A stretch of 64,000 bases of DNA from Octopus vulgaris. Its lineage: Eukaryota. Position 1 is the stretch's first letter, and each line of letters begins with the position of its first letter. Shown piece by piece: positions 1-64,000 of the stretch. The stretch is from the NCBI GenBank assembly GCA_951406725.2, contig OX597828.1:56296001-56360000 (forward strand), given 5' to 3'. The position numbers and the translations under genes were made by a program. Under the pieces are notes generated by a model. It was not told the origin of the DNA, searched no databases, and saw nothing but the letters and a program-made list of their open reading frames with translations.

Positions 1-71
<71 letters not shown>

Positions 72-233
72 GTATATATATGTATACTATATGTATGTAT
101 ATATATATGTGTGTGTGTGCGTGCGTGTGTGTTTGGATGTATGTAACCATACCAAGGTTAGATCCATTTTACTCTGGGAATCTAATAATGTAAATATCTA
201 TGGTCAATGTTCAGATTTTTAGAAGCATACAAT

Positions 234-265
<32 letters not shown>

Positions 266-683
266 TAGATAAACACGCACTTAAACTCACCGAAGGAGAC
301 AAATGTGAAAAAAACAAACACACATACATACACACACGTACTCACATTCACAATTAGACACTTTCTCGAGCGTAATATTTTGACATATGTTATTTACAAA
401 TGTACATCGTCGGTTTAATTACTGCCTGCAATTCCTGTGAAAAATAAATAAGAAAAAAATATACGTAGAAATTTATACACATACATACACACACACACAG
501 ATGTATATATATATGTATATATATATATATATATATATACATATATACGCATATACAGACATATACACACATACACATATATATATATACACATATATAC
601 GTATATACATATATTTATAAATATATATATATATGACATAATATAATATAATGCATTATATAAATATATATATACATACACAC

Positions 684-720
<37 letters not shown>

Positions 721-838
721 CATACATTCATGAATACACGCGCCCGCATAAGCGTGCGTGTGAATCTGTAGGCATACATGTATTCGAGTTTATATATATG
801 TGTGTTTGTGTGTGTGTATATATGTATACGAATATATA
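1..838. repeat. compound (TA)n/(CA)n microsatellite region
   Basis: Direct reading. It produces the YI/VC-repeat pseudo-ORFs. Confidence 0.95.
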
Positions 839-1055
839 ATTCGTTTCCAGGCCATGTATTCAAATGAGCGCAAAGACGTTGGAGGACAGAAAGAGACAGC
901 GTAATAGTAATTGAGCAGTAGACATTACGTCGACAGGAAGCCATGAGGAGAGTCAACGAATTAGTTAAAAATGAAACAAAAAAGAATGCAAAAGTGAAGG
1001 TCGTAGAGAAAAAAGAAAATAAACGGAAAGAGAGAAATAGAGGAAGAGAGAAATC

Positions 1056-1092
<37 letters not shown>

Positions 1093-1647
1093 AGAGAAAA
1101 CTAGAAAGGGAAAAGGAAAGATAGGCAAAATGATACTTCGTCGATAAGACATACTGCTTGTTGGGAGAATGCCGAATACTGTAACTGTGTAACGACGATC
1201 ACAATGATTTCATATCCAATATTGAAGTAATAAACTTCATAGGAGAAATGTATTTATGTGAAACCTGGCAAAAATCTCCAGTTACTATGATTGATATTTT
1301 ATCGATAAAATAGAGTAAAAGGCTAAAAGTACTGTGATGAGCAAATCTAACACACAAACATAAAATTCCAGTCGCCAAGAGAGAAGATTTCACAGTGAGA
1401 TGAAATAAGAAATGCACCGTCCTATGTTAATCTAGTCTAGAGCGTATAGCTGCAATTGGAAAATGAAGATTTATTCACTGTAAACCATCTGGTAATAAGC
1501 CAGTCGTTCTTTTTATCTTTTAACAATTTTACATCTTCAACTTCATCATCCCCTACCCGTCTCTCCCTCTGCCTCCTGATATTGCCAGACAAACGACATA
1601 AAAATATAAGTTTATGAATCTCTCCCTTTCAGTCTCAATATCTCTGC

Positions 1648-1721
<74 letters not shown>

Positions 1722-1782
1722 CCATGTATACATGTATGTATTTATCTATCTATACATGTTTAAATACATATGTATATTTATA

Positions 1783-1822
<40 letters not shown>

Positions 1823-1899
1823 CAAATATGTATATACTTACATGTAAACAGTATACACACATCTCTCGCTGTGTACACACAGACACATACACACACACA

Positions 1900-1943
<44 letters not shown>

Positions 1944-2068
1944 AATTGAGATAGCGCTTATGGCCATATAGGACATTCGACTCACTAGGAAGAACAGCCA
2001 AAACTCATACCGCTAAATAGTTGTAATTCTGAAATAGAAAGAGAAATAAAAACTTTTACCCCTTTCAT

Positions 2069-2157
2069 GTCTGGACTATGCATAATTTCGGCAAACTTTG
2101 GTAAATAACTTAATTAAATTAAATTCATTTACATCTGGCGTGTCTCGTCAGCAGAGA
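2069..2157 (-). ncRNA. type I hammerhead ribozyme, mirror copy, slightly degenerate
   Basis: Minus strand reads CTCTG CTGACGA GACA...TGCC GAAA TTATGCATAG TC CAGAC. The core is intact, with one mismatch each in stems I and II. Confidence 0.65.
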
Positions 2158-2389
2158 GCCTAGGACGAGTATATGTCCACGAGGTTATGGTAAAGAAGCC
2201 TCCAGTCCATATGCTCTAAATTTTCAAAATTCTACCGCGATCGCGCGGTCTTCTCAGCAGCAAATATAAACTGCGGATTTAATTTCAAACTTAGCCAAAA
2301 AATCATTAATTAATAAATATAAGGGTAGCAAAAAATTCTAGAAAAAATTCTCCGCTACCAGCCTCGTGGACATATACTCGTCCTAAGGC

Positions 2390-2479
2390 TCTCTGCTGAC
2401 GAGGCACGCCAGATGTAAATGAATTTAATTTAATTAAGTTATTTACCAAAGTTTGCCGAAACTATGCATAGTCCAGAGA
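2390..2479 (+). ncRNA. type I hammerhead ribozyme
   Basis: Stem I TCTCTG(2390-95)/CAGAGA(2474-79); core CTGACGA 2396-2402; stem II GGCA/TGCC closing a ~47 nt AU-rich extension; GAAA 2458-61; palindromic stem III CTATGCATAG; GTC cleavage triplet 2471-73. Confidence 0.85.
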
Positions 2480-2705
2480 TGAAAGGGGTAAAAGTTTTTA
2501 TTTCTCTTTCTATTTCAGAATTACAACTATTTAGCGGTATGAGTTTTGGCTGCTCTTTCTAGTGAGTCGAATGTCCTATATGGCCATTCCTTATATTGTT
2601 GAATGTATATTATATAGTCTTTGACTATTTTTTCTCTCTCACTAGACCGCTGGTAGCGGAGAATTTTTTCCAGAATTTTTTGCTACCCTTATATTTATTA
2701 ATATG

Positions 2706-2768
<63 letters not shown>

Positions 2769-2769
2769 G

Positions 2770-2839
<70 letters not shown>

Positions 2840-3310
2840 TAGATAGATAGATGTGTGTGTGTGTGTAAATATATCTTAGGAAATTTATTGCTATATATAA
2901 AACAGTTAAATTGCGAAGTATCCCGACTAAGCACATCTTTATTGTGTTAAGAAGAACAGTCCTATATCATTAGTAGAATATTATAATCATCCAACAGCGT
3001 TGGTCATTATTCTTAACCTGTATTCCTTTCTCATCGCTCCTCATGAGAAAGCTGTATCCCTTGTCACCGCTTGCCCCAGGACGCAATCATTCGTTCTGGC
3101 ATAGTGATTCATTGGCTGAAAAAGAAATGCTGTGCCTACTGATATATAATTACGTGGTTTTTAAACTATAATTTATGAAATATACCTTCAGGAAAAGAGA
3201 GACATACTTGATAAATCATTCAACTATGAGCCTGCCATAAGTTTCGTATTCGGAATAAATACTGTTTACACTGCCAATAATGAATATGTATATATGTATA
3301 TCTACGTACG

Positions 3311-3349
<39 letters not shown>

Positions 3350-3452
3350 ACATATACACGCGCGCGCGGGTACACATATCAACTATCTATCATCTGCCTG
3401 TCTATCTATCTGTCTTTCGATCTATCTATACATACACACACACAAAGATATG

Positions 3453-3579
<127 letters not shown>

Positions 3580-3699
3580 ATTGAGTGATTGATAGATAGG
3601 TAGATGACTGACTATAAAGTAAGCAACATTTTGAAACATGAAATTCATCACAATATCTTTTAGCAATGCCTAAATTATATTCGTCAAAGTAATACCATA

Positions 3700-4220
3700 A
3701 CAATTAACGCTTTGTTACAAGTTTGTTTATTCTGGTATCATAAAAATCTGGATTTCCGGGGCTGATGAACTCTTGGAATGCACTTTAAACGTCGGTTTGA
3801 TTTTGGAACTCCTTCTCTTACAGGGGATCATGAAAGTGCTTGAAAAAGTGGCAGTCGGTAGGAGAAAGGGCTGGGGAATAATCTCTGTGTGGAAAAACGT
3901 CGTAGCCATGTTCCCCCAACTTCTGGAGCGATATTATTGAAACGTGTGTTCGAGCATTATCATGAAGAATGATTAGCCCTCTTCTGTTAACCAGTCTGAG
4001 ACAGAACATTAATAGTTTATCGTTGATTTTGGCAATTTCATGGCAATATGTTTCTGCAGTAAGGGTTTTCCTGGGTTTTAAGAAGTGATAATGGATGAGT
4101 CCAGCAGTACACCACCAAACAGTCACCATAACCTTCTGTTTGAAGTGCTCGGGTTTAGGGAAGGTTTTCGGAGCTTCATTTTGGTCCATTTTTCGAGATA
4201 CATCAGTGAAAGGCATTTTC
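3700..4220 (-). mobile_element. mariner transposase fragment (catalytic C-terminal half)
   Basis: ORF 3818-4216 has KVMVTVWW, ILHDNARTH and YSPALSPTD, which are DD34D mariner motifs. Confidence 0.9.
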
Positions 4221-4329
4221 TCTCTACCGTTATTTTCCTCTTAAGGTGGTAAATGAGGAAACTAACTAAGGCTGGAGATGGTTATACCTGTCATCATTAC
4301 TTTCCCGTGGGTCTTCTATACCAGTTCTT

Positions 4330-5965
4330 CTACTATAGCGACCAAAGCAAGAAGAAAAGACTCACCTTCTTCGTTAAAAAGGGAGGGGAGACGCTCTTTA
4401 TAATCGACTTCTAAGACAATTGTACTCTTCCCAGCCGTGACAGCAGGTGTTGAACGTACACCCACATTTCAGAAATTTTGGAGCATTATACAATCGCGTG
4501 CAGAACGGTTTCCATGTCCTGCTCTCATGTTGGCCACATGGGTAAACAAGGGACACCATGAACTGGTAAGGCTCCTCGGTAAAACTGCCAGGCCAGGGAA
4601 TCTTGGAAGTTATCCAAGGGTCCTGGCTGGAATGTCCTTCGGAACAAGCCGGCTAGTTTGTCGCATTCAGCCGCTACAAACCCTCTACAGAGAAGCTAGA
4701 GGACCTCACGATACTCCGCTTTTCAAGCATCCAACTTTGGTCTACACTTGATCCAAGGTATAGTTCATTCAAAGTAGTAAGCTCAGGAAGTGACGACCGA
4801 ACGAACGGAGCGCACACCTGCTCACCATCCGAGTAGAGCTACAGATACCTCAGCTTGGCTGCATATCAACATTGAAGGAATCTCTAGCCAACATTTTAGC
4901 GGGTGCTGGCAGCAGACAGCCTTTTACAAGAGGACTTCTACACCTCCACAAAAAGCGGTAGGGCAGCCGCTCCAACTTGATTAGCCAGAACAGGGACTGA
5001 CACGACGATTAGGCGGTAGGTAATCGAAGAAGCGATAAAAAACACCTGCGACCTCTGCTCTTCTTTTCAGGGATAGCCGCAGCTCAGACCACGTCTGAGT
5101 TAGGTGGTTCACCCTGCTCATTACCTCGCTGTAATTCTTCTAAATCCGGAGGTCTGGGCCAAAACAAACACATAGCATTTTAACCGGCACTTCCGTTCAG
5201 CAGCCTACGACGTTGTTGGGAGGTATCGTCTGGCCTCTCCAGGAGCTGAGTTGCAAGCCACCCGACGTATCCCGGTTATCTTTTGCTCCTGCCACCGACT
5301 CGTAGTCCTTTATGGCTTTGCCTACCCTTAATAGGTGTATTATCTCGGATACGATGATGGTGATGTTATCCGTGTACGCCGAAACCTTCCTACTGCAACC
5401 TAACTCGAACTCTCCAGCCTCCGCAGTAATGGCTCAAGATCCAACGTATGCTGAAGTGGGGAGAGAAAACACCCTTGACGAAAAGAGCGCTTGATATCGA
5501 ACGGCTTCAAGAAGAACCAGTCCACCCGAACGATCGAGTCGATGTTACCGTATAGAGTAATGATTCTCCCACGAAAGACGGGCAGAGGCCCGAATTTTGC
5601 GAGGACAGTCACCAGACAGCGATGTTGAACCCTGTCAAATTCTTTGGACTGGTCTAAATGGACCAGAGCCGCACCCTTGCCAGGAGACCCGTTAATCCTC
5701 TATAAAGTCAGCGTAGAAGATGGAGATTATCATGTATGGATCCACCGGGAACGGCACAAGTTTGTGCCTCCCCGTCGATTCCACCCACGACACGTGCCAG
5801 CCTTTTTGCTAACACCTTCACCAAAATCTTCAACTCTGTATTAAACAGAGTGATGGGCCTGAAATTATCTATAATATCCCCCTTGTTTTGTTCCTTTCTA
5901 AGCAGCGTCACCACTACCCGGATCACAAATCTGAGTATAAATCAGCTGTTGCTAGTTGGCGAAGA
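4330..5965 (-). mobile_element. degenerate non-LTR retrotransposon, L1/Tx1-like RT region
   Basis: NFRPITLFNTELKILVKVLAKRL...QTCAVPGGSIHDNLHLLR, then RQGCFLSP, then a YTDN variant of YADD. GC-richer than the flanks, with frameshifts. Confidence 0.85.
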
Positions 5966-6394
5966 CCTGCATGAGGTTGATGTAGTTTTTTTTTCTAAAC
6001 AAAATTTCCGTCTGTCCAGAGTTCAGTCAAGAAGCAACACGGGCTCCAATTTGATAGAGTTCTCTGTTAAATGCTGTATTTGCAACAAGATTAATTAAAT
6101 TGTATGTCATTCTCCGTCTCTCAAATCAGCTACGCACTGCACCAGATGTTCCATTTGCTTATAATAATTGCTCACTTCATCTTCAATCATTTCCAACGTA
6201 ATTATACACACGTACTCTAATGAGATTACAAAGGCTTCAGTAAATATTAGTTGCAATATAGACATATGGCAATTAAGTATGTATAAGACAATCAATTCTG
6301 TATTATATAAAATAGCATTTACAGTATAAGGAATGGTTTCGGTGAGATTCTATAGAACAGCATTGTGCAGGAGGAAAGTTGCATGAAAGCAACG

Positions 6395-6612
<218 letters not shown>

Positions 6613-7357
6613 ATGTCTGATTAGCAAGGTGAAGCGGCTGACCTCCCCTGTTCGAAGGTTTGTAATGGACGCAGGTTCGTGTGTCATATAGCTAGCTAGA
6701 GGCGATGGCCTCTTGGAGCTAATCAGCGACAGCTTTAGTCTTATATTTATAGACTACCATATTAGTATGGCGATAACTATTAATATCCAGTAACGCTGCC
6801 GTAATCTCCTTTAGAGAGACTTAGTAATTTTAATATTTCTATTATATATATATATATCTATATATATATACACTATCCATATATACCGTTTGTATCCTTT
6901 ATTAACGTAAGGGAAATATGGAAAGAAAGCGATGTTTCGAGAAGAAACACCAACAAGTTGTATACAGTGGGAATCCCAAAATATTTGCATACACTTATTC
7001 TTAATCTTGTTGTCTTAACAATATGAAATATTCGTTGACTACATTCGTTAAACTGGTTCTCTTCTTTTTCACGACTCTTTCAAAAATATAAAAAAGCTGC
7101 TCTTTTGATTTGAAAAAAGCTGACATAACTACTTAGCAAATTGTCATGTATGATCGAATTTGAAATTTAAATTTATTTATTATAGATCCAATTATCTAAC
7201 CGTAATTGAAATTTCCTCGATATTATTACCTTGAAATATATGAGAGAGGAAGAATTCATTCAGTCATTAGAGCGCCCGCAAGAATCGCACACACACAAGA
7301 CATACACACACGCTAGACACACACAGACACACAGATACAAACAAACGCGCACACACA

Positions 7358-7459
<102 letters not shown>

Positions 7460-7460
7460 G

Positions 7461-7496
<36 letters not shown>

Positions 7497-8247
7497 ATGT
7501 ACATATATTACTGCGTTATAATTTGGCTTGTTTCTGTTATTAGCTTGTGGTCATGACGGGGGCAAGACTGACAAATTTTAGCTGAATAAAATGACACCTT
7601 TGCTTGATATCCGTAAAGACCGGTACATGTTCATCAATGTCTTTCACCGAATCGCTAAGTTACGGGTACCAAGACACACCAAAACCGTTTGTCAAGCGGT
7701 GATTGGAGAAGAAGAGAGAAAAACGACACACTCACATGATGTTCTTAATTGGCCATAAATACATATAACTATATATATTTATTGATATATATGTATATGT
7801 ATGTGTTATATTCACACTCTCAAGAAGATGTTGCTCACTAATGCATCTCTCTTCGGAAGTTGTCAGGGTGGATCAGTTGAAAACATCCCGAACTCGAACC
7901 GACTTTTATGTTCAATGTTCATAACTATATCACATGCGATAAAATGCAAGCGTTCCAACAACTGAAGAAGAAAGGCCAAAATCTCGATACAGCCTTTCCT
8001 GATATACTATACTCAAAAATAACCCATCACATACAGGCGTATCACCTGCCTTCCCAAACAATACCAGAGAGAATAGATTGATATATGCAAAAAAAAAAAA
8101 GAAAAACGTACATTTCAAGCATCTATGAGTAGGAAGTTTTGTGTAGCCTCGTGTTTACGAATTTGAATCTTTGAAGGAGAACACAATTCTGTTTGAATGA
8201 CAAATACTTGTAAACACGAAGACGCTAACATTATCTGTAATATAATA

Positions 8248-9232
8248 TCAGGTCAACCCGTAATTTTTTAAATTTAAATAAAATTTAATAGTATTTTAGA
8301 ATGTCTAATGGAATTAAAATTATTCTTATTCATTTGTGTACATTTAAACTAATTAAATATTATTTTACAAAATAATAGAATTAAAATTTCTTTGATTAAA
8401 ACACTTTCTAACATGGAAGTATCCAAATAGCATTTGAGGCACATAATGCTTTATGAGTATAAAAAAGGAGACTCTGCGGCCTAAGCGATTCGAAAAATCC
8501 TCTCAGTTTACGGGAAAAAAATGCTTGAATGAAAGAACTTGCAGAAGAAGGTTTGCAAAATTCAGAAGTGGAGATTTCAGACTTGAAGATGAAGATCGAA
8601 CAGGACGTTTAGTTGAGTTTGATGATAAGTTCCTTGAGGCATTACTTGAAGAAAATCCTGCATTATCAGTTGAAGAATTGGCAATAAAGCTTAGTTCAAA
8701 CCATACAACTGTTCATCGCCATCTTCAACAACTTGGAAAGGTTCCTAAACTTGGAAAATTGGTGCCTCATGAACTATCCAAATGCAACCGTAAATCCCGA
8801 GTTAACATCTCGCGAACTAATTTCAACTATTTTGGATAGACTTGTGACTGGTAACGAAAAATGTCTCTTCTATCGAAATGTTAAAGGTCGTAAACAGTGG
8901 CTTGGTAAAAGGTAAAAGGCACAACCACAAGCGAGAAGGAATCTTCATAGGAAAATTGTTTTTTCTCCCTGTCTGGTGGGATTGCAAAGGTGTTACTCAC
9001 TTTGAATTGTTACCACCTCATACAACAACCAATGCTCAAGTTTACTGTCAGCAATTAGAGCGCTTGAATCATGCTTTGAAGAAAAAAAGAACCGCTTTAG
9101 TGAATCGAAACGGAGGGATGTTTCATCAGGACAATGCGCGACCCCACACTGCAAAGATCACATCACAGAAGATCGAAGAGCTTGGTTGGCCAAAAAAAAT
9201 CTTCATCCACCTTATTCTCCCGATCTTGCATG
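8248..9232 (+). mobile_element. mariner element, left TIR plus frameshifted transposase, 3-prime truncated
   Basis: TA|TCAGGTCAACCCGTAA TIR start. ORFs give FAKFRSGDFRLEDEDRTGR, LVPHEL, LVTGNEK, VWWD and FHQDNARPH. Confidence 0.9.
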
Positions 9233-10066
9233 CTATTGACAGAATCGTGTCGAGAATGGTCCTTGAAGTGAAGGAAAAGATTAATTATTTTGCTGTAAGC
9301 AAAAAGAAATTAATTCTGGTATGGAACAATTTAATTGCTATTTGCAAAACAGCGATTCATCATTTGATTTCAACTTACACTATATTTAATCGCCTAAAAC
9401 AAAATATATTTCATTTTAATATGCTGTCGAACTGTCTATATTGATCAGATAAAGCAGATATGCGAAATTTGAAGTTTATTTAACTAGATTCTCATGTTTT
9501 TACAGAAATGTGTTATTCACGTCTAATAATTCAGACAAGTGTATAATGTAATTTTCCGTACAATCTCACTGATCTCTGCTCTATATTACCGAAAACTTTT
9601 AAATCGGGTTCAATGTATTATCTAGGTGATGAAATTTCCAAACTTGGTATTAGCAGTGTCGTGAATAGAAATTTTAATGAGAGAGGGATCACGAGCAGTG
9701 ATCTATTTAACACAACTTCCACGTTTGAATTGTAGAACATTGGGGCTAGTAAATAGCACATTGAGCGATATAATTAAATTTTAAATTCTGTGTGACGAAT
9801 ATATGAAAATAATATGATCGATATAACAGTGTTTATATTACTAATAGAGCAATTTATAGAGGCATTTAAAATAAAGTGCATGAATCATACAGAGTGTTAA
9901 ATAGGGTATCGTGAGGCCTTTATTTGCAAGTCTTTGTTTCATTTCCCGTTCATAGGGAAAATAAAGTGATATTCAAGAAGCACCGTATCAATATTTTGTA
10001 GGCTGAAACAAAATTAATTTCATAATAATTATAATGTCACTGAGATCTGTAAATGATGCGAATCAG

Positions 10067-10110
<44 letters not shown>

Positions 10111-10420
10111 TTGCATACATACAGAAACACACACACAACACATACACTCACAAACACACACGCACATACACATATAATATCGAACGAAACAGCAGAAAAT
10201 GTCAGTGTAAAGTGATACTGAATGTGTTGAAGTGTATTCGGATCTCATAAAAACATTTCCTTCGCAGATAGCCACCTGAATAATTTTTCACACCTGTCTA
10301 GGTGTGAAATGTTCTTCAGGGAAACGTTTGATTATGTTCTAAAACAGCAAATACGATTTCAATATATATATACATATCTATGTATATATCTGTATATATT
10401 TGTATATATACATATATATG

Positions 10421-10462
<42 letters not shown>

Positions 10463-10469
10463 GTATATG

Positions 10470-10860
<391 letters not shown>

Positions 10861-11456
10861 TTTATAGGCAGGCATATCAAATGCCACAAATTCGAAGTAG
10901 AAAATAGACAATAGAATTCGACAGACATCCCTGAGCATGCTGACATACATGCGTATGTATACACGCACAGACATATTCATACATACTCATACAGACACAC
11001 ATGCTCATATCTATCTATATTTCTTTCTATCTACCTATCACTGTAATTATTCACCTACAGCAAAAATTCGTTACAATAATTTTTTCATTAAAACATTTCT
11101 CATACGAAAACATTTGTAGTGTGAAAATAATATCTTGTATTTTTAATTTCACATATCTAAGTACATAGAAAAATACAATTTACTTGTTATGTTTCTTTAT
11201 GAACTATGTGTATGTGTTTGTGTGTGTCTGTATGTGTGCGTGTGTATGTTTATAAAAAAATGTGGATTTTCAAACTGCTCCCGTTATTTTTCAACCATGT
11301 GTGTATGTATGTGTTCGCACGCTACAATATGGATGTACTTATGTGAAATTTTACGTGTCTATGCGCGCTTTTCTTTATGTTTGTATATCTCCCTACATTA
11401 ATTATATAAGTAGTGCAATAAAATTCTTACTCAGCCATCAAGATATAGATAGCTAA

Positions 11457-11524
<68 letters not shown>

Positions 11525-11528
11525 CTAA

Positions 11529-11584
<56 letters not shown>

Positions 11585-11588
11585 CTAA

Positions 11589-11623
<35 letters not shown>

Positions 11624-11636
11624 TATAGATAGATAT

Positions 11637-11800
<164 letters not shown>

Positions 11801-13230
11801 TCGCCATGATTGATCTTTAGTAACTACACACATTTTTCTCTCCTTGTTTTTTTCTGTGTCCCTTTCTATAGAAAAGCGTAGGCTCGACACATAAAATACT
11901 TTTTCTATTCCTGAGCGTTATACTAATACATCTGTTTGTTTTGTACACCACCTGTCTTCGTCTTTTGTTTGTTTTTTTTCGTAAACTCTCCCATAGATAG
12001 ATAGAAAGAGAGTGTGTGTGTGAGAGAGAGAGGAAAAATAGAGCGAGAGAATGTGAGAGAGAGTGAGAGAGAGAGAGAAAGAGAAAGAAAGGTACAGAGA
12101 GAAAGAAAGCGATGGACAATAAAAATCCAAATAGTCAGACACGCTTACAAACAATGGACAAATCAGACAGAACCAGAACCAATGAGACATATTAAGAAAC
12201 AAGCAGGAAGTGAAACCCGCCAGAAAAAAGTCTACTGACCCGAAAAAATTGCCGTAATTATAAATGTTCATTGTAGTATTATGATCACATATATATCATA
12301 TAGCATGTTTAATTAATATGCTTTATAAGCTGCAATGCATTGATATGAAATTCGACAAAATCTCCCGCTAATTTGTCTGATATTTGAGGTTAAATTACTG
12401 GAAAAAGCTGTGGGCAACAGCGAATATTACTGTCAAATTCTGCAATAGAGATGTCCTCCAATTTTAGATGAGAAGAGATCTGTTGGAGTATTACAAATGT
12501 TTGCTTTTTGGATAGCGGTTGTCTATATTATATAATATGAAACAGTTGTTTTGTGGGCAAAAATATAGCTTTACATCTTTGCCTTGATCAATGTACAAAT
12601 AAATAAATTCATTTGTGTATATTTCTGAGTTTATGTACACGAATATACATGAGTGTCTCTGTGAGTGCTGGCAGGAATGTGTATTTACGGATGCATATGT
12701 AAACGTGTATATAAGTATATGTTTATATTAACGTATACATATATAACAAATTGCGTTTTAAAATGATATTGTTATAAAAATCGAAGGAAACCTTAAAGCA
12801 AAAATAGCTTATAATGAAGGAAAGGGCCTGAAAACCCATGGTAAATAATTAGCTGAAAAATATTAAAAAATTAATAAATAAAACGTTATATTCGTTTACA
12901 TTTTTTTCGCGCTAAATTATATATACATTTAGAAGTATATACACATACAAAACAATATGTAATATATATATATATATATTTACTAATCCTACAGACGCAG
13001 GTACATGGCTACATACATATACAGACATATATAGGCAAGACATAAATATATATAAATGCATCCATATACGCACGCGCACAAAATATCCTGGCGTATGTTT
13101 ATACAAGTCTGTTGTTACAGGTGAAAGAAAGTAAAGGAAAAACATTCAGAAAATAAAAATAACTAGGGCTGGGAGAAAGAAAACAGTTGAAAGAAAGAAA
13201 CAGAATTAAAAGAAAGAGAAACAGAAATTT

Positions 13231-13259
<29 letters not shown>

Positions 13260-13269
<10 letters not shown>

Positions 13270-13551
13270 AAAATTAGAACGGGATAGAGAGTGTGAATTG
13301 ACGGCCTTCGAAAAGTATCAAACGAATACATACTAAACGGACACATACTAAATGGACACATACTAAATGGACACATACTAAACGGACACATAAAATTTCA
13401 TGTATATGTACATAAATACAAACATACATACAAATACACACATATAGATACGCATAAAAATATACAAAATATATTCCCAGATATGTAAAAGTATATACAC
13501 ATATACTTACATATATATGTGTGTGCGTGTGTGTTTGTATGTGTATATAAA

Positions 13552-13614
<63 letters not shown>

Positions 13615-13835
13615 GTATCTATCTATATATATATATTTGTATATTTGTATGCCTATCTATGTGTGTATGTATTTGTATGTATGTTTGCATTTATGTAGAT
13701 ATACATGTAATTTTATGTGTGTGATTTTATATGTCCGTTTCGCAAGCTGCGTAAGGTATCTAACCTTCGGAAGATACTTTTCGAACTCCATCAATTCACA
13801 CTCTCTATGTCTATCTATTTTCTCCCTTTCTCTCT
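13260..13835. repeat. degenerate inverted repeat (~200 bp arms) around a microsatellite
   Basis: ATAGAGAGTGTGAATTGACGGCCTTCGAAAAGTATC (~13285-13320) matches the reverse complement of GATACTTTTCGAACTCCATCAATTCACACTCTCTAT (~13773-13808). Matching continues inward. Confidence 0.75.
13320..13392. repeat. 15-bp minisatellite (AAAYGGACACATACT) x~5
   Basis: Direct reading. It gives the MCPFS repeat in the ORF track. Confidence 0.9.
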
Positions 13836-13954
13836 TGGGGCAACGTGAAATGATGTGTTTTGCTCAAAAACACAACGTGCCACCCACTCCGAGAATCTAA
13901 CCCTCAATCTAGGAATTTTGGGTGCAGCAGCTTAAACACAAGGCCACACCCCTT

Positions 13955-14001
<47 letters not shown>

Positions 14002-16264
14002 ACACATATATGCACATACAGAATGCAGGACTTAAAACTAAATCCTGGTATCACTGTTCAACGAAACACTTCAAAGTGGAGATCCAGTATGATCAGAGTC
14101 CTGTGATTGAAACACGTAACAGATAAAAAAAAGTGATGCGACAGATAAATGAAGGTTCCTAATATAAATTAAGAGCGGAGGTTTGGTTTTAAAATTTGTC
14201 TATTTCAGTGCGTTATCTCGTACTTAGAAAAATTATTTTAAATATTTTAACTTGAAATAATCGGTGCATCTACAAATAATATGCATAAGTACATGCATTT
14301 AATCGTTCGTTGGAAAACATTCGTTGCTGCAACTGTCTCAGAAAAGTAATATTTTCTGTTAGAGGATGTGTGAAAATACACCTACTGCGCTATGCATGAT
14401 GTCATTGAAATGTTGAATACGTGTTTCTGCATTGTTACACTTCATCAGTTACACACAGGAAAATCCTCGTTCATAGCCTCATAAAATCTGCCTTTCAGAT
14501 TTTTTAAAGAGCAAATAATAAAATATGTATCGTATGCACATCTTTGTCACACTGCGATTAATTAATTAAATGTTCACTATGCAGAAATAATTACAAGAAA
14601 ACAGCGTACATTTATGTTGAAATTATATGTGTACAATAAAAAATTGAAAGAATTTTACTGCGTTAACTCTCTGTGAAAACATATTGTACTTAGCGATAAT
14701 GTATTTGAAAGCACACAGAGCTGGTTTATGAATGGCGTCTACGGACAGTAATGGATGTGTTTCTGCATCGTTATGCCTAATCCTTCACAAACACATAGTT
14801 AATTGATCATAGCATATTAAAAATAAAGCAACTGCTGTTCTAATGTGCTTAGATTATATGTGTACAATGCAAGGTTGATAAATGGGCGTGATCAGGAACT
14901 GGGTAGACAATTACATTTCTAAATTTGCATATATAATATTTGAATGCACCATGTAAGAATATCCACTTGATTTTCTTCCAACGGATTTCGGAATGATATT
15001 AAAGTATATGGAAAAGGACACAATCATAAAGGACACGATCAGAAAATGTAATTTCTTATCCTTTTCGTCAGTTAGGCTGCGTAAAATACAATATTTAAGC
15101 AGTGCCTTATCAATATTCTCTATTTTAAAACCAAAAGTAATATCACAATACAAATGTAGTATTTACTGACAGCTATTATTATTACTGGAGGGTAAAGTAG
15201 ATTTTAAAACATTCTTATTTTCTAATAGGCAAATAGAATCATTAAATATCACTCAGAGGATATATTCAAATCAATGTTACTGGATTCTGCAATCTAAATA
15301 CACTTCGTATTATATCTGGTAATAATATTGTATAGTTAAAACAAAGTATTTACTCAAGCAGAAAATATTAACCTTTAACATTGCATAACAGGCTTCTAGC
15401 CTAGCACTAAGATTTCCGACTACTTTGCAACTGGAAATATTTTGTGTTTTTAAATATATTTAATATATTTCCAGTTGTTTATTGGTATTTGTCACGCCCA
15501 CTTGGAATAATTTCTTTCGATCCATCAAAATGATAATCTATCTGTATAAAAAGAAACAAATCACTTATATATTCTATTTTCCCTCTTCTGTTAAACTGGT
15601 GATGTCAAATGAGTTTGATTGATGGATCACATTTTCCATTATGATTTTTCTTTGGAAATTGTGTCCTTTCTAAGCTGCCGAGTATACAATTTCAGAAATG
15701 CTGAAATGCCAGACCAAATGAAGCTTACTGTCGGAATGGAACGTAAAGCTTCGTTTATTTCATAATATTATATTGTTACGGTATTTCTTTTTAATATTCT
15801 TCATACAAGGAGGTTTACGAAGTATCTTGGGGAAGCTAACCTACAACAGAATAACTAAAGCTGAGATAAGATGCAACAATAATTTTAGTAGAAGAATACA
15901 TCAATAGCAAAACACAGATGATTGAAAAATAGGAAGGCACAAGTGCTTACCTAATATCTAATATCGATTTTTCCTTGAAGAGTTTGTAAGCAATATGTTT
16001 CGTCGGACCCGTCATATTGCTGTGAATCACTAATCTATATACCACAAATATAACGTACGATAAAGAAACAATACAACTAAAGATATATGTCAGTTGATAT
16101 GAACTTAAAAAGTAGGATCAACTTTCAAGCCACAGTATTTGTCATCTTACTAAATTGTCCTTCCACAGGTCGAAAAAGGTCATCTCTCGAAACTATTCTT
16201 CCGACTCCAATGGTAAATTAGATGCCAACAATATACAGGCATGGAATCTCTCTAAAAATGGCTT

Positions 16265-16411
16265 TATTATTATTATTAGTAGTAGTAGTATCAGTTACGC
16301 ACTGGGGTCGATGTAATCGATTTAATCCCTTTGTCTGTCCTTGTTTGTCTCCTCTGTGTTTAGCCCCTTGTGGGTAGTAAAAAAATATATTATTATTATT
16401 ATTATTATTAT

Positions 16412-16490
<79 letters not shown>

Positions 16491-16535
16491 GGTAGTAGCA
16501 GCAGTAGCAGCAGCTGTAGCAGCTGTAGCAGCTGT

Positions 16536-16619
<84 letters not shown>

Positions 16620-16638
16620 TGTAGTAGTAGCAGCAGCA
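16265..16638. repeat. compound trinucleotide microsatellite (ATT/AGT/GGT/AGC) with a short SINE remnant
   Basis: Direct reading. CACTGGGGTCGATGTAATCGA at ~16300 matches the SINE family at 25788. Confidence 0.9.
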
Positions 16639-16869
16639 TTATATATACATAAGGCGGGCTTACAAAAACGTCGGAAGTATTTCTTTTGGTTTTACGTTCT
16701 GATTTCGACTCCACTGATTTTGCCTTTCATTATTTCGGGATTGATAACATAATTACCAATTCGATATACCCCACATTAAAAACCCAGCTCTTTCCGAAGA
16801 ATCATTTAATCTATCTATCTATCTGTCTGTCTGTCTGTTTGTCTATCTCTCTCTCTCTCTCTCGCTCTC

Positions 16870-16934
<65 letters not shown>

Positions 16935-18702
16935 CAGAGACAACAGGCATTTTTAAAAACAAGTAACAGTCTTCCACCTGGTTTTCGAAACCGCATCTCC
17001 AAATCACCAAGCATTAACACCATAAAACACATCAGTTACCGATGTCACATATCTCTAGACCAATGAAATTTTACAAACGCCAGTTTCTGACGTCACCTAT
17101 CTCTAGACCAATAAATTTTACCTCCGATCAAAACCAAATACAACATGATTACCCACCCTTTAAGTGAATCGAACAACTGGAATGGATGATGACCGTTCCT
17201 CATGGGGAAAGGAACCAGGCCAAGCGACAAACTTCACCACAAGAAAATCAAGACGTCACCAGTACTCTAACGAATCAAAAATCAGATCCACTGGCGGAAA
17301 AGAAAAATTATGAATACACAGGGTTCTAATACACACCGTTACAAGCGAAATATCATCCAGGCAACGGAAAGACAATCAGAGAAATTGTAAACCAAATCCC
17401 CTTTTTTACTATCTTCATTTCTCCTGTTTTTCTCCCGCTTAATTCAATATGACTGAATCTTTGAAGATATCTATTTCCTTTCGATCACCCCTAACACTTA
17501 TGAACTTTGTACATTTAAACATGTTCATGCACAGATTTTATATTGGTAAATATTACGAACATCTAAACTTGTCAACATTGAAACTTTTAACGTTTTTCTT
17601 TTTTTTTATTATTTTTTTCTTTGTAAGAAAGCCAAGGAATGTCTACGGCATCTCATACTCTTAGCTTAGACATTTTGGAGGAAAAGCAGATCGAACTCAC
17701 TCACGTGTACCTGCTCCAAATAGTAATGGAATCTGGTATTTTGGCTGAAGAAAGAAGGCCATGAATGAACCGAACTTTTTCTCCCATCTGTCGTTCTAAT
17801 TGTTGTTTCTCCTGTCCGAATGTTTTATTGTCCTCTATTGCCTTTTTACATCATTAAAACATTTTATATAAAATATATTATGTTCTATAGTATTTGATTC
17901 TGTAATATTGTATTTTATTATATCATTTCTCAGGAGGAGAAATAATGATGCAAAAACCGCTGTTCGTCTTCCTCCCAGCTTGATATTTGAGTATAACTTT
18001 TTTGTTTGTGAATTTGCCCATCAGTTTCGTTTTGGAGAATGAAATTTTTAATTGCGTAACTAGATATTAAATAACTGTTACTGCTAATATTTACACGTAT
18101 GTAGCAACACAGAGTACACCAGAAGTAAAACTGACTTTTGAACACTACCAGCAGAAGAGTCAAATACAATACAAGAAGAGTCCCCCTTCTTGACTTCATG
18201 ATATTCATGGTTGAATTATCAATAATATATCAATATTCTCGTTTGACCACCACTGATTTTTTTTTTATTAACGTATAGATATAAGGTGATAGCAATTATC
18301 TGCCAATGCGCTATGGCAAAGTCGGATATTCGCAGTTTTTCTATTAAAGAAATTGATCTCTTTGTTGAACTAGTAGTGACGTATAACAAACTAAATATCG
18401 GATAAGAAGGATTTTATCTGAAGGAATTTATAGAAACAAAAGGTCTCCAATAAATTGTTTATCGTGAGTATTTACTCCAAAAGTGCACGTCGAAACGAAT
18501 GTGACAAATTACACATATATGTAGATTTTTGTGCGAATGTGTGCGACAATTGTCCAATGAGTATGGAAATGTCTGAATGTTTACTTCTGTATGTTGCTCT
18601 CTAAGCGTGTGCATGTGTGAGTGTCTGTATGTGTGAGCTTGTTTGTGTGCGATCTTGTGTGCTTTTGTGTATGTATGTGTGTGTATGTATGTATGTTGAA
18701 TG

Positions 18703-18856
18703 CAAGGGCGGACTGAGAGTATTAGGTGCGCTTGGGTATAATTATTTACCGGGCCCCTTAGCATTGATTTAATAGAGTTAGCATGTAGAGTACTGACTCC
18801 TTACACCTCCGGGCCGTCGGGTATGTCCGATTGACAGCTGCCTCAGTACTCTGCTG
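18703..18856. mobile_element. small hAT-type MITE
   Basis: Imperfect TIRs CAAGGGCGGACTGAG and CTCAGTACTCTGCTG. 8-bp TSD GTTGAATG (18695-18702) and GTTAAATG (18857-18864). Confidence 0.6.
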
Positions 18857-19005
18857 GTTAAATGTACAAAACTGCCAGAGACGTATTTGTTATCCACCTA
18901 TCTGTATTGTTGACTAAACAGCTTGAACCCCGACGTCCCCCAATTTTCAAAAGACCAAACGTTTTATAAAAATACTACCAGATGGAATTAAGAATTAAAT
19001 ATGAA

Positions 19006-19053
<48 letters not shown>

Positions 19054-19334
19054 CAACAATTGAGGGTAAAATTAATTAATTATTAATCAATTTCACCAAG
19101 TGTTCAGTATGCAAAGGGGCCATTTAAGGCGAATTCAAATTATTACATTATATAAAAGGGCTTAGTAAAATAAATTACTTTGCCGCATACTGAACTCATT
19201 AGAAATAGCAGCTAAAAAACTTTTTTTAAACTATTTCTAATACTTAAAGAAAACCTCTCTCATATAGTGTTTGCTCAACTCAACTCACGAAAGTTTGGGG
19301 TAAAGACATCAAAAAATCAAATGCAAAGGTTATT

Positions 19335-19386
19335 TGAGAACGTACGTTTCAAGATTAGTCAACACGACACTTCTATCATCAGCTCA
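19335..19386 (-). ncRNA. minimal type I hammerhead ribozyme motif, identical mirror copy
   Basis: Exact reverse complement of 19410-19461. Confidence 0.7.
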
Positions 19387-19409
19387 GAAGCTCCTTGGTT
19401 TGGAGTTTC

Positions 19410-19461
19410 TGAGCTGATGATAGAAGTGTCGTGTTGACTAATCTTGAAACGTACGTTCTCA
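19410..19461 (+). ncRNA. minimal type I hammerhead ribozyme motif
   Basis: TGAG CTGATGA [TAGAAGTGTC GTGTT GACTAATCTT] GAAA CGTACG TT CTCA. Stem III is the palindrome AACGTACGTT, the triplet is GTT, and stem II has a U-U opposition at its base. Confidence 0.7.
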
Positions 19462-19639
19462 AATAACCTTTGCATTTGATTTTTTGATGTCTTTACCCCC
19501 AAACTTTCGTGAGTTGAGTTGAGCAAACACTATATGAGAGAGGTTTTCTTTAAGTATTAGAAATAGTTTAAAAAAAGTTTTTTAGCTGCTATTTCTAATG
19601 AGTTCAGTATGCGGCAAAGTAATTTATTTTACTAAGCCC

Positions 19640-19744
<105 letters not shown>

Positions 19745-19893
19745 CAGTCCTAGCTATGAGGTAAGAAACTTGCTTCCCAACCACATGGTTCCAGGTTCAT
19801 TCCAACTGCGGGGCAATTCGAGCAATTCTTCTATCTTCTCGGGCCGATCAAAGCAGTGTGAGAGGATCTGATAGCGGAAAACTGAAAGAAGTC

Positions 19894-19951
<58 letters not shown>

Positions 19952-19953
19952 AT

Positions 19954-19996
<43 letters not shown>

Positions 19997-22733
19997 GAGA
20001 GAACTATATACATACACGCATATTCCGATAAATATATATAATATATTATGTTCTATGCCATTCGATTTTATAATAAAATATTATATTATAATTTCTCAGC
20101 AGGAGAAATACTGGTGCAGAAACCGCTGTGCGTCTTCTTTCCAGTTAGATATTTAGAATATATCTTTTTTTGTTTGTGAATTTGTCCGCCAGTTTCGTTT
20201 TGGGGAATGAAATATTCCATTCAAATTGATGAATATTGTTTAATTCATTCATTGTTTGTGTAACTGGTAAAGAAATAACTGTTACTGCTAGTATTTACAC
20301 ATCTCTAGGATCGCGGGATACACCAGAAGTAAATCTGATTTTTGAACCCTACCAGCAGAAATGTCAAATACAATACAAGAACAGTTCTCTGTCTTGACCT
20401 CATGACACTCAGGGTCGAATTATCAATAATAAATCAATACTCTCGCTTGTCCACCACTGATATTTTGTTAACGCATAGATATAATTTGATAGTAGTTATC
20501 TGCCAATGCGCTAAAGCATTGGATATTTGCATTATTTGTCTATTTAAAACATTGATCTCTTTGTTGGACCGGCCTGCATTGACGTACACCAAAGTAAATA
20601 TCGGAAATAGAAGAATTTATAGAAAAATGTTTTTCAATTATTCGTTTATCTTGAGGATTTCCTCTTAAAGTGCCGATGGAAAAAAATATGACAAATTACA
20701 CATATATTTATAGAGATTCTTGTGCAAGTGTGTACGACAATTTTCGTCAGAGTGTGTAACTACATTAATAAGTGTGTAAATGTCTGAATGTTTACTCTTG
20801 TATTAGGATCTCTATATGTATTAGGATCTCATTTGTGTATGTGTGTGTGTGCATGTGTGTGTTAGTGTGTGTCCGTGTGTTTCTCTGTTCCTACATTCAA
20901 ACGTGTTGTGCTGCAGGGATTGTAACCTATCAAGTGCAAAAATTACATCTGACTTCGAACTTCAGAGCATAATGTTTGATGTCAGTTATGTTCCCTGTTT
21001 TGACAAGCAGCGTTTGCCTTCTAGGTTTTTTCGAATATACTGAGTTGAAATAGCAACCTACCATTATTCATGCGAAACCATGGGCAAAATGTGTTTTGTC
21101 TTACAGTTCATATAATCAGAGAGTAAACACGCAAGAAAGCAATATTTAATAAAAGCGAAATATAATTGGAGGGAATTTATTATTGTTTTGGAAATGTGCA
21201 ATATCCATTCTTCTCTCTGTTTTTCTCTCTCGCATTTATATATGCGTGGGGATTTGCGTATGTGTGTGTGTGGGGTGGTGTTTGTATGTGACAGCAGTCA
21301 ATTTCCGTGAATGAACGTGCAAGGGATTTAGTTGAATGCTGCATGAGCAATGACTTAATAACTCTTCTTAGCAATGCAAAAATCCCGGCCCATTAGAACA
21401 GCGGGTTTATTTGTATACTATTTAGCCCTCTCCAAAAACGTTTCCATGTCGACGCAAAATTCAATCAAACCACGTTACTCATTTTTTGTAGGTTTTGGTC
21501 TTCTTCAACACAAACCAGAGTATTTCTACATCCCAAAGTATATATGCAATATATTATGCGCAATTCTATTCTATTCTATAATATTGTATTATATTATGTC
21601 ATTTCTCAGCAGGAGAAATACTAGTGCAGAAACCGCTGTGCATCTTCCTCCCTGGTCGATATTTAGAATATATCGTTTTTGTTTGAGAAAAAAAGTTTCG
21701 TTTGGGAAAAAGAAATATTCCATTCAAATTTATGAATATTTTGTAATTACTTAACTGCAAGTTAAATAACTGGGTACACCAGAAGTAAAACTGGCTTTTG
21801 AACACTACCAGTAGAAGAGTCAAATACAATACAAGAAGAGCTCCCCTTCTTGACCTCATCATACTCAGGGTTGAATTATCAATATTCTCGTTTGTCCACC
21901 ACTAGCTTTATATTAACGCATAGATATTTGGTGAATGCAGTTATCTACCAATGCATTATAGTAGAGTTGGTTATTGGCAGTTTTTTTTTCTATTTAAAAC
22001 ATTGATCTCTTTGTTGAACTTGCATTGGCATATAAGAAACTAAGTATCGGATAAGAAGGATTTTTATCTGAAAGAATTTATAGAAAATATATTTTTAGAT
22101 TTTCATTTATCGTCAGGATTTACTCTAAAAGTGCAGATCGAAAAAGAATATCACAAATTAGACATATATTTATGTAGATTTTCGTGCGAGTGTGTGGACA
22201 CTTTCGTCTGCGTGTGTGTATCTGCATCAATAAGTACGTAAACGTATGAATGCTTGCTTCTGCATATGTTTCTATGTGCGTATATATGTGTATGCGTGTG
22301 TGCGTGCATACATGTGTGTATGTGTGTGTACATGCGTGATTGCATGTGTGTGTATGCGTGTACCTTTGCTCAAACACATTGTGCTTCAGGGATTGTAACT
22401 TATCAAATGCAAAAATGACATCTGAATTCGAATCTCCGTGCATAATATTTTATGCCAGTTCTTTTCAATGCATTGACATGCATCGTTTGCCTTCTAGGTT
22501 TATTCGAGCATTTAATTCCTGTTTCTGGATAATGACCTGTTGATTTTGAATATCCTATGTTGAAAACGCCCCCCTCATTATTCATGTGAATCTCTGGGCA
22601 AAGTGTGTTGATCTTACATTTCCTATAATCTGTCAGTAAACGGAAGAGAACAATATTTAATATACACGAAGTATTCTTGGGGGGTGGGATTTATTACTGC
22701 TTTGGAAATGTGCAATATACATTACTCTCTCTA

Positions 22734-22784
<51 letters not shown>

Positions 22785-22785
<1 letters not shown>

Positions 22786-23751
22786 CAGGTCATCCCATAA
22801 GTTCAGTCCGAATTTTGAATAAAGAAAACAAGAGATCAAATGGTCTATTTAATTGATAAATGTTAAATTTAATCATCAATATGCATTTCCTGATCATGTA
22901 TGACTTCCTTCCATCTATTTACAAGCTTTTTACTGCCATCAATGTAAACCTCTTTTGAATTCAAAGCGAAGAACTCTGAAATGTCAGTGTCGACCTCCTC
23001 CTGGCTTGCGAAAGTTATGTCCCCCAAATGATTCTGGAAACTACGAAACAAATGGTAGTCTGAAGGAGCATAGCTAGGAGAATAAGGTGCATAAGGAATA
23101 TTTTTCCTAACCAAGCTCTTCGAACTTCTGTGATGTGATCGTTGCAGTGTGGGGGTTGCGCATTGTCCTTGATGAAACATCACTCTTTTCGACTCACTAA
23201 AACGTTTTTTTTTACTTCAAACCTTGGTTCAAACACTCTAATTGCTGACAGTAGACTTGGGCATTGATTGTTACATTAGCTGCTAACAATTCAAAGTGAG
23301 GTACTCCTTTGCTGTCCCACTAGATAGAAAGAAGTGCCTTTTTTTCCATGACGATTTATTCTCGGTTGTGGCTGAGCTTTTTCCCTTTTAACAAGCGACT
23401 GTTTACGACGTTTAACATTTCGATAGAAGATCCATTTTTCGTCAATAGTCACAAGTCTATCCGAAAAGAGCGAAATGCTTTCGCAAGAATGGAGAGAAGA
23501 GCAGATGTCAACTCGAGATTTGCGGTTGCTTTCGGACAATTCATGAGGCACCCATTTTCCAATTTAGGTATCTTTCCAAGTTGTTCAAGATGACAATGAA
23601 CAGTTGTATGGTTTGAACTAAGCTTTGCTGCCAATTCTTTAACTGATTCATCAAACATAACCAGACGTCCTGTTCGATCTTCACCTTCAAGGCTGAATAC
23701 TGCAAACCATATTCTGCTAGTTCTTTCATTCAAGCATTCTTCCCATAAACT
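22785..23751 (-). mobile_element. mariner element with right TIR, same family as 8248-9232
   Basis: TIR GCAGGTCATCCCATAAG next to TA. ORFs give MPHELSESNRKSRVDIC, LVTIDEKWIFY and PYSPSYAPSDYHLFRS. Confidence 0.9.
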
Positions 23752-24989
23752 TTTTTTAATACAGTATATTTTATTCGCACAAGGATTGAAAAGTGATTAG
23801 GGTATGAAGTAGCTTCTATTATTGGAAAACCAATACTATCTAAAAGATATGATCTATTTAATATACTGAAACTGTCTACCAGAATATGTAAAATCAGTTG
23901 CATGTTTTAGCTAATGTTATTGAATAGTTTTAAAATAAAATAAAAGAAACAATAGTTGTATTTTAACGATGATATGCGTTAACATGATTGGAATAGTTGT
24001 TGAGGCAAAATATGTACATCTCGTTCTTGAGACATTATAATTGCAGTATTTCCTTGGGCAGAATTTATCTCTTAATAATGTCCTCCTACTCTTAATGATT
24101 CTCTTGCTGTTTCGTCTCATAAACCATCATAAAACTATTTTCAATTCTTTCCTTATCAATCCATTGTATTATAGCTAATGGGTGGTAACTGACTGAAAAG
24201 AAAATAAATTATATTTCTTTTTTTTCTTTCATATTGTTTCACTATTGTCTCAACTATCTTCACACTGATCGCAGCGAGTAAATGACGGAAGTATGTTGAG
24301 AGAAAATTAGAAAAAGAAAAATTTACGCAAAATATATCTCGTTATTGGTTTTGTATATAGTCTGTCAACATGAGCCATATTTTGTTTCATAGATATAATT
24401 TTATAGATATAATTGAAAGCACATTGAATGAAATTTAATAATATTTTGGTGGTGGCGCCAAAAGAATATATACTAAATCCTAGATATGACGATTACTTTG
24501 CAACATATTATTTCTGTATGTAGTTAATTAGAAAAAAACCCCCCAAAACATTGGTCTTGTTAAATATGGAGTGGCAAGTGGCAATGTTCCCAAATAAGAG
24601 AACTGTTCTTATGGGATACAACAGCTGTGAGTAAATATACTCATTTATTGCCGTTTTACTCATGAGTATCAAATCAACATTTATCATATGCAGTTTACCT
24701 GTAACCACTTCAGTGAACGTTCCACTTTTAATACCTAGTGTATATATGCACGTGTGTGTGAAGGTGAGTGTGTGTGCGTGCGTGCGTGTGCCTGTGTGTG
24801 GGTGTGTGCGTGCTAGAATTAGCAGGTAGATCGATGACATACAAACTCATCTCTTACCATCTCTCTCTCTTTCTTTCTTTCTTTGTTTCTTTCCTTCTGT
24901 ATAACCACTGTTTTCTTGTGTCATCTCTTCTTACACACACATACACACATAAAAGGTGACCTATTTCTGAGATCATGTGCGAAAACAAA

Positions 24990-25490
24990 AACAATTGCTA
25001 TCACTGTTCCTTTCCTGTGGTTTATTAGAGATTTCACCTGTTTCCTGCCACGAGATTAGTTTTATAAGTAGAAGCTGTATTCTGATTGTTTCCTGTGCTG
25101 CTGTTTTGCAATGCCCGTCTTTTGATACCTTCGAGCCCTACTTTTGTGATCCAACGATTTTTTCTTATTGCTCTAGCGTGATCACATAATCACTGGTCCC
25201 TGAGTTGAAACAATCCGCTTTCTCTCCATTGATCATACATGCGTTGACCGTATCCCCTATGATTAACATCATTTTCATCTACGGAGTTGATCGGGTAGTA
25301 ACACTCCATGGCCACAAATTTAACTTGTTGTTGCCATCTATGGCATGTGCGCTGGTCCCTTGCTGCATAACGACAGCCTGGTGTCGAACTTGTATCTCTA
25401 AGCCTGCCGGGTGTAACACTGTCACCATCGAGGGATTCAGTATCATTACCACTGTTATTCACAATATTTTGTTTATTCATTGTCACTCAG
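24990..25490 (-). mobile_element. R4/Dong-like non-LTR element, N-terminal fragment
   Basis: RW...AMECYY...GYGQRMYDQW...DQ*LCDHARAIRKNRWITKVGLEGIKR resembles the N-terminal block of R4/Dong ORFs. Confidence 0.6.
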
Positions 25491-25787
25491 ATGAGGTAGC
25501 GATTACCAAATTGCGCAAATGATAAAAAATATGGAAGGAAGCGGTTGGAATCTCCCTATGCATTGATTGATAATAAATCTATTGATGGTGTCACAATAAA
25601 AACAGCGGTATCATCATCATGATCATCATCACCAAAATCATAATCATCCTCATCATCATAATCATCATCATGATCATCATCATTCTTCTGATTATTATTA
25701 TTATTATTATTATTGATGTCGTTGTTGTTGTTACTATTATTATTAGTAGTAATAGTAGTAGTAGTAAGAAGGCAGCGAGTTGACAGA

Positions 25788-26135
25788 ATCATTAGCGCGC
25801 TGGACGAAATGCTTAGTAGTATTTCTCCCGTGACTACATTCTGAGATCAAACTCCAAAGAGGTCGACTTTGCCTTTCATCATTTCGGGGTCGATAAATGA
25901 AGTACCACTAAAACACTGAGATCGATGTAATCGACTCATCCCCGCCCCCACAAAAGAAAATAGCTGACCGTGTAGCAAATTTTGAAACCGAAGGCGGTGA
26001 GCTGACAGAATCGTTACTACGCTGGACGAAATGCTGAGCGGTATTTCAACCGTTGCTACGATCTGAGTTCATATTCCGCAGGGTTCGATGTAATCGACTG
26101 CTCCCCTTCTGAAAAATTTCGGACACTGTGCCTAC
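25788..26135 (+). mobile_element. two tandem tRNA-related SINE copies
   Basis: AAGGCRGYGAGYTGACAGAATC...GACGAAATGCT...GGTCGACTTTGCCTTTCATC...GATGTAATCGACT. Other degenerate copies lie at ~26820-27010, 28040-28245, 32330-32480, 54050-54200, 54460-54660 and 62430-62570 (-). Confidence 0.75.
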
Positions 26136-26162
26136 ACTACAAAGGGTTATTATTATTATTGA

Positions 26163-26235
<73 letters not shown>

Positions 26236-26287
26236 GAGGCGGCAAGCCGGCAGAATCGTTAGGACGACGTACAGAATATCTGCCCCT

Positions 26288-26337
<50 letters not shown>

Positions 26338-27154
26338 TAACCTATTTGATTCAGGTCCATCCAATTTAGAGTTTCGTAGACTTATAGGAATCTGTCTCCT
26401 GTACACACACACACTCATGGACGTACACACACCCATAGTCACACACACACATGTCTGTATATCTGTGTGGGTGGGTGTATGTGATGTATTAATCCAGGCG
26501 TTCAATAAATTTCCTACAATTTTCCATCCCGACTCAACTATAAATGTTTTGTGAGTTCAGTATTTATTTAAGATTTATCAAGACCTTTAACTATATTCAA
26601 AGCTGATTGCATGGAAAATAAAGATTTCAAAGATATTATTTGTATTTCCTTATTGTGGTGCTCTTTGTGTCCAACGGGTAAGTCTGGGGTGTTCTTTACA
26701 CTTTCATTGGATTTCACGAATACATACTTACATGAATATAGTTTGGGAATTGGCTTAAGATTTACAATGGATATTATTGTAGGTGTGCTCATGAGAAGTT
26801 TGGCAAATAATTAGCTAAGTCTTTAATAGAGCGGACAAATGGTCAACGGATTTTCTTTCGACTTATAACATTCTAAGTTCAAACACCATAGCCGATTGTG
26901 CTGTTCATATATTCGGGTTTGTTAAAATACGTACTATATTTTGAACTTTGTATGCTGTGGCCTATTTCGGGCACCTCACAAAATTACTAGGAATGTGCCA
27001 AAATTAGAAAGAATGTAATTTCTATAGTTTACTAAAGCATGTTTATCGAAATTTGGAGAATTCAATAATTATTTCAATACCGTAATTTTTGCCGCACACC
27101 CCCACTGTGGTGTGTGTGTGTAGGGGGGGGGGGGTGCTGTTAATATTTAATTCG

Positions 27155-27595
27155 CATTTTTTGTTGAGGCTCAGTATGTATCCTCTTACGTGTGTGGCTT
27201 CAGTAATTTCTCTGAAAGTTGTGTCAGTTTTATATGGTAATATAATAGCATATTCTTTGTTATCTATCGAATCCCCTATGTTTTAGTTGAACATGTTCAT
27301 TTGAAACTGAAGAGCTTTTCTCTTCTTTGAGATCCTGCTAATGCTTATTTCTCCTCTATCTTATTGCGTGGAGTGTCCCTTTAAAGTATACCGTTTCTTC
27401 AGTGTAACACTGTACACCTTATTTTATAAACTACATTTCTGGCTTTGCAGTTTATCTGTAGGTTTATTATACAATCAGTGTATTTTGTATTGGTACAAAG
27501 GATCTTTTCAAATGGGTCTGCTCTACTGGAGAGGATGTTCACGGCGTTTCTACTAGTTTAATCTTTACAGTCATTTGAGCTACAGCTTTTCTAAA
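27155..27595 (-). mobile_element. ancient PLE GIY-YIG endonuclease remnant
   Basis: Minus strand gives KSCSSNDCKD...INCKARNVVYKIRC...FREITEATHVRGYILSLNKK, colinear with the endonuclease of the PLE at 45230-45678. Confidence 0.55.
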
Positions 27596-28745
27596 ATGAT
27601 ACGCTAGTTTGCCTCCAAGGGCAGCGACGACAAACATACATAACACCCTGGTATCATTTTGTAATTATGAAAAGAATAATAAAGTATACAACGAATAAGG
27701 AAAATATATACAAATGAAAATAAAAAAAAGAGCGCTAGTTGAAATGATTATTCAAATTTATGGATGCTCTAAGTACACAAAGTTCACATGAAGGATTTTA
27801 TGCATTTTAATTTTATTACACATTCTTACAAGAGAATTATTACAAGAGAATTTTGTGTCACAAACATTCCTAGTAGATACTTTTCTACGCCATGTGTTAT
27901 CAGTTGTTTTAGGTATGTTTCCGAGGTCATATTATGCATGTTTTAATAAACTCCAATGGCTCGGAGAAGTCTGAACAACCTTCAACAGATATATCAGAAG
28001 AATAAGTTGAATTCATAGTATAGTTAACTTGCATTAGAAGTGAGCTTGTAAAATCGGTAACACATAAGAGAAAATGCTTAACAGTTTAGTTCCTGCTTTA
28101 CGTTCTGAGTTAAAATCCCACTGCGGTCAACATTTCAGTTACATATTTGAAATCGATGAAACAACTATCTGTTGTGCACAGTGATCAATATAATCGACTA
28201 TCGATCAACAACAAAATTTCAGGACTTGTGTCTATATTATAAAGGATTATTAGGCAGTATTAGTGATTTTAGAGAGATTACGATCCTCTAGGCAAATTTT
28301 GTGTGTGCCAATATACCTGTGAGTGTAGGCGTGTATGAACATGTGTCCAGAAATATGTCCAAAAATTATATTTAATATTAAATATGAATACAACAAAATA
28401 TTTTCATTACAAGGCTACGATGTTTTATACACATTAATCTGTCTTTTCACCCATATTCATCTATATTTATTATTATTGTTTATGCGTAGATAAATATTCT
28501 GTAGTCAGTGTCATACGATAATGATAGAAAATCGTGGACAATAACGATTCTCTGCAACGTTCTGCAGAAGTTGGCAATTTTCTGCTTGCAAAAGTAATTT
28601 ACGGCAATATTTATGTATGTAATTCCTATACAAATCGTATAAAGCTAAAACTACTTTATCACGGCCAATGTAGTCTATTTGCAAGTGAACTAAAATGTAT
28701 TTTATATGCATATATCCCGTTAATGACAAATACACGAATTTGTCC

Positions 28746-28832
<87 letters not shown>

Positions 28833-28974
28833 TATGTGTGTGTGTGTGTGTAGATAAGGAGTAAATATTCAAAAGTGAACGTTTATATAGATATTATTAT
28901 CATTATTGTTATTATTATTATCTGCGGCAGATATACATTTTTGATAATAACAACAATAACCGAGATGGTTTCAG

Positions 28975-29480
28975 GTGATGTTTCATTGCTGACTGAAATC
29001 TTTTCACACCAAAGTATTGATCTCAGAGTCTCCAGACTCATACTCAAACATTGTCAAGAACTACAGCAAATCTGAACTCATCAGAGATACAACAGTGTTC
29101 CAGAATGCTAATGGCCTCTCCACTATCTCACTGGCCCAATCTTTTCTCTGCTTGATGTTGATTGGTCGAAGATGTGTCTGCCTTCTTGCTGCTCTGCCAT
29201 ATTAATCAAGTTTGTAGAGATACCTGAAAGCTGTACTGGGACAGGCATCAACTTGTTCTGCTATGTAAGAGGTCTTTGAACGCGGATTATCCTCCACACT
29301 TCTCTTAAAAAAGAGAAGGGTCTTGTCAATTGCACAATCACACTTTTAACTGTAAACATCAGGATCTCAAAGGTTTCTGCGATTTTACGCTGACTATGTC
29401 GACCTTCAGAATGACCCACTAGGCAGCATTTCTGAGATTCGTAGTTTCAAGGGTTCTTTTATAGACGGCATTTTCTGAAC
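28975..29480 (-). mobile_element. Tc1-family transposase fragment
   Basis: VEDNPRSKTSYIAEQV...YGRAARRQTHLRPINIKQRKDWA...FWNTVV-SDEFRF...VWR, with stops and a frameshift. Confidence 0.8.
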
Positions 29481-29599
29481 CTGAAACATAAAAATGTCAA
29501 TTAATAAAATATGTTAGAATTAACATAAAACAATGTTTATGGGGTATCTATTTACTAATACATATATATAAGGTATATGAATATATTTATATATATATA

Positions 29600-29673
<74 letters not shown>

Positions 29674-30815
29674 TATATAATGTACCTACATATATAAAAT
29701 TACGCGTATATGTAACGATTTATATATAGGCTGTGACAGGAATATGAGATAGAGTAATATGCAGACTGTTGAAGACCAATATTCAGACAAAAGAATGCTT
29801 CAATAATTCTACTAATAGTTTCAACTTAAGAAAGTAGTTTCTGGTATAACCTCAGGTTGAGCAATGATGTCAGCGAAGTTTCTTAATTGTTTTGAATTAC
29901 ACTATTTACTATCTGAAAAATATATATAAAAAACTATGAAAAATATAGCAACCTGTACGATTTATCAGTGATCTAATCTACATGTTTTACGCTCTTGAGG
30001 AATCATTTCATACAGAAACACGTAAAAACATGTACAATCAACAACAATATTAAAACGTTTAATAACTGTGGTGATGACGGGAATGAGGATGTGGATGAAA
30101 ATAGAAGCTATTGCAGTACAAAGAATGTAATATTAAAAATAACTGTTCGAAAATTCATTGTCACTTCTACAAATATATATTTTTTACTACAGCTACAAGT
30201 TCTTCAGCTTTTAAGAGCTCGGTAATTAATTACATCGTTTTACAATGACTATTCAGTACTTATTTTACATCGAACCTGACGCAATCCGATTCAATGGAAT
30301 TAGAAGGAATTACTCAGGTTTTGGCCCGGCGAAGGGAGGTTTCTGTCAGTTCATCTCCTTCAGTTTGATAAATACATAAATATATGTTCATAATGTTAAT
30401 ACATATAACAAAATGTTAAAAAAAAAACATAGACAAAATGTCAAAATACACCTTTACGTTGTTCACTAATATGTACATAGCTATTAAATAGTAGTTCAGC
30501 AACCTACAGACAGTCCGTATACGTTAACCACAAGGCTAATAAATGTGTATGCACGTATGTATGTATGGTGTTTGTATATCTTTATGGCTGTCTGTATATA
30601 TATATATATATATATAAATACCTATATATATACATACATACATATGTATATATATATTTATACATATATATACATATATGTATATATGTATATATATACA
30701 TATATATACATATATATATATAGTGGTTTTACTCTTTATCATATATTAAACTTTTAATACTTTTTGATAGTTATATCTAAAAAATGAATAAATAAATAAA
30801 TATATAAATTAATTA

Positions 30816-30862
<47 letters not shown>

Positions 30863-33800
30863 CATATATATACACACACATATATAGCTAGATAGATGTA
30901 TTTACATAGAAATACGCATATATTGTATTCATATAACTTTTTAGCTCTCAACATCTACCTATCTATTAATATATATATGTGTGTGTATGTGTGTGTATAG
31001 GTAGATAGATAGATATGTATACATTCACTCCCCTCAAACATACAAATATGCATATTAATGCAAACATTCATGCTCACGCGTATATGTACACATCTATATT
31101 TATGAACGTGTGCACCCGTATCTGCATTTGTCGTATATATCAAGACAAAGCTTGTTCCAGCGTAATGATAAATCTCTGATCGTATTAAATTTGAATTCTT
31201 AATTGTCTGCACTTTGGTATTTACTTTAACGTTTCACAGATAATAATTCCTCGTTGGTTGCTTAAATAATGTGTTAAAAATATAATGATTTACATATAAA
31301 CTTCCAAATGGTTGCCAAGCAATCGCATTAGGCTACTGTGCTGAAAGAGACATCAAAACAAATCTTGCAATGCATTAAAATATACTGAAGTGTATGTGGT
31401 TAGACAGTCTGGAAAGAACTCTACGTCATCTAGGTAATTTTGTGTTGTATATTCTAAAGTACATTTTTGTCGCTGGCAATGTGGAACTACCAAAATACAT
31501 TGGTGGTGTTTAGAGCCTCATCAGTCAACGGTGCACGCAAAGTGACGAAATCGTCCGTCACGCTAGGGTCTAGAGCACGCACAGTGCGGATACAGACCTG
31601 TGTCGCGAATCGATGTATGTGACTATCATTGGAGTGAAGTGAAAATAGACCCGTCGTATTCCTTTGGAAGGGAAATGCAGCAAATGTGTTACATTGAACT
31701 ATGTTGCGTAATGACTCATCTGAAAGCTAGGACGACAAGGATTAAGGAACGGCTTGAAGAGATTGTTAAGCGAAGGCGGTAAAGCTGAATTCAAGATTGT
31801 TTCAAGGAAGTATAAGACTGAGAGCACTTATGAATTTGAATATTCATAGTAAATATTTCTAAGCACGCATAAAGGAAGTTGGTGAGAAATCTTATGCTTT
31901 AAAAAGATTTAGAGGAAAATCCGCAAGTTTTCTATCTGATTAAAAAATCCTTCTTCCTTGCATTTTTTACTTTTTGCGGAAAAATTTTACTTCGTGTAGT
32001 ACATATTTGTTAGCAGTTGGCATTTTGATAATTTTAGTTTACTGCCTTCTTATTTATTTTTCTACATTGTTATTGCTGACCGGAACTCTTTGGATAGTGT
32101 CTTGACGGCCATTAACAGACCGTGGATATCGCTTCAGCAGTAAAACGCTGAGAGGTATTTACAGATCCACCCTTATAATTACTTGCCGTAAAAAGGAAAA
32201 TTTTAAAGAAATCATTCAAAGGAAAGGAAAATTTTAAGATTGAATAAATACACTTCGTCTTTGCCTGTTCGCTAGCAGATATGGATGGTGGAAGGTAGTT
32301 CTAAAGGTGAAACTACCGTTCGCGTTCAATATTTCCCAACATTATTCCGCCGAGGTCGACTTTACCTTTCATCCATTCGGGCTCGATCAACTAAGTATCA
32401 GATGCGTACTGGGGTCGGTCTAATCGACTGAACCTTTTCACCAAAATGTCGGGCCTCCCACCATTCTAAAAACCTTGTAGTATTTAATGATACTAGCGTC
32501 AGTATTAGTAGTAACAGAAATATAAACAAAAGCAGTAACAACAACGACAGCATTAGCATCAAAGTTAACAACGGGAAGAACAAAAGCTGTCAAACAACGT
32601 AGCACATAAGATCACTATAAGGGGAAAAATATTGGCACCACTGCTACAGCACTCTAGCATTAAATAGCAATAGCACAAAGGGCGTCATTACCAATTCTCA
32701 GCTAGTAAAAAACGATAGCCGCTACAAGAAGAAAAGTTACAACAGCACTGAAATCACAGGGATGACCATCTCTTCACTGATAATTCTAATGCCTTTTATT
32801 TAGTACAACCGGACGAAAAACAATGACACTTGAAGAAGGCAGACCAACACAACGCAAAACATGAGAACGAAGAAACTTTTCATTCAATATACTGAAATCA
32901 CTTCTAGCGCAAATTAAACGAAAGCACATACTGTAAATAGGAAAGGATTGTAGTTCGTTTGAAGCATTGTGTATTGTTTGTGAAAAATAACGTATCTTGA
33001 ATGGCGTAATGCAGAATGGACTATAATAACTGTTATAATTTAATTATTCATTGTCTGATATAATATTTCAGTATATGAAAATTCTTTCTTTAAACATATC
33101 GCTAGGAATTGATCGAGTCACTGCTGTAATCGGTTTCCCAACGGTTACTGATTTTTTTTTTCGGAACTGTCTCTACAGAAAGCGTATGGTGTGATCAACT
33201 TGTCCTCTGTCATGGATGCGTGCAAGTTCATTTCTGGCGTATTCTATTTTGGCACCGAGTGGAAAGGCTGGATTTTAGTGAACAGACATATCCCTACTGG
33301 CTGCATTCCCGTATAACTCGGTGTGAATCTCTTTAGAGAGATTTAGTATAGCCGAATATTGCTTAGAGTAGATTCAAACATTGTGTATTACTTTAGACAG
33401 GTAGTAATTGATGATTACATTAAGACTTCACGTCATTGGAACACTCACTCACATATTCTACTTCAATGAATATTTTATTTCTTTTCGGAAAACTAGATAC
33501 TTGTCACCCTTGCCACTGGAGATCTTTCAGATCACGTATGGGTTTGTGAGTTTCTGTATGTGCATATATGAGAATATATGTGTGAGGTTAGCTATCAATT
33601 AAACAATCTGTCTCCAGTTAAATGCATAGGTTGATATATGTGTGGGCGTGTGTGATAGTTAGGGAGTATATGGACAGCAGTAAAACCAATCATAGTGCTG
33701 TATTTCTCTCTTGTCAAATACAATATAGAGATATACTGCATCCAAGATATGTAAGTTCAGAAATATGTATGTCCATGAAAAGAAACTTAATATCCTGAAT

Positions 33801-34147
33801 AATGGAATACCGTATTATAAAACAATTACAGATATTTACGTATTTGCTCTGGTTGTGTTGTAAAATTTTCTCTTACTTTATTCATTGTATTTTGGCGTAC
33901 ATTATTACATTCATAAACATACTGCTCTGTAAATAATACTCCGACATGTCGAGCAGACCCAATAGACTAAGAATCTGTTTCAACATACAAACAACTTAAG
34001 CTATTTTACTTCATGAACATTGTACTTCATAAACAGGACTTAGATAAGTAGTTACTAGAAGAGATCTTAGGCAAAAGATTGTGCTGAAAACACACATCAA
34101 CTTAACAACTCCGCCATATGACAGCACATTTGGAATAAAAAGTCATT

Positions 34148-34191
34148 ATTGATCATTGATCATTGATCATTGATCATTGATCATTGATCAT
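34148..34191. repeat. (GATCATT)n heptamer tandem repeat x~6
   Basis: Direct reading. Confidence 0.9.
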
Positions 34192-34479
34192 AATACTCCA
34201 AGTTTAAATAATTACTGTGCTCAAATACCTTGTGCAAATTACTTTCTGCTTACAAAACTATTTGTACACTGAATGGTTGCACATATAGCCACTTGCAATC
34301 GTTTCGAAATAATTTTTGTGCAGCTCATCCCTTATGATATACGAGATCAGATCAATAAGTATCTGGACTGTTGCCACAGTCATGAAGCGTGAAGCCGCTT
34401 TGCACAGATTAACGTTAAACACTGATGTGCATCCGCAGTAAGTGTTAGCGTTCTTGCTCACTTACCCTGTTTATAGCAA

Positions 34480-34945
34480 TACTTGGAAGGAAGGTGTGTA
34501 ACGTGATATCGTCGCACTGAGCATGACAGAAAAAGTTGTCAAGGTGATATCTGCTTAGAGGCCGACTCAAAGTTGCAGAAAGTGTAGGAAGAGTGTATAA
34601 ACCGCACGCAAGTGTACAAGGGGGTCGGATGTTTCCAAGGTGATCGAAAAATATGTCGATATTGACGAACGTTCTGGGAGGCTCGCAACCAGCAGAACTG
34701 AGAAAGACATTGCAGATTTACGTGCAGAAGTGAGAGGGAATTGTTGAATTACCATTCATGAGTTATGAAAGGATATGCAGATTACTTCAGCCCATTATCA
34801 CTGAAGATTTAGGGTCCGAAACACATGTCTGCCAATTTTGTGCTAAAACTGCTTTCAGCTGACCCAAAAGACGGTCGAATGTCAGTTGTTCAAGATATCC
34901 TTGACTATGTCGAGGACGATAACAACTTTTTGAAACTTTTGCGTA
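34480..34945 (+). mobile_element. mariner transposase N-terminal fragment (different subfamily)
   Basis: DERSGRLATSRTEKDI...ITIHEL...IITEDLG...SANFVLKLLS, the last being a WVPKLL-like motif. Confidence 0.7.
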
Positions 34946-35689
34946 GGATTCCAGCAGGTATCGCCAAGCCTTTGGCAAAATTTGGTGCAGGAAATCTGCT
35001 GAAATTATTCTGTGATGGTCAATGCGACGATTACATGCTACGCGGATTCAAAGTATTGCAGTTAACAGCGGAAGTGAACTAAAACGTAAAAACTCTGTAG
35101 AGCAGAATTCAAGGTCAACCTGTGCCTAGCGACTTCATTCTGCGAACTTTAGCTCCTTTACGATAGCAACAATCCGGATACTTATCGATCAGTCCACATA
35201 TAAGACACTTTCTGCTTAATTTTTGTCTCTTCGACAATCCCCACCACGGATGAAATAACTACTTTTTCTGAAAACCTATTTAAAAGAAACACATGGAAAA
35301 CGAATTAATTTTAGGATGCTAATAAAATGAATTTATCACAACTAATTTCAACAAGAAATATTATTGAAAGGACATCTGCTATATTTTCATAATAAAAAAA
35401 AGTGATTTATTTTTTGAGAATTCTATTACATTTGTTTTGACGAATTAATTTTCTTAAAGTATTTTGAAACACATCCTTTTACAAGATTTTTCTTCAAAAA
35501 TAATGTTTTGTCTGTTTATGAGACGATATCTATTATATTATCTTCTATATTATTTGCATCAGGCAAAATAGCTCATTTAGTTACGGTTTTGTTTTCTATG
35601 TTAATCTAATTTATTTGTTGTTTCTTGTTTTGTTAAATAAATAGCAATAAATTCTGGTGTTTATATGATATAAAGTGTAGAGAAATTAA

Positions 35690-37195
35690 TGATAATAATA
35701 TCTCAGTCTATGGCATACTCGTGGCACATATCAAACAGATGAAACTAGTAATATGAACAAAATATCGCCCACCAGATGCTCCAAATCATGGGGATTCATT
35801 TGAAGTGAGCCTCCAGGAATGAAGTATTAACCAAAATGGATGACAGCCTGCACATACTTCTTTTAGGGGATTTCAACCTCCCTTATGTCAAATGACCTGA
35901 GGACCACATTCTCTCAGGTATGTCACTGCATGCCCTGAGGGGTGCAGAATTTCTGCTTCACCTCATTAACATGCTATTTATGGAGCAAATAGTGCTCCAC
36001 CCAAGATGAAAAAATGTCCTGGACCTCTGTTTCGCAAACAACACGGCGCTCTTCCGTAATGTTAGGGCAATACGGGCGATTTTCCCTAACCAGAAATTAA
36101 TAAAACTAAAAATGTATGTTCCGCAGAGGACTACAGATATGGAGCTACAAGGAGCACCCAACACCTCCCCAACTTGAACTTTCACAGAGCTGATTGCAAG
36201 GATATCGAGAAAGTGGTCATGGAACATAATCTGCCAGTCTCTAATGAAGATATTGACCTAAAGTTACAACACTTTATGACAATCATGCTTGATATCAGCA
36301 GTAAGATTGCTCCAGAAAGAATGCCTAGCCGGCAGAAAAATATAGCTCCCAGTGATAAGAAGATTCTAATGAGACAACGGGTAAAAATCGCAAATCGTCT
36401 AAACAGAGAACTAAAGGATACGAAACGCTCCTACATCAGCTGAACATTGGACGGGATTGAAATGAACTCAAACGCTCCCATGGAAACGAGGTGGCAGAGA
36501 AAAAGGTCAGGGCTGTCAAAAATATTAAGACAAACCCTAAAGCCTTCAATAGAAATGCAAAAGAATCTGATTCACTATAGCTCAAAATGGGGTCACTACT
36601 TGGAGAAAATGGCTCACTGATTGCAGGTCCCCAGTGGGTCGGTGAAATACTGAAAGTGCAGTATAAGCGGGCCTTCACCAGCCCACTGGAACACTTGCAA
36701 ATAGCGATGCCTGATGAGGTCTCAGCAACAGGCTCTGATATATTCCCAGCAATACTTCTAAAGAAATGCAAAAGGGCTTTAGGTAGACCACTTCAGATGC
36801 TTTTCCAGATATTTCTCACCACAGGGACACTTCCCAAAATGGTAAAGGAAGGCATTATATGCCCTGTCTATAAGGGAGGTAGCAGAACAGATGCTAAGGA
36901 TCATAGACCTGTCTCTCTAACTTCCCATGTCAGCAAAGTTTGGGATCGCATTGTGAGGAAAAAGCTTGAAGATAATGACTTGCTTCCTGACACCCAGCAT
37001 GACTTTCGCTCACGGAGAAGCTGCCTTACACAGTAGCAATGACTGGGTGTTGAAAAAAGTAATGAATCGCTCAAAAGTAGATGTGATATATGTTGACTTT
37101 ACAAAGGCTTTTAGTAAGGTTGATCATGGGATGATATGTCAGAAACTATGGTGACTCAGCATAACTGGAAATATTGGAGAGTGGTCACATGACAT
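35690..37195 (+). mobile_element. degenerate CR1/L2-group LINE (APE end plus RT N-terminal part)
   Basis: LLGDFNLP and LDLCFAN (APE); ICPVYKGG...HRPVSLTSHVSKV, QHDFRSRRSCLTQ and VDVIYVDFTKAFSKVDH (RT). Confidence 0.85.
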
Positions 37196-38255
37196 AAGCA
37201 TAAAGAATAAAGTTGTATACTTTGGTTCTTTTATCTCAGTAATATTATTATGTTCGCCCCTCGCAAAATCCTTCAGATCTTTTACAATGTAATCTACCTT
37301 TCGAATAATATATTTCAAATACGTACAGCAGTCCTGTATGGAGTTTTCTCAAGTCCATGTGACAATATTTCTTTAAAGTAATTTATTTGGCTTGTACTAT
37401 TTAAAGTGCTTGTAAAGTGCTTGTAATGTAAATTGTGCAAATGATTATTTTAAAGCATAATGCCCTCAAAACAACACTTGCAAAAACCGTGAAAACCTTA
37501 TCATTTACGTGAATATTATTAAAACGAACACAATAGATTGTTCTTATTAGTGTCCGAATGCCTTTTATTGGATTTATCCTTTCCTAACTTGCATCACAAA
37601 TCCTCAGATTTTTTAGATGTGCGACCTTATATTGTGTGGCTGACAGGTTCCCTGCGTCACCATGAACTTTGTGTAGTATTACTGACGGTATGTTATATAA
37701 ACACAACAGTATTTTTATAGAGTACGAGCTTGAATGCTGAACAATGTAGAATTATTACACGCCTGCAGGGGGAAAAAACATTTACATCTGAGCATGGAGA
37801 AAAATTTCTAAATTGAGGGTAAAATAGTATTATCCAGCTATTTACGTGTCAATATCTTTGAATAAAAAGATTGATCTTAGGAACTATTTTCAAGCTTGGT
37901 CATCAACCCTTTCACCCAACGTGCGTAGAAATCATGTGACAGGTAGTGACACATTTGTTACTTGATCAAACAGCACTTAACCAAACTACTTTCAATATAT
38001 TTGAGAAAGCACGCGCGTCCAACAGTGAAATACACAATTATATTTTTTCACTCGTCATTTATCAAGCTATTTTGACATCGTGGTAATTCAATTTGGTAAA
38101 TTTCATTTCCGAATCATGCCTAGACATTTCTTGCAGCTCAATGTTAACAACCTCGCCAAGATCTGCAATTGTTATTTCCACAACACTATTCTATATCTAT
38201 TTAAATTTAAACATGGACGCAGTTCTTTTGTGTTTCATGCTGTCACTGTACTGAC

Positions 38256-38327
<72 letters not shown>

Positions 38328-39303
38328 TATTAATTTTAATTCATTCTTTTCTTTTGAATTCAATAAAACAATTTATTTTATAATACTTCATTGAAATATT
38401 TACAATTGCATAAAATATATCTTTCTAACATCGGTATTTAATCACTAAAACTTTTGCAAAACAAGGAACAGAAGCGGTGATTTGATGTAAATTAATGTGA
38501 AACGGTAATATTTGATGAACTAATAGCAATTAATTACCTAGTCAATCAAAGTGTTTGCCGAGGATTTACTTTAAAACGTATTATTTATAGTTACGAATTA
38601 TAATTACACTAGTAACGTTTTGAGCACACAGTTTACTTTAAATGCCATTTGCAAAAGACATGTTTATACGCACACTTGAAGAACTCCAGGACGAGTGTAT
38701 GGCTTCCTTCGCATCAAAATATTTGCATATTTGAATTGAAATTCTTGAGAATATCCGTCCATGCCGGAATTTTGTTATTAATAAAGTCATATTTATATTT
38801 TTTCGTAAAAATAATCTGATCTAGGGCTCTCTGACTGAAGGCACAGATTCGGTTAACAAAAAAATCATAATAAACATGAATAGGTCCATTGTATAGTTCG
38901 GTGTAATATTTAAGCAGTTTGGTTTAAGCTTATCTATTACCACTAATATAACTATCGTCAAACGCCATATGTAACCCTAGCTTTAAATACATTCACGAAT
39001 TACCTTATTTAGAAACGAGTGAAAGAGCTATATGCACCCAACATAATTATGAATATTATCGCCGGTATATGTAGGAGGTTTTCCAGTCTATCTGCAAGAA
39101 TGGTTAGTAAGAACCTATAATTACCAGGCAGTATGTAAAAGCTGTTTCAGTGTCAATGAAAATCACATTGATGTAAAGTAGCTGATTTAATCCCCCCCCC
39201 CCACCATAACTTCAACAAAGCCACAAACACATGACGGGGCATTAGAAAAGCCGTCGGATGTCGCTGGTACAAGACAATCAGGTAAAAGTCGAAGTAGTGA
39301 AAA

Positions 39304-39468
39304 TAGGCGTAGGAGTGGCCGTGTGGTAAGTAGCTTGCTTACCAGGCACATGGTTCCGGGTTCAGTCACACTGCGTGGCACCTTGGACAAGTGTCTTCTA
39401 CTATAGCCTAGAGCCGAACAAAGCCTTGTGAGTGGATTTGGTAGACGGAACCTGAATGAAGCACGTCG

Positions 39469-39509
<41 letters not shown>

Positions 39510-39748
39510 GTGTGAATGTGTGTGTGTATGTTTGTATGTCTGCGCTTGTCCCCCCAACATCACTTGACAACCGATGCTAGTGTGTTTACGTCCCCGCAAC
39601 TTAGCGGTTCGGCAAAAGAGATCGATAGAATAAGTACTAGGTTTTCAAAGGATACGTCCTGCGGTCTGTTTGCTCGACTAAAGGCGGTGCTCCAGCATGG
39701 CCACAGTCAAATGATTGAAACAAGTAAAAGAGTAAAAGAGTAAAGAGT
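39304..39748 (+). mobile_element. full-length tRNA-derived SINE with CORE-like block, internal microsatellite and (GTAAAAGA)n tail
   Basis: A-box-like TGGCCGTGTGGTAAG, B-box-like GGTTCAGTCAC and GGCACCTTGGACAAGTG. Partial copies lie at ~7530-7700 (-), 19750-19900, 50635-50755 and 61520-61725. Confidence 0.8.
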
Positions 39749-40137
39749 ATAAGTCCCTAATTTGCGTTTAAGTTTTTAATAGAAGTGTATCCAAAAGGTC
39801 TTCAATTTTTATGCCATACGGTTAAAATTAAAGACAAAATATTTTTTGAAAAAGGGTTTTTGGAATTTTTATTTCATAGCTCACCGTTTGAATGAAATAT
39901 AAATTTGGTTTCGCGCTCTGGGAAAAGACAATCCGCGTCTTATTGATATAAATACTCGAGGGGGCTTCCACAGACAATGGAAGCATACGCATGATTCCTA
40001 GATATTGTAAATAATATTTCATATCTTTTGAATTTGGAAATGTTCCCAACAATGTACATGTGACACGCAGAAACCTATGTTGCAATGCTTTAATAAAGTA
40101 AAAAAATCCGCATGCAAAAGTCTTTTTTCTCTATTAC

Positions 40138-40178
<41 letters not shown>

Positions 40179-40186
<8 letters not shown>

Positions 40187-41509
40187 GAAAGTTGGCTTGT
40201 GAAAGCACGTGGTTGAATATATAGAAAATAGTAAAAAGTGAAAAAACTACAGAAGGCTTAAATGTTAAAAAATATATATTTGCGTCAATATGTCTGAAGA
40301 ATATTAAATTTTTTTTTCTCATATAGTGACATAGTTTTGAAGAAAGACCGGTTTCGCATTTAGCTTTTCAAATTTCTTACGACGTTATGTTTATGTTGAA
40401 TAGAGTTATCGTTATGTTTATGTTCAAAAGAGTTCTAAATAAGGGGAGGTAATGAGTGATTTCTTCCGGTGTAAGGGAGATAATCGCTTAAAAATTTTTT
40501 CCTTTCCCTTGGTGTGAATTTCTCTGTATCAGTATGTTGGGATGGTTAAGTCTGGGCTTGTACTTTTCAATGAAGAATGTTTCCTTGTTTAGTCTAATTT
40601 GTGTTGATGATCCGATAGCACATTGGTAAAATGGAAAGATTAAAAATTGTGGTAGTAGTTGCTTTGCGCATTTCACAATGTGCTCACTAAAATGTATCAT
40701 TCTGTATTCTGGGAATGCAATCTGTTGTCGATGCCGTGTGCATCTACGTTTGAGTGATAGTCCCGTGGATCCCACGTAGTCTTGGTGGCAGCCCGAGCAT
40801 TTTATGACATAAATTATGTTTTCAGAGGCACAAGTAAAGTTAGATTTGATCTTGAATTTCTGTCCCTCTTTAAAGAGGAATTCTGATCCTTCTAGCAGGT
40901 TTGGACATGTTGCACAGTTCGATCTACCACATTTTTTTACTTTTGCATCCGTAATTTCAGAAGGGTGTTTTTGAGTTCTTGCAGTCTAAAGTTCCTGGTA
41001 TTTTGTTCTGACACTATTGTGCATATCCTTCTTGCAAGGTTGAAGGTGATGTTTATTTTAGTGTGTCTTGGGTGGCATGAATTAAAAAGAAGGTATTGTT
41101 TGGCGTCTGTGGCTTTGTAAAAAATGTCTGTTTCTATTTTAAGGTTAATTTTTTTAATTAGTATATCCAAGAACGGGAGCTCCTTTTGGTTGTATTCCAT
41201 TGTGAACTGTATATTTGGGTTTATGCTGTTCAATAGGTTTTTAAATTTTAGGAGTTTATCTGTGTTTTCATTCCAGATTATAAAACAATCGTCTAGTAAT
41301 TGTTTCCAATTCTCTTTTATGTATTGAGGAAGGGGGTTTCCAAAGATTGATAATGATTTCTGGTAAATGATTATTTCCATGTAGCCCATTGTTAAGTTCG
41401 CAATGACTGGTGCTGCCCTTGTACCCATAGCAATTCCGGATTTTTGACGGTAAAATGAATTGTCAAACATGAAGTGGTTATTGTGTAGGATGAATTCAAT
41501 TGATTTAGT
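40179..41509 (-). mobile_element. inverted 5-prime-truncated copy of the adjacent Penelope-like element
   Basis: Reverse complement of 44363-44910 joined to 45206-45943, continuing into 41969-~42012. Carries a 295-bp internal deletion. Confidence 0.95.
40340..40378 (-). ncRNA. variant minimal hammerhead (U3-A8) in the inverted copy
   Basis: Exact reverse complement of 41813-41851. Confidence 0.65.
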
Positions 41510-41812
41510 CCAAAAACCCTTTTTCAAAAAATATTTTGTTTTTAATTTTAATCTTTCCATTTTACCAAAGTGCTATCGTATCATCAATACAAATTAGACT
41601 AAACAAGGAAACATTCTTCATTGAAAAGTACAAGCCCAGACTTAACCATCCCAGCATACTGATACAGAGAAATTCACACCAAGGGAAAGGAAAAAATTTT
41701 TAAGCGATTATCTCCCTTACACCGGAAGAAATCACTCATTACCTCCCCTTATTTAGAACTCTTTTGAACATAAACATAACGATAACTCTATTCAACATAA
41801 ACATAACGTCGT

Positions 41813-41851
41813 AAGAAATTTGAAAAGCTAAATGCGAAACCGGTCTTTCTT
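41813..41851 (+). ncRNA. variant minimal hammerhead (U3-A8) in the pLTR
   Basis: AAGAAA T TTGAAAA GC TAAAT GC GAAA CCGG TC TTTCTT. Confidence 0.65.
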
Positions 41852-42035
41852 CAAAACTATCTCACTATAAGAGAAAAAAAAATTTAATATTCTTCAGACA
41901 TATTGACGCAAATATATATTTTTTAACATTTAAGCCTTTTGTAGTTTTTTCACTTTTTACTATTTTCTATATATTCAACCACGTGCTTTCCCAAACCAAC
42001 TTTCTTATCTATATATTAAACACGTGAGACCGAAA

Positions 42036-43391
42036 ATGCCACAGAATACCAACACCTCGGATAAAACTACATATGAGGACATACTCAAAGAATTGAAAAG
42101 TATTAATACACAGCTAATTACCCTGAACAACAAAATCGAGGAATCAAACCTACTCGCCCGGGAAAGTAAAAGCAATGAAGATACAACTCGCTACACTGAC
42201 CAGGTTAGTAAGGATTTGCAACTGTTATACACAACACTAAATTCAATTCTTATCAGCAAATCCGAAAATAATAAACACACACCAAATGAAACACAGCAGG
42301 ACATCATACGCACCCAAATTAACCCAGCAAAAAGAAAAATAGGAAACATTTGGAATACAAACCTGCACAACAGAAAACTCGCCTTCTGGAACATGATAAA
42401 AAATTCCAACAAAGCAGATATATACGAGGGATGGATGAACTCAACACCAATTATCCTCCCACGCAAATTCCAGATAAAATTAATTCCTAACGAGCCTGAC
42501 GGACAGAGAACTATTAGGGAAAAGTCAGCTCTGTTCAATTTAAGATCAGAAATAGAGCTTCTAAGACTAAGGGCCTCCACAAATGAGGAAAAATTTAAAA
42601 GCATAGACGAGGAGATGCACAATATAATACAGAAACATACCGAGGGACAACCCCTCGAAAATACATTAGATCATTGGAAGGATACCTGTGAAAAAGAAGA
42701 GAGACATTCTCTCCTGCGCTGGGAGAAAAACATGGATTTCTTCCAAAAATATAGTTCAACTTTCAAAAATGAATTGTGTACAAATAATCCCTTCCTTAAG
42801 AAAATTACAAAAAATAAAAAAGAAAAACCAAACAACCCACGAACAATCCCCAACTATCCTCCATACACTAAAAACAGAAATCACCCACAACCAACCTTTG
42901 CAAACCACGCAAGACCTAACAGGGAACTAACTGACAGACGATGCGTCTATGAAATAAATTACACCAAAAACAGAACACACCAACAACATCCTAATACCAG
43001 ACCCAACCACCATACAGCACAAAACGACACTAGAATAAGAAATACACCACACACAAGTCGCTACTACCCCATGAACCAAAATTACTGGTCCCCACTGAAC
43101 ACAAGACAAACGCAAAAAAACACTATGTCAAGCGACATCCCACATACAAGCAGTTCCAACCAAAAATATTTCACATACAGAAATTTTACACACACCACAA
43201 ACAAAAACAACCATAGATTCCCACACACACACAACGATCGGGGGCAACAATACCACCATTCCCCCGACCCAATATCACACAACCTCACAGACAACTCATA
43301 CAAACAAAATTACAACCAACATTTTTTAGCCAGGGACCAGAGAAAACAGGACACAGGCTGGAACCTAATAATAAGGAAAAACCGAAGATAA
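42036..43391 (+). CDS. PLE ORF1 / N-terminal region (coiled-coil-like start, N/H/T/Q-rich tail)
   Basis: ~451 uninterrupted codons from ATG 42036. Heptad-like ILKELKSINTQLITLNNKIEE. Confidence 0.75.
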   Translation: MPQNTNTSDKTTYEDILKELKSINTQLITLNNKIEESNLLARESKSNEDTTRYTDQVSKDLQLLYTTLNSILISKSENNKHTPNETQQDIIRTQINPAKRKIGNIWNTNLHNRKLAFWNMIKNSNKADIYEGWMNSTPIILPRKFQIKLIPNEPDGQRTIREKSALFNLRSEIELLRLRASTNEEKFKSIDEEMHNIIQKHTEGQPLENTLDHWKDTCEKEERHSLLRWEKNMDFFQKYSSTFKNELCTNNPFLKKITKNKKEKPNNPRTIPNYPPYTKNRNHPQPTFANHARPNRELTDRRCVYEINYTKNRTHQQHPNTRPNHHTAQNDTRIRNTPHTSRYYPMNQNYWSPLNTRQTQKNTMSSDIPHTSSSNQKYFTYRNFTHTTNKNNHRFPHTHNDRGQQYHHSPDPISHNLTDNSYKQNYNQHFLARDQRKQDTGWNLIIRKNRR

Positions 43392-45678
43392 TCAATCTTT
43401 CAACCAAACCTCTTTCTAACATAAAAATTGACATCTTCTCAAAAGGGCTCAAATTTACACCAACTCCACGCAGAGCCAACCTAAATGAAATCAAGGATAA
43501 TATAACAGAATTTTGCAGAAAATTAAGACTAGCAGAAGCATCAACCAGTTTCAATACTGAAGATGAATCACTAGTCAAGATCAAAAGTGAACACATCCCA
43601 TACAGAGGAAGAAATAAAGATCTTGACGAATTCTGTAACCACATTGAGAACTTCCCTACCATACTATACATAAACAGAAAGCTAACCCAAATTTTAACAC
43701 TACACAATGGAAAGAACTGATAGAACTCCAAAATGATGAAGATATAACCATTAAGGAAGCGGACAAGGGAAATGCAGTTGTAATAATGGATACATCATAC
43801 TACAGAAATCTTGTAATTTCCTTGCTTGATGACGACCTACATTATGAAAAAATTACCAACTACACCCCACAAAAAATAATGAAAACTCTATCTTCACTAA
43901 TTAAAACCCATGAAAAGGAACTAACAACCAAAGAGATTGACTTTCTAACAAATTTTAAATACAAACCTAGCCTTTTCTATGATCTGCCAAAAATTCATAA
44001 AAGTCAAATTATAAATGAAACCATTAAAAAACCACCAAAGACATACATACACACACCTAACCCGGGGGACCTGAAACTACGACCCATTGTATCTGGCCCA
44101 ACCTGTGAAACACACAGACTAAGTCTATTTATGGACATCCTCTTGAAACCCATCCTTAAACATATCGATAGCCATATCAGAGATGACTTAGATATGTTAA
44201 ACCACCTTCCAAAAATAAGCCAAGGAAGAAACAATCCTGGTTTCATTTGATGTAGTTAACTTATATACCAGTATACCTCATAATTATGGACTAGAGGCAA
44301 TACAGTTCTGGCTGGACCAATTTCCGGGAGCAATACCAAAAAGGATCAGTAAAGAATTCATTACTAAATCAATTGAATTCATCCTACACAATAACCACTT
44401 CATGTTTGACAATACATTTTACCGTCAAAAATCCGGAATTGCTATGGGTACAAGGGCAGCACCAGTCATTGCGAACCTAACAATGGGCTACATGGAAATA
44501 ATCATTTACCAGGAATCTTTATCAATCTTTGGAAACCCCCTTCCTCAATACATAAAAGAGAATTGGAAACGATTACTAGACGATTGTTTTATAATCTGGA
44601 ATGAAAACACAGATAAACTCCTAAAATTTAAAAACCTATTGAACAGCATAAACCCAAATATACAGTTCACAATGGAATACAACCAAAAGGGGCTCCCGTT
44701 CTTGGATATACTAATTAAAAAAATTAACCTTAAAATAGAAACAGACATTTTTTACAAAGCCACAGACGCCAAACAATACCTTCTTTTTAATTCATGCCAC
44801 CCAAGACACACTAAATCAAACATCCCCTTCAACCTTGCAAGAAGGATATGCACAATAGTGTCAGAACAAAATACCAGGAACTTTAGACTGCAAGAACTCA
44901 AAAACACCCTAATTGACAGACATTACCCAGCTCAACTCATAGAGGATGGGATCAGACGTGCAACAGAAATCAACATAGAAACTTTAAGAAACGTTCAACA
45001 CAACAACACACCTTCCCCAAAAATACTACCTTACATATCTACATACAACCCCAGAAACAAAGAAGCCTTCACCATCATCACCCAGAATTTACCAATACTT
45101 CATAAGGACCCCAAATTAAAGGAAATTCTAAACATACACCAAATCATTAAAAGCTACAAACAACATAAATCACTTAAAAAGATTCTCACAAAGGCAAAAT
45201 TGTCTTCTGAAATTACGGATGCAAAAGTAAAAAATGTGGTAGATCGAACTGTGCAACATGTCCAAACCTGCTAGAAGGATCAGAATTCCTCTTTAAAGAG
45301 GGACAGAAATTCAAGATCAAATCTAACTTTACTTGTGCCTCTGAAAACATAATTTATGTCATAAAATGCTCGGGCTGCCACCAAGACTACGTGGGATCCA
45401 CGGGACTATCACTCAGACGTAGATGCACACGGCATCGACAACAGATTGCATTCCCAGAATACAGAATGATACCTTTTAGTGAGCACATTGCGAAATGCGC
45501 AAAGCAACTACTACCACAATTTTTAATCTTTCCATTTTACCAATGTGCTATCGGATCATCAACACAAATTAGACTAAACAAGGAAACATTCTTCATTGAA
45601 AAGTACAAGCCCAGACTTAACCATCCCAACATACTGATACAGAGAAATTCACACCAAGGGAAAGGAAAAACATTTTAA
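43322..45678 (+). pseudogene. PLE reverse transcriptase plus GIY-YIG endonuclease, with frameshifts at ~43655, ~44220 and ~45230
   Basis: IINLS...KGLKFTPTP, IKEADKGNAVVIMD, LPKIHK, LRPIVS, FDVVNLYTSIP, GIAMGTRAAP, LLDD, PFLD, CGRSNCATC, NIIYVIKC..C...YVGST. Confidence 0.92.
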
Positions 45679-45787
45679 GCGATTATCTCCCTTACACCGG
45701 AAGAAATCACTCATTACCTCCCCTTATTTAGAACTCTTTTGAACATAAACATAACGATAACTCTATTCAACATAAACATAACGTCGT

Positions 45788-45826
45788 AAGAAATTTGAAA
45801 AGCTAAATGCGAAACCGGTCTTTCTT
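45788..45826 (+). ncRNA. variant minimal hammerhead (U3-A8) in the 3-prime UTR
   Basis: Identical to 41813-41851. Confidence 0.65.
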
Positions 45827-45940
45827 CACAATTATCTCACGATAAGAGAAAAAAAAAATTAATATTCTTCAGACATATTGACGCAAATATATATTTTTTA
45901 ACATTTAAGCCTTCTGTAGTTTTTACACTTTTTACTATTT

Positions 45941-45999
<59 letters not shown>

Positions 46000-48785
46000 A
46001 CGGTATTATTGAAATACCATCACGATTGACAAGCGAATTATCAGCCATACAGGTAAATTAATAAAATATGTACATACATACACAAGGGTACTATTTCTAT
46101 CTTTCGCAATATAGGTACTCATGTAGTACCCTTGCGTATATATGTACATATCTAATATTGCATGTATATTTTATATATATATATATATATGCATACATAT
46201 ATAAATCGATAGACACAGAGATTAACCTATTATATATCTAATTCATATAACGTTAGGTTATCAGCTGCTCTTATCAGGACAGCATCAACCCCGCTCCCAA
46301 TGATCATCGGCAAATAAAAACTGGAATCCTCAAAATTCCACAACATTTGGGATTCGAAATCTCTGACTTTCAAAAGTGTTCGTATATCGACCATCTGTAA
46401 GAATTTAGGACTGAATTAAAAGTAATCGCTAAAATAGTCTCCACTTGTCCTCACTATCACAATCTTCATCTCATCTTGCCAGGATTTAGAAAACATCTTT
46501 CTCTGCGGATCCAGTTTATCTGGAAACTAATATGTTAAATGTCCATATGTTCTTTGATACTATAGAATGATATGGATAGGGACACCCCATAATTCAACCT
46601 ATCATAGAATAACTAAGATGTCCAACACATCTTGGCAGCAACTTTTCCAGCACTTATAGAAGTTAGCACTCGTGTATGTATCTGTGTGTGCATGAGTGTG
46701 TGTTTGTGTGTGGTGGGGAGCGTTGATGTGTCGGTGATTGTGTGTTTGTGTGCATATATGGAGTTGTGCTATGGTAGTTAATGTGTATTTATGCAACTGT
46801 TTGGAAGTCAGTCTTCTGGATTTATTTGCAGTTGAAAGACCCAGTTTTATCATATGTCATATGACATGTTTTCATGTTAGATGTATGATGTGACTAACTA
46901 TCTGTTGAATATTTAACCACTTAATCACTTTGAACGTTATACGGATATAGAATTAGAAGACTTATTGAATCTGATGTTTAGAGTGAAGTTTAGCTAATGT
47001 AAACTTTGATATTTCAGAATTTAGGACTCTTTTACAAATGTATAAGTAATTTTACGCAAAATAAAAAGTCTACCTTTTAAAACTGTTGCTTTGTTACACC
47101 ACATTTATATTATAAAGCATGCTGAGTTCTATTCAATATTTGATGTGCCGAGCGAACTGAATGTGAGACTAAAATCAATTCTAGTTATCTATTAGAAATG
47201 TCTATCTTACGCTGGTTAATAGCAAAATTCTATTACCAAGATGACGCATTCGTAGTACTTTTCAGTTTATCACCGGGGAGTCGTCATGCTAATATAAAAA
47301 ACTTGTATTAGTTTTATTCCACTTTTTTACTCGATTAATGGTTGGTTACTGAACCGAATAACCAATCCATTATTTGATTACGTATTTGATTTATCTATCA
47401 ATAAGTTACATTTGTTAAAATAATTTCCTTGTCATTAGCGATATATTTAATGACGGCTAAATATCTAAACAAAGGAATAATATAGAGTTCAAATAGGTTC
47501 AATACGTGTGTTTAATATTAATATAAAGAATCTATCGAGATATAAAAATTCTATTTAGCGCTCAAATCCAATTCAACTGTTTCAGCTTTTTCTCAAGCTC
47601 ATTGTTTTCTTTACTCAAACTCTATCGTATAACATCTGTAGTAAATTATAGTTTCTTAGAAGACGAAAATGTATATTTTTTTTATTACCTTCCTATATTC
47701 CTTGTACTGCTTTTGAATCATCGTTCTATTTACTTTTGATACAAGTTTTTTGTAATCACTTAAAAAAACAAACAAACAAACATGTAATTAGTAATGAGGA
47801 CAGCAATGGATCGTAATCTATTTTCTTTTTTTTCCGTTAGAATTACTTTTGCATTTTAGAAACTAATTTTCAACGTCTTGGGCATGTCTTGCGCCGTGTT
47901 ATACGCGAGTATATTAATTTCACAATGTAGCTTCTGTAGAAAGATGCCACTTTTATTATTTAAAAGACATAAATATTCCTTTCGTTTTCAATCAAGGCAA
48001 CTATCCTTTATATCAAAATCCGTTTCGAGAAAATGAACCATCTATAATTCACCAAAAGATTAATTGTTACAAAAAAGTTAAATAACTTCAAAGGAGGATG
48101 AGATTCACGTCAGGGTTTGGCTCTCCTGTGCGACGAATCTACTAGTTATTTAAGACTTCTGTTGTCTGTGATCTCGACTGCGTATTAAACTAGACGTCGC
48201 ATTTGCTTTATTTTGTGCTTGTATGCTATGTGTTAAAAGATGCAGACGCACATGTGAGTATTGAATTATATCGATATCATATGACTATCAATGTTTTCGT
48301 GATATAAACACTTTAATCTCAGAAAAGCACACCCACCTAACAAACTAATAGTTTACCATCACGTTTCCATTAAAATAGATATGTTCAGCCAAGTTTCAGT
48401 GCATTATATTCACACATATAGAGTGCAAAGAAATGGTTTTCCCGTTAGACAGTTTAGCATTGCATATAAGATAAGATAATTATAATTTAACAACAGAGAA
48501 TAATGGTTTCTTCTTCCTTTCAATCCAGTGCTCTGAAAATTATGTTGTGCATAGCTGAAATTATCTATTCCGGATTTCTTTAGCTGGTCCACAATTGATA
48601 ATTGAGCATTGCACAGGGAATTGCTGAAGGCTATAGCATATTTTCAAAACAATTTAGACAGTTAATTTGATAATATATACATGAAGCTGAAATTGCAAGG
48701 TAGAATTTCTTCAAGCAATATACCATTTATCTGATGAACTATCGGGAATCCTCTGAGCCACACCAATTTTACATTACCATATATA

Positions 48786-49173
48786 TCTCTCTATATATAA
48801 ACGGCAGTTTGTCTGTGCGTGTTTCTGTGTGTCTGTTTTCTCGTACCCTGACCCTGACCACGGCTTTCAACCGATTCTGATGAAACTTGACACACACATA
48901 GCCCAATGTCATAATTCAAAACTAACGCAGCGAAAATTTTGAAAAGTTAACCCCAGTTCTGAAAAAAATCGATAAATTCGACATGGGGTCGAGAATAAAA
49001 AAAAACAAACCACAGACTGTCTAGGGGACGCAACTCAACCTTTTTTTACTCTCAAAAAAAAATTTAGCATAATTTTTTTTCCATTTTTTTTGCTATTTTT
49101 TGGCTATAACTCTCTAAAAATGCTTTATAGTTATTTCCCTTACAAACCTGAGCAACGCCGGGCGATACTGCTA

Positions 49174-49174
<1 letters not shown>
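48786..49174 (+). mobile_element. non-autonomous Helitron
   Basis: 5-prime A|TC...TATATATAAA; subterminal GC hairpin CCTGAGCAACGCCGGG; 3-prime CTAG|T; no TSD. Confidence 0.85.
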
Positions 49175-49215
<41 letters not shown>

Positions 49216-49223
49216 TATATGTA

Positions 49224-49339
<116 letters not shown>

Positions 49340-51379
49340 CACATTAAACACTGTTGCTAAAACTTTTGTCCTTAGTAATTCATATTTTATCGAATATAAA
49401 ACTGTGTTTATATATAACATGTAACACGACGGCTTTGGAGAATTCTTTACTATATCAAATCAAATAAGTCGTGGTATATAGGTCATTCGATTTTAAATAA
49501 ATTCTAGTTAGTCGACTGTTTTTCATTCGTACAAATGGTTTGAGTAAAATGTTAGTAGTACCTTGTGGTTTAGTCAGCCAAATATATCTAACCATTATAA
49601 AAAGTTGGCTCGATTTGTTTCTGAAGTCAATATGTTCTATATACTTCTTCTATTTCTTTCACTGGTATAAAATGTTAAAGAATTAGCAATACGTGGGCTT
49701 TTGGCTACATTATGTCTACTTTAGTGTATAGCAAAAGAAGTTTGACGTCAGTATGAATAAACTAAAAGAAATTTCGCAGTGTACCTGACAAAATCAATAA
49801 ATGCATATGATTAGAAATTAGAATGAATTTTTCGAAATGTTACAAATATTGCTGGAAAGATTAGCTATGATATTTCAAGTGCAATGCTTGCTATTGTAGC
49901 AACAATTTCGCCAGATATTGAAGTGAATGAAGTGAAAATATGTTTCTAATATGCAAATGATTTCCTTCCGATTGCATTTAGAATACCCAATGGAATACTG
50001 CAAGTGAAAGTGTGGGGGGCGTTTAATGTTATTTTAGTGTGCTAAGTACGGATTTGTGTAGAAGCACTTATGTTTAAAGTGGAACAAAAACATTTTGCAA
50101 CTTTGTAAGTATTAGTGAAGTTTCAAATCGTTTCACATACAGAAACATTTGAACATCCGGCAAGCTACTTTAATACATTAAGTTCCATATCTTATCTTAG
50201 AATTCAGTATTCAAATCACATCGTGATTTACATTACTTTTTGAAGCTAAGATGATCTAAATAATACGGAGATGCTAACTAAATGGCAATTCAATTTACCT
50301 TAACTTTTTTAGCAGAATATTATCTTCTTCAGAAAATAGAAATCTCACCTTCTGTGAGCATTTCAATATAAGATATAGACAAATGAGGGTGAAAATAAAA
50401 TAAGAACAAATATACAGTCTCCACTGCACTTAATGGAAATGTGGAAATAAAATTAACGATTCAGGTATATAGCTTTTAATTCAGTGAACATATATATACT
50501 TATCTAACATTGAAACTACGTATCCATGGGAATCTGCTGAGGTTATTTTGATTTATTCCAAATATAAACCGTGATTAGTGATTGTATAAGTTACATTTTG
50601 AATGCTCGAGAAAAGAAATAATATTTAACGTAAATAGGTGCAGGGTTGGTTGTGTGGTAAGTAGATTGCTTACCAATCCCATGTTTCCGGGTTCTGTCTC
50701 ACTGCATGGCACCTTGGGAAAGTGTCTTCTACTATAGCCGCGGGCCGTCCGAAGTAACCTTTCGTATGCAATTTCATTGCAATTAAATTGCACAGGAGAG
50801 ATGAAGTAGCTGTCTTATTTCCATGAGCGTGCTTTAAATTACAGAATAGACAGTGTATTCAGTTTTGTGTCAATTTTAATAATATCATATGACTTGGAAG
50901 AATTATCTTGTTGACCCATGTACATCGGGTACAGATTGAGCTTGAAGAAATGATTTTGCAATCTCAGTGTGCAGATTGAAATAACATTATTTAACACAAC
51001 CAGCGCAAAATTAATATGTCTCCAGGTTGTATGCAGAATAATACACTGAATAAATAGGTTTGCTATTTACATTTTTTCCAGTATTTTAACGAGTAATCAG
51101 TTACTAGGTGATGGGTGGATACGTCAGTACATCGAATCTCGTTACCATCAGTAACTCATGCATATCTATACTAACCTTCCAACAAAAAGCATTTTACAAA
51201 GTTTAATTTTTATCGGCGAAAGTTACTTGTATATTATATGTAAGGAACATGTTCGCCTAATACTTGCGTTGTTGTCTAATACTGGGTTATGTATAGAGTA
51301 CTATCGATTTTATTTTCTGTATTCGTCATTGAAATTTTAAGAGAATGGATAATTATGAATCACCATTTTGGGAAATATA

Positions 51380-52601
51380 TTGGGTTGTCCGGAAAGTTCA
51401 TGCCAATATATCTTTCGACTTATTTTAGAACAGAGTTTAGTCCATAAAATAGAATTTGCCTATATCTCCATTTACAGCACAGTTTAAGCTATTTTGTCGT
51501 GGAAGAAGGTTTATGTGTTTATTCTGTAGCCTTTTAAAATGGAAGATAAGAAATTTCGTTTTCGGCACTTGATGCTTTTCTTTTTTCGTAAAGGGAAAAA
51601 TGCCTTGCAAGCAACAATAGAAATATGCGCAGTTTACGGTGATGTTTCTTTATCCGAAAGAACTGTACGGAAGTGGTTCGCAAGGTTCCGAGATGGAGAT
51701 TGAAGCCTTATTGATAAAGAACGATCAGCAGACCATCCACTACAAATAATGACCGAATCAAGTCATTAATTGAGAATAACCCACATTGCACAACCCGGGA
51801 ATTGGCGGAAAGCCTCAACCTATCAAAATCCGTCATTCATGAGCACCTGATAAAGCTTGGGTACACAAATCGCTACGATGTTTGGATACCAAATGAGTTG
51901 AGTGAGAAGAACCTTTTGGATCGCATTTCCATCTGTGATTTGGAATGAAAACGCGCACTTTTAAAGCAAATAGTGACAGGTGATGAGAAATGGAATTATC
52001 TACCGAAACGTTCAGAGAAAGCGATACTGGAGTAAGCGACATGAGCCACCCTTAGCCACACCAAAAACCGGTTCTTCACCCTAAAAATGTCTTGCTTTGT
52101 ATCTGGTGGGATTCGAAAGGAATTATGTACTATAAGCATCTCTCAAGTAACCAGACAATTAATTCTGAGAAATACTGCAGCAATTCAAGAGAAATGTGCA
52201 GAATTGGCCAACAGGAAGGGTGTTGTTTTCCAACAGGATAATGGAAGACTGCACGTTTCCTTGGGAAACAGACAAAAATTGCTGCAGCTTGGCTGGGATG
52301 TGTTACTCCACCCTAATATTCACCAGATATTGCCCCTTCGGATTTCCACTTATTCAGGTCTTTGCAGGATAAAAGAATATCTAATTCTTTGGATAACGTA
52401 AAAAGATACGTTGGTGAATTCTTTGCCATGAAACCACCTAAATTCTGGTCTGGGAAGCGTGTATTTTCAAGTTAAAAGAAAGATGGAGACGCATTATACA
52501 ACAAAATGTTTCATAATTGGTTGATTAAAAATGTAATGGTAAATATTTATTGACCTTTTTCTTTCCTTTAAAAATCGGCACGAACTTTCCGAACCACCCA
52601 A
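51380..52601 (+). mobile_element. full-length degenerate mariner with both TIRs
   Basis: TA|TTGGGTTGTCCGGAAAGTTCATGCC ... GGCACGAACTTTCCGAACCACCCAA|TA. Encodes WFARFRDG, WIPNEL, IVTGDEKW and FQQDNGRLH. Confidence 0.92.
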
Positions 52602-55600
52602 TATTTTAAGATAGAAAAATTTCAACTTTAAAACTCTCTTCAGTAAAACATCATACCAAAACATATTTATTTATACAATATGTTTTCCAGAATAATGCAT
52701 TTATGAATAAATTAATGCTGCAAAGATTTTACATATTTAGAGGATGTTGTGTTTAAATGACGCTTTTTGTAATTATAAAACTAATTTATAATATTTATTC
52801 ATGTATGATATAGTGGATTTATGGTCGTACTTTATTGTTCTTTGAACGTTTATAACTGCATTCTGTATTGAAAATCTCAAAATAATTTTGCGTGAAATAT
52901 ATATGCATTGGTGCCTTTTTACTCACACTTGATTAATAAATAAACTATTAAAGAACAACAATTACTAGAAGAAATTGTTAGCAATAAAGTCATTATAGTG
53001 TAAATGTGAATGGAATTTATTTTCCTGTTTATATGAAGATTCACATCATAAATTTTATCTTTGCAGGGAATTTGCACGTGATTATATCTGAATTTGTTTA
53101 AAGATATCCGCATTCTATACATATCGAAAGAAAAAATAATTCACAAAAACTGGATAACACCTCGATAAAATTATCAAATAAACGTTATTCGTAAACGCAT
53201 TAACTTTAACACTCAAGAGTTTGTTTTATGCAATCTATAAGAATGAATATGGATTCTTCAAGTAAGTTAAGCTCTGAATAATTGGGAAAACTAAAAAATG
53301 ATATTATAGGGCCAGACATCTTGACTTAGTGGAAAGAAGCTAAACAATAAATGGAAGCTATATTGTTTTCAAAACTATTAAGTTAGCTGCTATCGAACTT
53401 AATATGTTAAAAAAAGGCAGTAGACGATTGTGTACCGTGAAAAACATATGACTGGATATTTGGAATAAGATGTTTTGAATTCTTACGCTAGCCATATTTA
53501 TACTATATATAAAAATATACGCATATACATGTACATACATGTGTGAGTATGTTTATATTTAAACTTATATTCACACATAGATACATACATACATATATAC
53601 ATACATACATACATACATACATACACAGATGTACATGTGTTTGTGTGTATTACATTAAAGGGATTTAAAAATCCGAAAGATCCTGCATCTTAATAGATAG
53701 ATTCATTTTAAGATAATCGTTCCATAAAACCTAACGTTTCAGGGAAAATTTACTAGTTGCCGAGTTAAATATTGTCTGGTCAAAAATCGAGATGGTAAAA
53801 GTACTGCATTCATTCATTTATCATAATCGTTTGAACACTATGCATTCAAACACATGAATATAAATGATTGTGTAACATTACAGAATTCTATACATATTCT
53901 TCTCTTTACATACCTTGTCTAAAGAGATATGTTGAATGTTTTAACAAACAATGCAAAGACCCCCTTTCTACCCGTTCTCAGTATTGCCACTGCTGCTTCT
54001 GTTATTCTTCTCCGTCGTTGCTTCTGTTATCATTCATTAATAGGTAGCATTCCGTCCGTCATTACGTTTTGAGTTCGCATTCCACCCAAGTCAGCTTTAC
54101 TTTTCAAAGTTTCAGGATCGATAACATTATTCCAAAGTACCAGTTGAACACCGGAGTTGATGTAATCGCATACCATTCCACTAAAATAGACTGCTTCTCA
54201 AAAAAACTTTTAATCACTATACGTCTATATGCGAAGCTTTCTCAAGACGAATACTTCAGTTTGTGACTTTCAATATGTATATTTATTTTAAATAAGATAT
54301 ACATAATGATATTGTGAACCACTGTTTCTTCACTTAATAACAACGAATGGTTACCCGACCCACCAGCTATTTACAACACCAATGATTTGATAATTACTGT
54401 TTTCCTATATTAGTAGAGGTGAAATTTCTTTAAACCGTTTGAACAGTAAATCAAATTGGAGCTGGCGGAATGGTTAAGCAGCGGAAAATGAAATGTAGAG
54501 AGGCATTTTGTCCGTCGTTACATTTTGAGATAAAATTCTACCGACGTCGAATCTGCCCTTCCATCGTTTCGGAATCGATAAAATAAGAACCAGTTGAACA
54601 CAGGGGTCGATGTAATCAACTACCCTACCCAAATAACAGGCATTCTACTTATAATAGAAAGAACTGTTTATTAATAGGATGATAGTGATTGTGGTGGTTT
54701 TGTTTCAAATGCTACAGTTTGTTGTTAAAGTATTTCCGGCGATTGCAATTGATTCTTCCATCCTTCTTTTCATTCTACGATTTCCTTTCATTATTTCTGA
54801 TGCTGCTACTATTATTGTTATTGTTATTCTTGTTTTAATTATTTACATTTTATGATTTCTGCAGTTTTGTTTTTCATTCCAATCTATAATTTATCTCGCT
54901 TTACATCTGCAGAATAATTATATGCAATTTATTTATAAAATATTCTAAAGCTATGAGATAATTCCATGGAAAAGCATCACGAATTCCACTTCATATAACA
55001 AACATTCGGAAAAGCTGAGCAGCTCCTCTCAATCTTTGCAAGTTTATGGAACTGACATAAGAAAATTATCGGAACTAGAATTTTGAAAGGAGATAAAAAT
55101 AAAGCACGACGTGATGCTGACACCACCACCATCACATCCATCAGTTGCAGCATCAAAAACTGCAACAACCACCACCACCACCATCACAACAACAACAATG
55201 TCTACAATAATAAGAATGATGAGGTGATAGTTATGATGATTGTCTTAGTTAAGTTCATTTGGTGGTGGTGGTGGTGGTGATAGTGTTGGCTGCATTTGTG
55301 GTAGGATGGGTTATTTTGTCAGTGACTGTGCTGAAAATAGGACATGTATATACCATAGTGGTGATGTTGTAGGACGTAAAATTTGACGATGCCAAGTAAA
55401 GCAAAACAATACAAAACAATACAATTGCAAAATGCAAGGACGTAATTTTACGATATCTCGTTGAGGAAATAACTGTGCTATACAATTTTCTTCAGCAATT
55501 ATTAGTGAAGTCGAAATCTAAATTCAAACGTTATACATAGGGAATGGTATTTGAAAATCTTCAGTGAATGCAATTTCTTTTCTCAGTTATCTTTAACTTA

Positions 55601-57377
55601 TTCTTTGTTAGGAAACAATACAACCTAATTTAAATGGTAATTCGCTCAAAGAAATGATTCAGAAATTTATATTATGTTGCTTGGCAACAGTAACCTTGCT
55701 TTTCTTTGTATGATACTTTGGCAGAGAATGTACATTATTAATATGGAATGTGGGGGTTATGTGGTTAGATATGTGATCCCTTTCGAGAGGAAACTCAAGC
55801 GGTTAAGAACGTACGCACAGTCACATGAAAATACACTCACATATACAAATATTCCCGCACGGTCACAAATATATACAGAGTGATAGAGTAAAGCGAAGGA
55901 GAGGGAAAATCGTTTTCCTAGGATTTTCAACTAAATCAGATATTCAGACACGAAATTGGCACGGAGGTTCAACAGATCGGCGTTATGTGAATTTATGTTT
56001 ATCTGGAATAATGAAATTTGCAGAATGGGTGTCATATATATCACGTAACGAACATGTGTAACAATTACAAGCTACCTCGCTGGACGGAGTTATTCCAATG
56101 GCGATTTAACTTGCCATTCATTTTCAACAGAAAAACTGTTGCGTGTTAGATTAAGAAATATAATAGCGCTTGCAAACCTCACGAAATTTGTAATATAAAT
56201 CTATCAGGGATGGACAGTTAGAACGACAGTTCGCTTTAAACTTGAAAACAAAATGACGCCTTACAAATAATATTATTACGTATCACGATCAGTGGAATGC
56301 AATTTATGTGACGTTTAATTATATGTCACGAATTCAGGTTATTCTCATTTCCAGTTGAGTTGGCTGCTGAAAATATGTAACATGTTCATGCTGGTGCAAC
56401 TTTGTCTCAGTCTACTGTCACAAAAGTCATGCACCATTGGATCAAACTTTAACAGGGTTGGAGGAATATAGTCACGGATAGTTGAAAGACTGCTCAGAGA
56501 TTCCCCCAGTAAGAGTTTCTATATTTGTTATTTATACTAAATGCTTTGTTGTCCATATAAGTTTGTATTGCACTTGGGCGAATGTATGTGATAAACTAAA
56601 TGTAAAGTCACCTACGCGAGTCATATCGACCGATCAAAGCCATTTTCCCCTGTTTTGTGGCGTATGAACTTCCCATCGAAACAGGACGCTGGTCTATCGC
56701 AGTATTACTCATTTTTGCCAGCTGACTGGGCTGCAGCAACGGGAAATGAAATGTTTTTCTCAACACCACAACAATCTTATGATCTTGAGTTCAACGCCCT
56801 AACCACTATGCCACGCATGTCCACGTGGTTGTATGTGCATCAGAGGAAACTAATAAAGGCTTTGTTAAGTAATTTTCAAAGAAGACATTTGAATACCATG
56901 ATATTGTTGAGATACATTACAGTCAGTAATTCCACTTAAGTTTCCATTATACATTTTCGCAGGAAAGCAAATTAACATTGAATTTTCACGTCTTGCTTAG
57001 GTAACATCACCAGACGCTCTGATGACAAATAGGCTGATATCTCAAAAAAGTTTTTCTTTAAAAATAACACATCTATTACAAATATTCAGATGTCCTGTAG
57101 ATTAATGTTAAAAATATTTTCTCTATAATTTTACACATAACAATATTACATATATATGTATGAGCTTTTGAGAAGTATTTTCCGATTAATCTAAAAGACA
57201 AGTGAATATTTGTATCAAGTATCGTATTTTTGTAAGAATACTGTTTTTACAATTTCGGCCAAAGTGTCGTCCAACTACCTTCCTTTTTTTATCTACGTTT
57301 GGAAGTGTGTGTATATATATACGTATGTGTGTGAGTGTGTGTCTGTCTGTGTGTTTGTATGTGTATGTGTGGGTGTA

Positions 57378-57420
<43 letters not shown>

Positions 57421-57454
57421 TACATACCTACATACGTACATATATATATAGAAA

Positions 57455-58450
57455 GAAGTCGCACGACACTACCGCAACGTATCATCGAATGAAAGGATGA
57501 GCTTATATGACCAAGTTTCCATACATGAGGCTGATGACATCATAAGACTTTAAAAGCAGCTCCTTGAGCAATGTTTTGGTTCTGATAACATTAAATACAT
57601 GCCCAAGGAAGTCGCACGACTCTACCGCAACGTATCATCAGATGAAAGGATGAGCATATATGAGCAGAAGTCTATGTATGGATATGTTTGTAGAAAGCTG
57701 CGAGGTAATAGTAACATGGATCATCAAAGCAGTCTGTCGTGGACCAATAACTGGATTACTACCTACCACTTTGAAGGGTATGCGTTTGAAATCCAAGAAC
57801 AGGAAATATCCACAAAATGACCGATGCACAAAAGGGATAGAGATTCAGGAAAAGCAGTAAAATTTGACAACCAATGCAGACTCTCTGGAGATAACATCGA
57901 AAATATCACCAACATCATAAGCAGTTGTCCGAAAATGTTATCACGGTATGATCTACCGATGAGACATGACGTTGTAGCTTGGATACTCTATAATGTAATC
58001 CGTCGGAAGAATAACTGCGAGGACAAAGAAATAAGAACCTACAGTATGTTAGAAGCCATAGCCACGTATGATAAAAGGAGTTCTTGCGGAAATTACCATT
58101 GAAAACATTAATAAAATGTAAGCACAACAGACCTGATACAATGATTTGGGATAGAGGAGATAAACTGTGTACAGTTGTGGAAATTAGCTGCCAAGCGGAA
58201 GTTAACAAAATGCTGAAGATCGGGGAAAAGTAGAATACCCACCTTCAACTATTGAGAAATCTACACTTACTCTATCTAGATTACGAGTTCAGGTTTATAT
58301 CTGTAATTATTTGGGCCCTGAGATATGTAACACTCTGCCTAAATACCAATCTTCAGAAATTAGGTTTTTAAAAACCAGAAACGAGAAGGCTAATTTGAAG
58401 AAATATCAGTGTAAATGAATATATCTACAAAACTTACCAGAAGTTTATAA
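57455..58450 (+). mobile_element. R4/Dong-like non-LTR element, 3-prime part with restriction-like endonuclease
   Basis: EGYAFEIQEQEISTK; CRL...ENITNIISSC...RHD (degenerate CCHC knuckle); HNRPD..IWD.....VVEISC (PD-D/E). A ~56 bp block is repeated at 57455 and 57608. Confidence 0.85.
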
Positions 58451-58886
58451 TTTAAATATATATGAGCATGACTAGATATGCAACAATATGCATAGAAATA
58501 CATACATAAAGCAAAACATACAAATCTGCACATATACATAATACATACATACATATATACATACATACATATATAAACAAGCAGACATACAAAACTGATC
58601 TATGTAACATGTTGAATTTTTCTGTGTATGTTCTGCACTGTTGATTTCTGTACACATGCTCTTCTGTAACTGATGGTATAAGGAATTAGTAGGTTTGTCT
58701 GCCCTACGAATTTTGTTCTAATGCGTCGCGAATTACTGATGGCCGATGGTATACTCCAAAGAAATGTGTATAAGAATCTTGAAGACAAAGCTTTTAAGTT
58801 TCTAGTATATGTCTTAATAGCAAATCTTCCTTTCTTTATCTATGTTTATGGGTGTGTGTATGTGTGAGTGTGTGTAATATATCTAC

Positions 58887-58926
<40 letters not shown>

Positions 58927-61129
58927 GGTCCGTGTTAAGAGTGATGTGTTATGCCCATTCGATTACTTGACAAATACAACAAAGCACCTTCACATCTTCT
59001 CCAAAATCAATTTTGTTTTTCATCCAGAAATTAAGCTGAACATGCACAAAACAAATTTACATTTTTATCTGGCACTTTTCGGTTGGCCAATAAAAGTTCT
59101 TTATTCGGCCGATATACTTCTTGAGAAGATATCAACACAAATAAAGCGCTTTACCGTTTTACACCACTTTTCTAATACTGTCTGTTTTGTTTGATTAGGA
59201 ATTTTGATTTTTTCGATAATTTACACATATTCGTCCGTGTGAATTCGAATGTATTTGTAAATAACGTCACTTTTTATTAATTAAAATTATCTGCCTGAAA
59301 TTAACACATAACATTACTTCAGGAAATTATAAAAAAGAAAAGCTATTTTCATCTTCAGAATGAGTTGTGCAAAATTATGTAAGCTGAAGTGAATTTAAAG
59401 TATACGATTTTTACGATCGTGTTCATTTCTGACATTTAATATGTTTCTTTTTTTTTTTGTCCCTTTGAGCTAACTTAATATTTTTCTGTATTTTGACATT
59501 GAACATATTAGACAGAAGTGAGGACTATTATAGTTTGTGTCAAGCACATTTTGATTGTCAATATAAGACCTTACATATTACGCTTGAATGCCAGATGCAT
59601 TAATGGTTTGTGTACGGTAACACATGGCATATTATTCTTAGTTTTACCAATTTTCCGTTTCCTAATTTTTGCGTATAATGTAGTCTTAAAAGTTATTTTA
59701 ATTCTAGTGAATTTAGATCTACAGAAACGTATTTGTTGTAACCAAGTTTTCTGTAATTGTAATATTGTATTGCGAATTTCTCACAACATTTAGAATATTC
59801 AATGTATAGGCGTTGTCCACATAGCACATTTTTGGCAAATTTGCACGCCATACTGGATTGCTTACAAATTACGCAAGCAATTATATTTTCCGGATAGGAA
59901 GTCTACAAAACACGTGATGCTTTGTAAATAACAGCTGTAGACTCTTATATATTTGGAACATAAGGTGTCAATGACTTATTTGTGACTGAGCAAAATGATC
60001 ACAGCTATTCCCAAAGAATCAATGATGGTGGATTTTGCCGATGATGACGTGCAATGACACAATTCAGTGATTTGCAATTCCGTAACAGTTCTTCTGCGTA
60101 TTCACCCGCTACTGATAAACTTTTATGCACTATAAGTTTTCTGAAGACTAGAAAAATACGTCAGTTATGTAGCTTCCTATACGTATATTCACTTAAAATA
60201 AGATATGCATAATGCTATTCTGAACCACTGTTTCTTCCGTTAATAACAGCGAATGTTTATCCAGCCCAACAGTTATTTGCAACACCAGATATTTGTTAAT
60301 CACTGTTGTCTGTATCAGTAGAGGTGAAATTTGTATCGAATAGAACATTAAACCAAATTTATATCTTGGAATGAAAGAAATTTCTTCAAAGATATAAGAA
60401 TAATGTACTAATTTTATGTTATTGCCAACAGGATTTGATTAATCGAATGCACGGGGAAGATAGATCTAGAATTAGAATCACGTTTTCGGCTAAAATTAGT
60501 TAAGAGAAAGTAACAGCTAAAATAGTGTAGATAGTTTTGTATTTATAATATATCCTTAAAATTATTTGGTGTGTATGTGAAAATAGAAACTTCGATATAC
60601 TAGAGTTCGTCTCTGTGTCTAGTCATGTGATTGTATTCTGTTAATACTACACAATTTCTTCAACACGTTAATCAATAGGGAATTTAAAGAGAATACCTCA
60701 AAGACGGTTGTCATTTTTGTTTACTTGTTTCCTTAGGCTGGAGTGGAAAATCGATACTAAGTTTCTAGATACAAATTGAATATTTTTAGTAATATTAACA
60801 TTCAGTAAATGAGATTTCGCACAATTCTTCAACTAAGGAACATAATACTGTAATACTTCCTTCCATTCATATTACTTTACATGACATTATTCGTCCCAGG
60901 CAACAGCAAACTAGCTAGCTACAGCAAAATATAAGTCGTTATGAATAGATACGAATTCACTCGTCTATATAAATGTGGATATGCTGATTAACTTTTATAC
61001 GTTATATTTATATATAAAAAAATTTTTTGTATAAGTTTTTATCGAATATGGTCCTTTTCCATACCGAAATACTACTAGGTGAAATTTGTTGCTTTTATTA
61101 AATTAATTATCTTTTACCCTATATCTGTA

Positions 61130-61198
<69 letters not shown>

Positions 61199-61234
61199 CG
61201 AAGTAAACACAGGGCTAAGCACTATCCGAAATTG

Positions 61235-61445
61235 GCCGATGCCTGTGTCTGCTGACTAGCTGAGTTCAGGTGGAACGTAAAAAGGCACCCACTACATTAT
61301 CGGAGGGCATCCAGCTGTAAAACATTGCTAGATAAGACTGTAGCTTGGTGCAGTCGCTGGCATTTTACTAGAACTCAGATAACCAGCCCAACGCATGCAA
61401 GCATGGAAAACGGGGGTTAAACGAAGGTAGTGATGATCATGATGA
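61235..61445 (+). mobile_element. SINE fragment with an RTE-like 3-prime tail
   Basis: GGGCATCCAGCTGTAAAAC...GCAAGCATGGAAAACGGGGGTTAAACG followed by a (GAT)n-like end. Confidence 0.5.
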
Positions 61446-61723
61446 ACCTGATATATATACTGGAAACGGGACATTATATGCCAGGCATGGCTCGAGGAGG
61501 AACAAAGAATATACCTGTATATACATGCGTGTCTGTCTTTGTCCCCGCTGCCATCGCTTGAGAGCCGGTGATGGTGTGTTTACGTCACCGTAACTTAGCC
61601 GTTCAACAAAAAAGACCGATAGAATAAGTACTAGACTTACATAGAATGAGTCCTGCTGTTGATTTCTCCAACTAAAGCCGGTGATCCAGCATGGTCGCAG
61701 TCAACTGATTGAAACTAGTAAAG

Positions 61724-61809
<86 letters not shown>

Positions 61810-63544
61810 TAGTCTTACTCGGATACGTTGGAAGATAGAGAGTAGTATATCCTTGCTTTTTGAGTGGAGTTCCAAATATTCTTAATATATTCAGATTACG
61901 ATTATAAACACATTTGATTCTTAAGCTATCAAAGATTTCATTATTTCTCTCTCTTCTATGAAATGTGAACGCCTGCTATGACACCGGATACACTTTCTGT
62001 AATTTTTCCCGAAGTTATCACGTAGCGTTTTCAACTGAAATCATGAACATATAAACCCACGTAATTATTAATAATAACCGTAAAGTATAACATAATTATC
62101 AGTAATTAATTATAATTACCATATTACATAATTATTTATAATTAACAGTTGTTATTAAAATCACATAAGATTTATTTTAAATTACATGGCATCTCACTGG
62201 AAAATCCATAAACATCCATAAGTGTTATTGAAACATCTGTGCAGTTTGAGAGGAAGTTTATTTTAAAGTGTCACACATAACGGAGTCTCCTATGTTTTGT
62301 AACTTATAGTATCGATGCAATATGAAGAAAGACACTCTTCTTTGAGTTGAATTAGATACAAAACTAGGAAACACTACATATAGCTTCTATATTATTCTAC
62401 TTAAAGTTTAGGTTCCAGATTTTGGTAAAAGGCCACCATGTTCGGGCAGGGATAAGTCAATTACATCCGCTCAATTGATCAATTAGTACTGTTTTTATTG
62501 ACACCAGTGGCATTTGAGCTCAGAACCTAAACACGGACGAAATGCCGCTTAGCATTTTGCCCGGTGTACTAAAAGTTAGAGAAGGATATCGAAGAACACA
62601 GAAAGAAAATTAAGGTGGGAAAATGATGAAGTTATAATAATTTCTCCATTGATGATTAAGGATGTCAATGACATCCAACATACGGCACATAAAGATAGGA
62701 AATAACACTATAGAATAGCAGAGAATCATACCTGTCCCCGTCTACGACACATATTGCAAGTGTCTAAACCAATGAAATCGATGGCATTTCATTATCTCAA
62801 ATGTTTAATATTCCAAAGCTGCAATAATATAAACGTTGCCTGAGGTTTCCAGAGTGTTAACTTCACCAGAAATCTGTGGAGAACGTAACTGGTAAGACTG
62901 TTCTTCGTTTAGGAAGCAGTCAAGTAAAGGAATGGTAATAAACCAGTACTTTTACGCTTACACTACGCATTTTATATCTCTGAAACTAGAATTGTGGACT
63001 ATTATATGTAGCAAATACGTCATACTCCGCATAAAGACTTTTTGACATTTAGATGTCTCTATGTCTTATGCCGCACTGTTCACATCGTACTAACATTCAG
63101 ACTCATACAAAATAGTCTTCGTTAAAATAAATTCTAGACTAATGAGTGTGTGCCAGTAATTGCTAAATTTGTGGAAAGGATCCCTATGGATTTGCAATAA
63201 GATATATCTTGCAGTGTTTTCAGGATATAGAATATCATTCCAGATACTTACATTGCACCTGTATTTTAGCGCAACTGTATGTATTCACTTCCAGCAGATT
63301 TATTCTGGCCTACCGCTGCTAATATCGAATCTCTAGAAATGAAGAGGGAAGAAGCATACTAACTTTTATTCAATGCTTTATTTGAATGTGGTTTGCAAAA
63401 TAGATCATTCTGGAAGTTATCATCTCATCTTATTCTTCTGAGTATACTGACATTTTGAGGTTGTTTTCATACTTGTACTATTCAAACGTTTCTTTGTTGA
63501 TCTAGCAGTGGAAATTAAATTTTGTTGCATGATCATTAATACTT

Positions 63545-63675
<131 letters not shown>

Positions 63676-64000
63676 TAGATGTATAGAATTTTTTGCGTAA
63701 TGAGATAAAAAAAACAAAGCTGTGTAGATATTAAAACATTTATATATAGAAATGTTCTATCTCTATCTAAATGTTCTAATATCTACACAGCCTTGACTTT
63801 TGCTATCTCATTATGCACAATATTCTTATATACACGCGCTGACATGTGACCAACTTTGAACCCTTTATTTGCAAGATTACCGAACCCGGAACTTAACTAT
63901 GGTCTGCCTATAACACTTATTCAGCATTACCTCCTATATATATATATCAAACTCAACCCCAAAGTGTTCTTTTCATTTGCGAGGAAACGCAGGGTCACTG

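Follow-up and report, generated by a model that had tools for sequence, protein, structure and literature searches.

The closest described relatives of the motif considered here are the minimal hammerheads of metazoan PLEs, such as those of the Cercyon elements of Schistosoma mansoni (Cervera and De la Pena 2014, PMC4209133), described as having type I topology, a place in both pseudo-LTRs (pLTRs), G10.1-C11.1, a palindromic 15.2-16.2 region, U3-A8 covariation and thousands of dispersed copies, all of which are shared by the motif in the window (the whole 64-kb stretch of Octopus vulgaris DNA analysed). The same source gives U3-A8 for about 1,300 motifs of S. mansoni Cercyon PLEs, and describes PLE minimal hammerheads as cutting poorly and only as multimers. 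Stem II is 7-8 bp long in the Schistosoma motifs but only 2 bp in the window, and in contrast to the PLE consensus CUGANGAH in the supplement of PMC4209133, the window motif has no extra base between 9 and 10.1, G10.1 following directly after A9. Two further differences from the Cercyon motifs are that stem III of the window motif keeps a 2-nt palindromic loop, and that position 1.1 is missing, leaving U2.1 unpaired.

One or more unpaired bases between stem I and position 3 are likewise present in the saltern hammerheads HHmeta and HHphage with their 2a/2b insertions (Perreault et al. 2011, PMC3088659), one of which also has U3 with G8 (core quoted in PMC7151607). As described in PMC3088659, these have two inserted bases and come from archaeal viruses and metagenomes, whereas the window motif belongs to an animal retrotransposon and has a single unpaired base, whose partner on the other strand was likely deleted. 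That report also contains natural active exceptions to direct closure of stem I, a 425-fold slowing of saltern hammerhead cleavage in 4 M LiCl by insertions next to C3, and U3-A8 found in nature, with in vitro activity cited.

Poseidon PAc of Anolis carolinensis (Frangieh et al. 2024, PMC11167929) shares with the window element a pLTR hammerhead, AT-rich targets and two 3' ends (tail) past the cut that mark internal RT starts. As reported there, the PAc hammerhead is C3-G8, needs its protein and is dispensable for insertion in vitro, RT starts internally, and the ORF begins within the ribozyme; the window element, in contrast, has an ORF starting 191 nt past the cut, two overlapping ORFs and a Zn-finger linker. 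The Neptune and Nematis EN+ PLEs, as presented by Craig et al. (2021, PMC8557442), share with it an RT followed by a C-terminal GIY-YIG, a CX2-5CxxC linker, a pLTR, an inverted 5' arm, a tail and microsatellite targets.

The host of the motif (Table 1) fits an EN+ PLE of the Neptune/Nematis type because the ORF2 motifs occur with a pLTR, an inverted arm, a tail and (TA)n flanks; the clade is assigned from domain and motif anatomy, which does not tell Neptune from Nematis. GxKF and DKG of the RT, the C-terminal GIY-YIG with two cysteines between GIY and YIG, and the CX2-5CxxC linker are all present. Another copy (L224) has an open frame of 850 aa, which shows 82-96% identity to the pieces of ORF2 in the window and contains GLKF, DKG, the C-x4-C-x2-C linker and the endonuclease motifs, also seen in the window pieces; Pfam matches to the window ORF2 (RVT_1, E 2e-4; GIY-YIG, E 1e-3) are both under the curated cut-off. 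Programmed -1 frameshifting between ORF1 and ORF2 may be possible in this EN+ PLE. The family and its A1.1-bearing form also occur in assembled contigs of other organism codes. A long, perfect-looking hairpin adjoining the insertion (46060-46155) matches many miRNA models far below their cut-offs and is probably a small inverted-repeat element. The U UUU UUA heptamer recurs in copies L224-L226, and a hairpin lies behind it (region 43322-43400).

Table 1. Features of the PLE insertion and its hammerhead motifs, in window coordinates
Feature	Position	Strand	Remarks
Second arm of the same insertion	40175..41509	-	Inverted, 5'-truncated, internally deleted; RT piece joined to endonuclease and 3' end, with tail
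Third identical motif	40340..40378	-	In inverted arm; on the opposite strand, hence absent from the same transcript
Pseudo-LTR (pLTR)	41546..42016	+	41546-41968 repeats 45521-45943 at 97%
Minimal type I hammerhead motif	41813..41851	+	In upstream pLTR; U3-A8 core, U2.1 unpaired (A1.1 absent); predicted cut after C41845
Optional tail of pLTR	41969-42016	+	Genomic copies usually have their 3' end at 41974 or at 42016
ORF1, 451 aa	42036..43391	+	Without Pfam match at E<=0.1
ORF2 (RT, C-x4-C-x2-C linker, GIY-YIG endonuclease)	43217..45678	+	Broken into four frames
Candidate -1 frameshift heptamer U UUU UUA	43322..43328	+	In ORF1/ORF2 overlap, ORF1 phase, with hairpin downstream (inferred)
Second identical motif	45788..45826	+	In 3' untranslated end, 110 nt past endonuclease stop; predicted cut after C45820
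(CT)n(AT)n microsatellite	45944..45998	.	At 3' end of element; similar run at about 40140-40174 beside inverted arm

Hammerhead positions are numbered in the customary way. Part of what an earlier note on this DNA had proposed holds: a search of the 64-kb window found the 39-nt motif at three places with 0 mismatches, and at none in 100 shuffles; it stands where a PLE hammerhead is expected, in both pLTR repeats of an element with RT and GIY-YIG; and the parse is as given there. The core is U3-U4-G5-A6-A7-A8-A9, canonical at every base except U3-A8. Stem II, of 2 bp, is closed by G10.1-C11.1, both invariant in the alignment of relatives, and is followed by GAAA; stem III is the palindrome ACCGGU with a GUC site, whose C17 precedes the tabulated cuts; and stem I has 6 bp plus one unpaired U, so that the 2.1-1.1 pair is missing and stem I is not closed directly on the core. 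The three copies lie in a single insertion, one each in its pLTR, its 3' end and its inverted arm, and 60 nt on the 5' side are also identical among them, the differences starting 3 nt beyond the motif; their identity is therefore no sign of selection. The two motifs on the same strand are 3,975 nt apart.

A single copy cannot form stem III (+3.7 kcal/mol with the stem in place), whereas ACCGGU pairs with itself at -8.3 kcal/mol; the palindrome thus suits a dimer, as had been supposed, and stem III would form only between two copies. The double-hammerhead fold did not emerge when two motifs were cofolded by unconstrained MFE, the 39-mer did not fold better than its shuffles (z 0.08; no signal above shuffles in 4 of 4 stretches), and the Rfam hammerhead models had no match at E<=10 in 39500-46500, as would be expected for minimal variants. 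By eye, a distal extension of stem I is possible, mutated in two of the three window copies.

The genome (2.8 Gb, 227 contigs) was searched with one hammerhead descriptor in which only positions 3 and 8 were altered, each version having its own reversed control. U3-A8 gave 7,847 matches (105 in the control), U3.G8 639 (84), C3-G8 509 (47) and C3.A8 218 (44). U3-A8, which had been called rare in nature, accounts for 85% of these matches (7,847 of 9,213) and is found again in several families that are unrelated and differ in their stems, 360-bp tandem arrays among them; it is neither rare nor new, and the swap alone is no news. The U3-A8 of the window lineage appears to have been inherited from older families. 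Uncorrelated variation at positions 3 and 8, which the earlier note had held to count against a functional ribozyme, is found in one respect, since two amplified sister subfamilies carry U3.G8; but overall the two positions covary (odds ratio 29 at copy level, the copies not being independent), though not strictly. U3.G8 as an intermediate from C3-G8 to U3-A8 was rejected for the window PLE family, in which U3.G8 nests inside U3-A8. Within the sources reached by a literature search, no paper was found on G8A/C3U with Penelope, or on these motifs in octopus.

Several other groups of motifs were observed in the same genome. Tandem arrays of ~360 bp with one type I hammerhead per unit (L068-L074, L083-L086, L232-L235) resemble non-LTR retrozymes, and C3-G8 and U3-A8 versions of the arrays have the same GAGG/CCUC stem II (L083 versus L250 and L255). 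A small family with the mismatched C3.A8 core has three units 360 bp apart (G000:C4:80857199-80857949 and other places), and a separate dispersed U3.G8 family has a 4-bp stem II, an ACUAGU stem III and a GUU site (L239, L241, L252).

The unpaired U, regarded in the earlier note as an extra base, is likely to be U2.1, its partner A1.1 having been deleted once in a young lineage, rather than an insertion. The A1.1-less form seen in the window has 678 matches, and the form in which an A after base 17 pairs with U2.1 has 995 (the search patterns differ by one 5' letter and have the same stem I). A1.1 is present in all 30 older relatives fetched, and stem I is closed directly by the 2.1-1.1 pair in 28 of 30 other motifs. 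A tree was built from about 700 columns on the 5' side of the motif for 57 rows, chosen from 127 candidates so that no motif type had more than 4. It has the shape of a ladder: the A1.1-bearing families branch off first, and a branch with support 100/99 leads to the A1.1-less forms, the window copy among them, except for one A1.1-less row (L188) that falls within the older rows. Inside the A1.1-less branch are a clade that has A1.1 again (100/100) and a U3.G8 clade (100/99), suggesting one later regain of A1.1 and one drift to U3.G8. With 6 rows left out, and for groups named only after inspection of the tree, the AU test rejects a single clade for the A1.1-bearing rows (p 0.0013) and for the A1.1-less rows (p 0.0003), but does not reject one for the A1.1-less rows plus the regain branch (p 0.48). 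An unpaired U2.1 beside the core would slow cleavage. The 1.1-less form may already appear in Lunse et al. 2017 or in a supplement of PMC4209133. Two more distant families seem, by eye, to pair best with one unpaired base at the same spot.

The core varies little among the matches listed. With positions 3-9 left free, the 100 matches listed of 1,945 comprise 89 with UUGAAAA, 9 with UUGAAGA and 2 single mutants; with positions 12-17 free, GAAACCGGU is kept in 89 of the 100 listed of 2,000, the other 11 being scattered. Loop 2, base 17 and the flanks vary between subfamilies. The second pair of stem II is changed from C-G to U-A in older relatives, and in unrelated families pairing is maintained in stem I, stem II and the stem III palindrome although all three have other sequences, so that the three helices are supported by compensatory change. 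A Fisher test of core against flank (1/17 versus 110/197 sites) was discarded, as core patterns had been used to retrieve most of the copies. In some older relatives (L290-L292, L299-L306) stem II is cut to a single G10.1-C11.1 pair. Conservation of this kind could also reflect a non-catalytic role, for example in binding the PLE protein or as a component of the internal promoter, with the hammerhead only in the ancestry of the sequence; loss of A1.1 and U3.G8 are tolerated while GAAACCGGU is unchanged, and PMC4209133 leaves other functions open. However, the fixed and free positions fit hammerhead chemistry (7, 17 and loop 2 being free), and the 3-8 pair and the stem pairs covary across unrelated families; a purely non-catalytic role is considered highly improbable.

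Impairment of the core does not stop these elements from spreading, as the amplified U3.G8 subfamilies and the small C3.A8 family show. Within the window PLE family lie 83 of the 100 U3.G8 matches listed of 207, and A1.1 is also missing in 23 of 24 U3.G8 copies examined. All four long, near-intact ORF2 copies fetched (744-850 aa) carry the A1.1-less form, which is thus compatible with recent transposition. The motif might accordingly be a dead or nearly dead relic, broken by the loss of A1.1 in an element that needs no hammerhead, its apparent conservation being due to short time and few master copies. The succession of A1.1 loss and A8-to-G8 change in two amplified subfamilies is in keeping with this, as is the fold that does not rise above shuffles; according to PMC11167929, insertion of the anole element in vitro is unaffected by hammerhead mutants and RNA-seq showed no ends at the cut, and Naiad PLEs are described as thriving without canonical hammerheads (PMC8557442). 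Against a relic stand the absence of change at any other core position at the subfamily level among the matches listed, the regain of A1.1 in an abundant young branch, and the 5' junctions of A1.1-less copies that pile up at the cut (below); a relic is rated as rather unlikely.

The ends of genomic copies bear on what cleavage may accomplish. Of 137 copies, 58 end near 41974, 63 near 42016, and 10 continue into ORF1; thus 121 retain the complete motif and have their 3' end 129 or 171 nt beyond the predicted cut, and linear RNA cut at both motifs cannot be their template without re-ligation, whereas uncut or circular RNA can template such ordinary copies. The two usual ends match the two internal RT starts of the anole element as reported in PMC11167929. 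Cleavage is likely not to set the ends of integrated copies, contrary to the proposal in the earlier note that it defines a unit-length RNA. For that proposal to fit the genomic ends, RNA efficiently cut at both motifs would have to be ligated to a circle and copied from an internal start. The same-strand motifs could pair via ACCGGU, a circle model has been proposed in PMC4209133, and a circle could also have given rise to the copies that have the whole motif; against this, a clean start at the cut is found in only 1 of 40 ORF1-bearing copies, intact motifs number about 2,000 but cut-site stubs only a few dozen, and subfamilies with an impaired core were amplified. Efficient cutting into unit-length RNA is therefore improbable.

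A second ORF1-bearing copy, L318, at first looked as if it began at the cut but turned out to skip across stem I. L401 and L408, at the same place as L318, skip the whole core and join both stem I strands, which is what formation of stem I in the template RNA would produce. Inversion junctions recur just 3' of the motif (L436, L437, L439, L451, L454), with A-rich microhomology to the far 3' end.

Junctions at the 5' ends of copies were counted in four 3-nt windows, each sampling two of the four letters. The cut window had 46 matches, all examined: 20 keep the motif upstream, and the other 26 rows represent 25 junction events, of which five were set aside by eye (three stem I skips or snap-backs, two ambiguous), leaving 20. 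Controls 10-12 and 4-6 nt upstream of the cut had 4 and 5 junctions, each among 7 matches; the control 5-7 nt downstream, which also takes in older families and had 5 chance matches in its own control, had 17 events among 20 matches. The cut window exceeds all controls together (20 versus 4, 5 and 17; p 0.005) but not the downstream window by itself (20 versus 17; p 0.37). When subfamilies were assigned by three-nearest-neighbour votes (197 of 203 right by leave-one-out), 8 of the 20 events were A1.1-less, 11 A1.1-bearing and 1 without assignment. A1.1-less junctions number 8 at the cut versus 2, 2 and 1-5 in the controls (p 0.006-0.04), and 7 of these 8 exclude C17 (p 0.003); for A1.1-bearing junctions the counts are 11 versus 2, 3 and 14 (p 0.11). 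Nineteen of the 20 cut-site copies stop at the usual 3' ends, as do most copies, and several are palindromes centred on the cut.

This excess, small and uneven, is a modest hint of cutting in vivo. Microhomology may bias it, the upstream controls being GC-richer and having less microhomology to (TA)n targets; the T-run at the cut can draw apparent junctions towards itself; and a polymerase that stalled at stem III would stop within one base of the cut. Within the sources covered by a literature search, no paper on a cut-site junction footprint was found.

On balance, the reading that seems somewhat probable is that the motif is a minimal type I PLE hammerhead with U3-A8 and one base of stem I missing, which likely cuts weakly, probably only as a dimer or with protein, and in a minority of RNAs. 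Loss of A1.1 in a young lineage would have left U2.1 unpaired beside the core and slowed cleavage, while the lineage kept multiplying. Reverse transcription would begin at an internal point of the RNA, 129 or 171 nt beyond the cut. From an RNA that is uncut or re-ligated, it would pass through the motif and give ordinary copies, whereas on RNA cut at the motif it would run off the new 5' end and give stubs of 129 or 171 nt and short palindromes that start at the cut. It is further possible, though this is put forward only tentatively, that the A1.1-less U3-A8 hammerhead, whose scissile phosphate lacks the usual first stem I pair after it, cleaves in the germ line, that the stubs are its fossil record, and that the lineage, as a natural series (A1.1 present, lost, regained; A8 to G8), tunes cleavage down and up, balancing uncut against cut templates.

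For the genome of O. vulgaris, these results mean that a search for CUGANGA misses most hammerhead motifs (509 C3-G8 versus 7,847 U3-A8 matches), as the earlier note had anticipated for the motif in the window. For PLEs, why their hammerheads cut, and whether they do so in vivo, is a standing question in the literature (PMC8557442, PMC11167929). The window PLE family offers matched natural variants in one genome, with hundreds of copies each and single changes adjacent to the core, and the rate of cleavage in vitro could be set against copy number and stub frequency across these variants.
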